DNA from: an uncultured Hormoscilla sp.
Lineage (GTDB): Bacteria; Cyanobacteriota; Cyanobacteriia; Cyanobacteriales; Desertifilaceae
DNA: 64,000 nt
Direction: 5' to 3'
NCBI GenBank assembly: GCA_963921275.4
Contig: OZ001293.3
Location: forward strand, 224,001-288,000
Part shown: in pieces, positions 1-64,000 of the stretch
Layout of the letters: the number at the start of each line of letters is the position of its first letter
How positions within the stretch are numbered: the first letter of the stretch is position 1
Notes under the pieces: generated by a model
Told to the model about the DNA's origin: nothing
What the model saw: the letters and a program-made list of their open reading frames with translations, nothing else
Database searches by the model: none
Translations under genes and position numbers: made by a program

Positions 1-140
1 CGCGGGTTGGATAGTGACTGTCGCGGGTTGAGCAGTGACCTGTGCGGGTTAGGTAGTGGACTGTGCGGGTTGGATAGTGACTGTCGCGGGTTGGATAGTG
101 GACTGTGCGGGTTGGATAGTGGACTGTGCGGGTTGAGTAA
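1..140. repeat. 21-bp tandem repeat (~6.5 copies, consensus GGACTGTGCGGGTTGGATAGT), cut by the window edge
   Basis: Near-identical 21-nt units directly visible; heptapeptide periodicity in ORF 7..240. Confidence 0.85.
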
Positions 141-259
141 CGACCGGAGTTCGGAAAGTAGCACAACTGGCCCGGATTACTCGACTTTTCCTCAGTCGCG
201 CAATTTTGATTCCCGATTGGAGGTCGTGCCGATAGAATAACAGATAAGGTAAGATAATC

Positions 260-715
260 ATGACGGACTTTATTCCACGCTCTGACGCAGAGTTCTAAAG
301 CTGGGAAGCCAACTTCGTCAACTACCTGACTGCTAATCTGAGCGAGTTAGGATTGACCCCAAATGACTTGACCATGCTAACCAACAAGCAAGGTAAGTGG
401 CAAAATACCTATAGCGATCATATTGCCGTGCAAGCTGCTGCTGAGAGTGTCCGCCAGAATAAAATTGATTCTCGCAAGGATTATGAGTCACTTCTGCGCA
501 GTCTCACCAAGCAATTGCAGGCCAACCCCAAGGTAACCGATGGGGCAGGCGCGGGGCAGCCTTGAAAATACGGGTGCCCCAGACAGTTCGCACCCGAACT
601 GCTGTGCCGACAACTCGACCTATGGGATGGGTGGATGCGAAAGATCGCCTGCGCCACTCGATTCGTTTTGTGGATAAGCAAACCCCCAACCGTCGGGCAA
701 AACCATCTGGGAAGT
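260..715 (+). pseudogene. Disrupted hypothetical protein, N-terminal part; paralog of the fragment at 21990-22322
   Basis: ATG260 MTDFIPRSDAEF, in-frame TAA, continuation as ORF 353..565, frameshift, then AVPTTRPMG..HSIRFVDKQTPNRRAKPSG matching VPTTRPIV..HTLRFFDETTPNRRAKPAG at ~22000. Confidence 0.65.
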
Positions 716-835
716 TAGCCAATTTACAGGGCTAACTCTACCTGCTCGCCCTTTTGGACCCAGCGTGTCAGCCGGATTACGCTGGTTAATAATTACGAGG
801 CTGACAACAGTAGCTACCACGCTCGACACTCCATA
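716..835 (-). mobile_element. Group II intron domain I fragment
   Basis: Minus strand AACCAGCGTAATCCGGCTGACACGCTGGGTCCAAAAGGG resembles AACCAGTGAAATAAGGCTGACACACTGGCCCAAAAGGG of the intron at 43747. Confidence 0.55.
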
Positions 836-1017
836 ATCATAAAAATTAAGCCAATTCCCCGACCAGGCCCAATCCCAATAATTTGTCCCACACTCTTTGC
901 TAATAAACCACCGGTGGCCCTTAAGGGTTCTCAGACTCGATCCGCTAAAGGTCCAGCAATCAGATATCCCAGTGGCAAGGATGAACTAGCAATCATCCGT
1001 CTGGTTGCAAAGACGGA
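836..1017 (-). pseudogene. MFS transporter C-terminal fragment
   Basis: Minus-strand translation VFATRRMIASSSLPLGYLIAGPLADRV*EPLRATGGLLAKSVGQIIGIGPGRGIGLIF with an internal stop. Confidence 0.6.
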
Positions 1018-1047
1018 TCAAGGCACTCTAAATAGCTGGTCAACTGG

Positions 1048-1506
1048 TCAACTGGTCACTAGCTGAAGAATTGCCACATCAAACTCACCGACAGGTGTGA
1101 GAGATATTTGGCGACGGTCTCCAGATGCATGGGCCAGACAGATGCCCAGATAGCTGGATGGCTTATAGGGTAGTCTGTCAGCCCACTCAATGGCCGCAAT
1201 GCCCAAGGGAAACTCTACACCCTCCCAGTAGGCTTCTGGGTGCAAGGCGGCTACTTCTGCTGGTTGTAACCGGTACAAATCCAGGTGGTACAGGGGCAGG
1301 CGTCCCTCTAGATACTCATTAATCAGGGTGAAGGTCGGACTATCAATATTTTCAGTAATGCCCAGTCCAGCACCTATAGCCTGAACCAGAGTAGTTTTGC
1401 CAGACCCGAAGTCTCCTTCTAGGAGAATTACGCTACCAGCAGGCAGACTGCGCCCCAGGGCTATACCGAGGCTGTGCGTCGCTTCTGAATCGAAAACTGT
1501 AATCAT
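1048..1506 (-). CDS. tsaE: tRNA threonylcarbamoyladenosine biosynthesis ATPase TsaE
   Basis: LLEGDFGSGKTT, SPTFTLINEY, HLDLYRL and IEWA motifs; start moved to ATG1506 because the upstream ORF extension is intron D6. Confidence 0.93.
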   Translation of the reverse strand: MITVFDSEATHSLGIALGRSLPAGSVILLEGDFGSGKTTLVQAIGAGLGITENIDSPTFTLINEYLEGRLPLYHLDLYRLQPAEVAALHPEAYWEGVEFPLGIAAIEWADRLPYKPSSYLGICLAHASGDRRQISLTPVGEFDVAILQLVTS

Positions 1507-1520
1507 TGATATTACATGCT

Positions 1521-1738
1521 GTTCGGGGTCCGGTTGGGAATCGCTTCCCAACCGGACCTTTCGGAACCATGCGTGCGACTTTCACCGCACCAGGCTACTT
1601 GTGGGTAGTAGGGCCCTGTCATTGGTAGGTAACTTTTGGATTACTCCCGTTGTCCCTTGCCTCATGGGATTTGGTCCCTGTTCCCATTTCTGGGCTAGCG
1701 TTCCGTGTTTGACTACGTTAGGCTATAACATGTCGCAC
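1521..1738 (-). mobile_element. 218-nt internally deleted group II intron (5' end + distal D4 + D5 + D6)
   Basis: Starts GTGCGAC; D5 AGTAGCCTGTGCGGTGAAAGTCGCACGCATGGTTC; D6 hairpin ending CCCCGAAC; 5' 47 nt match the start of intron 27323. Confidence 0.85.
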
Positions 1739-1742
1739 ATAA

Positions 1743-3095
1743 TTATTTATCTTGTTCGTACCACCTCATTAGCACCTGGGCCAGTCGGTGGGGGTTGTGA
1801 CGGATAAAGCCAGTGTGCTCGTCCTCATCCATCACATTACTCTGGATAATCCAGCGTCCTAAGTCCCGTACTGCCTCTCGGTCTAAGAACACGGGATGAG
1901 AATTTTCTCTGGCATAGCGAACCAGGGCTTGGCCAGACGGGCTATCCTTTTGCACCAGTACGGCGCTGAATAAGGGCTTACCTACAGCGCGATCGATCGC
2001 CCGGATATGGTCGGAAACAGTATATCCGGTGGTCTCCCCCGCTTGGGTCATGATATTGCAGATATAGACGATCGGGACTTGCTGGCAGGCGATCGCCTCT
2101 GCGATTTCGGGCACCAGCAAATTAGGAATCACGCTAGTATAGAGGCTACCAGGACCGATGATCATATAATCGGCTTCTTTAATGGCCTCGATCGCCGCTG
2201 GCAAAGCCGGGGGTTCCGCAGGGGTACAGCCAATTTTGACAATTTTTCCCCCAGCGTCGGTAATGCGAGATTCTCCCTCTATCCGCCGCCCGTCTGCTAA
2301 CTCCGCCCAGAGGTTAACATCAGTCAGGGTAGCTGGGAGAACCTGACCCCGCACGGCCAAGACTTGGGAACTAGCGGCGCAAGCCTGTTCCAAATCTCCA
2401 GTAATCTCACTCATGGCCGTCAGGAACAGATTGCCAAAACTGTGGCCCACCAGCCCATCACCAGCCTGAAAGCGGTATTGAAACAACTCAGTTAATAACT
2501 TTTCCTCATCGGCCAAAGCTGCCAAGCAATTGCGAATATCCCCTGGGGGCTGCACCCCAACCTCCCGCCGCAGTCTCCCAGAAGACCCGCCATCATCCGC
2601 TACCGTGACGATCGCTGTTATATTAGCACTGTAGAACTTCAGACCTCTGAGTAAAGTAGACAGACCAGTGCCACCACCAATTGCCACTATCTTCGGGCCT
2701 CGGTTTAACCGGCGATGGTTGAGCAGCACATCCACAAGTTCTTCATCTCCTGGTGGCATTAACACCTGGGTGATGGAAGTCAGGGTGCGATTTTGCCCCC
2801 AGAAAATCAACAGGAGGCCGCAGATGAGGGCGATCGGTCCGCTGATATAGTTTGGTACGATCTTAGCAATCTGCCCCAGTACGTTCTCAATCAGTTGCAG
2901 CAGGTAAAAAATCGGGGTCTGCTTCGTCCAAATGGCTAAACCAAGACTCGTCAGCAAGACACCGCCAGCACTTAACAGCAACCAGCGCTTTACCAGTAAG
3001 CCTGGGGACAACCACTTAAACCACTGGTTCAGGCGATGGGCGGAACTACTTCCTTTGAGGGGGTTTCTAGCTTGTTTGAGTAAACGAAATGGCAT
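1743..3095 (-). CDS. YvcK/UPF0052 (gluconeogenesis factor) family protein with N-terminal TM segments
   Basis: [44 protein letters not shown] motifs. Confidence 0.9.
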
Positions 3096-3266
3096 TTGAC
3101 GCTTGTTGGCAGGGGATATATTCTCGGTAGCTGCATTCTAGATCCTAGAGGTTAGTGGTCAGTGGTCAGTTGTTAGTTGTTAATTGAATGGGAACTGAGA
3201 ACTGGTAACTGGGAACCGGTAACTGGTAGTCGCGCTGATGTCAGGATAGGTTAGGTGGTATTATCT

Positions 3267-4049
3267 ATGGCTGAACCTTTGATTGAACTGCGGGGAATTT
3301 CTCAGACTTTTGGTGAAAATAAGGTATTGGATAACTTAGATCTAACCATTTATCGGGAAGAAGCCTTGGCAATCATTGGTCCGTCGGGGACGGGAAAATC
3401 GACGATTTTGCGGATTATTGCTGGGTTGCATGTTCCTGATAGTGGCGAAATCTATGTAGATGGCAAGCAACGCCTGGGGTTAGTCGGTGATGTAGAAGAC
3501 CCGATTACTATTGGCATGGTGTTTCAACAAGCGGCTTTATTTGACTCTTTAACTGTTGAGGAAAATGTGGGCTTTCTCCTTTACCAAAATTCTCAATTGC
3601 CCCGTCGGAAAATAAGGGAGTTGGTCAATGAAAAGCTGGAAATGGTCGGGTTGCCCGGAATAGGCGATCGCTTCCCGGCCCAGCTATCGGGGGGGATGCG
3701 CAAGCGGGTGAGTTTTGCCCGCGCGATCATGACTAACCCGACTCATCCCAAAGATTCCCCAGAAGTGATATTATATGATGAGCCAACAGCCGGTCTAGAC
3801 CCGATCGCCTCAACGGTGATCGAGGATTTAATCCGCCAGTTGCAGTCAGCAGAGGGGGGCTGTAGCTCTTACGTCATGGTTACCCACCAAGATAGCACTA
3901 TCCGTCGCACAGCCGATCGAATTGTCTTCATGCACCAAGGGAAAGCGAAGTGGGAAGGGACAGTTGATGAGATTGATACCACCGACAATCCCTGGGTGCG
4001 ACAATTTGCGAGTGGCAGTGTGGATGGTCCGATCAAGGTAGCCCGCTAA
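3267..4049 (+). CDS. ABC transporter ATP-binding protein, MlaF/TGD3-like
   Basis: GPSGTGKS, LSGGMRKRV, LYDEPTAGLDP; next to an MlaD gene. Confidence 0.9.
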   Translation: MAEPLIELRGISQTFGENKVLDNLDLTIYREEALAIIGPSGTGKSTILRIIAGLHVPDSGEIYVDGKQRLGLVGDVEDPITIGMVFQQAALFDSLTVEENVGFLLYQNSQLPRRKIRELVNEKLEMVGLPGIGDRFPAQLSGGMRKRVSFARAIMTNPTHPKDSPEVILYDEPTAGLDPIASTVIEDLIRQLQSAEGGCSSYVMVTHQDSTIRRTADRIVFMHQGKAKWEGTVDEIDTTDNPWVRQFASGSVDGPIKVAR

Positions 4050-4185
4050 AATGAGACTGGAAAATTACCCGTGGCGGTGTCTCCTGAGAGCTCGATGTTT
4101 CCTGGGAACTCGATGTCTCATTGGTTTACAGACGCTCTCTGTGGAACTCGTCCTGAACGAAGAAGTCACCGCCCGATTCAGTCCG

Positions 4186-4237
4186 CGGTGTCTGGAGCAT
4201 GCCGAGTCCTGAAGGACTCGGCATGCTCCAGACACCG
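4186..4237. repeat. Perfect hairpin with 25-bp arms; related copy inside the ftsL-like gene at 7485-7537
   Basis: CGGTGTCTGGAGCATGCCGAGTCCT-GA-AGGACTCGGCATGCTCCAGACACCG. Confidence 0.85.
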
Positions 4238-4297
4238 AGATGCTGTCACCTGCCCAAAATGACAGATGCGTGTTTCAAGTCACTGGAAATTAATTTG

Positions 4298-4590
4298 ATG
4301 ATCCAAGCCACCTATCAGACACGGCTACCCGACGAACTCGTTCCCTTTGCGGAACGGATGAGTTTGTTAATGTCCGACGTAGAACGTCATCTCTATCAGG
4401 ACTTGAAGGCTGGTCGGGCATTGAAAGACTTGAAGCGTGAGGATCAGCTACGATTCGGCATCAATGCTCGTCAGTTCAACTCAGTGCATTCTGTTCTCAA
4501 AGGGAAGATTCGCAGCCGCAAGGAGTGTCACAAGCTACAAATCAAAGAGCTGAAGTCACGCCTCAGTGACTTAAAAAAGCGGATAAAACT
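4298..4590 (+). pseudogene. IS200/IS605 accessory TnpB-related protein, N-terminal remnant
   Basis: ATYQTRL..LKRE..RFGINARQFNS..LKGKI recalled as the N-terminus of that family; truncated between the mlaF-like and mlaD-like genes. Confidence 0.5.
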
Positions 4591-4659
4591 GTTCGATCCA
4601 CGTCCTATAACTTTCTATAGGTTTTTAGGAACGGTGCTGATAGCGAGTGAGGCAATGAT

Positions 4660-5973
4660 ATGCGCAAGCAAATGGTTCGAGAAGGCACAACAGGTCTGAT
4701 GATCCTGGCAGGAATCGGTGTTTTTGGGATCCTGTTTCTGTGGTTGCGGGGCTTTGGTTTTGGTCAAGGCAGCTATGAAACGGTGGTTGAGTTTGAGGAC
4801 GTTGGCAGGATGCGAGTGGGGGCGATAGTCAGGTATCGCGGCGTACAAGTGGGCAGAATCATCAAAATCGCTCCTAAACCCAATAGTGTGGATGTAACTC
4901 TGGAAATTAGTCCGGCAGAGATAATCATCCCCAGTGATGTTTTGATAGAAGCAAATCAGTCGGGGATAGTCGGAGAAACTTCTGTAGACATCATACCTCG
5001 GAAAGCTTTACCAACGAGTGCCCAAATCACTAGCCCTCTCGACCTTAACTGCGATCGCAGTGTCATTATCTGTGACGGCGCGCGTCTGCAAGGTGAAACG
5101 GGAATCAGTTATCATGAACTGCTGCGCTCTACCATAAAAGCGAGCGATATGCTTGCCAACCCAGAGTTCTTTACTAAACTAGACAGGGCGGTTGAACAGA
5201 TAGGAAATGCTGCTGATGGTGTTAATCAGCTGACTGGCGATATTTCCAAATTGACTATATCTGTGGATAAACAACTGAATACTTTCTCGGAAACGGCTCA
5301 AACTATGGGGAAAGCCGCCGATCGAATTAGCGTCTCAGCAGCTGAACTGACAGATAAACTTACTATCTCAACCGCTCAGCTCACCGATAGACTTAACACT
5401 ACTACGGCTCAAGCAAATAAACTATTAGCTAACATGAACGATCTGGTTTCGAGTAATCGTTCTAGTCTAGTAAATACTCTCAATAATATCCAACAAACTA
5501 GCGAGGAACTCCGGGTTGCGGTTAACAGCTTGACGCCGATTATTAACAAGGTTGAACAGGGTGATTTGGTGGCTAACCTAGAGGTTCTATCTAGTAATGC
5601 CGCTGAGGCGTCAGTCAATTTTCGGGATATCTCTAAGGAAATAAATAATCCGACGAATGTGCTGATGATGCAACAAACTCTGGATTCAGCTCGTGCTACT
5701 TTTCAGAATTTCCAGAAAATTACCTCGGATATGGAAGAACTAACAGGAGATCCGGTTTTCCGCAATAACCTCCGCAATCTTGTTAATGGACTGAGTGGTC
5801 TGGTTTCTCAAACGAAACAATTACAACAGCAAGCTGAGGTTATCCAAAGGCCCGATCGCCTAAATCAGGAGAGCAAAAGTACCGTTGCTGCTGAAATAGG
5901 AGAACAGGAGATGATAGAACCAGAAATTGTGAATGGCGTTCCCAGGCGGGAGCCAGGGAATGAGGTGAATTGA
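4660..5973 (+). CDS. MlaD/MCE family protein (Ycf22/TGD2-like)
   Basis: N-terminal TM, VRYRGVQVGRI MCE motif, long helical C-terminus. Confidence 0.88.
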   Translation: MRKQMVREGTTGLMILAGIGVFGILFLWLRGFGFGQGSYETVVEFEDVGRMRVGAIVRYRGVQVGRIIKIAPKPNSVDVTLEISPAEIIIPSDVLIEANQSGIVGETSVDIIPRKALPTSAQITSPLDLNCDRSVIICDGARLQGETGISYHELLRSTIKASDMLANPEFFTKLDRAVEQIGNAADGVNQLTGDISKLTISVDKQLNTFSETAQTMGKAADRISVSAAELTDKLTISTAQLTDRLNTTTAQANKLLANMNDLVSSNRSSLVNTLNNIQQTSEELRVAVNSLTPIINKVEQGDLVANLEVLSSNAAEASVNFRDISKEINNPTNVLMMQQTLDSARATFQNFQKITSDMEELTGDPVFRNNLRNLVNGLSGLVSQTKQLQQQAEVIQRPDRLNQESKSTVAAEIGEQEMIEPEIVNGVPRREPGNEVN

Positions 5974-6087
5974 AAATTGTTGAAGAGAAAATTGAAGATT
6001 ATTGATGATGTCGATTCGCAATTCGCAATCCTACTGAGGTTTGTAGTGAGGACTTCCGTCCTCACTACAAACCTCAGAAAAATCGGG

Positions 6088-6387
6088 CTAACTCAAATCC
6101 TCTTGCTGTGTTTCTCCCTTTTTGTAAACAGTACCTTTGGCATGCAGAAGGCGCGTGCGATCAAACAGCTGATCTTCTGTCAAATTCCACTGCTGGAGAA
6201 CTCGATCTAAGTCTGTTTGAATTTCTCTGGCTCCGGGAAAACCATGATAGCGAATTCTCAGGCGGGCTAGCTCGGCTAAATTGTAATCTATTGGTTCTTT
6301 TGCTTCCAGTAACTGATTCAGGATCTGGCGATCGTTTTTTTCTTGAGGATGCTGTTGATCGCGATCGGCTGATGAGGAGTTAGTCAT
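6088..6387 (-). CDS. Conserved cyanobacterial protein, DUF3288-like
   Basis: DQQHPQ..DR..LAELARLRIRYHGFPGAREIQ motif. Confidence 0.75.
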   Translation of the reverse strand: MTNSSSADRDQQHPQEKNDRQILNQLLEAKEPIDYNLAELARLRIRYHGFPGAREIQTDLDRVLQQWNLTEDQLFDRTRLLHAKGTVYKKGETQQEDLS

Positions 6388-6620
6388 GTTAATTAGCAGT
6401 AAGTAAGAATAATTGCGAATTGTGCAGGTAAACTTGTTAATTGTTCCCGATCGCATGGCAATTAGCAATTAGCTGGCGCGTCCATGATGGGCAACCAGTA
6501 TCACTTGCCGATGTCTCCCGAGTTTTCGCCGTGCGTCCAGGAGACATCGGAATGAGTGATAATATTTTAGATCGCCCATGTCAAGTGATACTGCCGAGAG
6601 AATATGATAAGATCTGGGCT

Positions 6621-7190
6621 GTGCGAATCGTTTTGGCGTAAGTCTGAAATATGGCGATCGCCGGGCTAGTTAATACCAGCAACTCTGGTCATCATGGGGG
6701 TTCAATTCCCCTTCCCCCAGGTACGGGGGTGACCGCGTGAGGTGCTGCGGAGTAACATTACCGTGGTGCCTCCCGAGGACAAATGTAGGATAAGGTCTCA
6801 GCCCAGAGACCGACGCCGCATGGCTGCGCCACGCTGCGCGATCGGAAAGAGGCTCATGGTTAGAGCAAGCGAATCCCTGTAAGCATCGTCATCTTAAACA
6901 AGCGAAAAGAGGCTGACACGCTTGGTGCAAAATGCGCACGCAGTCCGCGTATCAGTGGTTGCACGTCACTGATATCGTACCCGAAATGACTGCCGGTGTA
7001 TAGGGGAGACCTAAAAGCCTCGTGAAATGATACCAGGGAACGTTCCGGACAAGAGCGGTGCTGTCCAGATGGACAAGTCAGATGTGCGTCCGCGTAGCGT
7101 GCGCGCAGCGCCTAGCGCATGCCCGCGTGGGGAGGGAGGTCCTAAGAAGCTAATGCCCGGGGTAATGCCTGTGGATATGCAGACGTAGGG
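6621..7190 (+). mobile_element. Group II intron, 3'-truncated (approx. D1-D3; no D5/D6)
   Basis: Starts GTGCGAATCG; collinear with the introns at 27323 and 41385 (CCCCCAGGTACGGGGGTGAC, AAATGTAGGATAA, GAAGCTAATGCCCGGGGTAATGCC). Confidence 0.8.
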
Positions 7191-7274
7191 TTTCTACCTC
7201 ATACTCGATGTTCTAGGCGGAAAGTATGTAAAATTGCTAAACGCGAAAAACAAACTACAAGTTAGCCAATAATC

Positions 7275-7919
7275 ATGGTTGCTCTGAAATCAACAATATC
7301 TACCCCGCGACGGGGTGGTGCCCGCAAACCGCTTCGATGTCTCCCGAACGCACGGCGAAAACCCGGGAGAGTTCGCCTTGCGGTTGTCCGGTCAGAAAAA
7401 TATGTAAAACCGGTGCGGGATGACCTCAGCCTGGACAGGGCCAGGGTACGGTTCCCGAAAAATCGGACAGTCACCTCTAACCTTCGGCGTCTTCCGCACG
7501 CTCTTGTCCTGAAGGACGCGGCGTGCTACAGACGCCGATCGCTAATCACCAGTCACCAGCAAACACCAAACTGGTTGCGCATGCTGATCGGACTAGAACG
7601 TTGTGTCTCGGTGGTGACGATCGCCCTAGGGGCAGCTACAGTCACAGTTTATGGCTTGACGGTCTCTTCTGGACAACAGTGGAGCCGAGACTATAATAGC
7701 CTGCAAAGTCTACAACGCTACGAGCGGCAGCTGAGAGTGGCGAATGAATTGCTGAAAAATCAAATGGCTGAGCAAGCGGAAAATCCCGATACGGGTCTGG
7801 TGCCTCAAAATCCTACTAATACCATTTTTATCCCCCCAGCATCAGAGCGCCTTTCATCCGCAATCAGTCCAGTTCCTTCTACTACGGCTAGCAAACTCAC
7901 TATGCCTCTGGGATACTAA
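7275..7919 (+). CDS. FtsL-like cell division protein carrying two palindromic inserts
   Basis: Single TM plus coiled coil (LQSLQRYERQL..NELLK) directly upstream of ftsI. Confidence 0.6.
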   Translation: MVALKSTISTPRRGGARKPLRCLPNARRKPGRVRLAVVRSEKYVKPVRDDLSLDRARVRFPKNRTVTSNLRRLPHALVLKDAACYRRRSLITSHQQTPNWLRMLIGLERCVSVVTIALGAATVTVYGLTVSSGQQWSRDYNSLQSLQRYERQLRVANELLKNQMAEQAENPDTGLVPQNPTNTIFIPPASERLSSAISPVPSTTASKLTMPLGY

Positions 7920-8111
7920 GATGAAGATGGTTAGTTGTGGGTGGTCAGTTGTCAGTTGTTTCTTCCGTGGAGCATGTTAGTTGTTAGCACCATACTAACA
8001 TGCTCCCTCAAGTTAAGCGTAAGGTGGGCGATCGCCCACCTACTCAGGGTAAGCGCAAGAATCAATAAGTGGCATACTACTGGATAAAAATTAACAATTA
8101 GTATTAGTAAG

Positions 8112-9917
8112 ATGACTAGCAAAAATTACGATCGCCCACTGCGGCGGACCAGAAAAGAACGGCAGCCAGAACGGAGATACCAGTTATCATCCCGTTGGAG
8201 ATTGTTTCTGGTTTGGCTGATATTAATGGGGGCAATTTCGAGTCTGATGGCGAACTTGTTCCGCTTGCAAGTAATTCAAAGCCCGGTGCTGCGAGCTAAA
8301 GCGATCGCGCAACGGACCTCAGAGGACGGTCCCGTGCCTCGACGCCCGATAGTTGACCGCAATGGCGTGGTTTTGGCGATCGATCAGCCCGCCTATACTC
8401 TGTACGCTCATCCTAAGTTGTTTAAGCAAAAGCTAGAGACGATCGCCCATAGGGTGGCCCCGATCGTCAAGCGCCCTGCTGCCAAGTTGTTCGCACAATT
8501 GGGTACAGCCCCGAGTGGTATTATGATCGAATATGCTTTAACTGAGGATCTCGCTCATCGGATTACAAGCTTGCAAATTGATGGACTAGAGCTAGTTTCA
8601 CATCAGCAGCGCCTTTACCCACAAGGGGATCTGTTTGCTGAGGTGGTCGGTTATGTGGATGTGGATCTTCAAGGTCGAGCAGGTGTAGAAGCTGTTCATC
8701 AGAATTTATTGGAACGCTCTATTAAACCAATATGGCTGAACCGTGCTGGTGATGGTTCGATTTTACCAGATCAATTGCCTGCGGGATTTTTGGATACAGA
8801 TGAATTACAACTGGCGCTGACTCTCGATAGTCGCTTGCAACGGATCACCCGATCGACCCTGAAGCGACAGATGGAGAAATTCAAAGCTAAGCGAGGCACT
8901 GTTATTGTTATGGATGCCACTGATGGTGCTTTGCTGTCTTTGGTGGTTGAGCCTAATTATGATTCTAATCTTTACTATAAATCCCCAATTGAGTTGTTGA
9001 AGAATTGGGCCATCAGCGATCTATATGAACCTGGTTCTACTTTTAAACCTGTCAATGTGGCGATCGCCCTGGAGTCAAAGGCGATCGCACCTGGTAGCAC
9101 CTTCTATGATGAAGGTCAACTGCACATTGATAACTGGCCGATTCAAAACCATGATTTCACCTCTGGGGTGAGTAGAAGAAAGTTGAATGTTATTCAAATT
9201 ATGCAATATTCCAGCAATGTGGGCATGGTTCATATCATGGAAAAGTTGCCTTCAGCAGTTTATTATAATTGGCTAAAACGACTGGGACTGGGGGAAAACA
9301 TTGGCATTGACTTGCCCGGTGAAATGTCAGGTCAGATTAAGACTAAAGCTCAGTTTACTGGTTCACCTGTTGAACCAGCTACTACTGCTTTTGGTCAGGG
9401 ATTTTCTTTGACTCCCCTTCAGCTGGCACAAATTCAAGCTATCCTAGCTAATGGTGGCTACTTGGTGACACCTCATGTGGTACGGGGACTATTCGATAGC
9501 AAGGGACAAGCCCATTGGCAGACTCAGCTACCGCCACCAAAGCAAATCTTCTCTTTCCAAACGACTCAAACTGTCCTGGAAATGATGGAAAATGTTGTCA
9601 GTCAGGGAACTGGTAAGGCGGCCCAAATTCCTAACTATCGCATTGCTGGTAAAACGGGTACGGCTCAGAAAGCTCATCCCCAGGGTGGCTATTACGATCG
9701 CGCTAAAATCACTAGCTTTGTGGGTATTTTGCCTGTCAACCTTCCCCCAGATCCGGGTGATGGCGATCGGGCTTCTCGGCCAGCCCGCCGCTATGTGGTT
9801 TTGGCTGTGATTGATGAACCGATCGGGGATGATGCTTATGGCAGTACTGTCGCTGCCCCGATCGTCAAGTCCGTCATGGAATCTTTGATTACTATTGCAC
9901 AGATTTCACCCCGATAG
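8112..9917 (+). CDS. ftsI: Class B penicillin-binding protein FtsI/PBP3
   Basis: YEPGSTFK (SxxK), SSN, KTGTAQK motifs; N-terminal TM. Confidence 0.9.
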   Translation: MTSKNYDRPLRRTRKERQPERRYQLSSRWRLFLVWLILMGAISSLMANLFRLQVIQSPVLRAKAIAQRTSEDGPVPRRPIVDRNGVVLAIDQPAYTLYAHPKLFKQKLETIAHRVAPIVKRPAAKLFAQLGTAPSGIMIEYALTEDLAHRITSLQIDGLELVSHQQRLYPQGDLFAEVVGYVDVDLQGRAGVEAVHQNLLERSIKPIWLNRAGDGSILPDQLPAGFLDTDELQLALTLDSRLQRITRSTLKRQMEKFKAKRGTVIVMDATDGALLSLVVEPNYDSNLYYKSPIELLKNWAISDLYEPGSTFKPVNVAIALESKAIAPGSTFYDEGQLHIDNWPIQNHDFTSGVSRRKLNVIQIMQYSSNVGMVHIMEKLPSAVYYNWLKRLGLGENIGIDLPGEMSGQIKTKAQFTGSPVEPATTAFGQGFSLTPLQLAQIQAILANGGYLVTPHVVRGLFDSKGQAHWQTQLPPPKQIFSFQTTQTVLEMMENVVSQGTGKAAQIPNYRIAGKTGTAQKAHPQGGYYDRAKITSFVGILPVNLPPDPGDGDRASRPARRYVVLAVIDEPIGDDAYGSTVAAPIVKSVMESLITIAQISPR

Positions 9918-10060
9918 AAGAATGCAACTCCAAAGAAAATAGAATACAATACCTCGTTCCCTGCCTTCGTCAGGGAACGTCTTCCGGAGGCTCCCGCCTC
10001 CTGTGCTGACGCGAGGCAGAGCCTCTGGAAAACGTTGCTAGCTAGAAACTAGCAACGAGG

Positions 10061-10120
10061 AAAGTTCGTTGTTGCGCTTTAGCGCAACCCACGTCGCGCT
10101 AAAGCGCAACAACGAACTTT
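10061..10120. terminator. Inverted-repeat hairpin between convergent ftsI and yyaL (REP-derived, possible bidirectional terminator)
   Basis: AAAGTTCGTTGTTGCGCTTTAGCGC..GCGCTAAAGCGCAACAACGAACTTT. Confidence 0.5.
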
Positions 10121-12231
10121 TATGGGTTACTGACCGATCTGATCTGACTCTTTTCAAGTTGATCGATCAGCATTTCCTGGCTGCGGGCGGGTGCTTTGCA
10201 TTTTAGTCCCTGACACACTAATCCTACTACATCACCTGGTAGTTCTGTTGCCAGATTAAACTCGGCTGTGGGTAAGTATTGGTTGCTGAGAATTTCTATC
10301 TGGTCTTTTTTCGTTCTCACCAGGGTTTGATTGTGATACCAGTCCAGGGCTGCAAATAGGCTGGGACAGGCTTGCGGTGCTTGGTTCATAATCACGCTGA
10401 AGGCTTTTAATCCCTCTTCTGCCCGATCGAGATATTCCAGATTTTCTGTCAGTAGGGTCAGGCGGACTAAGTTGCTGATCGCCACTCCATTTGCTGCTGG
10501 CGTGGCATTGTCTCCATAGCTCCTTTCCCGCACTATTAGATCGTCACTGGCATCATTTGCCGTGTTATAATATCCTCCTAGCTCCAAACTCCAGAGGAAG
10601 TCATCAAACTCTGATTGCACTGCGATCGCATGAATTAACCAAGATCCATTTGCCAGATCGCATGCATGTAAATCCAGCAAAGCTTTGATCCACAGGGCAT
10701 AATCTTCTGATTGCGCCATGACTGCCAGTTCACCTTCATAATTTACCCTGTATAAGCGCCCATCCACCCATTGATTTTCCAGAATAAAATTCGCAGCGCC
10801 TGTTGCCAATTCCAGGTATTCTGTGCGCCCGAATACCCTGGCAGCTTTGGCCAGACCGGAAATCATCAAGCTATTCCAGGCTACTATCATTTTCGGATCC
10901 GTTACTGCCGGAATTCGCCCTGGCCAGTTGCCAGTTTTGGCTTCTTCGTTGTTGCGGGCTGGGGGAAAGGTTTTGATCTTCTCTGGGGTGGCACCGTAAC
11001 GGACGGCAAACAATTTTCCTAATGCTGTTTCCAGGCTATCTGATAATTTTCCTAGCTGAGTCCGCTGCAAGACATTTTTGCCTTCAAAATTTCCCCCGGA
11101 CGTGACGGTAAATTGCTGCTGCATTTCTGCCAACTCTTCTGGGGTCAGTATTTCTGACAGTTCGCCATAGGTCCAGACGTAAAATGAGCCCTCTTCTGGT
11201 TCTTGTGCTGCTGGGGAGGTGAAACTGTCAGCATCTTGGGCGGCGTAGAAGTAACCTTGGGGGGATGTCATTTCTCGCTGCAGCCATGCTACAGTACCTT
11301 CGATCGCTCTTTGGAAGGCTGGCTCTTTTATCCCGGCAGTCCATAAGTCCGCCAGATACTCGATAATTTGTCCATTATCGTAGAGCATCTTTTCAAAGTG
11401 AGGCACTGTCCAAGTCGGATCGACGGTGTAGCGATGAAACCCTCCCGCCACATGGTCGTAAATGCCTCCCAAGGCCAGGTCATATCCCCGTTGCCTACAG
11501 GCATTTTTAGCGCAGCGTGTCCCATCCTTCGATGTCTCCCGGACGCACGGCGAAAACCCGGGAGACATCGATGTCACATTCAACCGACTGCCCCGCAATG
11601 CCATTTCTGCATAGGGGATCATTGGGAAACTCGGACCACCCATGCTTTTCGATAAGAGGATCCTGGCGCACGTTTGAGCCCCTTTGAGTAGTAAATCATC
11701 TTCTAACTCGTCAGTTCCTGGCAGGATAGCTGCTTGCTGAAGAGTCCCCAGGATCTCTTCTTTGAATGATGCTAGCTTTTCTTTTTCCGTGTCGTAGAAG
11801 CGGCGAATTGATTGTAGCACTTCCAAAAATCCCGGACGCCCATAGCGCGGTTCCACTGGGAAGTAGGTGCCACCGTAAAATGGGATGCGATCGCCTGGCG
11901 TCAGAAAGATGTTCAAGGGCCAACCTCCTTGTCCTGTCATCATCTGTAACGCCTGCATGTATATGCTATCTATGTCTGGTCTCTCTTCTCGGTCTACCTT
12001 GATCGGCAGGAATTTGGCATTCATGTAGTCGGCGATCGCCCGATCGGAAAATGCCTCTCCTTCCATTACCGTACACCAATGGCAGCTGGAATAGCCGATC
12101 GAGAGAAATATTGGTTTATTCTCCTGCTGGGCCTTTTCTAGGGCTTCCTCACACCAGTCCCACCAGTCGATCGGGTTTTCCGCGTGCTTGCGCAGGTAGA
12201 GGCTTTGGGCTTTTGCCAGGCGGTTAGTCAT
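10120..12231 (-). CDS. Thioredoxin-domain protein YyaL/SSP411 (DUF255)
   Basis: [46 protein letters not shown]. Confidence 0.92.
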
Positions 12232-12790
12232 CTGTATTATCAGTCTATTGGAGTAACTTTACCTTATTTTGCACCCAAATCTGATAGCGCTGCGCTTTCA
12301 GCGCAGCCATGCTTTGGGCACCGTCTCAAGAAACTCATTCCCAGGCCATCGCTTGGGAATGAGCGGAGGTGCAGGTTATCATTCTAACTCGGGCCTGCTG
12401 TCAAATTGCCCGAGCGCTCTCTTTTCTCTGGCCCTCCCCCTGCTTCTTCTACAAACATTGCTATAATTTATCATTATCATTGACAGCATATCCGAGCGTT
12501 ACATAATTAAGAAATCTGGTCTTGGCTTCTGGGCTACTAAGGTTCTATGGGGAAATTACCTGCTAGAATTATTAAGACATTTGTAATTCATAGAGGGGTC
12601 TGTTTATGGTCACCCCCCTCAGTATAACTGTGAACCTACCCGCTGACCTCAGTCCGGTGTCTCCTAAGTAGTGCGATTACGATCTTTCCTGCCTACCTTC
12701 AGTATATTTCATCGGTTGTTACTTGCTAATCGTTAATTGTTACTTGCTAATTGTTAATAATCTGAAACCTATCTCATTGACAATCAACTC

Positions 12791-14245
12791 TCAATAATTA
12801 GCAAGTCTTAGTAGGCATTGCCACCGTGGCCTCGACACGGGATGCGGTGGCAGCCAGAGGTTTTTATTGGCGCGATCGCGCCGACCTTTCATTACCATCT
12901 TCACACCCCCAGCAGGGGCGAGAGCACCGCCTCGAAGCCACTGCGGCTTAACGGGTCGCTTATCAGCCAGTTCTAGTTGATAGTTTGACAGGATCGTTGC
13001 CAAGACCAACTTCATTTCATACATGGCCAACCCTGAGCCAATACAGCGACGCACGCCGCCGCCAAAGGGGAGAAACTCATAGGGAGAGTATTGACGTGAT
13101 AAAAAGCGCTCTGGCTTAAACTGCTTCGGTTCTGGATAGATATCCTCGCGCTGATGAGTCAGATAAATACAGCCAATCACCCCTGTACCAGGGGGCAATG
13201 AGTAGCCCAATAGTTCAACTGATTCTTGCACCACCCGTAGAAAAGTTACTGGTAAAACTGGATAAATGCGCAGGGTTTCATTGCATACAGCAGTCAGATA
13301 AGGCAATTGGAAAATACTCGTGGGGTCTGGGTTGGGATTGCGCTGCGCGCACGCTACGCGAACGAGAGTAGCCAATTCGGCCAGCAACTTGGCGCCAACT
13401 TCTCTCAGGTGATGAACCCAGTACAATGCCCAAGCCATTGCCGTTGCCGTGGTCTCCTGACCAGCTATCAGCAAGGCGAGCAACTGATCGTGTAATTCTA
13501 CATCAGTCATGGGCTCACCTGCTTCATCCTGGGCTGCTATCAATAGGGAGAGGATATCCGTGCCGCTGGGGTCGGGTTGCTGGCGGCGTGAAAATATTTC
13601 GGCGTAGATCAGTTCGTCAACAAGCTGCCGTTGGCGAATAAACTTGCCCGAAAGACTCCACGGACCCAAATCCCGTCGCAGCCCTGGAAAATAGAAGAAA
13701 CTGGCAGTTAAAGGAGACTGAAAAATATCCAGCATGGAACTAAGACTTTGCTTGAGGAGTTCTTGTCCCTTGCCCTCACTCACGCCAAACACTGCTTGTA
13801 AAATGACTTGCATTGAGATCTCTTCCATAGCGCTACGAGCAGAAAAGGGTTTACCCGGAGGCAATTTGCTCATCACTTGGGAGGCAATCTTACAGATGAG
13901 TTTACCGTAGGAGAGCAGGCGATCGCCATGAAAGCCAGACATCAACAGCTGGCGCTGGCATTGGTGGCTTGTGCCCGACAGCATAAACAATGAATATTCC
14001 CCTGCCAAGGGTTGGAAATGAATGTTCAGCTCGCCAGGAGCTGTAAACTGCTTAGTATCATTGGTAAAAATCTGCTGCAACGCCTGGGGGTTGCTGACGA
14101 ACACTCGGGGTTTGCCCAATACCAAAGTATTGAAGATGTCACCTCCGTCTCGAAGAGCGGCTGCTTCCATGTAGCCCACCGGATCGGTAACCCACTGGAC
14201 GATATGCAAAATTTTGGGAGTTGACGGACCTTCAGGATATTTCAT
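12791..14245 (-). CDS. Cytochrome P450 (CYP110-like)
   Basis: AGQETTA, ETLRIYP, PERF, FGGGVRRCIG heme motif. Confidence 0.9.
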   Translation of the reverse strand: MKYPEGPSTPKILHIVQWVTDPVGYMEAAALRDGGDIFNTLVLGKPRVFVSNPQALQQIFTNDTKQFTAPGELNIHFQPLAGEYSLFMLSGTSHQCQRQLLMSGFHGDRLLSYGKLICKIASQVMSKLPPGKPFSARSAMEEISMQVILQAVFGVSEGKGQELLKQSLSSMLDIFQSPLTASFFYFPGLRRDLGPWSLSGKFIRQRQLVDELIYAEIFSRRQQPDPSGTDILSLLIAAQDEAGEPMTDVELHDQLLALLIAGQETTATAMAWALYWVHHLREVGAKLLAELATLVRVACAQRNPNPDPTSIFQLPYLTAVCNETLRIYPVLPVTFLRVVQESVELLGYSLPPGTGVIGCIYLTHQREDIYPEPKQFKPERFLSRQYSPYEFLPFGGGVRRCIGSGLAMYEMKLVLATILSNYQLELADKRPVKPQWLRGGALAPAGGVKMVMKGRRDRANKNLWLPPHPVSRPRWQCLLRLANY

Positions 14246-14363
14246 CGGTTGTTACTTGCTAATCATTAATTGTTATTTGTTAATTGTTAATAATCTGAAA
14301 TCTATCTCATTGAAAATCAACTCTCAACAATTAGCAATTATTAGTAGGCACTGCCACCGTAGT

Positions 14364-15122
14364 CTAGGTGGCAGCCAGAGGTTTTGCTTGGCGCGATCGC
14401 CTTCGATGTCTCCCGGGAGCTCTACTCGCACTACCCGGGAGACATCGACCCAACATTACCATCTTCACATCTCCAGCAGGGGCGAGAGCAAGACCTTGGC
14501 GCTGAGGTTTTACCGGTCGCCGCTCGACAAGTTCCAGTTGATAGTTTAACAGAATAGTTGCCAAGACTAACTTCATTTCATACATGGCCAAAGCCGCACC
14601 AATACGCTCCGGGCCCCCGACGCTGCGAGACTGGCCCCAGCGCCAAAAGGCATAAACTCATAGGGAGAGTATTGACGTGCTAAAAAGCGATCGGGCTTAA
14701 ACTGCTTCGGTTCGGGATAGATATCCTCGCGCTGATGAAACAGATAAATACAGCCATTCACCACCGTACCAGGGGACAATGAGTAGCCTAGCAGTTCAAC
14801 ATCTTCTTGCACGCTCCGGGCCCCCTACGCTATCCGGTCGTAAGGTGAACATCGCCACTGGATAAATGCGCAGGGTTTCATTGCAGACAGCAGTCAGTTT
14901 GACAATGCTTGTCGGTGAGGAATTCTCATCAATAGTATCGAGTTCAGCCAGCAGCCGTTCGCCAACTTGGGACAAGTGATGAGACCAGTATAATGCCCAA
15001 GCCATTGCCGATGCCGTGGTTTCATGACCAGCAAACAGCAGCGTCATTAACTCGTCGCGCAATTCTTGTGAGGTCATTGGTTCCCCTGCTTCGTCGCGGG
15101 CATCCATCAGCAGGGAGAGGAT
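14364..15122 (-). pseudogene. Cytochrome P450 pseudogene (5'-truncated, frameshifted tandem paralog)
   Basis: Three ORF pieces with AGHETTA, ETLRIYP, PDRF; heme motif broken by a small repeat insert. Confidence 0.88.
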
Positions 15123-15326
15123 AGATGGAGTTGCCGCAAAAATGTGGGAGTTTTGGGACCGTCAGGCAGTTTTTTCATCGTTTGGCTTCCTCGACAAGAC
15201 TTCTTTCAATTATGACAATAACATATTTCTTTGCTTTTCATCTGGCTATCTGGCAATACACTGCTCCTGCTCTACCCCACCAAGCTGTAAGATTTATTGA
15301 ATACTCTTGCAAACATATCTCAGAAG

Positions 15327-17525
15327 ATGACTGAATTTACAACAATTCCCAGTTTTTGTCAAGGAATTCAATATTTTGGCGAGGCACTGCCCGGATGGTC
15401 AGAGTATGGAAAGGAACCGGCGATCGCCCAGGGCAAGCAGGCGATCGCCTCCCCATCGGACAAGAGTGCTGTCTTTCAAACCCTGTTGGCAGGGGACGCC
15501 CTGCGCTATCTGACCCTACAAGTCACGGCGAGTAAAGCTTCCGGACACCCAGGGGGTTTTGCGAGCATTGCTGAGGCGATCGCGGCCCTGGTGATGCTGG
15601 GTTACAAGCACATCATCACGGAAGTGGGACATCATGCCCCGGGATTCTACAGCAATATGTTCCTCGATCGCTCCCTGGAGGATATGGGGATTGAAACGGT
15701 ACAGCAAATGCGCGATCGGTTCCGGGAAATGCACGGACTGCTGGGACATCTTTCCGGACAAATTCCCGGACTCCTGAACCCTGCTGGCCCCCTGGGACAA
15801 GGACAGCACTTCGCCATGGCAGGGGCCAAACTGCATCCGGACGTACTGTTTCCCGTAACCATTGGGGATGGCGGCATTGGCGAACCCTACATCATGAGTA
15901 GCTTCAGTCACTTCCACACCGCCTATCCCCAAATTACCAACTTCCTGCCCATCTTAGTCTGGAACGGCTACAGCCAGGAACACCACAGCATGGTCTCTAC
16001 CAAATCCAATGCCGAGATGATAGCATACTGGGAGGGTAACGGATTTGCAGAAATCATCCTTGTCAATGCCAAAGACTACGATGACGCCAACCAACCAAGC
16101 GAATATGTCGATAGCACCAATTTCTCCTGGCAAAAGCGCCTAGAATTCACCCAAGCAGTGCTAGAAGCAACGGACAAAGCCGCGAAATCTGCCATGTCGG
16201 GCAAGTTGACGGTGCTGATAGTCAAGCAGTTGAAAGGTGCAGGGGTCCACAAACGGGGGGCAAAATCCCACAACCTCTATCCTGGAGACACTGTAGAAAA
16301 AGATTACATCGTTAGTGCCCTGAAAGCCCGGGCCTTAACCCCCGAAGCTTGGGATTTAGTGCGGACTAACTTTGAACGGGCCGCAGGCGGACCAGCATCC
16401 CGTCAAGTAGTGACCGAGAAGGAATTGCCATTACCCGAGTTGGGAATATTGCCTTTAGAGGAATTTCCCCTTGAGGGCGACAAGAAGGTCGCGACGACGG
16501 CAATGGGTGGTTTAATTGCCCATGTAGGCAAAAGCGACCCTAATTTCATCCTTTCTAATGCTGATGGAAATGCCGCATCGGGGATTAATAATGTCAACGT
16601 CGCCTTGAAAATCGTTCATCCCACTATTGACGAAACCTATTTCCAAGGGCCCCAAGGTCAAGTTTACGAACCCTTGAGTGAAGACGCTTGTGCGGGGTTA
16701 GCTGCCAGTTTGGCCTTGTTTGGCGCCCGGACCTTGTGGAGTTCCTACGAATCTTTTGCCATCAACGGTTTGCCTATTTGGCAAACCGTGACTCAAGCAA
16801 TGGCAGAATTGCGCCGTCCTACTCCGGCGACGATTACCTTATTTACAGCGGGGGCCTTAGAACAAGGACGCAATGGTTGGACCCATCAACGGCCTGAAAT
16901 TGAAAATTACTTTGCGGCCATGATGCGGAATGGAAATGTTTTTCCCCTATTCCCCTGCGATGCTAATAGTATCCAAGCCTGTTACGAGTGGGCCCTAGGC
17001 ATGAAGAATAAGGGGATTACTATTACTGCGAGTAAGTCTCCCTTACCCGTGCGATCGACCTTCGATCAAACCCGCAAGGCGTTGCAGGATGGCGGGGTAA
17101 TATTGCAGGAAACGGAAGGGAAAAAGAAAGTCGTGTTTGCGGTAATTGGGGACATGACCTTAATTCCCGTATTTGATGCAGCTGCATCTTTAGCAAATGT
17201 CGGAATTGGCGTGCGGATAGTCTCAGTTATCAGTCCGCGCCGCTTGTATCGTCCCGAGGATACCGCTTGGCAAACTTGTACGGAAGCTGACGGACATTTC
17301 TTAGATGATGCCGGGTTTGAGAAGTTGTTTGGCGGTGATGGGTTAATTGGCGTGACCGGGGGGACTAGCGCCATGCTGGAACCAATCATGTTGCGGAGTA
17401 ACGTCAAGCGGGATACCTTTGCCTGGAAGCGAGGGGAGACAGCGTCGAGTGCTGGGACAATCATGGCCTATAATGGTTTGACTGCTGAGGCTTTGGCGAA
17501 ACGCGCTGAAGAGTTGGTAAGGTAA
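15327..17525 (+). CDS. Phosphoketolase (ThDP-dependent, transketolase-like)
   Basis: SGHPGG, GPLGQG, GDGG..N ThDP motif, NGWTHQRPE. Confidence 0.82.
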   Translation: MTEFTTIPSFCQGIQYFGEALPGWSEYGKEPAIAQGKQAIASPSDKSAVFQTLLAGDALRYLTLQVTASKASGHPGGFASIAEAIAALVMLGYKHIITEVGHHAPGFYSNMFLDRSLEDMGIETVQQMRDRFREMHGLLGHLSGQIPGLLNPAGPLGQGQHFAMAGAKLHPDVLFPVTIGDGGIGEPYIMSSFSHFHTAYPQITNFLPILVWNGYSQEHHSMVSTKSNAEMIAYWEGNGFAEIILVNAKDYDDANQPSEYVDSTNFSWQKRLEFTQAVLEATDKAAKSAMSGKLTVLIVKQLKGAGVHKRGAKSHNLYPGDTVEKDYIVSALKARALTPEAWDLVRTNFERAAGGPASRQVVTEKELPLPELGILPLEEFPLEGDKKVATTAMGGLIAHVGKSDPNFILSNADGNAASGINNVNVALKIVHPTIDETYFQGPQGQVYEPLSEDACAGLAASLALFGARTLWSSYESFAINGLPIWQTVTQAMAELRRPTPATITLFTAGALEQGRNGWTHQRPEIENYFAAMMRNGNVFPLFPCDANSIQACYEWALGMKNKGITITASKSPLPVRSTFDQTRKALQDGGVILQETEGKKKVVFAVIGDMTLIPVFDAAASLANVGIGVRIVSVISPRRLYRPEDTAWQTCTEADGHFLDDAGFEKLFGGDGLIGVTGGTSAMLEPIMLRSNVKRDTFAWKRGETASSAGTIMAYNGLTAEALAKRAEELVR

Positions 17526-17557
17526 TACCCTCAAGCTATGCCTCAGACAGACACCCG

Positions 17558-17752
17558 GCCACCGATACCATCAATGGTATCGCTACTGGTACAAAGCCCG
17601 CCTGCGCGGGCTACAATTTCCCTCAGACCGATACCTAGCCACCGATACCCGACCGCCGATACGATAAATGGTATCGCTACAGGTACAAAGCCCGCCTGCG
17701 CGGGCTACCATTGAGGGAAGTTTTCCCCCATCCGGCCACCGATACCATAAAT
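17558..17752. repeat. REP-like repeats upstream of the tyrosine transposase
   Basis: Two copies of CCGATAC..GGTATCGCTAC.GGTACAAAGCCCGCCTGCGCGGGCTAC (GTAG-footed palindrome on the minus strand) plus partial copies. Confidence 0.8.
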
Positions 17753-17782
17753 GATGACGGATATATTTGGAGAATTAAACTG

Positions 17783-18259
17783 ATGTCGAGAAATTTCTCA
17801 CAATTATACGTCCATTGCGTTTGGGCAACTTGGGGGCGGTTGCCAATAGTAACACCGGATATAACAGATATTGTTTATGCTGCGATCGCCCGTCAACGTC
17901 AGCTATTAAATTGTACAGTAATTGTGATCGGCGGAGTAGCAGACCAAGATCACTTATTGATTAGCTTTCCACCTAAGTTAACTATATCAGATATAGTCGG
18001 TCAAGCGAAAGGCAGTGCCTCTCATCTCATTATTCATAAAATTAAGCCTAATGAATTTTTCAAATGGCAGGGTGGCTATGGAGTATTTACTGTCAGCAAG
18101 GGTAATTTAGACCGAGTTGCAGAATACATCAGGAACCAAGTTATTCATCATCAACATAAAAAATTCATCCCAGACTGGGAAATCCCGGACGAGGTGAACC
18201 CAATGCCAAAGGGTTCCGGGGTGGGTGCGACGCTCAGCTTGCGCAGGCGGGCTTTGTGA
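17783..18259 (+). CDS. IS200/IS605-like Y1 tyrosine transposase, REP-associated (RAYT-like); HUH motif degenerate
   Basis: LYVHCVWAT, WQGGYG, YIRNQ..HH; DQDH in place of the usual DHVH; flanked by REP arrays. Confidence 0.8.
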   Translation: MSRNFSQLYVHCVWATWGRLPIVTPDITDIVYAAIARQRQLLNCTVIVIGGVADQDHLLISFPPKLTISDIVGQAKGSASHLIIHKIKPNEFFKWQGGYGVFTVSKGNLDRVAEYIRNQVIHHQHKKFIPDWEIPDEVNPMPKGSGVGATLSLRRRAL

Positions 18260-18690
18260 GAGTAGCCCTACCCTTTAGGGTTGGGGCGATCGGGTAAGGG
18301 CGATCTGGTGCGACCTCTGCCCGCGCAGGCGGGCTTTGGATTTGTAGCCCTACTCTTTAGGGTTGGGGCGAGGGGATGGGGGCGATCAGGTGCGACCTCA
18401 GCCTGCGCGGGCTTTGGAGTTGTAGCCCTACTCTTTAGGGTTGGGGCGAGGGGGTAAGGGCGATCGGGTGCGACCTCAGCCCGCGCAGGCTTTGGAATTG
18501 TAGCCCTACCCTTTAGGGTTGGGGCGAAGGGATGGGGGCGATCGGGTGCGACCTCTGCCCGCGCGGGCTTTGGAATTGTAGCCCTACTCTTTAGAGTTGG
18601 GGCGATCGGGTAAGGGCGATCGGGTGCGACGTTCAGCCCGCGCGGGCTTTGGAATTGTAGCCCTACCCTTTAGGGTTGGGGCGAGGGGAT
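18223..18690. repeat. Tandem REP array, 6 units of ~78-83 bp
   Basis: GGTGCGACCTCAGCCCGCGCAGGCGGGCTTTGGAATTGTAGCCCTACCCTTTAGGGTTGGGGCG repeated six times. Confidence 0.92.
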
Positions 18691-18787
18691 GGGACGAGAG
18701 TGGGTTTCGGAGAGCGGGTGGGGCCGATATTGATATGACAACTGACCGCTAACAACTGACTAATGACAACTATTTTCCCATCAGAAA

Positions 18788-19693
18788 TTATGTCTTGAGA
18801 TTATGTTCCTTAGCGATTTCCAAATACCGATGCAAATACTCGGAAACAATCCCGTGAATGAATAAATCTCGCGCGGCATTAAAAGGACTATTGGGCGCGA
18901 GAGGATGGCGATTGGTAATTACATGATTCCATCGATAATCCCCAGTCAAAGCAGTCAGATAAAAGCCAAAATTTTCGTCAAACTGCAAAGACATCACCGC
19001 CCTGGCAAATTCATCGCTCGTCAGAAAGAGAGAATAAAATACCTTAAACAATTCGATGGCTGATTCTAAATCTATAAATTTCAGCCAGTGGTGTTTCCTC
19101 ACATCTACATCCACTTCTGGAGTCTGTATGCTATCGTAATTAATTCCTCGCTGCTTGACCTCCTCTAACCAATTGGGATTGGCTTTTTTGGCTTCGTTAT
19201 AATCGAACACGAAATTATAGAGAATTAGATCGTGTTCTAAAAAAGCATTATCGGCTAAATCAGCAATTTTACACGGGTACAGTTCAGACCTCGGCATTGT
19301 CTGATCGGATCCGTTATCAATCATAAAATTGATAAGATTAGAACCGATACACAGATGTCTGACAATCAGATAACAAGCTTCTGGCGAGACAAAATGTTCC
19401 AGGAAAAAAGCTGCCGATCGGTGCATAAAACTGTAATTGCTGAATTGAAAAGGTAGCAACCGTTTGACAGTCATAATAATTGCCAGCAGCACATTTGCCG
19501 TCAATTTGATCGGAATTAACAAATAGTTGCGAGTCCAACTTTGCAAATCCCGAATCATGTAAGTTTTCGCCAGCAAATCCACGGGGATCGCCTCATCTAA
19601 ATAGATAGCATCCCAGACCCTGGGGTTTCGGCGATCGCGCGGTTGCGGTTGGTGCAATTCTGCCATTACTTGCTGTGTTTCCTCTCGATACAT
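18788..19693 (-). CDS. Conserved hypothetical protein (DUF6999-like), third gene of the KAS III operon
   Basis: 301-aa ORF; its ATG overlaps the upstream stop (TAATG); family name is from recall only. Confidence 0.6.
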   Translation of the reverse strand: MYREETQQVMAELHQPQPRDRRNPRVWDAIYLDEAIPVDLLAKTYMIRDLQSWTRNYLLIPIKLTANVLLAIIMTVKRLLPFQFSNYSFMHRSAAFFLEHFVSPEACYLIVRHLCIGSNLINFMIDNGSDQTMPRSELYPCKIADLADNAFLEHDLILYNFVFDYNEAKKANPNWLEEVKQRGINYDSIQTPEVDVDVRKHHWLKFIDLESAIELFKVFYSLFLTSDEFARAVMSLQFDENFGFYLTALTGDYRWNHVITNRHPLAPNSPFNAARDLFIHGIVSEYLHRYLEIAKEHNLKT

Positions 19694-20394
19694 TATTGTA
19701 TTTCCTCCAGTTGTAAAAGATACAAACGAGCCGTCACCCGAGCAGTTTTGACAATCCGTTTCGCAATTTCTGGGGTCATCCATTCGGCATTCAGAATGGC
19801 ATCTAATTTGCCGATGTGAGCGTCGTCATTAGCGCCATGATAGCCCAAGAAAGATACCTGCTCGTCTTGCAATTTTAAGGTTTGTTTGATTTGTTTTGCC
19901 CACTTGCCGGCCCATTTTTGACCCAAACTTTCAATGATGAAGATACTGCCAACTAAATCTACCGGATTTTCTTGGGATGCTTGATGGAAAATAAACGCTG
20001 ATAATGCATCGCTACCAATGTTTTTTTCCGCTTGGACGATATCTTCTAAAGCGCCACCTGTGGCAACATAATTGCGCTCCAACATTTGATAATCTCGATG
20101 TTCGTCTTGGGCGTGTCCGATGAAAGTGAAACGCATGGAAAAATCGATCATGTTAGAAGCGGCCCGAGCAATCCACCGCGCCCCTTCTATCACTTGGGGA
20201 CGCAAATTTTTTAATAACGCTTGATAATCTGCTAAGGTAAATTCTCCCCGATTTAATTTGCGAATAATCGGTACGGTTTGCAATTGCCGCTCGAATTCTA
20301 ACCAAACTAACATGAGTTGGCGCAATAATTCTGCCGATACTGACGATTGCGCGGATATTGCTGGTGCATCAATTTGTGAGCTAGTCATGTTCAT
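19693..20394 (-). CDS. Iron-containing redox enzyme (heme-oxygenase-like diiron family)
   Basis: VIEGARWI, HAQDEHRD, IIE, YHGANDDAH putative metal ligands. Confidence 0.75.
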   Translation of the reverse strand: MNMTSSQIDAPAISAQSSVSAELLRQLMLVWLEFERQLQTVPIIRKLNRGEFTLADYQALLKNLRPQVIEGARWIARAASNMIDFSMRFTFIGHAQDEHRDYQMLERNYVATGGALEDIVQAEKNIGSDALSAFIFHQASQENPVDLVGSIFIIESLGQKWAGKWAKQIKQTLKLQDEQVSFLGYHGANDDAHIGKLDAILNAEWMTPEIAKRIVKTARVTARLYLLQLEEIQ

Positions 20395-20422
20395 TCTCCA
20401 ATCAATTTATAGGTTACGATCG

Positions 20423-21547
20423 TTAGACAACGGTCATGAGCAGGTAAGCTGTAGTAAATCTGCCGCTTTCGGGCACAAAGCAAAATATTTTTTGTCCCGG
20501 TAGCAGTTTGCCAGAGTTAAACAATTCCTCTAGCATTAGGTAAATGGAGGCGCAACCTGTATTCCCTTTAGTATAGAGGTTGGTAAACCACTTTTCTTCG
20601 GGAATCATGCAATCTGCTTTTTCTAGCAATTCGACTATTTTACTCTTGAAAAAATGAGATGAGTAGTGGCAAAGCAACCAATCTATTTCTCCTGGGGAAA
20701 CTCGACCTGCTTCTATCAATTTTAACCATCCTTCTATGCCCCATTTGATTACCTCATCTAGCAGGCGAATATTTTGACGCAAATTTATCGCTCCGCTGGC
20801 GGCAGCTTCTGCGTAGGATGTATAATCTAACCAGCTTTTGGACGTACTCGGATCTTCGATTCCTGCATACATGCAAACTGGATAATCGCTGGCGTAGGAG
20901 GTTAATTCTATCCATTCTACCTTCAGACTTATGCCGGTGCTATTGGGCCGATCGCGCACTAGTAAAGCACCGGCTCCATCCGATAGCATCCAGCGCAGAA
21001 ATTCCACCTCAAATGGCAATTTTTGGCCGGCTTTGATGCGGGTTTCTGCTTCAAAATTGGTGTGCTTGAACAGGCGGGAGGCTAATTCCGAGGCTACGGC
21101 GATCGCTGTCTTTTTTTTTCCTAACTGAACTTGGGATACGACATAATTTAACGCTGCTACGCCAGCGCAGCAGACTCCTTGAGTTGAAACAATTTCTAAA
21201 GAAGACAATTCTGTCAACTCCCCATGTACCATACTCGCATATCCCGGCAATAATAAATCCGGCCAGCTAGTCGCGCAAGCTAATAAATCGATCGCCGATG
21301 GTTCTAAATCTATTTGCGCTAAAGCATTTCGCACCGCCAGCGCTGCCATTTGGCTATTTGAATAAGTAGTTTTTTGCTCCCTGTCTATGGCATAATAACG
21401 CTGTTGAATGCCGTTACTTTTTAATATCTTTTTTTTCGCTTTCGACGGGCGATCGCCAACTTTACCCAAGTAGTTTTCTATTTCGTCATTACTAATTGGT
21501 TTCCCTGGCATAAATTTCCCTATGTTGGTAATATAAGCGTCGTACAT
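20423..21547 (-). CDS. Beta-ketoacyl-ACP synthase III, StlD/DarB-like
   Basis: Cys-His-Asn triad (QGVCCAG, CHYSS, KGNTG); FLRWMLSDGAGA and VPESGRF. Confidence 0.85.
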   Translation of the reverse strand: MYDAYITNIGKFMPGKPISNDEIENYLGKVGDRPSKAKKKILKSNGIQQRYYAIDREQKTTYSNSQMAALAVRNALAQIDLEPSAIDLLACATSWPDLLLPGYASMVHGELTELSSLEIVSTQGVCCAGVAALNYVVSQVQLGKKKTAIAVASELASRLFKHTNFEAETRIKAGQKLPFEVEFLRWMLSDGAGALLVRDRPNSTGISLKVEWIELTSYASDYPVCMYAGIEDPSTSKSWLDYTSYAEAAASGAINLRQNIRLLDEVIKWGIEGWLKLIEAGRVSPGEIDWLLCHYSSHFFKSKIVELLEKADCMIPEEKWFTNLYTKGNTGCASIYLMLEELFNSGKLLPGQKIFCFVPESGRFTTAYLLMTVV

Positions 21548-21564
21548 ATCAATAATTATTTTAG

Positions 21565-21972
21565 TTAATTAACAACCAGACCAAAGTCGTTGTATACCAC
21601 TGCTGATGGACTAGAGGTTATCCCCGTGTTGGGTACCTCTTGGTCTCCCGCCCATTCCAAACCGTCAAACACATTGTACCAGAGCCATCCACTATCTCCC
21701 CGGCCCTGATGGAACACGTAGATTTGGTCGTTGTATACCACTGCTGATGGACCAGCGGTTATCCCTGTCTTGCGTACCTCTGTGTCTTCGACCCACTCTG
21801 AACCATCAAACACATTGCACCACAGCCACCCACTATCTCCTCTTCCCTGGTGGAACACGTATATTTGGTCGTTGTATACCACTGCTGATGGATCTCCGGT
21901 TATCCCTGTCTTGCGTACCTCTGAGTCCCCGGTCCACTCCGAACCATCAAACACATTGCACCACAACCATCC
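21565..21972 (-). pseudogene. 5'-truncated beta-propeller/lectin-like repeat protein (47-aa repeats)
   Basis: 141-bp direct repeats encoding PSAVVYNDQIYVFHQGRGDSGWLWxNVFDGSEW. Confidence 0.65.
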
Positions 21973-21989
21973 CCGAGAGCAACCGCACT

Positions 21990-22322
21990 TTCATTAGCGT
22001 CCCCACAACGCGCCCCATCGTGATTATCGCCCTCAGCAAACCCTTGAGTCACACGCTGCGTTTCTTCGACGAAACCACTCCTAACCGTCGGGCTAAACCT
22101 GCTGGTGTCATGGGGGCAGAAGTTTGGGTGAAGATCGGGGACGCACCGCCGACGAATACAGATGAGTTGAGATTTTTCGGCCTCAATACCCGCACTCCCT
22201 ATATATCAAAATTTGATAGCGAAGATGCGGGCAAAACTGTCTACTATCGGTTGCGCTGGGTCAATCCGAAAGGAAAGCCAGGGCCCTGGAGCGATATTGT
22301 GAGTGGCCCAATTATGCCATAG
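21990..22322 (+). pseudogene. C-terminal beta-sandwich-like half of the hypothetical protein also seen at 260-715
   Basis: VPTTRP..TPNRRAKPAGV.GAEVW..YYRLRWVNPKGKPGPWS; no native start. Confidence 0.6.
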
Positions 22323-22349
22323 AAAGGCGACGGATCACCAGGACTAAAG

Positions 22350-22483
22350 GGGTGCATCTCATATTTGCAATTATATCTGTAGGGGCGTTTAGCGCAGCTG
22401 CTAGCATTTCTGCGACAATTGATGTCATAAATTTACAAATTTACTATCGAAATGCTTCGCCCGTGCGAAAGTGAGATGCACCC
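22350..22483. mobile_element. 134-bp MITE with GGGTGCATCTCA ends and 9-bp TSD GGACTAAAG
   Basis: TIRs and flanking direct repeat at 22341-22349 / 22484-22492. Confidence 0.88.
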
Positions 22484-22606
22484 GGACTAAAGTCCGTACT
22501 ACGAACCGGGGCGGTAAGGACTAAAGTCTGTACTACGAACCGGGGCGATCGCCTATAATTAGAGGAGAGTGGGACAGTACATTGGTCGCCTTTGGAGGAT
22601 AACCCT

Positions 22607-22730
22607 TTGATTACATCCGAAACTATTAAAGACATAGCGAATCAAATTGTAGCCCATTTCGACCCCAGTCAGATTTTACTGTTTGGCAGCTATGCTAGAG
22701 GTAAGGCTACAGAAAATATCGATGGTGAAT
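22607..22730 (+). pseudogene. Minimal nucleotidyltransferase N-terminal fragment
   Basis: ITSETIKDIANQIVAHFDPSQILLFGSYARG, truncated at about the DxD position. Confidence 0.6.
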
Positions 22731-22760
22731 GGAGAATGGAAAGTAAACAATTAGCAATTC

Positions 22761-23411
22761 TCAATTAGCAGAGGGACATAAATCCGATAGCACGCAAGCA
22801 TGACATGCAGGTTTCTTGGCCTGGCAGACTGCTCGACCGTGGTAAATTAGCCGAATAGACCAATTTTGCCAATCAGACTGGGGCAATAATCTGATTAAAT
22901 CTCGCTCAATGGGCACGGGATCCTTTTGTTCCGTTAACCCTAAACGCTGAGACAGACGCTTGACATGGGTATCCACTGTCACCCCTTGATTGATGCCAAA
23001 AGCATTCGCTAACACTACATTAGCAGTCTTGCGGGCGACTCCTGGCAATTGCACGAGTTGTTCCATCTGTTGGGGCACTTCTCCCCGAAATTCTGTGACA
23101 ATCATCTGACAAGTAGCTTGGATATTCTTGGCCTTATTGCGATAAAATCCAGTGGGACGCACTAGGTTCTCTAATTCACTAATTTGAGCGCTGGCGATCG
23201 CCCGGGCATCAGGAAACTGTCGAAACAACTCTGGAGTTACCTGATTTACCCTTTCGTCGGTACATTGAGCAGCAAGAATCGTAGCTACTAGCAGTTGTAA
23301 AGGTGTTTGATAATCGAGAGTACAGCGGGCGTCAGGATAAAGTCGCTGCAAGCGAATCAAAATTTCTAATGCCCGCTGTTCTTTAGCTGACCATTTACGG
23401 GTAATACTCAT
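22761..23411 (-). CDS. nth: Endonuclease III
   Basis: AQCTDERVN, LPGVARKTAN HhH, VDTHV, C-terminal 4Fe-4S cysteines. Confidence 0.95.
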   Translation of the reverse strand: MSITRKWSAKEQRALEILIRLQRLYPDARCTLDYQTPLQLLVATILAAQCTDERVNQVTPELFRQFPDARAIASAQISELENLVRPTGFYRNKAKNIQATCQMIVTEFRGEVPQQMEQLVQLPGVARKTANVVLANAFGINQGVTVDTHVKRLSQRLGLTEQKDPVPIERDLIRLLPQSDWQNWSIRLIYHGRAVCQAKKPACHACVLSDLCPSAN

Positions 23412-23501
23412 AGTAGGTAATCGTTGATTGTTACTAGTTCCTCTTTTCTCTCAAACGGGGAAGCACACTCCTTTTCCAAGTATAGTTGTTACCGATGAAA
23501 C

Positions 23502-24290
23502 TTAAAATTCAACAATTACGGGGGCGTGGTCGCTAGGTTTGGGTAGCCTCCTGGGGGTAACATCGATCGTGCAGCTAGTTGCTTGTTGGTAAAGGGTGGG
23601 CGAAAGATAGAAATGATCGATCCGCCATCCCCACTTCCTTTTAAACGCCTGATGCCGATAGTCCCACCAGCTGTAATGTCCTTCTTCTGAGGTGAATTTT
23701 CTAAATGCGTCCCCTAATCCTAATTCTACAATCTCTTGCAAAGCTTGGCGCTCTGGTTCTGTCGTGCCTGTGATTTCATCTGATGGTAAAACTTTCTTAT
23801 GTATATCTCTCGCATCTGGGACAATATTGAAGTCTCCGCCTATGCATACTTTCTCATGTTTGTCAAGCATGTTTTGCAGGTATTCATGTAGGAGTTTCAG
23901 CCAACTGAGTTTATAATAGTATTTATCGCTGAAAGCCGTTGCACCATTGGGAACGTAGACGGAGATCGTGCGACTATCCTCTATCATACCAGTAATTAAT
24001 CGCTTTTGATCGTCAAACTCTCCTACTTTTTCTGGCCCCAGCACCGGCGCCAACCCGACGCTCACATCTGACATGGATTGGCGAGAGATCAGGGCGACGC
24101 CGTTGTAGGATTTTTGGCCCGATATGTAGACGTGATATCCTAGTTCTTCTAGGGGCGATCGAGGAAAGTCGGCGTCTGGGACTTTCGTTTCTTGCAAGCA
24201 TAGCACATCCATGGGATTTTCGCCCAGCCAATCGATCACCTGTGCTAAGCGGGTGCGAATTGAGTTAACATTCCAAGTAGCAATCTTCAT
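23502..24290 (-). CDS. xth: Exodeoxyribonuclease III
   Basis: ATWNVNS, LQETK, GDFN, WRIDH, SDHAP. Confidence 0.95.
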   Translation of the reverse strand: MKIATWNVNSIRTRLAQVIDWLGENPMDVLCLQETKVPDADFPRSPLEELGYHVYISGQKSYNGVALISRQSMSDVSVGLAPVLGPEKVGEFDDQKRLITGMIEDSRTISVYVPNGATAFSDKYYYKLSWLKLLHEYLQNMLDKHEKVCIGGDFNIVPDARDIHKKVLPSDEITGTTEPERQALQEIVELGLGDAFRKFTSEEGHYSWWDYRHQAFKRKWGWRIDHFYLSPTLYQQATSCTIDVTPRRLPKPSDHAPVIVEF

Positions 24291-24504
24291 CTGCTTGACC
24301 TCCTATGACTGTGACAACAATACCACAAAAGACTAAATTTATCGTCTCACCGACTTCTCGGGAGTAGGTATATCAGGCCCTGGCTAACCTGGATATTATT
24401 TTATTGGACATGGCTTCCGGATATAGATTTGGACCAGGGAGCAGGAAATAATCTCACAGCGCACAGTAAATTATAGCATCAAAGACTATAATGCCTCAGT
24501 AACC

Positions 24505-25110
24505 GTGAGGAACCGTGAACAAGTGATTGCCATCTATCCAGGAAGCTTCGACCCCATAACCCTAGGTCATCTGGACATCATCGAGCGAGGTGGTCTGCTG
24601 TTCGAGCAGATCGTAGTAGTAGTGCTGATAAATCCCAATAAAACCCCCCTATTCTCGGTATCACAGCGCCTGGAGCAGATCCGCCTAGCGACCCAACATG
24701 TGCCGAACATCACCGTTGACAGCTATAACGGACTGACAGTAGACTATGCGAGAATTCAGCAAGCCCAAGTCCTGCTGCGGGGTTTGCGGGTACTGTCAGA
24801 CTTTGAAGGCGAACTCCAGATGGCCCACACGAATAAAACCCTCTCAACTCAAATCGAGACTGTTTTTCTAGCAACCTCTAACGAGTATAGCTTTTTAAGT
24901 AGTAGCTTAGTCAAAGAGATTGCCGAATTTGGCGGTCCCATAGATCATCTAGTTCCCCAGCATGTTGCAATAGATATTTACCAATGTTACGCCAACAAAA
25001 CCCATCTCAGATCGAGCCCGAACAATCAGCACTCTCCCCTACCCTCCCAGGAGAGTCACCAGAAACTAGACTGGACTCCTACTCAGAAACAGCGCGAACC
25101 GGAGAGATAG
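24505..25110 (+). CDS. coaD: Pantetheine-phosphate adenylyltransferase
   Basis: [32 protein letters not shown]. Confidence 0.93.
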
Positions 25111-25667
25111 ATGTTCAGACAGAACTAGAAAAATTGAAGGAACTGATTCTCGACGGTTTCCACATTCCCTTTACCCGATATACGGTGGTAGATGAAGACC
25201 AATTGTTAGATTATATCGATCTAGTGCAGTATAATCTGCCGAAAGCATTTGAGCTAGCAGCGAAAATCATCGAGCGTCGGGAGAAGATAATCGAAGAAGC
25301 CAAAGAATATGCCCAAGAATTGATTTTAGCCGCCGAACAAAAAGCGGCGGAGATGTTGGAGCGACATGAGTTAGTGCAGCAGGCGCAAATGCAGGCCATG
25401 AGGATTAGGCAACAGGTGCAACAGGAATGCGATCTTGCCAAGGATCAGACGATCACGGAGATAGACAGAATAGAAAACCTAGCGCAGCAGGAACTAGAGG
25501 AAATGCGACGCAAGACAATATTGGAATGTGAAGCCATTCAGAGGGGAGCAGATGAGTACGCGGATAGAGTGTTGCTGGATATGGAGCAGCGGTTGAGCGA
25601 GATGTTGCGAGTGCTTCGCAATGGCAGGCAGCAGTTGCATGTCGATCGCCCTTCCGAGGAAATATAA
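24984..25667 (+). CDS. DivIVA-like coiled-coil cell division protein (Cdv3-like)
   Basis: Coiled coil, [16 protein letters not shown]; usual position downstream of coaD in cyanobacteria. Confidence 0.7.
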
Positions 25668-25930
25668 TCAATTCAAAATTATCTCATTCAAAATTCTTGC
25701 ACAGAACCAGAGAGGGTTCTAAATGGGAACTACACGGACATCGTTATTGAACAGAGACACCCAACTCCGACGGTATAGTAGCAAAAAATGGATGATAATT
25801 TTCGTCAAATATGTTTTAATGACTGTAGTTAAAGCAGGAAATGCTACTATAGATAGCTAAAAGCTAGCTTCCCTCAAGGTCGCCAGTGACCAACTCCTAG
25901 AAAAGTTCATCTCTTACATTAGAAGATATT

Positions 25931-27051
25931 ATGGCTGTATTTGACAACGTCGCACACCAGCAGAACTATCCCAAGCCATTACCGATTCCAGTAATAACGG
26001 TCAGGCAGATACCATTAACATCACGGGAGATATTACCCTGACGGGGTTGCTACCCCTTATTGAAGAAGACGTCCAGCTCACGATAAATGGGAACAACAAC
26101 ACCATTAATGGCAACGACCAATACTGGCTGTTCTTTGTCAGAAGCGGTGTGGTCAATTTCAATGACCTGACCTTTAGCAACGGCCGGGCCCAGGGAGGCA
26201 ATCGCGGCGGCGGCGGGGCAGGCATGGGCGGTGCCCTGTTTGTCCTTGACGGGACGGTCACGGTGACCGATAGCCTTTTCCAGAATAATAGCGCCATTGG
26301 TGGCAATGGCGGCAACAGTGGAACGGGTGGTAATGCTAATTTTACTCCTTTTCCTCGTAATAACGGCAGCGACGGCAGCGACGGCAGCGGCGGCGGCGCC
26401 GGCGGCGGCGGCGCGGGCATGGGCTCCGCCATATTCGTCCTCTCGGGCGAGTTCAGCGTTTCGGACAGCAGCTTTAACAACAATAACGCTCAAGGTGGCA
26501 CTGGCGCGAACCCCGGCTCAGGTCTGGGGGACGCCATTTTCGCCCTGCACCAGGGCATGCCCAGCACCCTGCCGACCGTGACCCTCACACAGAACCTTCT
26601 CGGGCAATATGGCCGCTGACGATTCAGGAGGCCCCACTCCACCGTCCATCTCCTCGGACACCATGCTGAACAATGACGACCTGTTCGGCAACCAAATCAC
26701 CCGCAACTCCCGTCCTACAAACCTTGAACTCGACAACAGCAGCATTGGTGAAAACTCCCCAGTTAATAGCGTTGTAGGGACTTTCTCCACTACCGACCCT
26801 GACTCTGGAGATAGCTTTAGCTACCCAGTTAGACCCCGGCATGGGTAGCGATGATAACGCCGCCTTCCCATAGAAGGGAACTCACTGCGAACTAACAGTT
26901 CCTTGGACTTTGAGACCCAGTTGAGTTATAGCATCCGCGTCCAAACTACCGACTCTGCTGGAGCCAGTTACTCGGAGGCCTTAACCATTAACGTCAACGA
27001 TGTTGCCGAACCTCCTACAGGCATCAACCTCAGCAACAGTAGCATCGCCTG
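25931..27051 (+). pseudogene. Gly-rich surface protein/adhesin with a cadherin-like domain, frameshifted
   Basis: GGGGAGMGGALFV repeats; ENSPVNSVVGTFSTTDPD and LDFETQ..YSIRVQTTD pieces lie in different frames. Confidence 0.7.
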
Positions 27052-27322
27052 ACGGCACGCACGCCCGGCCTCCAGGGGACGCCCAACGGGGAACGGCAGA
27101 CAGGTCTAGGAGGGAAAGACTCGCTATCGCTTTTTGGGAAAGAGGGGGACGACCAAGATGGGGTGCTCGAAGGTGCAGAAACCAGCATGTTTAATCTCCT
27201 GCCAGGGGACGGCTACATTGTAGATCGAGGCAATGATAGCTTTAGTCTGATGATTACTGATGGATCCATGCCCATTACTTCCCTGAGCGAAACACAAGGA
27301 CTACTTAATCTTAATGAGGACT

Positions 27323-28190
27323 GTGCGATTCGTTCTAGCCTAACGTGGTCAAACACGGAACGCTAGCCCGGTTTCATTAGCCGGGAACTCTGACCGCATG
27401 GGGGTTAAATTCCCCTCCCCCCAGGTACGGGGGTGACACCGGTCCTCGGTGCTACGAAGCGACATCATCGTGGTGCTAAGCGAGGACTCAAATGTAGGAT
27501 AACTGGCAGCCTAAGCCGGTGACGCCGCTAGGAAAGATATCCAAGGTTAGAGCAGGCAAACATGTGCAAGCCTCGTTATAAGGAACCAGCGAAATAAGGC
27601 TATATGCGCTGGCCTAAAAAGGAAATGGTAGCTAGTATTAGTTTTAGACTCTGGCTAATATAGTACTCAAATAGCTCCCGGGGTATAGTGTGGACCTAAA
27701 GGTATCGCGAAATGTTGTTAGGGAACGAAGTAACCTCTCGTGTGCTGTCCATCAGGACAAGTTAGATGTTAAGCGCAAGCCACGGGGGGAGGGATGGCCC
27801 AAGAAGCGAATGCCCGGGGTAATTCCTGGGATAACATCTACAGTAATGTAGATGATGCTGGGTAGCCAGCGCTGACGTGGGTCGGTGATACTAGGAAGCT
27901 GCTGGAATGAGTAATCCTAAAAAGCCACGGAACTAATCCGAAACGCAAGTGGAGGATAAGGTATGGATAACTGGTAAAACTGACTTGAAAATGGTGATAC
28001 TAACGGTTATCAGAACAACCACTCGCTAAACCAGGAAAGGGAAGAAAAGACAGGCGGCAAGGGCTAACGGAAGTAATTCCTATTAAGTCTACCTATGAAA
28101 AGGGCCTAGTACCCAGTAGCCGATGCGGTGAAAATCGCAAGTCCGGTTCCTCAAGGGAGGGTCGGGAAGCGATTCCCGGCTCGACCCCAT
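27323..28190 (+). mobile_element. ORF-less group II intron, apparently full length (~868 nt)
   Basis: 5' GTGCGATTCG; D5 AGTAGCCGATGCGGTGAAAATCGCAAGTCCGGTTC; D6 ending CTCGACCCCAT; no RT ORF; exact 3' base uncertain. Confidence 0.9.
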
Positions 28191-28335
28191 CCTGAATCCC
28201 AGTTTTGATAACCTTAATTTCGATCGGAGTATGGTCTTCCGACCTGCTGAACCAATGACGATCTAAACTGTCAGGAGAGCGGCAGTAGGGTGAGCAGTGC
28301 CCATCCTACTTGGTTAATGGTGGGCGGTGCCCACC

Positions 28336-29649
28336 CTATTTGCTGTTCTTAAATCTTTTTTTTGTGGCCTGAAATGCTTCGGCCATTACTGCCTGTATTC
28401 TCTCCGGATCCGGTCTCTTTCCTCCCATTATGTCCCCAAAGTATACGCAGGCCCCCTCCCCTAATGCACCGGTGTACGCTGCTGCCCAACTGGCCGCGAT
28501 CGCACTCCCGAATCCTGGCACAAATTTGATTAATTCTCTCCCAATCGCCTGGGCTACAAATCCTCCCGCGATCGCACTTACTATTCCTCCTGCTTGCGAT
28601 CGAGTCAGGGTCTGGCCGTACAATTTCCCTAGCAGTCCTACCATTGATACTTGTAATGCCGTTAGGACCGGCATCGTCGCCAAGGGTAATGGCACTGCTG
28701 CTAGGGTGGCCGCGATCACGCAAAAGGCCAGTATGTAACGCCTCGCTACATCCCGGTACATATTGTCAATCTCGGCGATTGCTTCTCCATCTAATATTTG
28801 ATGTATTGCTTGCGCTTCCGCTTCCGGCAGCAGCTCGGCTATGCTATCTCTCAAGGCTTCTAATCCATAAAATACCGGATTGTATCCGTCCTCTTCTAAG
28901 GTGAAGTCCATTAATATTGCCCGATCGCACAGTTGCCCAAATTCCTCTACTATGGCCCCATAGGCCCGCTGGACTTCCTCGTACTCGGGGGGATATTCTG
29001 GATGAGCCTCCCGTGTCCCCTCTTTTGTGCGAGTAGCGCTCCCAGGAGACACAGAGATCCCGGCAGGATAGACTTCATGCAGGCAGGTTACTGCTAGCAG
29101 ACAGGGGATATGGGGATGTTTCTCTCGCAACTGCGTCCCTATTTGCCGCAAGCTCTCCGTGGCAAAATCGTTGATTTTTACTGTTAATATGAGAATCTTG
29201 GCCCGGCCACTCGCCTCTGATAGGTCCCCTAGCAGTTCCAAGACGATCGCCTCTGTCTCCTGGCCCACATCCCCCAGTCCCACTGTATCGGTAAAGATCA
29301 GCAGGGGCAACTCACTGGCAGGATAGGCATAGCGTTCTGTATGCTGGGTGTGGGGCCGAAACCCCTGGCCCACGATCTCCGCTGATACCCCCGTCAGGCC
29401 CCGGACGATGGAACTCTTCCCGGCCTGGGGTTTGCCGATCAAAATGGCCTCTGTGGTCGGTAGGGACCGCTCGACTCTCTCTAATATCTCTGCTACCCGA
29501 TCTTCCCTGACGCTAAACCACTCTACCATCCTCTGGGCTAGGCGATCGACTGGTAAGATTTTCCTCAAGCGTTCTGTAGTATGCTGCCAAACCCCACGCT
29601 TCTGACTCTCCTGCTTGGCATCAGGGTTTGCTTCCGGTTGCTCTGTCAT
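28336..29649 (-). CDS. GTPase with DUF697/YcjF-like C-terminal membrane domain
   Basis: GKPQAGKSS, DTVG; hydrophobic C-terminus AVPLP..KFVPGFGS. Confidence 0.8.
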   Translation of the reverse strand: MTEQPEANPDAKQESQKRGVWQHTTERLRKILPVDRLAQRMVEWFSVREDRVAEILERVERSLPTTEAILIGKPQAGKSSIVRGLTGVSAEIVGQGFRPHTQHTERYAYPASELPLLIFTDTVGLGDVGQETEAIVLELLGDLSEASGRAKILILTVKINDFATESLRQIGTQLREKHPHIPCLLAVTCLHEVYPAGISVSPGSATRTKEGTREAHPEYPPEYEEVQRAYGAIVEEFGQLCDRAILMDFTLEEDGYNPVFYGLEALRDSIAELLPEAEAQAIHQILDGEAIAEIDNMYRDVARRYILAFCVIAATLAAVPLPLATMPVLTALQVSMVGLLGKLYGQTLTRSQAGGIVSAIAGGFVAQAIGRELIKFVPGFGSAIAASWAAAYTGALGEGACVYFGDIMGGKRPDPERIQAVMAEAFQATKKRFKNSK

Positions 29650-29769
29650 CGGAATTCATGCCCCATCTCTTTATTCCTGATCCTGTATCTTATCCCATTA
29701 CATCAGCCCGATCGGATGATGGCCTATCCTCCCTGCTCCCTGCTGCCCGATACTGGCGTTACTTCTAAT

Positions 29770-30126
29770 GGCTCGCTTCGCTTTGCCCTTTTCTAGCAGG
29801 CGATCGCAAAATGCCTTAATCACAGGGTTAAAACGCCGAGCTGACATGGCTGGCATATACAATGCCTTGCGAAGCTTAGCATTACCGGTTTTACACAGAC
29901 GTGTTTTGCCTCTAACCGTTGAGCCAGAAACCTGCTGCCTTGGTGTGACCCCAGCATGAGCAGACACGAGACTCGCACTATCGTAAGTGCCAATCTCTAC
30001 TGAGGTTTGTAGTTTAGCTGCTGTCAGCTCACCTACACCGGGAATCGATAGGAGCAACTTCTGCTGGTGCTTCAGATTCTCATGAGTATCTATTAGCTCA
30101 GTAATGAGCTGTTTGATTTGCTCAAT
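29770..30126 (-). pseudogene. IS110-family recombinase, C-terminal (Tnp) domain remnant
   Basis: LLLSIPGVGELTA, AHAGVTP..QVSGS..GKTRLCKTGNAKLRKALYMPA; N-terminal DEDD domain absent. Confidence 0.88.
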
Positions 30127-30192
30127 CTGTCCATAGTTTAATGCCTTGTTGCTGTTAGTCATAGAGGATCTCCTGTTAAGTGATTAGTTTTA

Positions 30193-30861
30193 TTATTTTT
30201 GTATATTGCACAACTGCTCTGCCCATTCAAGGTTTTTAACATGAGCAAAGTATGTTTTATCTGTTACAGCACCTATATCGCGCTTGCTCCAGATATTCAC
30301 TGCATAATCATCCAGCCAAAATTCTTCTCGCTCCAACACATCCGCCGGCAACACTTCTGCCCAAAGTAGCTCATCGTTGGGAGTATCTACTTTGACCTTA
30401 AAGCTGCTCTCCATCGCGCTTATCCACTCATGGCAAGCATAATATACGCCGCAATTCACAGTAGCCCAATAATTAGGTATTCGGATAAATTTTGGTGTCC
30501 TGTTTTTGCGGCACATATCTGTAAATGCCTTATCAGGAAATTGAAGCATTACAGTATCCCAATCTACCCACAAAAACTCTCCAAATTCTTTCAACGCCCA
30601 AAGACACATCCAATGCTTCATCATATGTGCCATATTCTGTTGCACATATTCTGGTGCATCGTCAAAAATACGGTATACGTTAAGGTTAAACCCGGCAAGC
30701 TGCGCTGCTGACTCTTGGTTACCGGCGAGGACATAAAGAGCCTTTTTGTATAGCGGGTTAATTTCAATACTCTGAGGAATCTCTTTCAAAGTAACGTCCG
30801 CCGTACTGGCGACTCCGCCGCGCACATACGGATACAGCCCTGCAATCATCGGAATCGACAT
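30193..30861 (-). CDS. Hypothetical protein, GT-A-fold nucleotide-sugar transferase-like
   Basis: K..FLWVDWD (DxD), VNCGVYY, NDE, late His (FAHVK). Confidence 0.55.
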   Translation of the reverse strand: MSIPMIAGLYPYVRGGVASTADVTLKEIPQSIEINPLYKKALYVLAGNQESAAQLAGFNLNVYRIFDDAPEYVQQNMAHMMKHWMCLWALKEFGEFLWVDWDTVMLQFPDKAFTDMCRKNRTPKFIRIPNYWATVNCGVYYACHEWISAMESSFKVKVDTPNDELLWAEVLPADVLEREEFWLDDYAVNIWSKRDIGAVTDKTYFAHVKNLEWAEQLCNIQK

Positions 30862-31496
30862 GCAATCTCCTCAGCCTCCTCAGCGACTCCATAATCTTCA
30901 ATAACAACATTTTTGTGTCGTGCAATCATCTCAAGACGCATTTCATAGCTTTGCGACTTAAATATCTGCCAAATTTCGGCTTCTTCTTCTGGCGGACTGG
31001 AAAATCCAAGCTCATTGGCATAGCGTCGCATGCGCGACAAGGTGGCTAAGGCATATTGCCAATTAACTAGTGGTTTGAGCAGAAGTATTTTTCGCTGACG
31101 CACAGATTTTTTAGCAAGCGAATGAATAAATCCTCGTAAATCCCCGCCCGGAATATGTTCAACGCCAATAGCCGACAGCGCCACATCAAATTTATTGACA
31201 CGTTCTTCTAATGAAGGATACCTAGTTTTATGCGCAATTTCAACTACGCGCCCGTTAATTTTATAAACATTTGAAAAGGCTTTCTGTTCCAATGCCACTG
31301 CATTTCGCTGCTTCAGAGAGAAAACAAGTTCTTCTTTATCTGCGGCCCAGATGTCAATATCTCTTGGGGGCTTGCCGGTTAAAAGTGATTTATACGCTCC
31401 GCCCGCAATAAAAAACCTGACATTAACTGCCCCTTTGCCTAAAATAGCGGCTATTTCTTTTTCTGCATAACGCATAATCTCAAACTCCCTTAGCAT
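30846..31496 (-). CDS. Nucleotidyltransferase of the CCA/poly(A) polymerase head-domain type
   Basis: FIAGGA..L.G..PRDIDI, FD, R..RY; RBS AAGGAG upstream; overlaps the next gene. Confidence 0.65.
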   Translation of the reverse strand: MLREFEIMRYAEKEIAAILGKGAVNVRFFIAGGAYKSLLTGKPPRDIDIWAADKEELVFSLKQRNAVALEQKAFSNVYKINGRVVEIAHKTRYPSLEERVNKFDVALSAIGVEHIPGGDLRGFIHSLAKKSVRQRKILLLKPLVNWQYALATLSRMRRYANELGFSSPPEEEAEIWQIFKSQSYEMRLEMIARHKNVVIEDYGVAEEAEEIACRFR

Positions 31497-31634
31497 TTTA
31501 ACTCTCCTTTGTATCAGCAGAAACTTTTAGGGCAGGTAGATTCATATGGCCTCTTTTCCTTGACTGGCGATTTGATCTGAGTTGACTGGTGATGTTATCA
31601 GTTGAGACCGGTACAGGGTAGAGATGTTTTACCA

Positions 31635-31820
31635 GTAACCATCCTTGTAAATACGAGTTCATCTGTGTTACAGAGACTCCCGATCCCATTCGGTTGTCTA
31701 GCAAAAACAGTAAGCAGTCTGGGTCTCGATCTGCGCGACAGGTTCAATTGACCTCTGGCGGGCTACGGACTTATCGATAGCTTTCTACCCTGATGTCTGT
31801 TCTCTATTCCAACATACAAG
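31635..31820 (-). ncRNA. Putative IS110 (IS621-type) left end encoding a bridge RNA
   Basis: End CTTGTAT; loop motifs CCGT-AGCCCGCCA..AACCTG-TCGCGCAG-AT and AACCGA-ATGGGATCG..CGTAT-TTACAAGG-ATGGTT; same orientation as the IS110 remnant. Confidence 0.8.
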
Positions 31821-31903
31821 GCGGACTTTGTTTGTGTAGCCCTACCCTTTAGGGTAGGGGCGTGGGCGTGGGGGCGCGAATTTTACTCCTACAAGTCCCA
31901 AGT

Positions 31904-33396
31904 TCAAAAATAAAAATAGATATAGGGTAAACCGCCTTGGGGGGCAAGATGCCAAACAGTATAGAGACAAATGGGGACCAATAGCAGCTTGAGAGGCCAG
32001 TTAAGTTGCAACTCGAGCAGTCGGTGTAAAACAAATAAGCAGAACATGCCGAGGAAGAGGAGTCCCAGTAACAAAGCGAATTGTAAGCGATCGAGCCCCA
32101 TACTGTCCAGATAGACTTTCTGAGCAAACTGAACATCAGCAGTATATCCCCAAAGATGTTGGAGAACCCAACCCGAGTCTGGTAAAGAAGGCAAGCGGAA
32201 AAAGATCCAGGCAGTAAACACCATAGCTTGAGTGAGTGCCCAAGCCAATATTACCCCAGGAAAGCTGTGCCAGAGAGAGTTCGGTCCGGAGATCGCTTCT
32301 GTAATCCGATGCACTACCAAAGCCATACCGTGAAGTAGGCCCCAGACAATAAAGCCCCAAGCTGCGCCGTGCCAAATGCCCGCGATCGCCATGACGATCA
32401 GTAAATTGAGGCAAGTAGAGGCCAAACCGCGCCGGGAACCGCCGAGAGGGAAATAGAGATAGTTGCGCAACCAATCCCCCAAACTCATGTGCCAGCGCCG
32501 CCAGAAATCCGCAATACTGGTACTAAAGTAAGGATAGTCAAAATTTGCGGGCAAATGTAAGCCGAACAAGATGGCACTACCCCGGACAATATCTACATAG
32601 CCACTAAAATCCAGATATAGTTGCAAGCCATAGGCCAAGGTAGCCAACCAGAGGTCGCCGCTACCAGCCCGGACCAGATTATCAAAGCATAAAGTGACGA
32701 AAATTACTAGTCGATCGGCTACAAGAACTTTTTTGGCCGCCCCAAAGGCGATCGACCACAAAGCTTCGGCCACCAACTGAGCATTAGGAAAGCGCAAACT
32801 TGCCCATTAACTAGCGAACTGATGATAGGGAGTAATGGGCCAGAAATGAGTTTAAGAAAGAATAGCTTATAGGCAGCAAAGGGGAGAAACCCCTGAGCTG
32901 CCGGGGCCCCCCGATAGACATCAATTAGGTAAGCAATGGACTCAAAGCTAAAGAAACTCAGACCCAAAGGTGCGATCGGATGATCGGCGATCCAGTTTAC
33001 CATTTTTTGGGGAATGGGCGAATCTAGTAGGGGTTGAAGTGATGAGAACAGAAAGGGTAAATATTTGAAGCCCAGCAGTAGCAGCACATTCAATATAATC
33101 CCCAAGATCAGGAGTACCCAGTCCCAGTCTAACTTAGTAAAGGCTGCATTCTTTGACTCCGAAGCAGCACTCTCCCCCGATCCACGATACCCCATCAATC
33201 GTCCTAAGCCAAAATTTATGAATGCGATCGCCAGCAGCAAGGGAACATACTGTACTTGCCAAAAGGCGTAAAAGGCCAAACTAGCAATTAGGACGATCCA
33301 GAGTCGCCAGTTTGGGCGCGGCACAGACCAGTAAATTCCGCCAGCAAGCAGCAAGAACATGCCATAGGCGATCGAAGTCAAGCTCATAATCAGCAA
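31904..33396 (-). pseudogene. MBOAT family O-acyltransferase (AlgI/DltB-like), frameshifted near 32800
   Basis: PLGLSFFSF..ISGP in one frame; DFSGY, FWRRWHMSL, GIWHGA in another. Confidence 0.85.
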
Positions 33397-33728
33397 TTCA
33401 AAATTCTCTCATTCAAAATTATTGCATTGGGAAAAGCATCCTCCCCGGTTGGGGTTCGTGCCGAAATCCAACGGTCGGTTGCTGCTATGAGACCCCGCGC
33501 AGGCGGTTGCCAAGCTGTGCAGCCATGCGACAATTGCTTTGTTCATGTAGCCCCACCCTTTAGGGTGGGTGCGGCTACGATGTCCTCCAAGCATCGAAGC
33601 TTTCTCCAGACATCAAGTTCCCAGGAGGCGTCGAGTTTCCCCGAGACATCAAGCTGGACCGGGAACATCGAGCGTGCTTTAGACATCGAAGCCAAAGCGC
33701 CCCTTAATGATAGATATACTCGATCGTG

Positions 33729-33853
33729 GAATAACTGAGTTATTCCTTGGGGTAACTCAGTTATTCCAAGGAATAAATGCTCAGTTCCTGAAGTAACTAT
33801 TTACTTCCTCGAGTAACTGAGTCATTCCCTGGAGCAACTGGGTCATTCCCTGG
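33729..33853. repeat. Degenerate 21-bp tandem repeat (~6 copies)
   Basis: GTAACTGAGTCATTCCCTGGA-like units. Confidence 0.6.
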
Positions 33854-33974
33854 CGGTACAATGCTTTGCTTTGACGTGAAACAATGTTACCAAGGGCGAT
33901 ACGAGTCTCAGGCCGGAACAAGTCCCTCCAAGGCCGGAGTCAAAGTCTCTGCCTTCGCTCTTATCCCAGTCGGC

Positions 33975-34305
33975 AAGCGATCGTGGTGTCCTCCGAAAAA
34001 ATATGCAGCAACTAATCCGACTGTCATCACTTCGGCATTGTTCATTTTTACTTGTGGATCTTCTTTTATATTTAACGCTTTTAGTAGCTCGTCACAAAGA
34101 ACAAAAATTGTTGTAATCATATCTTCCATCATCTACATCCCCCAGCAATTAACTATTATTTTAGTACATTATAACCTATAAACAGCCAACCCGCCGTCTA
34201 GCACAAAAAAAATATAATTTTGTATCAAAAGCTACGAAATATCCCAAATATCTGTAAAGTCTAAGTGGGTAATTCATATTTTTTTTAATAGGTCGCAACT
34301 TAGGT
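33975..34305 (-). mobile_element. IS982-family remnant (left end plus transposase N-terminus)
   Basis: ITTIFVLCDELLK..KMNNAEVMTV; end ACCTAAGTTGCGACCT. Confidence 0.6.
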
Positions 34306-34389
34306 TAGTAATAGCTCCTTCATTCTCTTGTCATCAGAGATAATTCTTCAATTCACAATTTTTCATTCACAATTTTCCATTCACAATTT

Positions 34390-36880
34390 TCAATTCTCCT
34401 TAAGTACATGCCAAGGAATCATCGGGTCATTGGCCAGATGTTCGGAGACAGCAGCAGCGCCATAACGGTTGAGATGACTGGGGTCAGAGAAATATTTATA
34501 TTGACCGCCATCCCACAAGAGAGTTAGATCTCGGAAGATAAATTCTCTGGGCGCAGTCAGACTCTCCATATGCTGGCGAAATTTTTGCTCGTATTTTCTG
34601 CGCACGGGATCTAAATATTCGGCGGTGAGGGGCAGGTTGACGAAAACAACCGGAATATTGTTAACCTTAGTTAACTTTAGCAGAGAATTGAGAGCTTCCC
34701 CTTGGGTGCTGCCTAGATCGAAAGCTTGATAGTCCTGGTCGTATTGGCCAGGGACTCGGGGATGCTTCTGATAGTAACTATCGGGATCGAAGCGCCAGTC
34801 AAAGAGGAGAAAGCCATCTGGCTCTAAAACCCCTGGAATAGTTAATAGTTCAGGTGCTTCTGGGTCTTTTAAGATATCCCGATCGCCCCCTTTTTCCAGC
34901 ATACTAGAAGGTAGGATCTGCTGAAGCTGTTCGCCCAGAAGCAATTTCAGCCGATCGCGTTGAGGATAGAGGGCCGAGGCAGAACCCAGCATCCGATCGA
35001 ACCAGCGATCAATATCTTTGGGGTAGTGCGAGTAGCGCGTCCCCCAGAGGGGGATATCGAAAACATCTTGATAAGGATTTATCAAAGTCATAATAGTTTC
35101 TTCCGAGTCAGCATAAGTAGGGCGGACCAGAGTTCCAGCTACCAGTTGAGAGTAACCCACGGAAGAAGTAATTACTTTATAGGTCATATCTTTCCGACCG
35201 CTATTAAAAGCCCGGGTGCCATCAGCCCAGAGAATTAACTTAGGCAACTGTTCAGTAGTTAAAATCCGGCGGACGATTAAGTCTACCACTTGGGCCGTAG
35301 CACCATTGACACCAAAATTATAAATACTCACATTTTCATAGCCTTGAGACCTGAGAACTTGGCGGAGCGCCTGTGGATCTATACCCCGCAGCCCCCGGGA
35401 ACTCCCCACAATCAGGACATCAGGGGGACCTGATGCCATTAATAACTGATGATATCGTCCCAGATGTTCGTCTAGCAGCGGGTTGATAAAACTGGGGTAA
35501 GGTGAGACAATCTGAGAGGATACTAAGACGGCCTGACCCTCTTCTTCTTGACCAATTACCGCAGCTGGAAGCAGGATATTCCCCAGTACCAAATCAATTT
35601 GTAAAGTCAGCAGCAATCCCAAAGCCATCCAAACTATTGTACTTAAAAATTCGCTAATTACAATAAACAGTTGCGATCGCCTTTCTCTGGGCACGACCGT
35701 TGCCCTGGACAACTCCATTCTGGGAACAAACAAGCCCGATCGGATCAGAGATTGCTTGATTACCAGCACTAGCTTACCAGAAATGCGGTCTGAAGCCAGG
35801 GACAAATCCAAACTATCCGAGAGCAGCTCTTCTTCTACCTCCGGTGACTCCGGAATCAACTTAGAAGTAGGAGCTGGTGGCACTGGTTGGCGGCGGATAA
35901 AATCAAGGCCATAGTTCCAAGTAGGATACCTTTGACCAGACATGCGCCCATAAACCCTGACCCCAGCAATTTGCGGGATTTTCTGCATGGATGCCTTGAG
36001 GGCGCAAAGATGTCAACAGATCGGCAATCTTGTAGCTGACCAATTTTTGGTCAGGCGTTGTGGGGGCCTGACCGAACAGGTGCAGAGTTGATTCCTTACC
36101 AATCCCAGAAACTGTGACTCCTGAGGACGCTAAACTTGAATTCAGCAGTCGCGCGATCGCGGGCACATCCCCCCATCGTCCCCATGCTCGCAGCATGACT
36201 TCCGAAGGAGTCAGATCCACAATCAGGGTCCAGTTTGCGGTCGCCTCACCCCTAACCAAACTTCTGACGATCGCATCTTGAAAACCCCTTAAATTTAAGT
36301 CTCGCAACTGCCGGGCAATAGTCAGTCCCAGCAAAGACGAGTCCAGACTGTAACTAGAAAAGCAAGAGATATACAGACGCCAGTAAGACCCCGAAGTCTT
36401 GCCAATAGCCTTGCTCTGCACCTTTACCCCCACCCCTAAAGGACTGAAGGTTTCGCTCAAATAACGAGCGATCGCCTGCAGATCTCCCTGGCTGGCCAAA
36501 GTCCAGCTCCATATCAGGGCCCCCTTATCCCTTAGCGATAAATCTGCGGTTTCCCGGTCTAACTGGTCCAGGGCGATCGTCTCCGTCCATTTTGGGTAGC
36601 GCAGACCAACTTGACGACCGTAGACCCGCACCTTGTAGACCGGAGCTTGGTAGGCACTATCCAACCACGTCTCCAGATTAGTCGCGATCTCCGACTTGAG
36701 AGCAGGTAATATCGCCTCTGGATCGGGACAGATAGACGCCTCGCACAGAATATGTAAATCATTCCCCCGCCGACGCACTCTTACTCGTCCCCCCCTCAGG
36801 CCGATCATCTCAGATATCCAAGCTTGTAAGTCCAACCGACTGCCACAGGGACCCTTCTTGATTTTTAACACCATTGTCAA
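34390..36880 (-). pseudogene. Large cyanobacterial protein with SGNH-like (DUF1574-like) C-terminal domain, split by a frameshift near 35990
   Basis: ORFs 35903..36880 and 34390..35988 are continuous in content; VGSSRG, NFGVNGAT, FSDPSHLN. Confidence 0.65.
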
Positions 36881-36976
36881 TTGTCAGTTGTCAGCGAGTT
36901 GACATAAGCCAAAGCCCACCGGTACGATCGTGATTAAATCTAAATCCACAGTGTCATATCAAGATCTCAGACAATC

Positions 36977-37270
36977 ATGCCAGAGCCATCAAGAACCATA
37001 GCCCAAACCCAGCCATTTACTGCCTCATCCAGCCTAGTTGCGTCCGAAATCTTATTAAGTCTCGCCCTACCGACCGTGCTTTTCAGCTTAGCCTGCGCCC
37101 GTACCCTTGAGGAAACGATCAGAAGTCTCGGCCTCGCCAGCGAAGAAATTTTCCGGGGCGTGAGCCTGCCCCTACTCACCGGCGGACAGCCTGGGAAGGA
37201 AAAACCCAGCAAAAAGTTAACAGCGAACAGACAGGAGTCGCCAACCCACTCTCTGCCCAGATCCCAATAG
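36977..37270 (+). CDS. Small conserved cyanobacterial hypothetical protein
   Basis: ILLSLA..SLGLASEEIFRG..LPLL motif. Confidence 0.55.
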   Translation: MPEPSRTIAQTQPFTASSSLVASEILLSLALPTVLFSLACARTLEETIRSLGLASEEIFRGVSLPLLTGGQPGKEKPSKKLTANRQESPTHSLPRSQ

Positions 37271-37620
37271 GATCGGTAGAGGGATATTTTTAGCCAATCG
37301 CTGCCCAAAAGAAAATTATCCCATATAATCATAGATAATTGTACACTACAGAATTCCGACCTCTCCCACTCCGACTTCCGCACTGCGATCATCAAAACTC
37401 CACCGCGCTTCGTGAGGGAAAAATTACCAAACTGTCAGGACAGGAGGTAAAATATTAGCGTAAAAACTGGCAAAAGTTAAGAAAAGACCCGCAAAGCAAT
37501 TGAGAAATGGAAAAAAAGATGAAATTCGGGGCAGAACAGAAGCAGGGGAACTATGAAAAAGATTGAACAGAAGTATAGGTAATCAGATGAATATAATAGT
37601 AGGAGCAGGAAAAAAAACTT

Positions 37621-40600
37621 ATGAATTCAGCAGTCTATAATCAAGAGATTAGCACCGGCATGGAGAAAGTAGCAGCCATCAAGGACAGCGTCGCAGCTAG
37701 AGAATCGGAAGAAATGACAGGGAATTGGAAATCAGAGGTATTGCTGCGCCATCGCCTGAAAGTGGTGGAAAAATTGTGGGAGTCAGTGTTAGAGCAAGAG
37801 TGCGGTCAAAAATTGGTAAACTTGCTGGCATCAATGCGTACCATGAGTTCTCCGGAAGGACAGGCACCGACAAATTTATTCAAGGACGAGGGAAAAATAG
37901 ACTCCCAAGAGCAACATCTGATAGAAAATCTTGACTTCAACGCCGCCATCCGGGCGACGCGAAGTTTTGCCCTTTACTTCCAATTGATAAATATAGTAGA
38001 ACAGCATTACACCCAGCGAGGGCAAGAGCAACAGTATCAGGCAGAAATTGTCAAGGAACTATATAATGAAATAAACTCAGGTAATAGCAGCAAGAAAACC
38101 GGGACAACATCCGAAGGAGAAAAAGCAGGCACGAGTACCTTCGAGGCAAAGCCACTGGAAAAGAGCATATCAGATTCAGTTAGGATGAATTCGATGCACT
38201 CGGGTGAAGAGTCCCTGGGGCGCGCTAAAAGCACTACCCCCGAAACACCTCGCGCTAAAAGCACTACCCCGAATGCATCGAGGCGAGATTTACGCAATTT
38301 TCAGGCACTGTTGCCGAAATTGCAGGAGTTGAACGTGCCACCGGGTAAGATCCAGAATTTGATTGACACATTGGATATCCGGTTAGTATTCACAGCACAT
38401 CCGACAGAAATAGTCCGCCACACGATCCGGGATAAGCAGCGCCGGATCGCGAAAATTTTACAACGCTTGGATGAGTTAGAAGAAGAGACGATCGATCGAT
38501 GTCCCCCGGGTAGTGCATTTAGCGCTCCCGGGGAACAGCGAAGCCCAGATGGCCAGATAGCGGTAATGACATCGGGGAAGACTTGGGAAGCAAAAGAGCT
38601 AGTGGCACAGCTGACAGAAGAAATTCGCTTGTGGTGGCGCACAGATGAGTTACATCAGTTCAAGCCGACAGTCCTAGATGAAGTAGACTATACCCTGCAT
38701 TACTTCCAGGAAGTGCTATTTGACGTGATTCCCCAGCTATATCAAAGGTTTAAGTTGGCATTAGCGGAGACATTTCCTTACCTGGAACCCCCCAAGTATA
38801 ACTTCTGCAAATTTGGATCCTGGGTGGGGTCAGACAGAGATGGCAACCCGTCGGTGACCCCAGAAGTAACCTGGCAAACAGCATCCTATCAGCGGGAGCT
38901 AGTGCTGGACAAATATATTCAGTCCTTGCGGCAATTGATTAACATATTGAGTCTGTCCCAGCATTGGAGCGATGTGTTACCAGAACTGTTGGAGTCCTTG
39001 GAACAAGACCATCAGCGCTTGCCAGAGGTATACGAGCAACTGGCGATTCGCTATCGGCAAGAACCCTATCGCTTAAAGCTCTCTTATATCCTCAAGCGAT
39101 TGGAAAATACCCAAAAACGCAATAGGCAGAAACAGACTCGAACTAGCAGCTTGGGAAAACACACTATCGCGTCACAACCGCCGTCGGAAAAATCAGCTAG
39201 GGAAGAAATCTATAAAAATGCACAAGAGTTTCTAGCGGAGTTGCAGCTGATTGCCCGATCGCTGGGTGAGACAAAATTGAATTGTCGCCAGCTAGAGAAC
39301 CTGATCTGCCAGGTGGAAATACATGGATTCAACTTAGCCCACCTGGATATTCGTCAGGAGAGTTCGCGCCACAGTGCGACTCTGAACGAGGTAGCAGAAT
39401 ACATACAAGCTTTGCCCCGTCCCTACGAGGAACTCTCAGAACAGGAACGAGTGAATTGGTTGGTGAAGGAACTGCAAACCCTCCGACCATTAATCCCCGC
39501 CGAACTGCCTTTCTCAGAAAAAACTAGCGAAACGATAGAAACGGTGCGGATGCTGCGGCAATTGCAAAAGGAGTTTGGCAAGGAAATCTGCCAAACCTAC
39601 ATCATCAGCATGAGCAATGATGTGAGTGACATCCTGGAGGTGTTACTATTAGCGAAGGAAGCAGGCTTGTATGACCCAGCCACAGGCATCAGCAGCATCC
39701 AAGTGGTGCCCCTATTTGAAACGGTGGAAGATTTAAAGAATGCACCAGTAATCATGAGAGATCTGTTCAATCTGCCCTTCTATCTGGCGGCGATCGCAGG
39801 AGGCTATTCAGCATTAAAAGGGGAAAACTCCGTTGTGGTGCAAGAGGTGATGTTGGGCTATTCGGACAGTAATAAGGATTCCGGCTTCTTAAGCAGCAAC
39901 TGGGAAATCCATAAGGCCCAGAAAGCCCTGCAAGATGTGGCAGACGAGTACGGGGTAGCCTTACGGATATTTCACGGGCGCGGCGGTTCTGTAGGTCGGG
40001 GGGGCGGGCCAGCCTACGAGGCAATTCTAGCTCAACCGGGTCGCAGCATCTCGGGGCGGATTAAAATCACGGAACAGGGGGAAGTGTTAGCCTCAAAATA
40101 CTCCTTGCCCCAGTTGGCATTATACAACCTGGAAAATATTGCCTCGGCGGTGGTGCAAGCTAGCTTGCTGGGGAGTGGGTTCGATGATATTGGACCCTGG
40201 AACGAAATTATGGAAGAATTGGCCACAAAGGCCCGATCGCATTACCGGGCCTTGATCTACGAAGAGCCAGATTTTATCGACTTCTTCCATCACATCACGC
40301 CAATTCAAGAAATCAGCCAACTGCAAATCTCATCTCGTCCCGCCCGTCGTAGTGGGGGCGCGAAGAAGGGTTTATCGAGTCTGCGGGCGATCCCCTGGGT
40401 GTTTAGCTGGACTCAAGCCCGCTATCTGCTGCCCAGTTGGTATGGTGTGGGCACGGCCTTGCAAGACTTTTTGCAACAGTCTCCAGAGGGACATTTGAAG
40501 TTACTCAGCTGTTTCTATGATAAATGGCCATTTTTCAAAATGGCGATCTCTAAAGTGGAGATGACCTTGGCAAAGGTGGACATGCAAATTGCTGCATATT

Positions 40601-40938
40601 ACCTGCGGGAATTATCCCCACCAGCAGATTTGCCTCGCTTTGAACGGTTGTTTGAACAAATATTAGGGGAATATCATCTCACCCGAGATTTGGTGTTGAA
40701 AATTACAGGTCACGAACGGCTGTTGGATGGAGACCCCGGACTCCAGCGATCGGTGCAGTTGCGGAATGGGACGATCGTGCCCCTAGGATTATTGCAGGTT
40801 TCCCTGCTGAAGCGCCTGCGCCAGCATCAAAATACCGCCAGCAAGGGAGTGATTTCCCGTTATAGCAAGTCGGAGTTGCTGCGGGGGGCCTTGTTGACTA
40901 TTAATGGCATCGCCGCAGGGATGCGGAATACCGGTTGA
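37621..40938 (+). CDS. ppc: Phosphoenolpyruvate carboxylase
   Basis: [50 protein letters not shown]. Confidence 0.97.
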
Positions 40939-41138
40939 CGCGATCTATTGCTGGGTTCATTGTTTATAGCTATAGTTATGAACAATGAACCATTAACCAT
41001 CGGAACGGCACCCTGTAGAGAAGCTGCGACGTGGCCGGTAGGTGGCGAAGCTCTATATCCGTTGCCCTCACCTAACCGGTACAGACCAGCAGATGAAAAC
41101 GCCCTATTATATTAAATCAGTCCATGAACTTAAATCTC

Positions 41139-42474
<1,336 letters not shown>

Positions 42475-42779
42475 GAGTGTGGGGCAAACTGCCAAAATCC
42501 AGTTGCAGCCAGCCCAGAATGCTGCGGGATATCCCCTGTTGCCCGATGAAAACTCGAAAGTAAGTGCGGAAGATTTCCAGGTGTTGTCAACTTCTGTAGA
42601 CATAGACCTGGATTCACTGCCGATCGTGAAAAAAGTGCTGGAAACAGGAGAACCACTCAGGGGTGTAGAGTGCGAATACGATGTCTCTCGGGTAGTGCGG
42701 TTAGCGCTCTCGGGAGACATCGAGCGACCGAGGGACACAGCCCGCCCAGGGTTTCAGGCGCTAAAATCATTACTTGTGA

Positions 42780-43058
42780 CTCACTACCGAAAAACTGACC
42801 TTCCGACGTTCTTCTCCGAAGAATCCGGGAATTTTTGATATTTTGACCCGCAGCATGGTGATTTCCAGCGTCCGGAAATTAGCGTCAATCAGGCAAGAGA
42901 TCGATCTGCTGCTGGAACCGCCAGTCACGCAATTCGGCAGGACGCAGTTTGACGCGATGGATAAAATGATGCAAATAGGGTATGACTATGCGTATCCTTT
43001 GTTAAAGGAGTTTAAAGAGAACGATCTATGCGATGAGCGGCTCATACATTTATTCTGA
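42780..43058 (+). pseudogene. Patatin-like phospholipase C-terminal fragment
   Basis: ILTRSMVISS..DLLLEPPVTQFG..FD....IGYDYA. Confidence 0.55.
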
Positions 43059-43199
43059 AATCCATAAAGTTTGGCGCGTGTCTCTTTACTTTCGTCCCAG
43101 CAGCATTATTTCATAAATGTATGTCGGAATTTCAATTCCGACGTCCTGAACTTTGCTCGTTCCCACGCTCAGCGTGGGAACGAGCAAACCGAGTGACGT

Positions 43200-43620
43200 G
43201 ATGATGCTAGAGGATATTAGCATCGAAACAGGTCTGTTGAACCATCCCAATGGAGCCATGGGATATCGCATTACCTGGGGCGGACACTCAGTTGTTTACT
43301 GCACTGATACAGAACATTACTTCGATCGCCTGGATGAAGATGTGCTACACCTGGCCCGTAACGCCGATGTCTTGATTTATGATGCCATGTACACGGATGA
43401 GGAATATCATAACCCCAAAGCTCCCAAGGTGGGATGGGGGCATTCCACTTGGCAGGAAGGGGTGAAAGTGGCCAAGGCGGCGGGGGTGAAGGAACTGGTG
43501 ATTTTCCATCACGAACCCAACCATAATGATGATATCCTCGATCGGATCGCTGCACAAGTCAAAGTGGCTTTTCCCCATGCTGTACTTGCCCGAGAAGGGA
43601 TGATTCTGCCAGTAAATTGA
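43200..43620 (+). pseudogene. MBL-fold metallo-hydrolase C-terminal fragment
   Basis: LNHPNGAMGYR, YCTDTEH, YDAMYT, GWGHS, FHHEP; N-terminal HxHxDH missing. Confidence 0.75.
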
Positions 43621-43746
43621 GAATTGTAAATTGAGAATTGTAAATTGAGAATTATTTATACTCCCAAAGGGATCGACTTGCGCTTAAAGGCAATTGAATG
43701 ACATTACTGCCCTCTTAACCGCAGTTTATGACCGTTTGGAGTATAT

Positions 43747-45985
43747 GTGCGATTCGTTTAGTGTAAACCACCGGCGATCCTGCTGGCGGGGGACCACTAG
43801 CAGGGTTTCATTAGCCCTGACAACTTACAGATGATGGTGGTGAAAGTCCACCCCTCCAGGTGCAGGAGTGACAGCACTTCCCCTACGGTAGAGATGGCAT
43901 CAATCCGTGAAGCGGGGATGAAAGGCGCTCTAACTGGCAGCCTACACCGGTTATCGCCGAGCAAGTAGCCATGATGAGCATAAAGCGAAGGTTTGCAGCG
44001 TCGTGACGAACAACCAGTGAAATAAGGCTGACACACTGGCCCAAAAGGGAAAGGATAATGGTCACTGGCGGATATATTCCTGACCAGTAAGCACTGACAA
44101 TAAACCCGGCGTAAGGAACCCATCTAAAGTTACAAATAATCATCGGTAGGAACGAAGTAAACCAGGTATACACTCTCTACCACCGGTCGATAGGTAAAGT
44201 AGCCACCAAAGGCGTAACCTCTGTTTTCATCAGACAGGTCATACCTGGGAAAGATTTCGTGGAGAAGCAAACGCCTGCCCGTAATGAGCAGGATACGCTG
44301 ACGCCCTCACGGTAATGTCAAATGTCAAGCGGTGAGTAGCAAATGATACGTCATAGGCACGGCACTGAGCCGATGAATGAATGGAAGGATATCCCCTGGC
44401 GAAAGCTAGAGCGGGTAGTCTTTAAGCTGCAAAAGCGGATTTACAGAGCGGCACAACGTGGCGATAAGCGAATGGTTCGCAGACTCCAGAGGTTATTGGC
44501 AAGCTCCCAGGCCGCAAAAAAGCTAGCGGTACGTCAGGTAACACAAGATAACCAGGGAAAGAAGACCGCCGGTGTGGACGGTGTGAAAGCACTGACCCCA
44601 AAGCAACGATTGGAACTGGTAGGACAAATAGGAATCTTGGGAAGGGCAAAACCCGCACGACGGGTATGGATACCTAAACCAGGAAGAACAGAAAAACGTC
44701 CATTGGGAATACCAACGATACACGACCGCGCGACACAAGGGCTGCTGAAGATAGTACTAGAGCCCGAATGGGAAGCATACTTTGAGTGCAACTCATACGG
44801 ATTCAGGCCAGGGAGAGGATGCCACGACGCGATCGAAGCAATAATCACCAGCATCAACCAAAAACCCAAATGGGTATTAGATGCGGACATTGCGAAATGC
44901 TTCGATAGAATCAACCACAGAGCGCTAATGGAAAAACTGAATACAACATCACCAATCCGTAAACAAATACGGGCATGGCTAAAAGCCGGAGTGATAGACA
45001 AAGGATACTGGCACCCCACTGATGAGGGCACCCCCCAAGGTGGAGTGATATCGCCATTACTGGCCAACATAGCCTTACACGGGCTTGAGGAAAGGATAAT
45101 GGAAATGGCAAAAACACAAAGAGAAAAGCAAAGGTTGACAGTAGTCAGATATGCAGATGACTTTGTGGTAATGCACAACGACAAGGAAAAGGTGGAAGAA
45201 GCGCAAAAGGTTGTAGCGGAGTGGTTAAAGGGGGTTGGACTAGAGCTAAAACCAGAAAAAACCCGAATAAGTCATACGCTATACGGAGAAAAACTGGGGT
45301 TCGATTTCCTGGGAATCAACGTAAGACAATATGAGGTAAGTAAAAACAGAAGCGGGAAAAATCCACACGGTAAAGCCCTAGGTTTCAAAACCTTGACAAG
45401 GCCAAGTGACAAGTCCATAAAGAAGCATAAAGAAAGGCTGTCGGAAGTGATAGCCAGCCATAAAGCGGCACCCCAAGAAGCGCTAATAGGAAAGCTCAAC
45501 CCAATAATACGGGGATGGGCGAATTACTTCAGAACGGGGGCAAGCAAGGAGACCTACTCCGAAATGGACAACTACTTATGGAACACCCTATGGCAGTGGG
45601 CAAAAAGAAGACACCCGAACAAATCCGGGAACTGGATAGCCAAAAAGTACTGGTTGAACAACCAAGCGAAAGAATGGCGATTCGGGAACGGAGAAATCAA
45701 ACTAATGAAACACACAAGTGTGAAAATAGTAAGACATGTAAAGGTGAAAGGAAAAGCGAGCCCATACGACGGGAACCTCACATACTGGAGTACCAGACTA
45801 GGCAGAAACCCAGAAATACCTAACAGAGTGGCAAAGTTGCTCAAAAGGCAAAAGGGAAAATGCCAGCAATGCGGGCTTACATTTAAGGACGGAGACAAGT
45901 GGGAAGTTGACCATGTCAAACCTCTAACACTAGGAGGCAAAGACCAATACGACAACCTACAACTACTACACAAACATTGCCACAA
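43747..45985 (+). mobile_element. Group II intron with IEP, truncated before D5/D6
   Basis: GTGCGATTCG start; putative EBS1 ATATATT (44072-44078) complementary to 5' exon AGTATAT (43740-43746); sequence switches to ribokinase right after the HNH motif. Confidence 0.9.
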
Positions 45986-46007
45986 CCGGCAGTGCTGTTA
46001 CAGTTAG
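44343..46007 (+). CDS. ltrA: Group II intron reverse transcriptase/maturase with HNH endonuclease
   Basis: RPLGIPT, SYGFRPGR, GTPQGG, YADD, domain X NPIIRGWANYF, EVDHV..NLQLLHKHCH. Confidence 0.95.
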   Translation: MIRHRHGTEPMNEWKDIPWRKLERVVFKLQKRIYRAAQRGDKRMVRRLQRLLASSQAAKKLAVRQVTQDNQGKKTAGVDGVKALTPKQRLELVGQIGILGRAKPARRVWIPKPGRTEKRPLGIPTIHDRATQGLLKIVLEPEWEAYFECNSYGFRPGRGCHDAIEAIITSINQKPKWVLDADIAKCFDRINHRALMEKLNTTSPIRKQIRAWLKAGVIDKGYWHPTDEGTPQGGVISPLLANIALHGLEERIMEMAKTQREKQRLTVVRYADDFVVMHNDKEKVEEAQKVVAEWLKGVGLELKPEKTRISHTLYGEKLGFDFLGINVRQYEVSKNRSGKNPHGKALGFKTLTRPSDKSIKKHKERLSEVIASHKAAPQEALIGKLNPIIRGWANYFRTGASKETYSEMDNYLWNTLWQWAKRRHPNKSGNWIAKKYWLNNQAKEWRFGNGEIKLMKHTSVKIVRHVKVKGKASPYDGNLTYWSTRLGRNPEIPNRVAKLLKRQKGKCQQCGLTFKDGDKWEVDHVKPLTLGGKDQYDNLQLLHKHCHNRQCCYS

Positions 46008-46303
46008 AAATCCCCTTGCCAGCTGTAATCTCAGCCGCCCGCTCGGCCCAAAAACGTACAGTAATTCTGGACCCCGCACCAGTGCCAGAAGATCTGCCTC
46101 CTGAACTTTATCCCTTGGTTGATATTATCACACCCAATGAAGTAGAAGCAAGTCAGTTAACGGGTTTAGCCGTGGATAGTCTCCAAACAGCTGCCGCCGC
46201 TGCCGAGGTGTTGCTGGAACGGGGGGCCAAACAGGCGATCGTCACTCTGGGTGGGGGAGGAGTCTTTTGTGCCACGGGAAAGGAAAGCTTCGCCATTCCC
46301 GCC

Positions 46304-46655
46304 GGGTGCATCTCACTAAGCCAAGGGTACATCTATAATACATGTGATTTAGCCCGCTTCGATATCTCTGCTCCTTGCTCTTGTCCCAGGGGACTCGGCA
46401 CACAGGAGACATCGCAGGAAGGTTGCCACGCTGCGCTCGCGAGCGACAATTGGGCGTTGCACATTTTGGGGATGATGCCATTGTTTGCACATAACTGAAA
46501 GTGGCTTATAGTCTATGTTTAAGACTTATGCAAAGAGACCATCATCCCGTCCGAAGTGCAACGCCGACAATTGCTTTGTTCGGTGTAGCCCCACCCCTCG
46601 TTAAGAGGCTCCCGCCTGGGAACGGGTTCCGGCGACGCCAATATGAGATGCACCC
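46304..46655. mobile_element. 352-bp composite MITE with GGGTGCATCTCA ends and 9-bp TSD ATTCCCGCC
   Basis: TSD at 46295-46303 / 46656-46664. Confidence 0.88.
46453..46565. mobile_element. 113-bp MITE (GGCGTTGCAC ends, 8-bp TSD GACAATTG) nested in the previous element
   Basis: TIR and TSD visible; homologous to 60421 and 61094. Confidence 0.88.
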
Positions 46656-46893
46656 ATTCCCGCCTTCTCCGTCCCAGCGGTAGATACTGTTGGCGCTGGG
46701 GATGCCTTTAATGGCGGTTTAGCAGCGGATCTGGAAGCCGATCTTACCCTTAGACAAGCAGCTTTCTGGGGTGCCGCAGCTGCTGCCCTGGCCGTATCCG
46801 ACGCCGGCCGATCGCGCTACATTTGAGGCTTTTCTCAAGCAGCAAGGCGTTGTATAAAGAACTTGTAGGCACAAGCAAAACCAGAGGTTAACC

Positions 46894-48537
46894 TTGAGCG
46901 ATATCAACTTTTACCATCCCGAAGAACGACCTTGGCCAAATCCCCGGCTTGATTATGCCAGCATTATCGGACATACAACTGCCGACAGCGTGCGTCTGTG
47001 GTTGCGGGTAGACAAACCTGGTGATTACTGGCTAGTGGTGGCGTCTAATCCGATTCCCACCCATGGTACACCAGAAATTACTTCCTCTGACGAGCAATCC
47101 TATAGCTTCTTATTATCAACAGATGCAAGGAAAACCCAAGAGATTTCTACGGAAAGAATCTATTCCCTGGAATTTGACTCTGGCTATGATATCACCAAGG
47201 TCGTAGAACTGGAGGGTCTGCAACCGGACAGTCGCTATTATTATTGTTTGTTGCAGACTAACAGCGAAAAACCTTGGATATTGGGCCATAAAGAAAAGCT
47301 ATCCGTGCAGACATTTCCCGAACATACCAATGAATTCAACTTCGGGCTTTACAGTTGCCACATGCCCTATGATGGGCGGAAATTAGTCAACATGGAAATG
47401 TGGGATCTGTTTTACCAAGAACTATCAGACGTGAAGGCCCGTTTCATTATCGACGCTGGGGATCAGATGTATGTAGATGGCAATTTACAGTTAAATGTCT
47501 GGACTTGGCTGCGGCAAGTGAAAGACCAGAGGCCCAATCGCTATGATATGCTTTCTTGGTATCGGGACCTATTCCGGGGCTACTGGGGCATGCAGCCCGT
47601 GCAGCGAGTTTTGCGCAGTTTTCCCGCTTACATGATCTGGGACAATCATGAGATTATGGATGGCTGGGGTTCCTTTACCGAGCAGGAACTGGTGGCCCAG
47701 GTGGATGCTACCTTAAAGGAGGAAGAAAGAGAATATCATCTCGCTCTTACCCGGGAGATGTTCCAAGCAGCCAAGCAAGTTTATTATGAATACGAACATT
47801 CCCACAATCCCCCTACTGATGATACTATAGGGCAATTTGACTATGAGTTTAACTGCGGATGCAGCGCTTTCTACGCGCTGGACATGAGAGGACATCGGGA
47901 TTTTAATCGGGACTCATTGCGGATCTTGGGAGAACAGCAGTGGGAACGCTTGACTCATTGGATCTCACGCCAGTATCAGGGGGACTACCGCGTTTTGTTT
48001 ATCGTCTCACCGACGCCAGTAGTTCACTTAAACAGTTTTATTATCAATCAATTTGATATTCCCTATATGGTGGTGACTGACGATATGCGGGATAATTGGG
48101 AACATGAAGCCCATTGGAAGGAGAGAAATAAACTCCTGGGCACAGTATTTCAATTTTCCCAGGAAACTCGGCGCCCAGTAATTTTTCTCAGCGGCGACGT
48201 TCACCTGGGTGCAGCTTTTAAGGTTTCCCATCCGGACTTTCCTGCCGCCCGAGTGTTCCAGCTCACTTCTAGCCCCATTACCCATGCTACCATCAAGAAA
48301 TTTGCCCGTCGCATTTTAGAAATTCTGGTAAAAGAAAGCGGTAACCTGGGCACATTACCAGGAAATGTTCCCTACCAGTTCCAGAACTTATATCTTTGTC
48401 GGCGGAATAATTTCGGCATTGTCCGGGTAAAGGAACTGATGAGGGTAAGTTATCCATCAAGTACGATCTATTCGGCGCTACTGGTAGGTGATGGGACGAT
48501 CGAGAAGAAACAGATCGATCTAAATCAAATCCCTTAA
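46894..48537 (+). CDS. Alkaline phosphatase D (PhoD-like) family protein
   Basis: SCH, GDQMYVD, IWDNHE, LDMR, LSGDVH, TSS. Confidence 0.82.
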   Translation: MSDINFYHPEERPWPNPRLDYASIIGHTTADSVRLWLRVDKPGDYWLVVASNPIPTHGTPEITSSDEQSYSFLLSTDARKTQEISTERIYSLEFDSGYDITKVVELEGLQPDSRYYYCLLQTNSEKPWILGHKEKLSVQTFPEHTNEFNFGLYSCHMPYDGRKLVNMEMWDLFYQELSDVKARFIIDAGDQMYVDGNLQLNVWTWLRQVKDQRPNRYDMLSWYRDLFRGYWGMQPVQRVLRSFPAYMIWDNHEIMDGWGSFTEQELVAQVDATLKEEEREYHLALTREMFQAAKQVYYEYEHSHNPPTDDTIGQFDYEFNCGCSAFYALDMRGHRDFNRDSLRILGEQQWERLTHWISRQYQGDYRVLFIVSPTPVVHLNSFIINQFDIPYMVVTDDMRDNWEHEAHWKERNKLLGTVFQFSQETRRPVIFLSGDVHLGAAFKVSHPDFPAARVFQLTSSPITHATIKKFARRILEILVKESGNLGTLPGNVPYQFQNLYLCRRNNFGIVRVKELMRVSYPSSTIYSALLVGDGTIEKKQIDLNQIP

Positions 48538-50166
48538 CCTAAAATCTTGCGTCTTACCTGTCTTTTCAAGTATAGCAGCCACAGCCAACCGAGGGTACAT
48601 CCGATAATGTAGTAGGGAAAGTCCCACCAGACAAAGGTAATACCCAGCAGGGCCCGACCCATAAAGGTGGATCTAATGGGTGCATCTCACTTTTGCATCT
48701 GTACAGCTAACATAAGCATGAATATATGGTATGTATCGAGATTTTATCTGGTTATAATTGCGTCGTTTTTTGCTTGATATAGATTTTATGTGATCTCATT
48801 AAAAATGTAGCTATAAGCAAAGTGTATAAAAATTATGGAGCTAGAACAACTTGAACGGGAATTTGACAACATCATTAAAGAAATGACCCAAAAGTATATC
48901 CAAATTATATTTTTAAAAATACAGTCATATGACTTAAAATATTTGGAATTTTTAGAGACAACCACGCGAGAAACTCTGTTAAAAAAATTTGTCCTGAAAT
49001 GTTACAAGAACTTGTCAAATCCGTTACAGGAATTGAAACAGGTAGAGAAGGTCAACAATAGTAAGACAACTGTCAATTACAAATGAACAAGCAGAGTATT
49101 TTGAACTTAAGCCTTATATTCGATTTAGTCCGAAAATGGAGAAAAATAGCGCAGCGTTGATTTGCGCCAATGAATCGTATCGCTGAAAATGATTTAAACT
49201 CTCTCACGGGAATAAAAATTAATCATAGCACATTGCATAGATTAGTGCAAAGAAGTTGCCTACCTTAGGGGTTAAAGAAGTCACGCTAGATGGCGGAAAA
49301 GCAAGGATTAGAACAGAGGAGAAGGGTCGTCATTGTGAATATAAAGATTATAAGTCAAAATGGAAATAATTGTGGAGCTTTTTTTCAAGAAGACCATGTA
49401 TTAATTGATTGGGTAAACTGTCAAAAACTCTTGGCTCCTTTTTATTGTATAGGTGATGGACATCCAGGAATTTGGAAATTATTTAAGCAGATAGGCGAGC
49501 CTTCTTCAAGAAGAGAAATATTATACTGGTATCACCTTAAGGAGAATCTTTATAAGGTAGGGGGTTCTTTGAAGAGGATAAAACAAGCAGAAAATTTCCT
49601 ATGGTCAGGTAAAATTGATGAAACAATATCATTATTCAGACAACTAAAAAAGAAAAAAGCATTTCTGTAATTATTTGGAAAAACATCGTTTAAGAATAGT
49701 TGATTATCAGTATTATCAGTTAGAACAGGTAAGCTCTATAGGTTCAGGTTCAATAGAATCAGTGATTAAACTTATTGGGGCACGGGTAAAAATTTCAAGG
49801 GCTCAATGGAATATAGCCAACGTTCCCAAGATACTTTCCTTGCGTTGTGCTTATACGGGGTTCTTTCTGCATGATGTTTTTGCAAAAGTGAGATGCACCC
49901 GATCTAATTGCTTCTAAAAAGGGCGGGTGCCAGAGTTGGAGACATTCTAGGAAGCATGTTACCAGAAAGACGCCTAGGGAGACCCGCAGGAGTGAGGCTT
50001 TGGGCCAGAACAGCAGAATTAACAGTATCCAAAAGATTTCATAGAGGAGACCGCCAACAGAATTATTGAACCACAGGTGCCAGGGTCCTCGGTACAATTT
50101 GCTAGCAAAGCCTAAAGGAGTAATGACCAGCAAGCTAATCGCGATCGCAAGTCGATAGGTTTTCAT
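48535..50166 (-). pseudogene. DUF2809-like membrane protein split by an IS
   Basis: N-terminal half 49901-50166 (..LQLWHPPFLEAIR) resumes at 48677-48535 (STFMGRALLGITFVWWDFPYY..ILG*). Confidence 0.8.
48678..49900 (+). mobile_element. Degenerate ISKra4-like insertion sequence, 8-bp TSD GATCTAAT
   Basis: TIR GGGTGCATCTCACTTTTGCA; fragments CIGDGHPGIW, WYHLKENL, IGSGSIESVIK; AT-rich. Confidence 0.85.
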
Positions 50167-50288
50167 TGATTCGTTCGTCGTTTGTAGTCAGCACAAAGAG
50201 TGCTTCCGGGCACCGTTCGTAGTCAGCACTAAGAGTGCTTCTCAGGCGGGAAGGCCTAGCAGCACTTCTTGTATTGTAGCTCTTACGG

Positions 50289-50607
50289 GGGCAGGGTAAG
50301 CGCAAGAATCATGCTTGGGGCATCTATTATCAAATATCATGAGAATGATTGCCTTCAAGGAGTGCGAATATAGCACAGTCCACTCGCAATTTTCGTGGCT
50401 CCATACCACATGCACAATTTTTCTTGCGCTTGGCCTGCTTACGGGGGTGTGGTCAAAAACAGTTGGTGAAAGAAAAGTTCTCTGTGCGATCGCGCGGTGG
50501 GCCAGAAACCGGGTTTCTTAATTTATACTTGCGTTGTGCGCCTGATTTGGCCACAGAAACCCGGTTTCTTGTCTGTATGACCGATCAACAAATGCATGAC
50601 CATACCC
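50289..50607. mobile_element. MITE with GGGTGTGGTCA/TGACCATACCC ends (9-bp TSD CTCTTACGG) containing a 146-bp CAGG-ended MITE at 50292-50437 (10-bp TSD CTTACGGGGG)
   Basis: Both TIR pairs and both direct repeats are visible. Confidence 0.75.
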
Positions 50608-50644
50608 CTCTTACGGGCGCAGAAACTTAACAAGAGTAAAGAAC

Positions 50645-51202
50645 ATGAATAAAGAAAACGAAGCCATTACCCAAAAACAGCCAATTTTTCTAGTAATGCT
50701 GATATTGATAGTAATGGTCTTAGGGACGATCGCGACAGCATGGCTGACGATCGAGTTGGGAGTAATGGCGATCGGGGCTTGGTCCCTGTGGAGTTCTTAC
50801 CAGCACAGAAAGCAAAGCAAGCAAGGGTACTTGAAAGAATTATTTTATCAGTTAATTCAGGAAAACAATGGTTATATCACTGCGCTAGATTTGGCAATGA
50901 AGGCGAATATTTCTGCTCGAGAAGCAGGTGAATATCTGGAACTCCGTGCCAAAGAATTTGCGGCGGAGTTCCAGGTGAACCAACAATCCGGGATCTTGTA
51001 TTTATTTACCACGGCGAGATCGGCCAGCGCGATCAATGTTAAGGTGGTCGCCCAAGAACCTTTAGGAAAACCACTGCCCAAATCAACAGAAATTCGACGG
51101 CAGTTAAAGGATGCTCCTGCTGTATCTGTTAACATAGATGAGCCCAAAGATTCTGGTGAAGAGAGCCGGGATAAAATCAGGAAATTGCCAAGTTACCCCT
51201 GA
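50645..51202 (+). CDS. Hypothetical membrane protein
   Basis: Two TM segments, then a winged-helix-like ITALDLAMKANIS..YL..AKEF segment. Confidence 0.6.
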   Translation: MNKENEAITQKQPIFLVMLILIVMVLGTIATAWLTIELGVMAIGAWSLWSSYQHRKQSKQGYLKELFYQLIQENNGYITALDLAMKANISAREAGEYLELRAKEFAAEFQVNQQSGILYLFTTARSASAINVKVVAQEPLGKPLPKSTEIRRQLKDAPAVSVNIDEPKDSGEESRDKIRKLPSYP

Positions 51203-51427
51203 ATCAATCTCAGTTAGCAAAGCGGTTGCAGGTTCATTCCAGCACGGTCAGCAAGAGAAAACTAAATGCCAATTTTGATGAATGGAGTTTTCACCTCGTT
51301 ATCCAGAGGGAGTGGCGTGGAAATATTCTCCAGAAACGAAACGGTTTTATCCGATGACAGATGCCCGAAAATGATGGAGAAAGATCCTAAAGGCGATCGC
51401 ATAAGAGATAATAGAGATAGCAAATTG

Positions 51428-52582
51428 TCACAGCAGTCCGAGGATGGCGATCGCCGCCCGATCGGCTACTCCCGGTGTTCCCAAAGACTGGCGCATTTGC
51501 TGATAGTCTGCTAGCATTTGCTGTCGGACTGGATTAGCTAACAAGTCCATTCCTGCCGAGAATATCGCCTCTGGAGTAGCTTCCTCTTGGAGAAACTCCG
51601 GCACAATTTGCTTCATTGCGACTAAATTTGGCGGCGACATAAAGGGAATAGAAAAATTTAGCAATTTGCGAGCAATAAAAGCTGTTATCGGACTCACGCA
51701 GTAAATCGCTACCTGGGGGACATCCAAAAGAGCAAGTTCTAAATTAACAGTACCGGACTTCGCAATTGCCAAGTCAGCTGCTGCCAATACTTCTTCAGTC
51801 TGACTGCTAATCGTAGCCTGAAGACCGTAATGGCCGATCGCTCGTTGAATGGGTTCTCGAAATTCTTCTCTAGACAGAGGAATCCAAAACTGAACATCCG
51901 TCAGTTTGGATTGAATCATTTTCGCAGCACCAAACATCACGGGCATCAAATATTTTAACTCTTGGCGGCGGGAAGCAGGAATGAGGGCGATCGCCTTTTT
52001 TCCAGGGTCAATTCCCAAAGCAGTCCGGGCCTGACTGCACCCAGGAAATGCTTGCATTCTATCTATTAAAGGATGACCCACCCAAGTCACCTTTGCCCCA
52101 TGGGCAGCAAAATAACGCGCTTCTTCTGGGAAAACAGCTAATAGCAAGTCTGTAATTTTAACAATTTGCGCAGTTTTCCGGTAGGCGTAGCCGTGTGCAG
52201 ACCATACCCAAGTCTGAGGCGCAATGTAGTAAACTATGGGTACTTGGGGCAGATAACTCCGACAGAAAGCACCAATACCGAGATTATGTCCGGGATAGTC
52301 AAGCAACACCACCAGATCGGGAGGATGTTGGCGCAGGTATTGCTTAGTTTTCCGCTGTAGCAGAAACGTCGGCAAAACATAGGGCAGAGATTCCCAAATG
52401 CCCACAGAACCAATGGCCGTCGTGTTACCTAACAGCTGGGCACCCGCAGAGGCCATGCGATCGCCTCCCAGCGCGATAATCTCCACTCTGTACTCTGCTG
52501 CCACAGCGAGTTGAAGCGCCTCTATCAACAGCGCCCCTTGCAGATCCCCGGACACCTCTCCTGTACTGATAAATATCCTCAT
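51428..52582 (-). CDS. lpxB: Lipid-A-disaccharide synthase
   Basis: GEVSGDLQGA, DYPG.N, YIAPQ.W, GHPL, PASR..E, KSGT. Confidence 0.95.
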   Translation of the reverse strand: MRIFISTGEVSGDLQGALLIEALQLAVAAEYRVEIIALGGDRMASAGAQLLGNTTAIGSVGIWESLPYVLPTFLLQRKTKQYLRQHPPDLVVLLDYPGHNLGIGAFCRSYLPQVPIVYYIAPQTWVWSAHGYAYRKTAQIVKITDLLLAVFPEEARYFAAHGAKVTWVGHPLIDRMQAFPGCSQARTALGIDPGKKAIALIPASRRQELKYLMPVMFGAAKMIQSKLTDVQFWIPLSREEFREPIQRAIGHYGLQATISSQTEEVLAAADLAIAKSGTVNLELALLDVPQVAIYCVSPITAFIARKLLNFSIPFMSPPNLVAMKQIVPEFLQEEATPEAIFSAGMDLLANPVRQQMLADYQQMRQSLGTPGVADRAAIAILGLL

Positions 52583-52605
52583 GTTTGTAGTCAGGACTTT
52601 AGTCC

Positions 52606-53415
52606 TTATCTTTTTCCTGGAATGGGACCGCGACGGCCTACCGTTCCGGAAAAATCGGTAAGAGACAAGCGCATGAACTGGCGCAGGTGTTGTAATTGTT
52701 CGCTATCTGGTAGCAATTCTAGCTGTTCTAGGGCTTGACGCAAAGTGAGACCAGAACGATAGAGAATTCTCCAGGCTTTTTTCAGCAGGCCCAACTCTTC
52801 TGCAGTCACGCATGCCCGTTTCAGACCCACCAGATTCAGCGATCGCACCCGGGAAGGATTCCCCTCCACTAGCATATAGGGTGGCACATCCCGATCGATC
52901 CGACTCATCCCCCCCACCATTGCCATCCTGCCAATATGCACGAATTGATGAATCCCCAACATGCCACCAATCACCGCCCTGGACTCAATTGTCACGTGAC
53001 CTGCCAAGGCTACAGAATTGGCAATCACCACCTCATCGGCGATCGCGCAGTTATGGGCCACGTGGACGTAAGCCATCAGCAAATTGCCATTACCAATTAC
53101 CGTCATTTCCCCAGCCCGAGTCGCCCGGTTAATCGTCACGTATTCGCGGATGCGGTTGTGATCGCCAATTTTCACCAAGCTGAGAGACCCATCATATTTC
53201 AGGTCTTGGGATTCTAAACCAATAGCCGCCCCCGAAAATATTTTGTTACCTTCTCCAATTTCCGTCCAACCATCGATCGTTACATGGGCCCCGATCGTCG
53301 TTCCAGCCCCGATTACAGCATGTTCTCCAATCACAGCATAAGGTGCCACCTGCACCGTTGGATGCAGCTTAGCACCAGGATGGATCGCAGCAGTTGGATG
53401 AATCAGTGTGGCCAT
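52606..53415 (-). CDS. lpxA: UDP-N-acetylglucosamine O-acyltransferase
   Basis: Hexapeptide repeats, QDLKY, HVAHNC, GIHQF. Confidence 0.96.
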   Translation of the reverse strand: MATLIHPTAAIHPGAKLHPTVQVAPYAVIGEHAVIGAGTTIGAHVTIDGWTEIGEGNKIFSGAAIGLESQDLKYDGSLSLVKIGDHNRIREYVTINRATRAGEMTVIGNGNLLMAYVHVAHNCAIADEVVIANSVALAGHVTIESRAVIGGMLGIHQFVHIGRMAMVGGMSRIDRDVPPYMLVEGNPSRVRSLNLVGLKRACVTAEELGLLKKAWRILYRSGLTLRQALEQLELLPDSEQLQHLRQFMRLSLTDFSGTVGRRGPIPGKR

Positions 53416-53501
53416 TTTCCCTTTGCTAATTGCTAATCAGAATGAACTATACAATGGAACAATTAGCAATGAACGATGGCGCTGCGCCATCGACCTATTT
53501 T

Positions 53502-54011
53502 TCAATCCACGAACGAAAACATCAATTCCCCTTCTGCCACCCGTTGACCATCTACTTGAACCCGACATTGCATTTTGCCGAAACGACGGCGCTTGACACT
53601 CAGCAATTGAGCGGTTATGACTAATTGGTCTCCAGGCACCACCGGACGCCGGAACTTAGCTTTATCGATACCAGTTAACATAGATAGTCCTCCAGGGAAA
53701 TCCGACAGCTGAGTCAGTAAGACGCCGCCTACTTGGGCCATCGCTTCGACAATCAGAACTCCCGGCATGATTGGACGTCCTGGGAAATGTCCCTGGAAAT
53801 ACGGTTCATTGCAGGTAACATTTTTAATCCCTACAGCCTTTTTGCCTGGTACATATTCAATAATCCGGTCTACTAGCAAAAAAGGATAGCGGTGGGGCAG
53901 GAGTTTCGTAATCTCTTCGAGGGTGATAACGCTTTTTTCTTTGGCATCAGGACTCTTTGGTGACCCATTATTCACAGAATCGGATGTATTAACTTCGGTT
54001 AAAGTGGACAT
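53502..54011 (-). CDS. fabZ: 3-hydroxyacyl-ACP dehydratase
   Basis: [29 protein letters not shown]. Confidence 0.96.
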
Positions 54012-54043
54012 AAGTAGATTTTGATTTGCGATGTTCCGCCTAA

Positions 54044-55018
54044 TTAATTAGACTGGCAAATTTTTTTGGCAAGTTGGACGTGCAGCTGATGGCTGGCTTT
54101 GTAGGCCAGGTAATGAGCCACGGGAATGGTGAGTAGTAAACTCATATCCCCTACTAAGTCTAATAGTTTATGACGCACTGGTTCATTGGCAAATCGCAAA
54201 GGCGGATTCAGCCACCCGTCGGCACCACAAACTAAGGCATTATCCAGAGTACCACCTTTGATTAAGCCTTGATCGCGCAGCTGCTGGATTTGATCTGCCA
54301 AACCAAAAGTCCTCGCCGGTGCAATTTCGGTAGCAAAGTCCTCTGAGACTGGTTCCCAGCTGTGCCACTGATTGCCAATGGCTGGCGGTGAGAAGTCAAT
54401 TCCATAGGTGAAACGAGTTTTGCTAGCTGGTATGGCACAGACAAAGGCGTCACCCCGCTGCACCCAAACTGGTTCTGTGATTTTGGTAATGGAACGATTT
54501 GGTTCTCCTTCCCGATGTACTCTGCACGCGCTATATCTGCGCACGCTCCGGGAACCCTCCGCTGCACATCGGTCACACATATCTGCCTGGGAACGTACTT
54601 TTGCCTTGCCCGCGCGCAGCGTGCGCGCAGCGCATAGCGCCTCTACCCATTCAGCTGCGGAACCATCCAGTAGGGGCAGTTCTGGGCCGTCAATCTCAAT
54701 TCGGGCATCATGCACGCCCAGGGCTACCAGTGCAGCTAAGAGATGTTCGACCGTCCGCACGCGCGCATCTTTCCATCCCAGTTCAGTAGACAGGCTTGTG
54801 GAAACTACTGCCTCTACCCGGGCAGGTATTACCGGTGCTCCAGGCAGGTCAACCCGCACAAAATAGCGCCCCTCTCCTACTGCTGCTGGTAGCACCTTGA
54901 CCTTAGTGAGGACGCCAGTATGCAGTCCCACTCCCGACTTTTCCATCATCATTGCTAATTGCTCATAGTTAAAGGAGAATAGCAATCGACTATTCACCAT
55001 TAACAATTCTCCCAACAA
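54044..55018 (-). CDS. lpxC: UDP-3-O-acyl-GlcNAc deacetylase with internal repeat-derived insert; true start uncertain
   Basis: [40 protein letters not shown]. Confidence 0.93.
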
Positions 55019-55178
55019 CTAACCACTGACAACTAACCACTGACCACGCGATGTGCGATTAATGTGCTCCGCGCAGTGCGAATAGCACGCGCAGAGCACA
55101 TTAAGCAGTGCGAATAGCACGTGCAGAGCACATCGCTTGACAACTGACAACACGGCTGGCGCCCCCAGCGTAGCGCCA

Positions 55179-57272
55179 TCAGAATCTTTCTCCGATGCCA
55201 AAGTGGAGGCGGTTACCCCCGTCGGTACTGAAGCCAAAGTCTACCCGAATTGGTCCTAAAGGAGACTGAATGCGCACCCCGAGACCGATGCCAGCACCAG
55301 TACCTGGCAGGTCTCGAATCTCTGATGGTTCCCCCGGAACGTTACCGCCAGAGCCCAGGTTGCTGCCCACATCCAAGAATAGGGCCCCACCGACGACGGA
55401 GAAGATGGGAAAGCGATATTCGGCTGTGCCTTGGATAAAATAGCGACCGCTGCCTAAATCCCCTTCTGCAAAGCCTCGCACGGAATTACTACCCCCCAGA
55501 ACAAAGGCTTCGTAGGGGGGTAAATCCCCGATGACGGCTCCAGCTTGGAAGTTAAAAGCTAGGGCTTGGGGTCCTTCGGAGAAGTTGGTAAACTTAACGG
55601 GGATGTAGTAGCTATGGCTAGCCCGGAGGCGATTGAGAAAGATATTGCCCAAGCCTATCGGGACCGATTGTTCCATGCTCAACCTGGTCAGAGAACCGCT
55701 AGTGGGCTGAATATTGTCATTGCGCCGATCGCGCACCACCCCCAATTGCAGCAGCACCAGGTCATCCTTGCCATCCTCGCTGAAGGATAAGAGTTCCCCG
55801 TCTTCGCTTTCGGGCTCTAGATCGCCGTCCCGATCGCGAATGGAAACCCGTTGATACTGCAACCCTAAGGATCCGCGCCACTCAGAGTTAAGGGGATCGG
55901 GACCCAGGGGACGGGTAAAGCTGATTCCTCCTCCTAACCGCAGCACTCGGGGGCGATCGCCATTATCCAGTTCGATCTCATTTTTCTCTCCATCAAACAC
56001 CAGGGATATGGACTGGCGTCGGAACAGATTTGCCGTATAAGAGGTGCGATTCTTGTCTCCTGCGATCCAGGGGTCTGTAAAGCTGAGGTCGAACAGCAAC
56101 TCCCGGGTGCCTACCTGGGCCTCGGCCCGCAAGTTCTGGTTATTTCCCCCCAGGTTGTTCTCCTGATAGCTGACCGAACCAAACAACCCGCTAGCAGAAC
56201 TAATCCCTGCACCTGCCGCGATCGATCCTGTATTCCCCTCCTGCACGTTTAGCACCACCACTACCTTGGAGGGGTCAACTCCGGGATTTAATTCGATCAA
56301 CACATCTTCAAAAATCCCTAAACCAAACACCCGCTGTAAATCCGCCTCCACCCGATCGCTATTAAACAGTTTTCCCGGCTCTAGTTGCAACTCCCGAGTG
56401 ATAATAAATTCCCGCGTCTTGCCCGCGATCGGTTGGCCCTCTTCATCAGTAGCTTCTCCATCTTGGTTCAGGAAACGGATTTGGATATCTTCTATCACCC
56501 CTTCTGTTACGATCAGGGTGACCGTACCATCAGCTGCCACCTGGGGAGAGCCAATTACCTGAGCCAAAACATAACCCTGGTCTTGATATCTTTGGTTTAA
56601 GCTTTCGATCCCTTCCTGTAGCTGTCCCAGATTCAATATCGAACCGTATTGAGAGCTAAAAATCTCCTCAACTACCTCTGGTCCCAGCACCGACGGCACT
56701 TCACCTTGATTTGCGGCCACTCGCACTTGTCTGAGCACGGGGTTAGGTTGCACTACAAAAGTCACCTGCACACCCAAGGGGGTATCTTTTGGTATTGCTT
56801 GCACCTTGGCAAAAAATCCTGTAGCAAAGATAACGTTAATATCTGCTTGTAGCTGGCTGCGGGTGGTGGTCCGTCCCGGTCGAGTGCTAATTACCTGGTA
56901 TACTTCATCTTCCAGTTCCCCTTGTACCCCCCGTACTGCTAATTCTGCCACTAGGACTCGCGGTTCTGCTTGTCCTTCAGCAGGTCTTTGCCCCACTTTC
57001 CCGTCTGGGAACGACAACAATGCTGTGGCCTCGATGTCTCCGGAGTAGTGCGAGTAGCGCTCTCCGAAGACATCGAAACGGTCGGAAGCACTAAAGTGCT
57101 TACTACGAACCTTGACAGTTAAATCCTGCTCGGGGGTTTGTCCCCAGGCGTCGGAGTTTACGCCACCGTACCCTACTGTAGCTGAGGCAGTAACTATTGC
57201 TAATAATAAGGGAGAAAAGCGCATTGTTTTCACGTTTATACCCACACCGCATTTGATAGTCTGACAACTCAA
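55179..57272 (-). CDS. bamA: BamA/Omp85 outer-membrane assembly protein
   Basis: POTRA domains, LGGSNSVRGF, C-terminal FGIGERF. Confidence 0.9.
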   Translation of the reverse strand: MSCQTIKCGVGINVKTMRFSPLLLAIVTASATVGYGGVNSDAWGQTPEQDLTVKVRSKHFSASDRFDVFGERYSHYSGDIEATALLSFPDGKVGQRPAEGQAEPRVLVAELAVRGVQGELEDEVYQVISTRPGRTTTRSQLQADINVIFATGFFAKVQAIPKDTPLGVQVTFVVQPNPVLRQVRVAANQGEVPSVLGPEVVEEIFSSQYGSILNLGQLQEGIESLNQRYQDQGYVLAQVIGSPQVAADGTVTLIVTEGVIEDIQIRFLNQDGEATDEEGQPIAGKTREFIITRELQLEPGKLFNSDRVEADLQRVFGLGIFEDVLIELNPGVDPSKVVVVLNVQEGNTGSIAAGAGISSASGLFGSVSYQENNLGGNNQNLRAEAQVGTRELLFDLSFTDPWIAGDKNRTSYTANLFRRQSISLVFDGEKNEIELDNGDRPRVLRLGGGISFTRPLGPDPLNSEWRGSLGLQYQRVSIRDRDGDLEPESEDGELLSFSEDGKDDLVLLQLGVVRDRRNDNIQPTSGSLTRLSMEQSVPIGLGNIFLNRLRASHSYYIPVKFTNFSEGPQALAFNFQAGAVIGDLPPYEAFVLGGSNSVRGFAEGDLGSGRYFIQGTAEYRFPIFSVVGGALFLDVGSNLGSGGNVPGEPSEIRDLPGTGAGIGLGVRIQSPLGPIRVDFGFSTDGGNRLHFGIGERF

Positions 57273-57286
57273 GTCATTTTACTGCC

Positions 57287-58051
57287 TCACTTTACTCCAG
57301 CATCTCCCTCGATCGGGGCAGCGCAGCGTGTGGTAGCCAAAACTCTTTGGAGAACCTGCTGATATGCTGCCTCTACATTTGGCAAATCCTGGCGGAACCG
57401 GTCTTTATCCATTACTCGCTGGTTCGGGTCTGTGGTGCTATTATCCCACAAACGACAGGTGTCAGGGCTGATTTCATCTGCCAACAGCAATTGCTGCTGT
57501 TTATCTAGACCAAATTCTAGTTTGAAGTCTACTAGAGTTAGACCGCACGAGGCGAAAAATTTTGACAGGTATGAATTGATCTGCAATGATAACCGACGGA
57601 TCTCCTCTAATTGATCTGGTGTTGCCAGTTCCAGCAATAATAGCCGATCACGCGTCAACAACGGGTCTCCCAGAGCATCGTTTTTATAGCAGTATTCTAC
57701 CAGGGGCTGGTCAAGCTTCATCCCCAAAGGCAATCCTGTCTGCTTGCAGAGGCTGCCAGCTGCTATGTTGCGCAGGATCACTTCTACTGGCAGGATCTGC
57801 AAGGCGCGGATGCGCATTGAGTTGGGGGTCGGCCTGTCTAGATAATGAGTCTGGATGCCTTGGGCTGCTAGCAGACTAAATAGCTGGCTGGAAATGCCGC
57901 AGTTGATTTCTCCTTTACCGGCGATCGTCCCCCGCTTTTGGGCGTTAAAGGCGGTAGCGTCGTCCTTAAAGTAGGCCAGGAGAATCCTTGGATCCTCGGT
58001 CCTATATAGGATCTTGGCTTTGCCTTCATACAGCTGTTGACTGTCAGTCAT
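57287..58051 (-). CDS. purC: SAICAR synthase
   Basis: LYEGKAK, DFKLEFG, LADEISPDTCRLWD, DKDRFR. Confidence 0.96.
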   Translation of the reverse strand: MTDSQQLYEGKAKILYRTEDPRILLAYFKDDATAFNAQKRGTIAGKGEINCGISSQLFSLLAAQGIQTHYLDRPTPNSMRIRALQILPVEVILRNIAAGSLCKQTGLPLGMKLDQPLVEYCYKNDALGDPLLTRDRLLLLELATPDQLEEIRRLSLQINSYLSKFFASCGLTLVDFKLEFGLDKQQQLLLADEISPDTCRLWDNSTTDPNQRVMDKDRFRQDLPNVEAAYQQVLQRVLATTRCAAPIEGDAGVK

Positions 58052-58189
58052 GGTTGGTGGGTATGAGTGAGGTTCTCCCTTATTTTGCTACAATTATTAG
58101 CTGCCACAAAATTAAGAGTCGATGTCCCCCGGGTAGTGCGAGTAGAGCTCCCGGGGGACATCGAAAGTCAAATCTCAGGAGATGGACCT

Positions 58190-59185
58190 ATGGCTCGTAT
58201 GTACTATGATGCTGATGCTAACTTGGACTTGTTAGCTAAGAAAAAAATTGCCATAATTGGTTATGGTTCCCAAGGACATGCCCATGCCCTGAATCTGAAA
58301 GACAGTGGGATGGATGTTATGGTGGGACTATATCCGGGTAGTAAATCTCAGGCCAAGGCGGAAGCAGCAGGCTTAAAAGTCCTGGCAGTGGCCGAGGCGG
58401 CGGCAGCAGCTGACTTGATGACGATCCTGTTGCCCGATGAGGTGCAAAAGAAAGTCTATACTAACGAAATTTCCCCCCATCTGACGGCAGGTAAGACCCT
58501 GGCCTTTGCCCACGGGTTTAATATTCATTTTGGTCAGGTGGTTCCCCCACCCGAGGTGGATGTAATCATGGTGGCACCGAAGGGCCCCGGTCATCTGGTG
58601 CGCCGCACCTACGAACAGGGTGAAGGGGTTCCCTGTCTGTTTGCTGTCTATCAGGATGCCACGGGACAAGCACGGGATATGGCTATGGCCTATGCTAAGG
58701 GCATCGGCGGCACTCGCGGCGGCATCCTGGAAACGACTTTCCGCGAAGAAACGGAAACAGATTTGTTTGGGGAACAGGCGGTCCTTTGCGGCGGCTTGAG
58801 TGCTTTAATCAAGGCAGGCTTTGAAACCCTAGTGACCGCTGGCTATCAGCCGGAGTTGGCCTATTTTGAATGTCTCCATGAGGTGAAGCTGATTGTGGAT
58901 TTGGTCGTGGAAGGGGGATTGGCCAAGATGCGCGATAGTATCTCTAATACGGCTGAGTATGGAGATTACACTCGCGGCCCCCGCATCGTTACTGATGAAA
59001 CTCGCGCGGAAATGCACAAGATTCTCTCGGAAATTCAATCTGGCCAGTTCGCCCGGGAGTTCGTTCTGGAAAATCAAGCTGGAAAACCCGGTTTTACCTC
59101 TATGCGCCGTCAGGAAGCGGAACACCTTATAGAAGAGGTGGGTAAGGACTTGCGGGCCATGTTTAGCTGGTTGAAGAAGGCTTAG
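58190..59185 (+). CDS. ilvC: Ketol-acid reductoisomerase
   Basis: [33 protein letters not shown]; start at ATG58190. Confidence 0.97.
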
Positions 59186-59335
59186 TTAGGGTCCGATTTT
59201 TCCGGAACGGTTCTCCAGAATGAATTAAGAAACCAGGTTTTTTCTATACGCGGCGCGCGACGCAGGGGCGCTAAAAACCTGGTTTCTGGGCAAAAGAGTG
59301 AATATGGCCGCAGCTTTATTAGGGTTAAAACCATA

Positions 59336-59660
59336 AATTTGCCGGGAAAAAACCTCGCCATTCAGGTTTTAGACATGAATTTACCGGGAAAAAACCTCGC
59401 CATTCAGGTTTTAGACATGAATTTACCGGGAAAAAACCTCGCCATTCAGGTTTTAGACATAAATTTGCCGGGAAAAAACCTCGCCATTCAGGTTTTAGAC
59501 ATGAATTTATCGGGGAAAAACCTCGCCATTCAGGTTTTAGACATGAATTTATCGGGGAAAAACCTCGCCATTCAGGTTTTAGACATGAATTTGTCGGGAA
59601 AAAACCTCGCCATTCAGGTTTTAGACATGAATTTGTCGGGGAAAAACCTCGCCATTCAGG
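59336..59660. repeat. 42-bp tandem repeat, ~7.7 copies
   Basis: AATTTRYCGGGRAAAAACCTCGCCATTCAGGTTTTAGACATR. Confidence 0.95.
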
Positions 59661-59723
59661 CGCCCCCACACCGCCGCCCCACACCGCCGCCCCACACCGC
59701 CGCCCCACCCTAAAGGGATGGGG

Positions 59724-59975
59724 CTACATTACAAAGTCCGCCTGGGCGGGCTTTCCATCAGTTTTCACCCCGGAAGCACTAAAGTGCTTACTACGAACGG
59801 GTTGGATTTTTGGCCTCCAGTCGGGAATTAGTTCCATCATCGCTTCGTTTAAGCTAGTGCGCGTCTTCAGGCTTGCTGGTCCTAGGGGTTCGGGTAGGAA
59901 GCGATCGCCCAAAAACACGAACAGTAAGAACAGGATTGTCAGTACTGCCGCCCCTGATGTGATAGCGTGTTTCAT
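59724..59975 (-). CDS. Small membrane protein with a repeat-derived C-terminus
   Basis: TM, then FLGDRFLPEPLG.AS..TR; VRSKHFSAS is repeat-encoded. Confidence 0.55.
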   Translation of the reverse strand: MKHAITSGAAVLTILFLLFVFLGDRFLPEPLGPASLKTRTSLNEAMMELIPDWRPKIQPVRSKHFSASGVKTDGKPAQADFVM

Positions 59976-60420
59976 GGTTGCGTGAGTCTATCTGACGAAT
60001 AAACTATATCTATATTGCCCAAACTGAAACCGAGATTGCGCTGCGCGCACGCTACGCGATCGCACAAGCAGAATTGACATCGACGGATAGATTCTTGATA
60101 TAATTGGATTTTAGTCGGTTAAACTCAGATTGTCCCCATCCCGATCTCGGGATGCAAAATGGGAGCATGTCAACTTGATATGTCTCCGCGATGTGCATCG
60201 CACATCGGGAGCAGTGCGAGTATGATGTCTTGGGGTTAGTGCGCCTATCGCGTAGCGTGGCGCAGCCATGGGCGTCCCCCTCTGGGAGGACATCAAGCTC
60301 TCCGGAGACATCGAAAGCTTTGACGATTTTGCGCGAAATGCGCGATCGGGGTGTAGTCTGAGATGGAGGGGCATCGGACGATTATGCTTACTTGGTAACC
60401 ACAGACCCGAAAGATTCTCC

Positions 60421-60533
60421 GGCGTTGCACAATCACGGGATGATGGGTCTCTTTGCATAAGTCTTAAACGTATACTATAAGCCACTTTTAGTTATGTGCA
60501 AACAATGGCATCATCCCCAAAATGTGCAACGCA
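60421..60533. mobile_element. 113-bp MITE, 8-bp TSD GATTCTCC
   Basis: GGCGTTGCAC..GTGCAACGC ends; same family as 46453. Confidence 0.85.
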
Positions 60534-61093
60534 GATTCTCCTTTGAGTTAGAAGACTCTGGGGAAAAGGAAGAGGATGATGATGATTTCGAGGATGATAT
60601 TTCTCTGGCAGAACAGGTGGCAAGAGAATGGGGTTTAGAGGTGATTGAACCCTGAAATTGCTCATCCATACCCTTGATATCAAATTCGGGTAATTGCACA
60701 TACTTCCCGATCCCCCCCAGCCCCCCGTGGCAATTGGGGGGGAGATCGAAACTCCCCCCCCCAACTTAGCGCTTACCATTACTCACATAATTCAAAACAA
60801 TCTTGAAAGCCTTATGGTGCAAGGGTTTCGATGCTTAACATTGGCTTGGGGATTGACGAATTTGCCCCTCTCTTTCTTGATAAATCCTTCAATTTATTGA
60901 GAATTACTCACCAGGAAATAATCAGGGAAACCCTATCAATTTGTTATATTTGTGAATAGATGTATAAAGATAGCCAAGAGCGATTGTCTATTGTGACATT
61001 CTCCCCCCCTCTGGGGGCTCCCCCACTTCATTAACCACTCCCCCCCCAGAGGGGGCTCCCCCACTCCCTGACAAATGTTAAGAAATATGTGAG

Positions 61094-61214
61094 GGCGTTG
61101 CACTTCGGACAGGATGATGGGTCTCTTTGCATAAGTCTTAAACATAGACTATAAGCCAATTTCAGTAGCGTAGCTTGTGTAAACAATGGCATCATCCCCA
61201 AAATGTGCAACGCC
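61094..61214. mobile_element. 121-bp MITE, 8-bp TSD TATGTGAG
   Basis: GGCGTTGCAC..GTGCAACGCC ends; same family as 46453. Confidence 0.88.
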
Positions 61215-61329
61215 TATGTGAGTAAGGCATAGCAACTTACGGGGGGCTGGGGGGATCCCTTTTTACTGTGGTCGCTCAAACGGATCTGATATGATTAGAT
61301 GAGCAAGCAAGTAAAGACTTTAGTCTTTA

Positions 61330-62733
61330 CTACAAACCCCTTTGCGAACTTGGGCGATCGGGCCAAGGTTGAGCAGCTTCAATTTGGGCTGCCAAAGAGA
61401 TCAGAGTAGTTTCCGCAGCGGTGCGTCCCACTAATTGGACTCCAATGGGTAAACCATTGGAGTCCAAGCCAACGGGAATAGTGATAGCAGGTTGTCCAGT
61501 AGCATTAAAGGGAGGACAGGGGGCGATCCAATTAATTACCCGTTGGATAATTTCTTCGGGACTGAAGGCCCCCCACTCGCCAATTTTCATTGGCCCATGC
61601 AGATACACGGGTAAAACCAACACATCCACATCTGAGAAAAAAGCTACGATCGATCGGGCGACAGACTGCATCTTCGATACAGCCTGTAGGTACTCTCCAG
61701 CATCACAAGTTTGCTCCAACAGCCAACAATTAACCGGATCGTTTAGCAATTCCTCGGGAATACTGGCAGCAGCAATCCCGGACTGCCAAACCCTAGTAAA
61801 AGGAGCAATCAATTCACTAAAATCAGGACAACCAGGTGTAACCGCGTGACCCAGATCTGCCAGCAGTCTGGCAGTTGACAAGACTGCCTGGGAGTAGTCA
61901 CTAGATGCCTCGCCGATGGGTGGTATAGTAGTGCTAAAGGCAATGCGCAAAGATCCTACGGTCGAACGGGCCGCTTCGGCGAAAGCAATTTCCGGATCGG
62001 GTAACCAATAGGGGTCCCCAGTCATGTAGCCCGCGATCGTATCTAGCATCGCCGCCGCATCAGCAACAGTGCGGGCGATCGGACCGGCGATGGCAATACC
62101 GCTGAGTCTATCCCCCACAGGTGCATGAGAAACCCGACCGCGAGAGGGTTTCAAACCTACTAAACCACAGCAAGCAGCGGGAATGCGAAGAGAACCACCG
62201 CCATCAGAACCATGGGCGATCGGGCAAAGTCCAGCGGCCACTGCCGTCCCTGACCCACCACTGGAGCCACCGGAAGTATAATCAGCATGCCAGGGATTGC
62301 GAGTCGGAGGGAAGCCTGGGGGTTCAGTAAAAGGTAGGGTCCCCAGTTGAGAAGTCGCCGTTTTCCCCAGAATAATAAATCCCGCTTGACGCAGGCGCGT
62401 GACTATTCCCCAATCGTAGCTTGCTGGCTTTTCTTCCATTAATGCTCGTACCCCGTAGCTGCAAGGCACGCCTGCAACCGGTATCAAATCTTTAATCCCG
62501 ATCGGCACCCCAAAGAAAGGTGGCAGTTCGGAGGAGTTTTGAGTTACAATCTCACTTTTAGCGCGAGCATCCGCGATCGCCTGTTCTGCCATTACAGTCA
62601 CATATGCACCCAGCTGGCCATCCAGCTGCTGGATGCGTTGCAAGTAAAGTTCCACCAAATCCACTGGCGACACTTCTTTTGTGCGAACTAGACGCGCTTG
62701 TTCTAAAGCTGGGGTAAAAGCTAAATCTGTCAT
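61330..62733 (-). CDS. Amidase signature family protein
   Basis: [28 protein letters not shown]. Confidence 0.92.
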
Positions 62734-62787
62734 TTGTTAATTGTTAGTAGCGTAGCTTGTAGGGCGGGCGGATCGCCTGCCCAGAGG

Positions 62788-63648
62788 TTACCAGTCATCA
62801 GTCACGGCTTCACCAGTCCCCACTGGGGAGCGATCAGTCAAGATATCACAGCCATCAGCCGTCACTAACACGGTATGTTCAAATTGAGCGGACAACTTAT
62901 TATCCATAGTTTCCACAGTCCAGCGGTCTGGCAAAACCCGAGTAAACTTAGAACCAGCATTGACAATAGGTTCGATCGCCAGAGTCATGCCCGGTCGGAG
63001 TTTAACATTAGGTAGGGCGCGGGTGCGGAAATGAAATACAGCCGGTTCTTCATGGAGATTGCGACCCACACCATGACCCGTGAAATTTTCTACCACAGAA
63101 AAGCTATGAGCTCGGACATAGTCCTCGATCGCGCCAGCGATATCCAGCAAATGATTACCTGCTTTTACCTGTTCAATGCCCTGTGAGAGGGCTTCTTGGG
63201 CCACCCGCATCAGTTTAAGCGCTGCTGGTTTGACCTTACCCACAGCAATAGTAATACAGGAATCTCCGTGAAAGCCTTGATAGCAAGCACCCATATCTAC
63301 CTTTAACAGGTCTCCAGAACGCAGAACCTTCTTAGGAGAAGGGATACCATGGACCACTTGATTGTTCACGCAGACGCAGATGGAAGCCGGGAAACCGTGG
63401 TAACCTTTAAAGCTAGGGGTAGCACCCATTTCCCTGATGCGCTTTTCCCCATAGGCATCCAAGTCAGCGGTAGTCATTCCTGGTCTGGCAATTTCCGAGA
63501 TTTCCTGGAGTACCGTTGCTACAATCTTCCCGCTAGTGCGCATGATGGCGATTTCCGAGGGTGACTTGGTCTCAATTCTACGCCCTTTTGTGCTCAAGCG
63601 CGTCTCCCCAGAGGCTCTCGAAAACAGATTGGCAAAAATATTTTTCAT
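62788..63648 (-). CDS. map: Methionine aminopeptidase type I
   Basis: VVHGIP, D..GDS, GHGVG..LHEEP, AIEP, SAQFEHT. Confidence 0.95.
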
Positions 63649-64000
63649 CCGGTCAGGCTTACGTTAAGTTATATTGAATATTGTAAACTTATAATTAGAA
63701 GGATACCCCAGATCTGCCCTCACCCAGTCCCATGACAGCTGATGTTGCCTGTCGGACCCGGCGAAAATATACCTTGACAGGAGTGGTACAATATCTTAAC
63801 TCTGTGTCAAAGGATATTTTGAAGCGCTAAGGGACTTCCAAATAAAAAAATCACCAATCTCTGAGCAGAGAGCAGGGAGCAGAGAGCAGGGAGTAGGGAG
63901 CAGGAGGAGTAAAAAAAAGCAGGTCAACTCCTTAAATTGGAGAATTTATTTTTTGCAGTTCCCTAAAGCGCTGACTACAAACCAATCACCGAAAGCAAGT

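Follow-up and report, generated by a model that had tools for sequence, protein, structure and literature searches.

The window analysed, a stretch of 64,000 nt from the genome of a sponge-symbiont cyanobacterium (uncultured Hormoscilla sp., genome G000), contains on its minus strand the left end of an IS110-type element (about 31819 to 31530), followed by a single-copy insert of 1.4 kb and by an internal piece of the recombinase gene (30134 to 29766). A REP-like dispersed repeat at 31819..31878, annotated from repeat matches without a strand, abuts the left end and is its probable insertion target; this stretch collects most of the 55 matches found in the own genome, and variants of the repeat also flank other copies of the IS. 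The left-end non-coding region (31546..31819, minus strand) showed 82–89% identity to the left ends of six other copies, and the recombinase start codon with the five codons after it continues into the insert as a leader (31498..31545, minus strand), as located by alignment to other copies. The insert itself (30135..31529, minus strand) is unique in the genome, its junctions having been mapped against other IS copies. The two intact overlapping ORFs claimed for it in the first-pass annotation were confirmed: ORF A (30846..31496, minus strand, 216 aa), encoding a class-II (CCA/poly(A)-polymerase head) nucleotidyltransferase (NTase) domain protein, and ORF B (30193..30861, minus strand, 222 aa), encoding a GT-A fold DxD glycosyltransferase-like protein, overlap by 16 nt, and the GG...RDIDI motif of A and the DWD motif of B are readable in the translations. 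The third gene start, at 30162, that had been described as fused in frame to the recombinase tail belongs to the chimeric ORF T (29698..30162, minus strand, 154 aa), a pseudogene with a PF02371 match; an AGGAG lies 8 nt 5′ of its ATG. The locus is flanked by a GTPase/DUF697 host gene (28336..29649, minus strand; Pfam MMR_HSR1 and DUF697), which served as a control in the selection analysis, and by an MBOAT gene (31904..33396, minus strand; MBOAT at 7.9e-23), which consists of two overlapping ORFs (33396–32719 and 32797–31904) and is probably frameshifted.

An assembly chimera was ruled out, since the same junctions were found in two sister genomes and in Logan contigs of two other studies. The whole locus, including the insert at the same position, is 97–98% identical in the sister genomes G002 and G004, and both junctions were bridged by Logan contigs in all four runs examined. 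In the more distant congener G001 an empty site was not found, the two flanks being on different contigs beside other regions. The earlier description of the insert as AT-richer than the backbone and free of HIP1 sites was correct on both counts (42.6% GC against 47.4% for the genome; no HIP1 site), although neither observation is significant when taken alone: the GC content is only within the bottom 9.6% for windows of this size, and 43% of such windows likewise lack HIP1 sites.

The left end starts at TTGTATGTTGG, and homology with other copies runs to 31530; around the recombinase start the other copies read MNLPALGIDIAKD, the alignment locating the left junction. The left-end non-coding region of IS110-type elements is where the bridge RNA is encoded. 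The first-pass annotation placed a putative bridge-RNA end at 31635. An Rfam search of positions 28000–34000 (E ≤ 1) gave no bridge-RNA-like family, but only two chance snoRNA matches and, at 28115–28190, a piece of a group II intron below threshold. The leader ORF comprises 15 codons, namely the recombinase start and five further codons and then insert, and it ends in a stop codon 1 nt ahead of the ATG of A, which is 49 nt downstream of the recombinase start codon and has an AAGGAG of its own. The two points between which the insert lies are 499–544 nt apart in intact copies, as compared with 1395 nt here, and the insert stands in for about 0.5 kb of the IS, corresponding to recombinase codons ~6–170, that is, the DEDD domain. 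The junctions fall within the recombinase gene, one of them at a 4-nt microhomology, and we therefore infer that they probably arose by illegitimate recombination and not by a bridge-RNA-guided event at the IS ends.

ORF T is composed of about nine insert-derived codons, an IS110 Transposase_20 segment and a tail from outside the IS. It matched PF02371 (Transposase_20) at 2.3e-20 with 73.2 bits (profile positions 2–85 of 87) and NCBIfam transpos_IS110 only at profile positions 199–323 of 343, and no match to PF01548, the DEDD catalytic domain, was detected in it. The recombinase segment that it contains (29766..30134, minus strand) is without the 3′ end of the gene and shows 85–88% identity to intact and degenerate copies. 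Homology to intact sister-genome copies stops after ...KRAI at 29766, about 100 nt short of the recombinase stop codon and about 135 nt before the common end of the intact copies, with the last ~34 codons missing, and the right end is thus absent, as had been claimed. T is decayed elsewhere as well, with extra stops in G002 and, in G003, a 10-nt deletion and another repeat inserted within it, in which the contig ends. Five copies of this IS are present in the genome, all of them partial or degenerate, and when the genome was searched with PF01548, a single DEDD_Tnp_IS110 match came up, with two in-frame TAG codons; an intact recombinase frame, open over 397 aa, was found in a sister genome (G003:C154). 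The locus shares with the IS110 family a ~270-nt non-coding region ahead of the recombinase start, the Transposase_20 segment and the REP-like neighbour, with 82–89% identity to copies in sister genomes that look intact, but it has neither DEDD domain nor right end, is short of the last ~34 codons, and carries 1.4 kb of unrelated DNA instead. The geometry proposed in the first-pass annotation (IS110 left end, foreign insert replacing the DEDD domain, recombinase tail, no right end) proved right, and the element is a relic, incapable of transposition.

The AF2 model of A (pLDDT 91.5) matched CCA-adding enzymes in a Foldseek search (4wc2_A at 6e-10, TM 0.59–0.65, probability 1.00), in agreement with the nucleotidyltransferase fold assigned to it earlier. 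A has 24 homologues, and in alignment its GG...RDxD motif is conserved, with R45 invariant and G32/G33, D46, D48 and D104 invariant or nearly so. By sequence, A remained below the gathering threshold of PF01743 (PolyA_pol head; 14.1 bits, threshold 23, E 0.062), its best PDB match was 1miv (E 0.013), no NCBIfam profile came near threshold, and the matches among phage NTase PHROGs were phrog_1614 at 1.6e-7 and phrog_4400 at about 1e-7. A shares the fold and the GG...RDxD motif with the class-II NTases of the CCA-adding enzyme/poly(A) polymerase class, but differs from them in having only 216 aa, without tRNA-binding body or tail domains, and in its usual setting, a fusion to a histidine phosphatase within a glycosyltransferase operon. 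The A of this genome is without three residues of a conserved WAPSxxDR stretch, which are kept in the sister genomes and in three of the four Logan runs.

B is predicted from its AF2 model (pLDDT 92.5) to have the fold of retaining GT-A glycosyltransferases, and it carries a DxD motif. Foldseek matches to the N-terminal domain of PBCV-1 A64R (2p6w, 7e-8), to glycogenin (1e-5, TM 0.54–0.59) and to the GT8 domain of LARGE1 bear out the earlier GT-A-like assignment. The mean column identity among its 216 homologues is 65%, D100-W-D102, the DxD motif, is invariant, and the identity across the carrier phyla is about 60%. No Pfam GT family was matched at threshold (best Mannosyl_trans3, 14.2 against 22 bits), nothing in NCBIfam came near threshold (best 13.6 against 250 bits), and searches by sequence of the PDB and of PHROGs gave no match. 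B thus has the fold and the motif of the retaining GT-A enzymes PBCV-1 A64R, glycogenin/GT8 and LARGE1, but differs from them in lying outside the curated GT families and in being very conserved across phyla.

Of 28 loci in a collection of genome contigs, 26 have A immediately 5′ of B; two of these are the sister MAGs, so that the arrangement is present in 24 of the 26 non-Hormoscilla loci. The pair closes a conserved operon of four to five genes, encoding a GT4-radical SAM/SPASM enzyme (GT4-rSAM), a WG-repeat-O-methyltransferase (WG-OMT), a His-phosphatase-NTase and the GT-A protein; GT4-rSAM and WG-OMT genes are also encoded in 24 of the 26 loci outside the sister MAGs. Among the 26 loci encoding A, a fusion to His_Phos_1 is present in 18 and a separate HisPhos protein in three, while five gave no HisPhos match. 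The possibility that the pair never co-occurs elsewhere, named in the first-pass annotation as one that would count against its reading, is contradicted by these loci, although the pair occurs there as the 3′ end of the operon and not between IS110 ends. The operon was detected in Myxococcota, Gammaproteobacteria, Planctomycetota, Gemmatimonadota, Latescibacterota and other groups. B was found in none of 400 other cyanobacterial genomes, from which we conclude that it was acquired horizontally. Full-text literature searches for these genes in combination brought up nothing relevant, and this tightly conserved operon appears to be undescribed.

At the IS110 locus only A and B are adjacent, and the other two of the four operon genes are not there; GT4-rSAM and WG-OMT are encoded at 3.01 Mb in this genome (G000:C1:3015155-3010631), in which no HisPhos domain was found. 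The GT4-rSAM gene (G000:C1:3015155-3012573) is split into three ORFs, the frameshifts of which may be an assembly error. This half of the operon is retained in four of the five genomes of the genus and is intact in the sister genomes, where pN/pS values of 0.21–0.36 indicate purifying selection. The two halves differ in composition (insert 42.6% GC and no HIP1 site; GT4-rSAM/WG-OMT half 52% GC and nine HIP1 sites), which argues for separate histories. The insert was also considered as the displaced tail of the resident half-operon, an origin disfavoured by the differences in GC, in HIP1 sites and in synonymous divergence.

In each of the three genomes holding the insert (G000, G002 and G004), the frames of A and B are open throughout. 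With so little divergence, however, open frames are expected by chance, and decay is equally beyond proof. The synonymous/nonsynonymous differences in A and B together were 2/13 (G000–G002), 1/9 (G000–G004) and 1/8 (G002–G004), and the excess of nonsynonymous changes gave p = 0.0014 in a binomial test against pN/pS = 0.25 and p = 0.012 and 0.024 in Fisher tests, values based on 9–15 substitutions per pair in three pairs that are not independent. Sixteen other ORFs of the window had pN/pS values of 0.10–0.91; the flanking GTPase/DUF697 gene had 0.20–0.32 and the MBOAT gene 0.91. To judge from the predominance of amino-acid-changing substitutions, A and B are most likely remnants subject to drift. 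Similarity between the strains is unusually high in this region, with a pS of about 0.007 as compared with 0.02–0.12 nearby, suggesting recent recombination.

Taken together, the locus is probably a fossil, that is, an IS110 relic joined to a decaying operon fragment of foreign origin, and not a working element. An IS110-type element would have inserted beside the REP-like repeat, downstream of the MBOAT gene; the DEDD-coding ~0.5 kb of its recombinase gene would then have been lost, with the 1.4 kb of horizontally acquired DNA in its place, and the end of the gene and the right end of the IS would have been lost as well. A foreign insertion/deletion that inactivated the IS, one of the two readings offered in the first-pass annotation, fits the evidence. 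The insert carries the last two genes of an operon conserved in several other phyla, with A as a standalone NTase domain. To go solely by folds and genomic context, the pair presumably acts in its native operon together with the GT4-rSAM enzyme and the WG-OMT on a phosphorylated sugar-derived metabolite or glycoconjugate, with A transferring a nucleotidyl group to it and B the sugar of an NDP-sugar. As A occupies the position of the former recombinase start, any transcription of A and B would proceed from the left end of the IS.

Against the relic reading, both A and B give confident models and their frames are open in all three genomes; to judge from the nucleotide sequence, the arrangement of leader, ATG and AAGGAG would permit expression; and a split but working pathway is conceivable, with its other half under purifying selection in the sister genomes. 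In such a pathway the dead left end would have been co-opted as promoter and leader, and A and B would work in trans alongside the two enzymes encoded at 3.01 Mb, GT4-rSAM and WG-OMT, to yield the product of the operon. The intact ORFs, the leader stop immediately upstream of A, the retention of the distant half in the genus, its constraint in the sister genomes and the natural occurrence of standalone A genes in other taxa are consistent with this explanation, but nonsynonymous changes dominate in A and B, a conserved stretch of A is shortened in this genome, the HisPhos domain was not found, GT4-rSAM is in three ORFs (possibly through assembly error) and the halves differ in GC and HIP1 content. 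A promoter/terminator scan gave three and four sites as compared with 4.6 and 2.4 in shuffled sequences; the promoter count was not above the shuffles, and the scan was uninformative. We regard a working split pathway as unlikely, and the more specific proposal that the dead IS110 left end is an expression platform (promoter, ribosome-binding site and 15-codon leader) for a pair that completes a split glyco-modification pathway in trans as more doubtful still.

The remaining explanations have less in their favour than the relic reading. The anti-phage activity that had been considered possible found no support, PADLOC giving no family for A, B or T, and the only link to phage–bacterium conflict is the Pfam label Gad2 on relatives of A. 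Under a conflict function, A would be a relative of Gad2, the anti-Gabija protein of phages, B would resemble phage glycosyltransferases, and the pair could modify nucleic acid or nucleotides. In its favour, five of the 24 A homologues carry a precomputed match to PF26128 (Gad2 in Atlas), the Atlas clusters nearest A are partly viral, with Gad2 shares of 11–97%, those nearest B are viral, A matches the two PHROGs mentioned above, and the GT4 partner also matches PF20706 (GT4-conflict). Gad2 itself, as described in the preprint of Yirmiya et al., is a 400-aa phage protein and so differs in length from A. On the opposing side, a scan of a viral contig collection for B gave 14 pattern matches, none of which was confirmed, A matched one of 50,697 phage records (27.7% identity), and the conserved context is a chromosomal operon of biosynthetic appearance, which leaves a conflict function very improbable. 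The least credible explanation, and one that we hold to be extremely unlikely, is the other reading of the first-pass annotation, a non-autonomous, cargo-carrying bridge-RNA element of which the left end and cargo are moved to REP sites by an intact IS110 recombinase in trans. In its favour are the conserved left end, the intact recombinase frame of a sister genome and the cargo-bearing IS110 elements reported in a bioRxiv preprint (Hu et al., 2026, 10.64898/2026.08.14.744561). According to that preprint, expanded IS110 elements with cargo keep the recombinase and yield excision intermediates; the present locus shares with them the physical association of non-IS genes with IS110 sequence, but its cargo has taken the place of the catalytic domain, one end is gone, and the arrangement is single-copy at one locus. 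Delivery in trans is further opposed by the truncated 3′ end of the recombinase gene, by the unchanged position of the insert in two sister genomes, by the failure of the own-genome PF01548 search to find a functional DEDD domain and by junctions that lie within the recombinase ORF and not at the IS termini. None of the other IS110 copies examined carries the pair. The only contig joints in the four Logan runs were three single-contig skips with 25–27 nt on the shorter side, which do not match the element boundaries, a weak indication as it comes from contigs only.

For IS110 and bridge-RNA biology the result is a negative one, the locus being in all probability not a natural recombinase-less cargo element mobilised in trans; it shows how an IS relic beside foreign DNA can mimic such an element. 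The useful by-product is the true context of the A/B pair, a conserved operon, which, being uncharacterised, is a more interesting lead than the IS110 locus. Its carriers include a cultured one, the Polyangium isolate of locus L015, in which it could be studied.

The window corresponds to G000:C1:224001-288000, G000 being the own genome. Three ORFs were listed on its minus strand between 31900 and 29650: A (31496-30846, 216 aa), a class-II nucleotidyltransferase (NTase) ORF; B (30861-30193, 222 aa), a GT-A glycosyltransferase-like ORF with a DxD motif, overlapping A by 16 nt; and T (30162-29698, 154 aa), a chimeric ORF carrying an IS110 recombinase tail. T matched the C-terminal IS110 domain only (PF02371, 2.3e-20), with no Pfam match to the DEDD domain (PF01548), and covered positions 199-323 of the 343 of the NCBIfam profile transpos_IS110. 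Pfam matches of A and B were sub-threshold only (PolyA_pol, E 0.062, and Mannosyl_trans3, E 0.028, respectively); the motifs named for both in the first-pass annotation were readable in their translations.

Alignment of the IS copies showed that they start to agree at TTGTATGTTGG (31819), adjoining a REP-like repeat to which most of the 55 own-genome (G000) matches belong. The recombinase start codon is the ATG at 31545-31543; the sequence there is MNLPALGIDIAKD in copies that lack an extra insert. Homology of the window element stops after recombinase codon 5, between 31530 and 31529, and tail homology restarts at about 30139-30134, with ATGG common to both sides. Fuller copies were found in the sister genomes (G003:C154, with an uninterrupted open frame of 397 aa, G004:C23 and G002:C3), in which the gap from left end to tail is just 499-544 nt, indicating that about 0.5 kb, the whole DEDD domain included, was replaced by 1395 nt. 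Tail homology stops at about 29766, after ...KRAI, and intact copies go on for about 135 nt up to a shared end; the window element has neither the 3′ end of the recombinase gene nor the right end of the IS. The alignments thus agree with the earlier description of an A/B cassette in place of the DEDD domain, with the C-terminal remnant kept and the right end missing.

In a search of G000, the middle 1.4 kb occurred only once; 31841-31529 had two further occurrences and 30134-29766 one, at 88%, with shorter pieces elsewhere. All G000 copies of the IS are either incomplete or degenerate. At 5.775 Mb lie the left end and about 15 codons, and at 6.451 Mb (G000:C1:6451588-6452087) a miniature deletion derivative in which the left end and 8 codons run straight into a short final part of the recombinase gene. 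A DEDD region with two TAG codons and without a matching left end lies at 1.850 Mb, and a set of tail fragments at 6.148 Mb. A 50-nt palindromic mini-element, hit 29 times by BLAST in the genome (once in the window, at 6033-6082), is inserted in three of five IS copies (L050, L053 and L051, the latter being G003:C154) within 1 nt of the position at which the foreign insert starts in the window, and shifts their recombinase start codon.

The junctions between insert and IS are genuine. Over its full length the locus shares 97-98% identity with G002:C6 and G004:C43, and Logan contigs bridged the junctions in 4/4 public runs examined, from two studies (30097-31564 in X1 and X4, 29400-31564 in X5 and X6), which rules out an assembly chimera. 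Two loci with Hormoscilla sp. MAG titles showed 97-98% protein identity.

AlphaFold2 models of A and B, obtained from alignments of 19 and 31 sequences, had mean pLDDT values of 91.5 and 92.5, respectively. The structure of A matched class-II CCA-adding enzymes (4wc2_A at 6e-10; 55 PDB matches at E ≤ 0.001) and many phage NTases, and A matched phrog_1614 ("nucleotidyltransferase") at 1.6e-7; G32/G33, R45, D46, D48 and D104 are invariant or almost so. Five of 24 homologues of A carried a precomputed match to PF26128, named Gad2 in the Atlas; Yirmiya et al. (preprint) describe Gad2 as a phage anti-Gabija protein of 400 aa with a predicted NTase domain. The model of B matched the PBCV-1 glycosyltransferase A64R (7e-8), glycogenin and LARGE1, and D100-W-D102 is invariant.

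A scan of genome_contigs with B gave 28 loci, two of them Hormoscilla MAGs, and in 26 of them A is the gene immediately upstream of B (exceptions L029 and the partial L039), so that the pair does co-occur elsewhere. B keeps about 60% identity between phyla, and its overlap with A is conserved in operon loci. Ahead of the pair, 24 of the 26 non-Hormoscilla loci carry genes for a GT4-radical SAM/SPASM fusion (GT4-rSAM, about 780-810 aa) and for a protein of about 555 aa with WG repeats and an O-methyltransferase (WG-OMT), and nine loci additionally one for an NAD-dependent epimerase/dehydratase. In 18 of the 26 A-encoding loci, A forms the C-terminal half of a His_Phos_1 fusion of about 440 aa; His_Phos_1 is a separate frame in three, and gave no match in five (the two Hormoscilla MAGs, one short contig and two Longimicrobium loci). 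Record titles name Myxococcota, Gammaproteobacteria, "Rickettsiales" MAGs, Planctomycetota, Longimicrobium and Latescibacterota. This conserved operon of several phyla (L014-L038; e.g., L016:598-6693 and L015:571-6684), comprising an optional epimerase/dehydratase, GT4-rSAM, WG-OMT, the His_Phos_1-NTase fusion and the small GT-A, is apparently undescribed.

B was found in 0/400 other cyanobacterial genomes, which indicates that the insert is horizontally acquired. Its composition agrees weakly with a foreign origin: the AT-richness and lack of HIP1 sites remarked on earlier were both observed (42.6% GC, the lowest 9.6% of windows; 0 HIP1), but 43% of equal-sized windows are also HIP1-free. GT4-rSAM and WG-OMT are encoded in G000 outside the window, 2.76 Mb away (C1:3015155-3010631), with GT4-rSAM broken up into three ORFs (158, 627 and 125 aa); His_Phos_1 was not found in G000. 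In the sister genomes G002, G003 and G004 GT4-rSAM is one frame (803-806 aa), and pN/pS of GT4-rSAM and WG-OMT is 0.21-0.36. Neither operon half was found in the congener G001 (~82% identity). Unlike the insert, the GT4-rSAM/WG-OMT half has 52% GC and nine HIP1 sites, and its between-strain synonymous divergence is 0.035-0.065 versus about 0.004-0.015 for A and B, suggesting that the two halves may have separate histories.

The locus is an immobile IS110 relic in which a foreign operon fragment has taken the place of the catalytic part. A non-autonomous element with cargo moved in trans, one of the two readings proposed in the first-pass annotation, is without support; IS110 elements with cargo are reported by Hu et al. 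(2026 preprint), and the window locus does not fit what defines them. A less likely alternative is that A and B are a co-opted, expressed module, which the geometry favours; the leftover recombinase start is a 15-codon ORF whose stop (31500-31498) lies 1 nt ahead of the ATG of A.

A and B are probably vestigial. Synonymous/nonsynonymous differences over the two genes were 2/13 (G000-G002), 1/9 (G000-G004) and 1/8 (G002-G004); against pN/pS = 0.25 a binomial test gave p = 0.0014, and Fisher tests p = 0.012 versus the adjacent GTPase gene (pN/pS 0.20-0.32) and p = 0.024 versus GT4-rSAM, on small counts and strain pairs that are not independent. Sixteen other window ORFs had pN/pS of 0.10-0.91 versus G002, the two highest (0.83 and 0.91) including a split MBOAT. 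There are further signs of decay. In G000, A lacks 9 nt encoding PSA of the conserved WAPSxxDR, kept in the sister genomes and runs X4-X6. Additional stops interrupt T in G002, and in G003 T carries a 10-nt deletion and the insertion of a different repeat, at which the contig ends.

The low divergence at A and B hints at recent recombination. Synonymous divergence versus G002 is about 0.00-0.015 over 30193-32797, 0.02-0.12 in neighbouring genes and 0.085 in T (29698-30162), a pattern consistent with a recombination tract of recent origin whose end lies close to the insert/tail junction. The MBOAT gene (31904-33396), with two overlapping ORFs of 225 and 297 aa and a pN/pS of 0.91 in its C-terminal part, is probably a frameshifted pseudogene. 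In G001 (L058, L059) what follows on the MBOAT side is homologous to G000 at 2.786 Mb, and on the GTPase side to G000 at 0.04 Mb, placing the relic at a synteny breakpoint. A sub-threshold group II intron match (RF00029, 32.2 bits versus 40, E 0.0017) was observed at 28115-28190 on the plus strand.

Follow-up and report, generated by a model that had tools for sequence, protein, structure and literature searches.

The 64-kb stretch of DNA analyzed here (hereafter, the window) very probably holds, on its minus strand, the left end of a decayed IS621-like insertion sequence of the IS110 group, with a bridge RNA aimed at the loop of a repetitive extragenic palindromic (REP) hairpin. The element type belongs to the IS110 group, an assignment that is valid for the type because PF01548 is present in the full-length congener copy L036, and the window copy is a defective member. 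The evidence comprises RNA and protein homology to IS621, a covarying structure, a match between guides and flanks, and all of the junctions. The bridge RNA is a non-coding RNA that the left end carries ahead of the recombinase gene, with target- and donor-binding loops. The element is thus a cyanobacterial addition to the already known REP-targeting bridge-RNA IS110 elements.

Layout of the window copy

On the minus strand, positions 31813-31860 read as a REP half (CCCCTACCCTAAAGGGTAGGGCTACACAAACAA-AGTCCGC), then CT, then TGTATGTTGG. An earlier note on this DNA had reported AGTCCGC/CT/TGTATG at 31827-31813 along with a set of guide words, all of which were present at those places when the minus strand was re-read. 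Further along, a AGGAAAAGAGG ribosome-binding site and an ATG at 31545-31543 (minus strand) open a frame of merely 15 codons (MNLPALKVSADTKES, then a stop), followed in order by ORF 30846-31496 and ORF 30193-30861, neither of which could be placed in a Pfam family, and then by the PF02371-matching ORF 29698-30162. With a recombinase remnant downstream on the same strand, the bridge-RNA region represents the 5' end of a larger, disrupted IS110 element. The features, with their positions in the window, are as follows.

31821-31860, minus: left half of a disrupted REP unit, i.e., hairpin 1 (CCCTACCCTAAAGGGTAGGG), spacer, and left target AGTCCGC; REP matches end at CT
31819-31820, minus: CT core dinucleotide at the target/left-end junction, common to 15/15 left and 5/5 right junctions
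31787-31818, minus: start of the left end (TGTATGTTGG...), with the right-donor sequence read by the right donor guide and a 5' stem-loop region; CTTGTAT invariant
31633-31786, minus: bridge-RNA region (model R1, 30.1 bits, E 3.8e-7, positions 1-145 of 145)
31756-31764, minus: left target guide (LTG) AGCCCGCCA, i.e., AGCCCGC + CA; covaries with the left flank in relatives
31731-31738, minus: right target guide (RTG) TCGCGCAG, the reverse complement of CT-GCGCGA
31681-31689, minus: left donor guide (LDG-like) ATGGGATCG, i.e., ATGGGAT + CG; the family right end is ATAGGAT-CT
31643-31650, minus: right donor guide (RDG) TTACAAGG; its reverse complement CCTTGTAA is to be compared with the left end CCTTGTAT
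31528-31545, minus: start codon and first six codons of the recombinase gene (MNLPAL), after which element homology stops
30846-31496, minus: foreign ORF 1, 216 aa, nucleotidyltransferase-like with a Gad2 lead, at the expected position of the DEDD domain
30193-30861, minus: foreign ORF 2, 222 aa, with a weak lead to phage-type sugar transferases
29767-30132, minus: recombinase remnant, residues 166-286 of about 320, within ORF 29698-30162; 87% identical to the full-length congener copy
17795-18139, plus: Y1 transposase (RAYT-like) gene of the targeted REP family (PF01797, 69.1 bits; C1:241795-242139)
17595-18335, both sides of the RAYT-like gene: REP arrays with three exact target copies and one with a single mismatch

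Homology and structure of the bridge RNA

The claim that this region encodes a bridge RNA was borne out by a covariance model, R1, constructed from 27 proteobacterial left ends only and containing no sequence of this genus. Across the 64-kb window, R1 yielded a single match, full length over all 145 positions, at 31633-31786 on the minus strand (30.1 bits), with an E value of 3.8e-7 that is rough owing to a shortened calibration; nothing else was matched there at E values up to 1. The same model scored 95 bits immediately 5' of the transposase gene in an E. coli locus that carries the IS621 annotation; this locus was reached through a proteobacterial relative, and blastn of the window RNA against E. 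coli genomes gave no match. The IS621 motifs given in the earlier note hold in a RefSeq-annotated IS621 copy, which reads CT-TGTATTAT at the left end, GCCGT-ATCGGGCCT and CAACCTG...GCGTAG-AT in the target-binding part, and CCGTAT-TTGCAAGG-TTGGTT in the donor-binding part. The comparison drew on 80 loci whose products are related to the L036 recombinase (42-54% identity outside the genus) and which occur in Eremiobacteraeota, many proteobacteria, and other cyanobacteria. The left ends of these loci can be aligned with that of the window, with CTTGTAT (44/44 aligned left ends), AGA after the RTG, and ACAAGG being invariant or nearly so.

In the model-based comparison, the fold with two internal loops foreseen in the earlier note was found, and the guides of the window RNA sit in both loops. 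Both this RNA and that of IS621 form 24 of the 26 consensus pairs, and the two pairs broken in the window RNA lie in the outer stem of the target-binding loop. Across a 49-sequence alignment, fitted to R1 itself, which favours pairing, 96.4% of cells pair, vs 33-37% after sliding partners by 1-3 columns, both sides have changed in all 26 pairs, and 0/500 shuffles reach the observed values. The slid controls and an independent RNAalifold analysis of MAFFT alignments point the same way as the model-based structure. The outer stem of the target-binding loop is seen within the proteobacterial group and in the model-based alignment only. For a mixed MAFFT alignment of 44 sequences, RNAalifold returned the inner hairpins and the pairing of the left end with the RDG, and no more than these.

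Folding of 31625-31826 (minus) as a single sequence gave -50.8 kcal/mol and no signal by itself (z = -0.06 vs shuffles); the window copy alone folds no better than shuffles, and the structural evidence is that of the comparative analysis. Rfam 15 produced no match to the region at the gathering threshold and, at E values up to 10 over 29500-32000, three chance matches to snoRNAs only. With filters off, R1 detected nothing at E values below 0.1 in the genome's two other IS110 fragments, L127 and L128; for L127, this silence fits its 5' truncation.

Guides compared with flanks and ends

The guides of the window RNA spell the target AGCCCGC-CT-GCGCG. For the element family in this genus, guides and matching sequences are as follows.

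LTG AGCCCGC-CA: matches left flank AGCCCGC-CT
RTG TCGCGC-AG: matches right flank CT-GCGCG
LDG ATAGGAT-CT (ATGGGAT-CT or -CG in decayed copies): matches right end ATAGGAT-CT
RDG T(T/C)ACAAGG: matches left end CCTTGT

As the earlier note had remarked, the last LTG base mismatches the core, given that the guide ends in CA and the core is CT. Among 61 distinct pairs of flank and left end, the 7 bases left of the core recur in the LTG with no mismatch in 26 and with one mismatch in 22, vs 6% and 31%, respectively, for deliberately mis-paired controls. The window's own left flank matches its LTG at 6/7 bases, and those of its orthologues at 7/7. On the right, RTGs match flank positions 3-6 at a mean of 1.84 of 4, vs 1.23 for shuffles (maximum 1.73 in 1000); within the family, the flank reads CT-GCGCG at 5/5 right ends, the right end of the window copy having been lost.

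In 41 of 42 relatives outside the genus (34 of them exactly), the right end can be located from the first 7 LDG bases plus CT, with four spellings (ACAGTAT, ACGGTAT, ACGGCAT, and ACACAAT) each matched by its own end; the fifth spelling, ATAGGAT, is that of this genus. Copies L036 and L034 have an LDG, ATAGGATCT, that is identical to their own right end. The window LDG is ATGGGAT-CG, which departs in two places (position 3 and the second base of the core) from ATAGGAT-CT, the sole right-end sequence observed in the family. The RDG motif ACAAG pairs with left-end CTTGT in 44/44 sequences. The earlier note's match between the window RDG and the element's own left end stands for the core plus TGTA, after which there is one mismatch.

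Junctions and insertion sites

Further copies of the left end lie at the predicted site, as the earlier note would have it, in that all 15 left junctions, with variants of 1-2 bases allowed, and all five right junctions conform. The 15 left junctions, from four congeneric genomes, comprise 13 reading AGCCCGC/CT, the window with AGTCCGC/CT, and L031 with AGCTTGC/CT; they correspond to approximately nine distinct insertion sites, judged by eye from the flanks, since the four genomes are very closely related (97-100% identical at the window locus). Both orthologues of the window copy read AGCCCGC, so that the T in AGTCCGC represents a later substitution. The right junctions (5/5) read CATAGGAT|CT|GCGCGGGCT.

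Both ends are present at four congener loci, where the element measures about 1.29-1.32 kb and full-length copies terminate in ...CCCTTGACATTCGCC-CATAGGAT|CT|GCGCGGGCT. For the window copy, homology ends about 100 bases before the expected right end, and CTGCGCGGGCT, with up to 1 mismatch allowed, was not found within 5.9 kb downstream. A search for empty sites yielded no clean one: the flanks of the four full-length congener copies, traced in genome G000, fall at non-adjacent places or at a site from which the whole REP unit is absent, and a more distant congener has a different gene order, with the pre-insertion site not recovered there either.

In the genome, a 261-base query spanning the junction has three long matches, i.e., itself, C1:5775453-5775695 (89%), and C1:6451588-6451809 (87%). 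The remaining 48 matches cover the REP half only (query bases 1-42), each ending at CT; the REP half that the earlier note had placed at 31821-31860, abutting the element at the core, is thereby corroborated.

A REP hairpin as target

The 14-base target AGCCCGCCTGCGCG occurs in the window exactly where it had been predicted, at 17595-17608 (plus), 17689-17702 (plus), and 18322-18335 (minus), and with one mismatch at 18240-18253 (minus), i.e., four matches vs 0.01 expected (100 shuffles). Genome-wide, there are 107 exact copies vs 0.03 expected from base composition, and 160 vs 1.4 with up to 1 mismatch. The exact copies run on into GGCT in 96 of 107 cases, giving the complete hairpin AGCCCGC-CTGC-GCGGGCT, and 95 of 107 have the REP-unit GCTA within the 20 preceding bases; the target hairpin is the second hairpin of the host REP unit. 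With the CT core in the hairpin loop, insertion parts the two arms.

Between the REPs at 17595, 17689, 18240, and 18322 lies a gene with a Y1 transposase domain (PF01797, 69.1 bits, 17795-18139). Gene and repeat content thus confirm the neighbouring locus as RAYT-like, as had been proposed. The broader proposal, of an RNA-guided recombinase aimed at the REPs of that locus, holds for the target and the Y1 gene, but the window copy is without a functional recombinase of its own.

Recombinase remnants and decay

The element is present in 3/4 other members of genus g1 and in 0/9 genomes of two other genera, among 14 genomes of the family. Congener copy L036 retains an open frame of 320 aa that matches both PF01548 (E 2.6e-25) and PF02371 (E 1e-22) and shares 43% identity with the RefSeq IS621 transposase (E 3e-87). 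The catalytic residues of the IS621 recombinase named by Hiraizumi et al. (PMC11208158), D11, E60, D102, D105, and S241, are all aligned and conserved in the L036 frame. In the window, ORF 29698-30162 matches PF02371 (Transposase_20 of IS116/IS110/IS902; E 2.3e-20), and the serine of its ...RQQVSGST... stands at the L036 position aligned with IS621 S241. No PF01548 (DEDD) domain was found in ORFs 30846-31496 and 30193-30861; the whole genome has one match to PF01548, elsewhere, interrupted by two TAG stops.

The genome search suggested by the earlier note did yield further copies of the left end, but none is intact. The window copy (copy A) continues from codon 7 as foreign DNA, followed by recombinase residues 166-286. 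The genome's two other left ends belong to copy B, with about 20 recombinase codons kept, and copy C, an internal-deletion derivative, and a fourth fragment at about 1.85 Mb of C1 is 5'-truncated and carries stop codons, with its right end kept. The four element fragments thus include no intact one, and those other than the PF01548-bearing fragment are without the DEDD domain. No intact recombinase gene was found in the genome, whose assembly is rated 96.7% complete, such that a copy may have been missed. The window copy lacks both a DEDD domain and a right end, and as no intact partner was found, it is best read as a fossil: to judge from its sequence, it is dead and would not move autonomously, the DEDD domain having been replaced and the right end being gone.

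The foreign segment of 1.4 kb is unique in the genome, and both of its ORFs are not part of the transposon. ORF 1 matches a PHROG nucleotidyltransferase family (E 1.6e-7), and its homologues share 45-57% identity with it. A precomputed PF26128 (Gad2) label is attached to 5 of the 24 ORF 1-related proteins found, counting a 96%-identical protein, and the nearest Atlas clusters are partly Gad2-labelled and mostly viral. Since a Pfam scan of ORF 1 itself listed PolyA_pol only (E 0.06) and not PF26128, Gad2 stays a lead. ORF 2 offers only weak leads to phage sugar transferases, and PADLOC and NCBIfam returned nothing usable for both ORFs.

Proposed mechanism and alternative readings

An intact element would be about 1.3 kb long, starting with CT-TGTATG, continuing with a bridge-RNA gene of about 200 bases and then a recombinase gene that encodes about 320 aa (DEDD/RuvC domain plus Tnp domain), and ending in ...TTGACA(13-14 nt)CATAGGAT-CT. 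In IS621, the RE-LE junction of the circular form is reported to rebuild a sigma-70 promoter that drives the bridge RNA (PMC11208160, PMC11208158). By analogy, the present element would excise as a circle, setting the right-end TTGACA 17-18 bases upstream of the left-end TATGTT and thus permitting transcription of the bridge RNA. The right end does carry a perfect TTGACA 13-14 bases from its terminus, and the 17-18-base spacing to TATGTT in the circle was counted by hand. The donor-binding loop would hold the RE-CT-LE junction and the target-binding loop AGCCCGC-CT-GCGCG, with the recombinase exchanging strands at CT, such that insertion would split the REP hairpin AGCCCGC-CTGC-GCGGGCT in its loop. 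The window copy was inserted at a REP site of this kind, with the DEDD domain later giving way to the two-ORF segment of 1.4 kb and the 3' end being lost. Transcription, circle formation, and past activity of the element are what we infer from this likeness to IS621.

In the integrated window copy, a REP half stands in place of the right end, so the copy is without the -35 box. A scan of 31450-31950 for promoters and terminators gave one promoter-like site, at 31907-31880 (minus), vs 0.6 expected by chance, and no terminator. Two RNA-library runs from one sample contained 5 and 3 contigs on 31529-31763 and the recombinase remnant at 90-97% likeness, with no cover of 30188-31447; such libraries can hold DNA, hence the contigs cannot show transcription.

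Could the two foreign ORFs now use the left end as their promoter and leader? The left end and these ORFs are collinear and in the same orientation in three genomes, and the ORFs, which have an AAGGAG ribosome-binding site of their own, begin 48 bases past the former start codon. However, the three genomes are 97-100% identical over the whole locus, meaning that retention is uninformative on selection, and no promoter-like site lies inside the left end, the sole one (31907-31880, minus) being upstream of the REP. We regard co-option as quite unlikely.

The second alternative is that an orphan bridge-RNA gene is still in use, transcribed from the chromosome and acting in trans at REP hairpins with the recombinase of another copy, for example an L036-type frame begun at an internal GTG. 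Bridge RNA works in trans (Durrant et al., PMC11208160), the RNA core retains 24/26 pairs with intact target guides, the genome offers three left ends and 107 perfect targets, and the RNA-library contigs cover the bridge-RNA sequence of related copies. Those contigs, however, extend into more intact copies and may reflect DNA carry-over, and the integrated copy lacks the -35 box that a right end would supply. Moreover, the genome (96.7% complete assembly) yielded no intact recombinase gene and no whole donor, its sole right end being in a 5'-truncated copy. Continued use in trans thus appears highly unlikely.

That the guide-like words are REP-derived sequence, or chance matches in an unrelated non-coding stretch, has a negligible probability: the REP hairpin is palindromic, and both guides thus resemble REP pieces on either strand, but such a reading is opposed by the homology over 145 model positions to bridge RNAs of other phyla and of IS621, by the covariation of guide positions with flanks and ends in relatives, and by the recombinase remnants downstream.

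Relation to known systems

Returning to the preferred reading, i.e., a decayed, IS621-like element, publications on REP targeting by IS110-family elements date back to 2003-2006, and those on the bridge-RNA mechanism to 2024 (PMC11208160). The closest well-studied system is IS621 of E. coli (Choi 2003, Durrant 2024, Hiraizumi 2024), with which the Hormoscilla family shares (i) the order of left end, bridge RNA, recombinase, and right end, (ii) a CT core, a left end of CT-TGTAT, and a two-loop bridge RNA, both being matched by R1, (iii) a two-domain recombinase with all five catalytic residues aligned in family copy L036, and (iv) a target in a REP together with a -35-like box in the right end that would complete a promoter at the circle junction. 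The recombinase is nevertheless only 43% identical, and the donor end is ATAGGAT-CT instead of the ACAGTAT-CT of IS621. Geometry differs as well. As read from the IS621 copy, the 3' arm of the REP stem provides its left target, ATCAGGC, and insertion takes place just past the hairpin. In the Hormoscilla element, by contrast, the 5' arm serves as left target, and the loop contains both the start of the right target and CT. The two final LTG bases are CA in the Hormoscilla element and CT in IS621, whose LDG is the guide ending in CA. The RTG of the Hormoscilla element, which has a cyanobacterial host, is complementary to 5 bases past the core.

Two Pseudomonas putida IS110 elements, ISPpu10 and ISPpu9, are likewise described as inserting at many identical REP copies, at a target associated with a stem-loop (bioRxiv 10.64898/2026.03.19.712850; PMC12288879). 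For ISPpu10, the account given is of a stem-loop in which a 5' extension is paired with the left target (bioRxiv 10.64898/2026.03.19.712850); unlike this, the predicted Hormoscilla hairpin has the left target as one arm and the right target as the other. Foreign genes between left-end and recombinase sequence are also a feature of cargo-bearing or expanded IS110 loci (bioRxiv 10.64898/2026.08.14.744561), but the window segment stands in place of the catalytic DEDD domain and no right end remains, making this a broken element and not a functional cargo carrier.

Searches of one literature library returned no paper with both Hormoscilla and IS110, though the supplementary tables of Durrant et al. 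may list relatives, and none joining bridge RNA, cyanobacteria, and repetitive extragenic palindromic. Particular to the present element is its combination of host lineage, 43% distance from IS621, donor word, and a core within a hairpin loop. Through it, the IS621-type bridge-recombinase elements gain a cyanobacterial lineage. Its natural specificity is fully readable from sequence (14-base target, donor end, and putative junction promoter). Its target sits astride the loop of a REP hairpin spread by a RAYT-like system to more than 100 sites, providing a second natural geometry to set against the stem-loop-gated targeting reported for ISPpu10 and a ready-made orthogonal set of guide, donor, and target for collections of bridge recombinases. 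For genome annotation, the stretch is to be labelled as a dead IS remnant and the enclosed ORFs as non-transposon.

Rearrangements at the start of the recombinase gene

Just past codon 5-6, the recombinase gene is interrupted by three different rearrangements whose breakpoints lie no more than 2 bases apart. Copy A has the foreign segment there, L036, L034, and L040 carry a 44-base palindrome, and L032 has yet another sequence. As a speculation to which we assign a very low probability, the left end, whose bridge RNA is still well formed, may have undergone more than plain decay: a phage-like module of two genes (a Gad2-like nucleotidyltransferase and a putative sugar transferase) may have been captured at this recurrent breakpoint, giving rise to non-autonomous, cargo-bearing bridge-RNA elements mobile in trans. 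Were this so, intact copies could carry cargo elements into any of more than 100 REP hairpins, and IS110 elements would have a natural route for swapping their own recombinase for cargo. The 44-base palindrome, which separates the 320-aa frame of L036 from its ATG, is a dispersed repeat with 25 strand-hits in the genome.

Recombinase gene breakpoint

The recombinase gene of this IS110-group, IS621-like element is broken by three unrelated rearrangements, all of which lie no more than 2 bases apart, 3′ of ...ACC(A/T)GCC(CT). The breakpoint is at 31528-31531 in the window copy and in the same codon at the congener loci L032, L036, L034 and L040; when its sequence was compared with the target and the donor of the element, it was a poor match to either. 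The rearrangements are as follows.

Window copy: foreign ORFs
L036, L034 and L040: insertion of a palindrome
L032: junction to other DNA

In the window copy, the foreign DNA lies in the interior of the IS remnant:

30193-31496, minus strand: two foreign ORFs

This two-ORF segment occurs a single time in the window's genome. The 216-amino-acid product is nucleotidyltransferase-like, matching PHROG 1614 (E 1.6e-7), with some homologues bearing a precomputed PF26128 Gad2 label, and its Atlas neighbours are for the most part viral. For the 222-amino-acid product, phage sugar transferases are weak leads.

At L036, L034 and L040, the palindrome sits just 3′ of the recombinase ATG, where it separates codon 5 from the IGIDIAK motif, such that an in-frame GTG remains within the hairpin. 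At L032 (G005:C359), the left end is followed on its 3′ side by MNLPA and then by a frame whose residues (...HxxRHSHAS...ERY), judged by eye, resemble those of a tyrosine recombinase or integrase.

The palindrome constitutes a second dispersed repeat, a perfect 44-base palindrome of the form CTGAGGTTTGTAGTGAGGAC-(TTCC or GGAA)-GTCCTCACTACAAACCTCAG with an adjoining A/T run. It gives 25 strand-hits across the window's genome and is present in the window:

About 6034 (C1:230034): 44-base palindrome

Guide regions and the end of the window copy

In the internal-deletion derivative at C1:6451588 (copy C) as well as in L032, GGCGATCGCC is found directly 5′ of the left target guide in place of AAGTCCGTAG, and constitutes a changed 5′ side of the target-binding loop. 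It includes the octamer GCGATCGC, which we take to be the cyanobacterial HIP1 motif.

The left donor guide of the window copy recurs at the end of the residual recombinase ORF:

29692-29698, minus strand: ATGGGAT, the window copy's own left donor guide

This 7-mer is located approximately 70 bases beyond the end of IS homology, is followed by AA instead of CT, and has no REP half after it. It is probably a chance match, the expectation being 0.36 hits in the 5.9 kb scanned.

REP units and split flanks

The RAYT-like locus spans 17595-18335, with REP arrays on either side of the transposase gene:

17795-18139: Y1 transposase (RAYT-like) gene

The REP unit is bipartite, with a variable-stem hairpin around CCTAAAGGG followed by a CTACAnGAACAA spacer and then the invariant hairpin AGCCCGC-CTGC-GCGGGCT. 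At L037 in a congener genome (G004:C3), a full-length IS copy is present, and the REP-bearing unit there has GGTCA at both boundaries. The orthologous site in the window's genome (C1:2634700-2635320) is without the IS and also without the entire REP-bearing unit of ~130 bases; REP units are therefore themselves polymorphic among these close relatives.

For both L036 and L041, the left and right flanks map to positions megabases apart in the window's genome, with one right flank of this pair mapping onto window positions 798-965. Such split flanks could stem from rearrangement at IS/REP sites, from repeats, or from assembly of the congener MAGs.

One further feature was detected in the window:

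42141-42218, plus strand: group II intron domain (Rfam RF00029), which at 47 bits exceeds the gathering score
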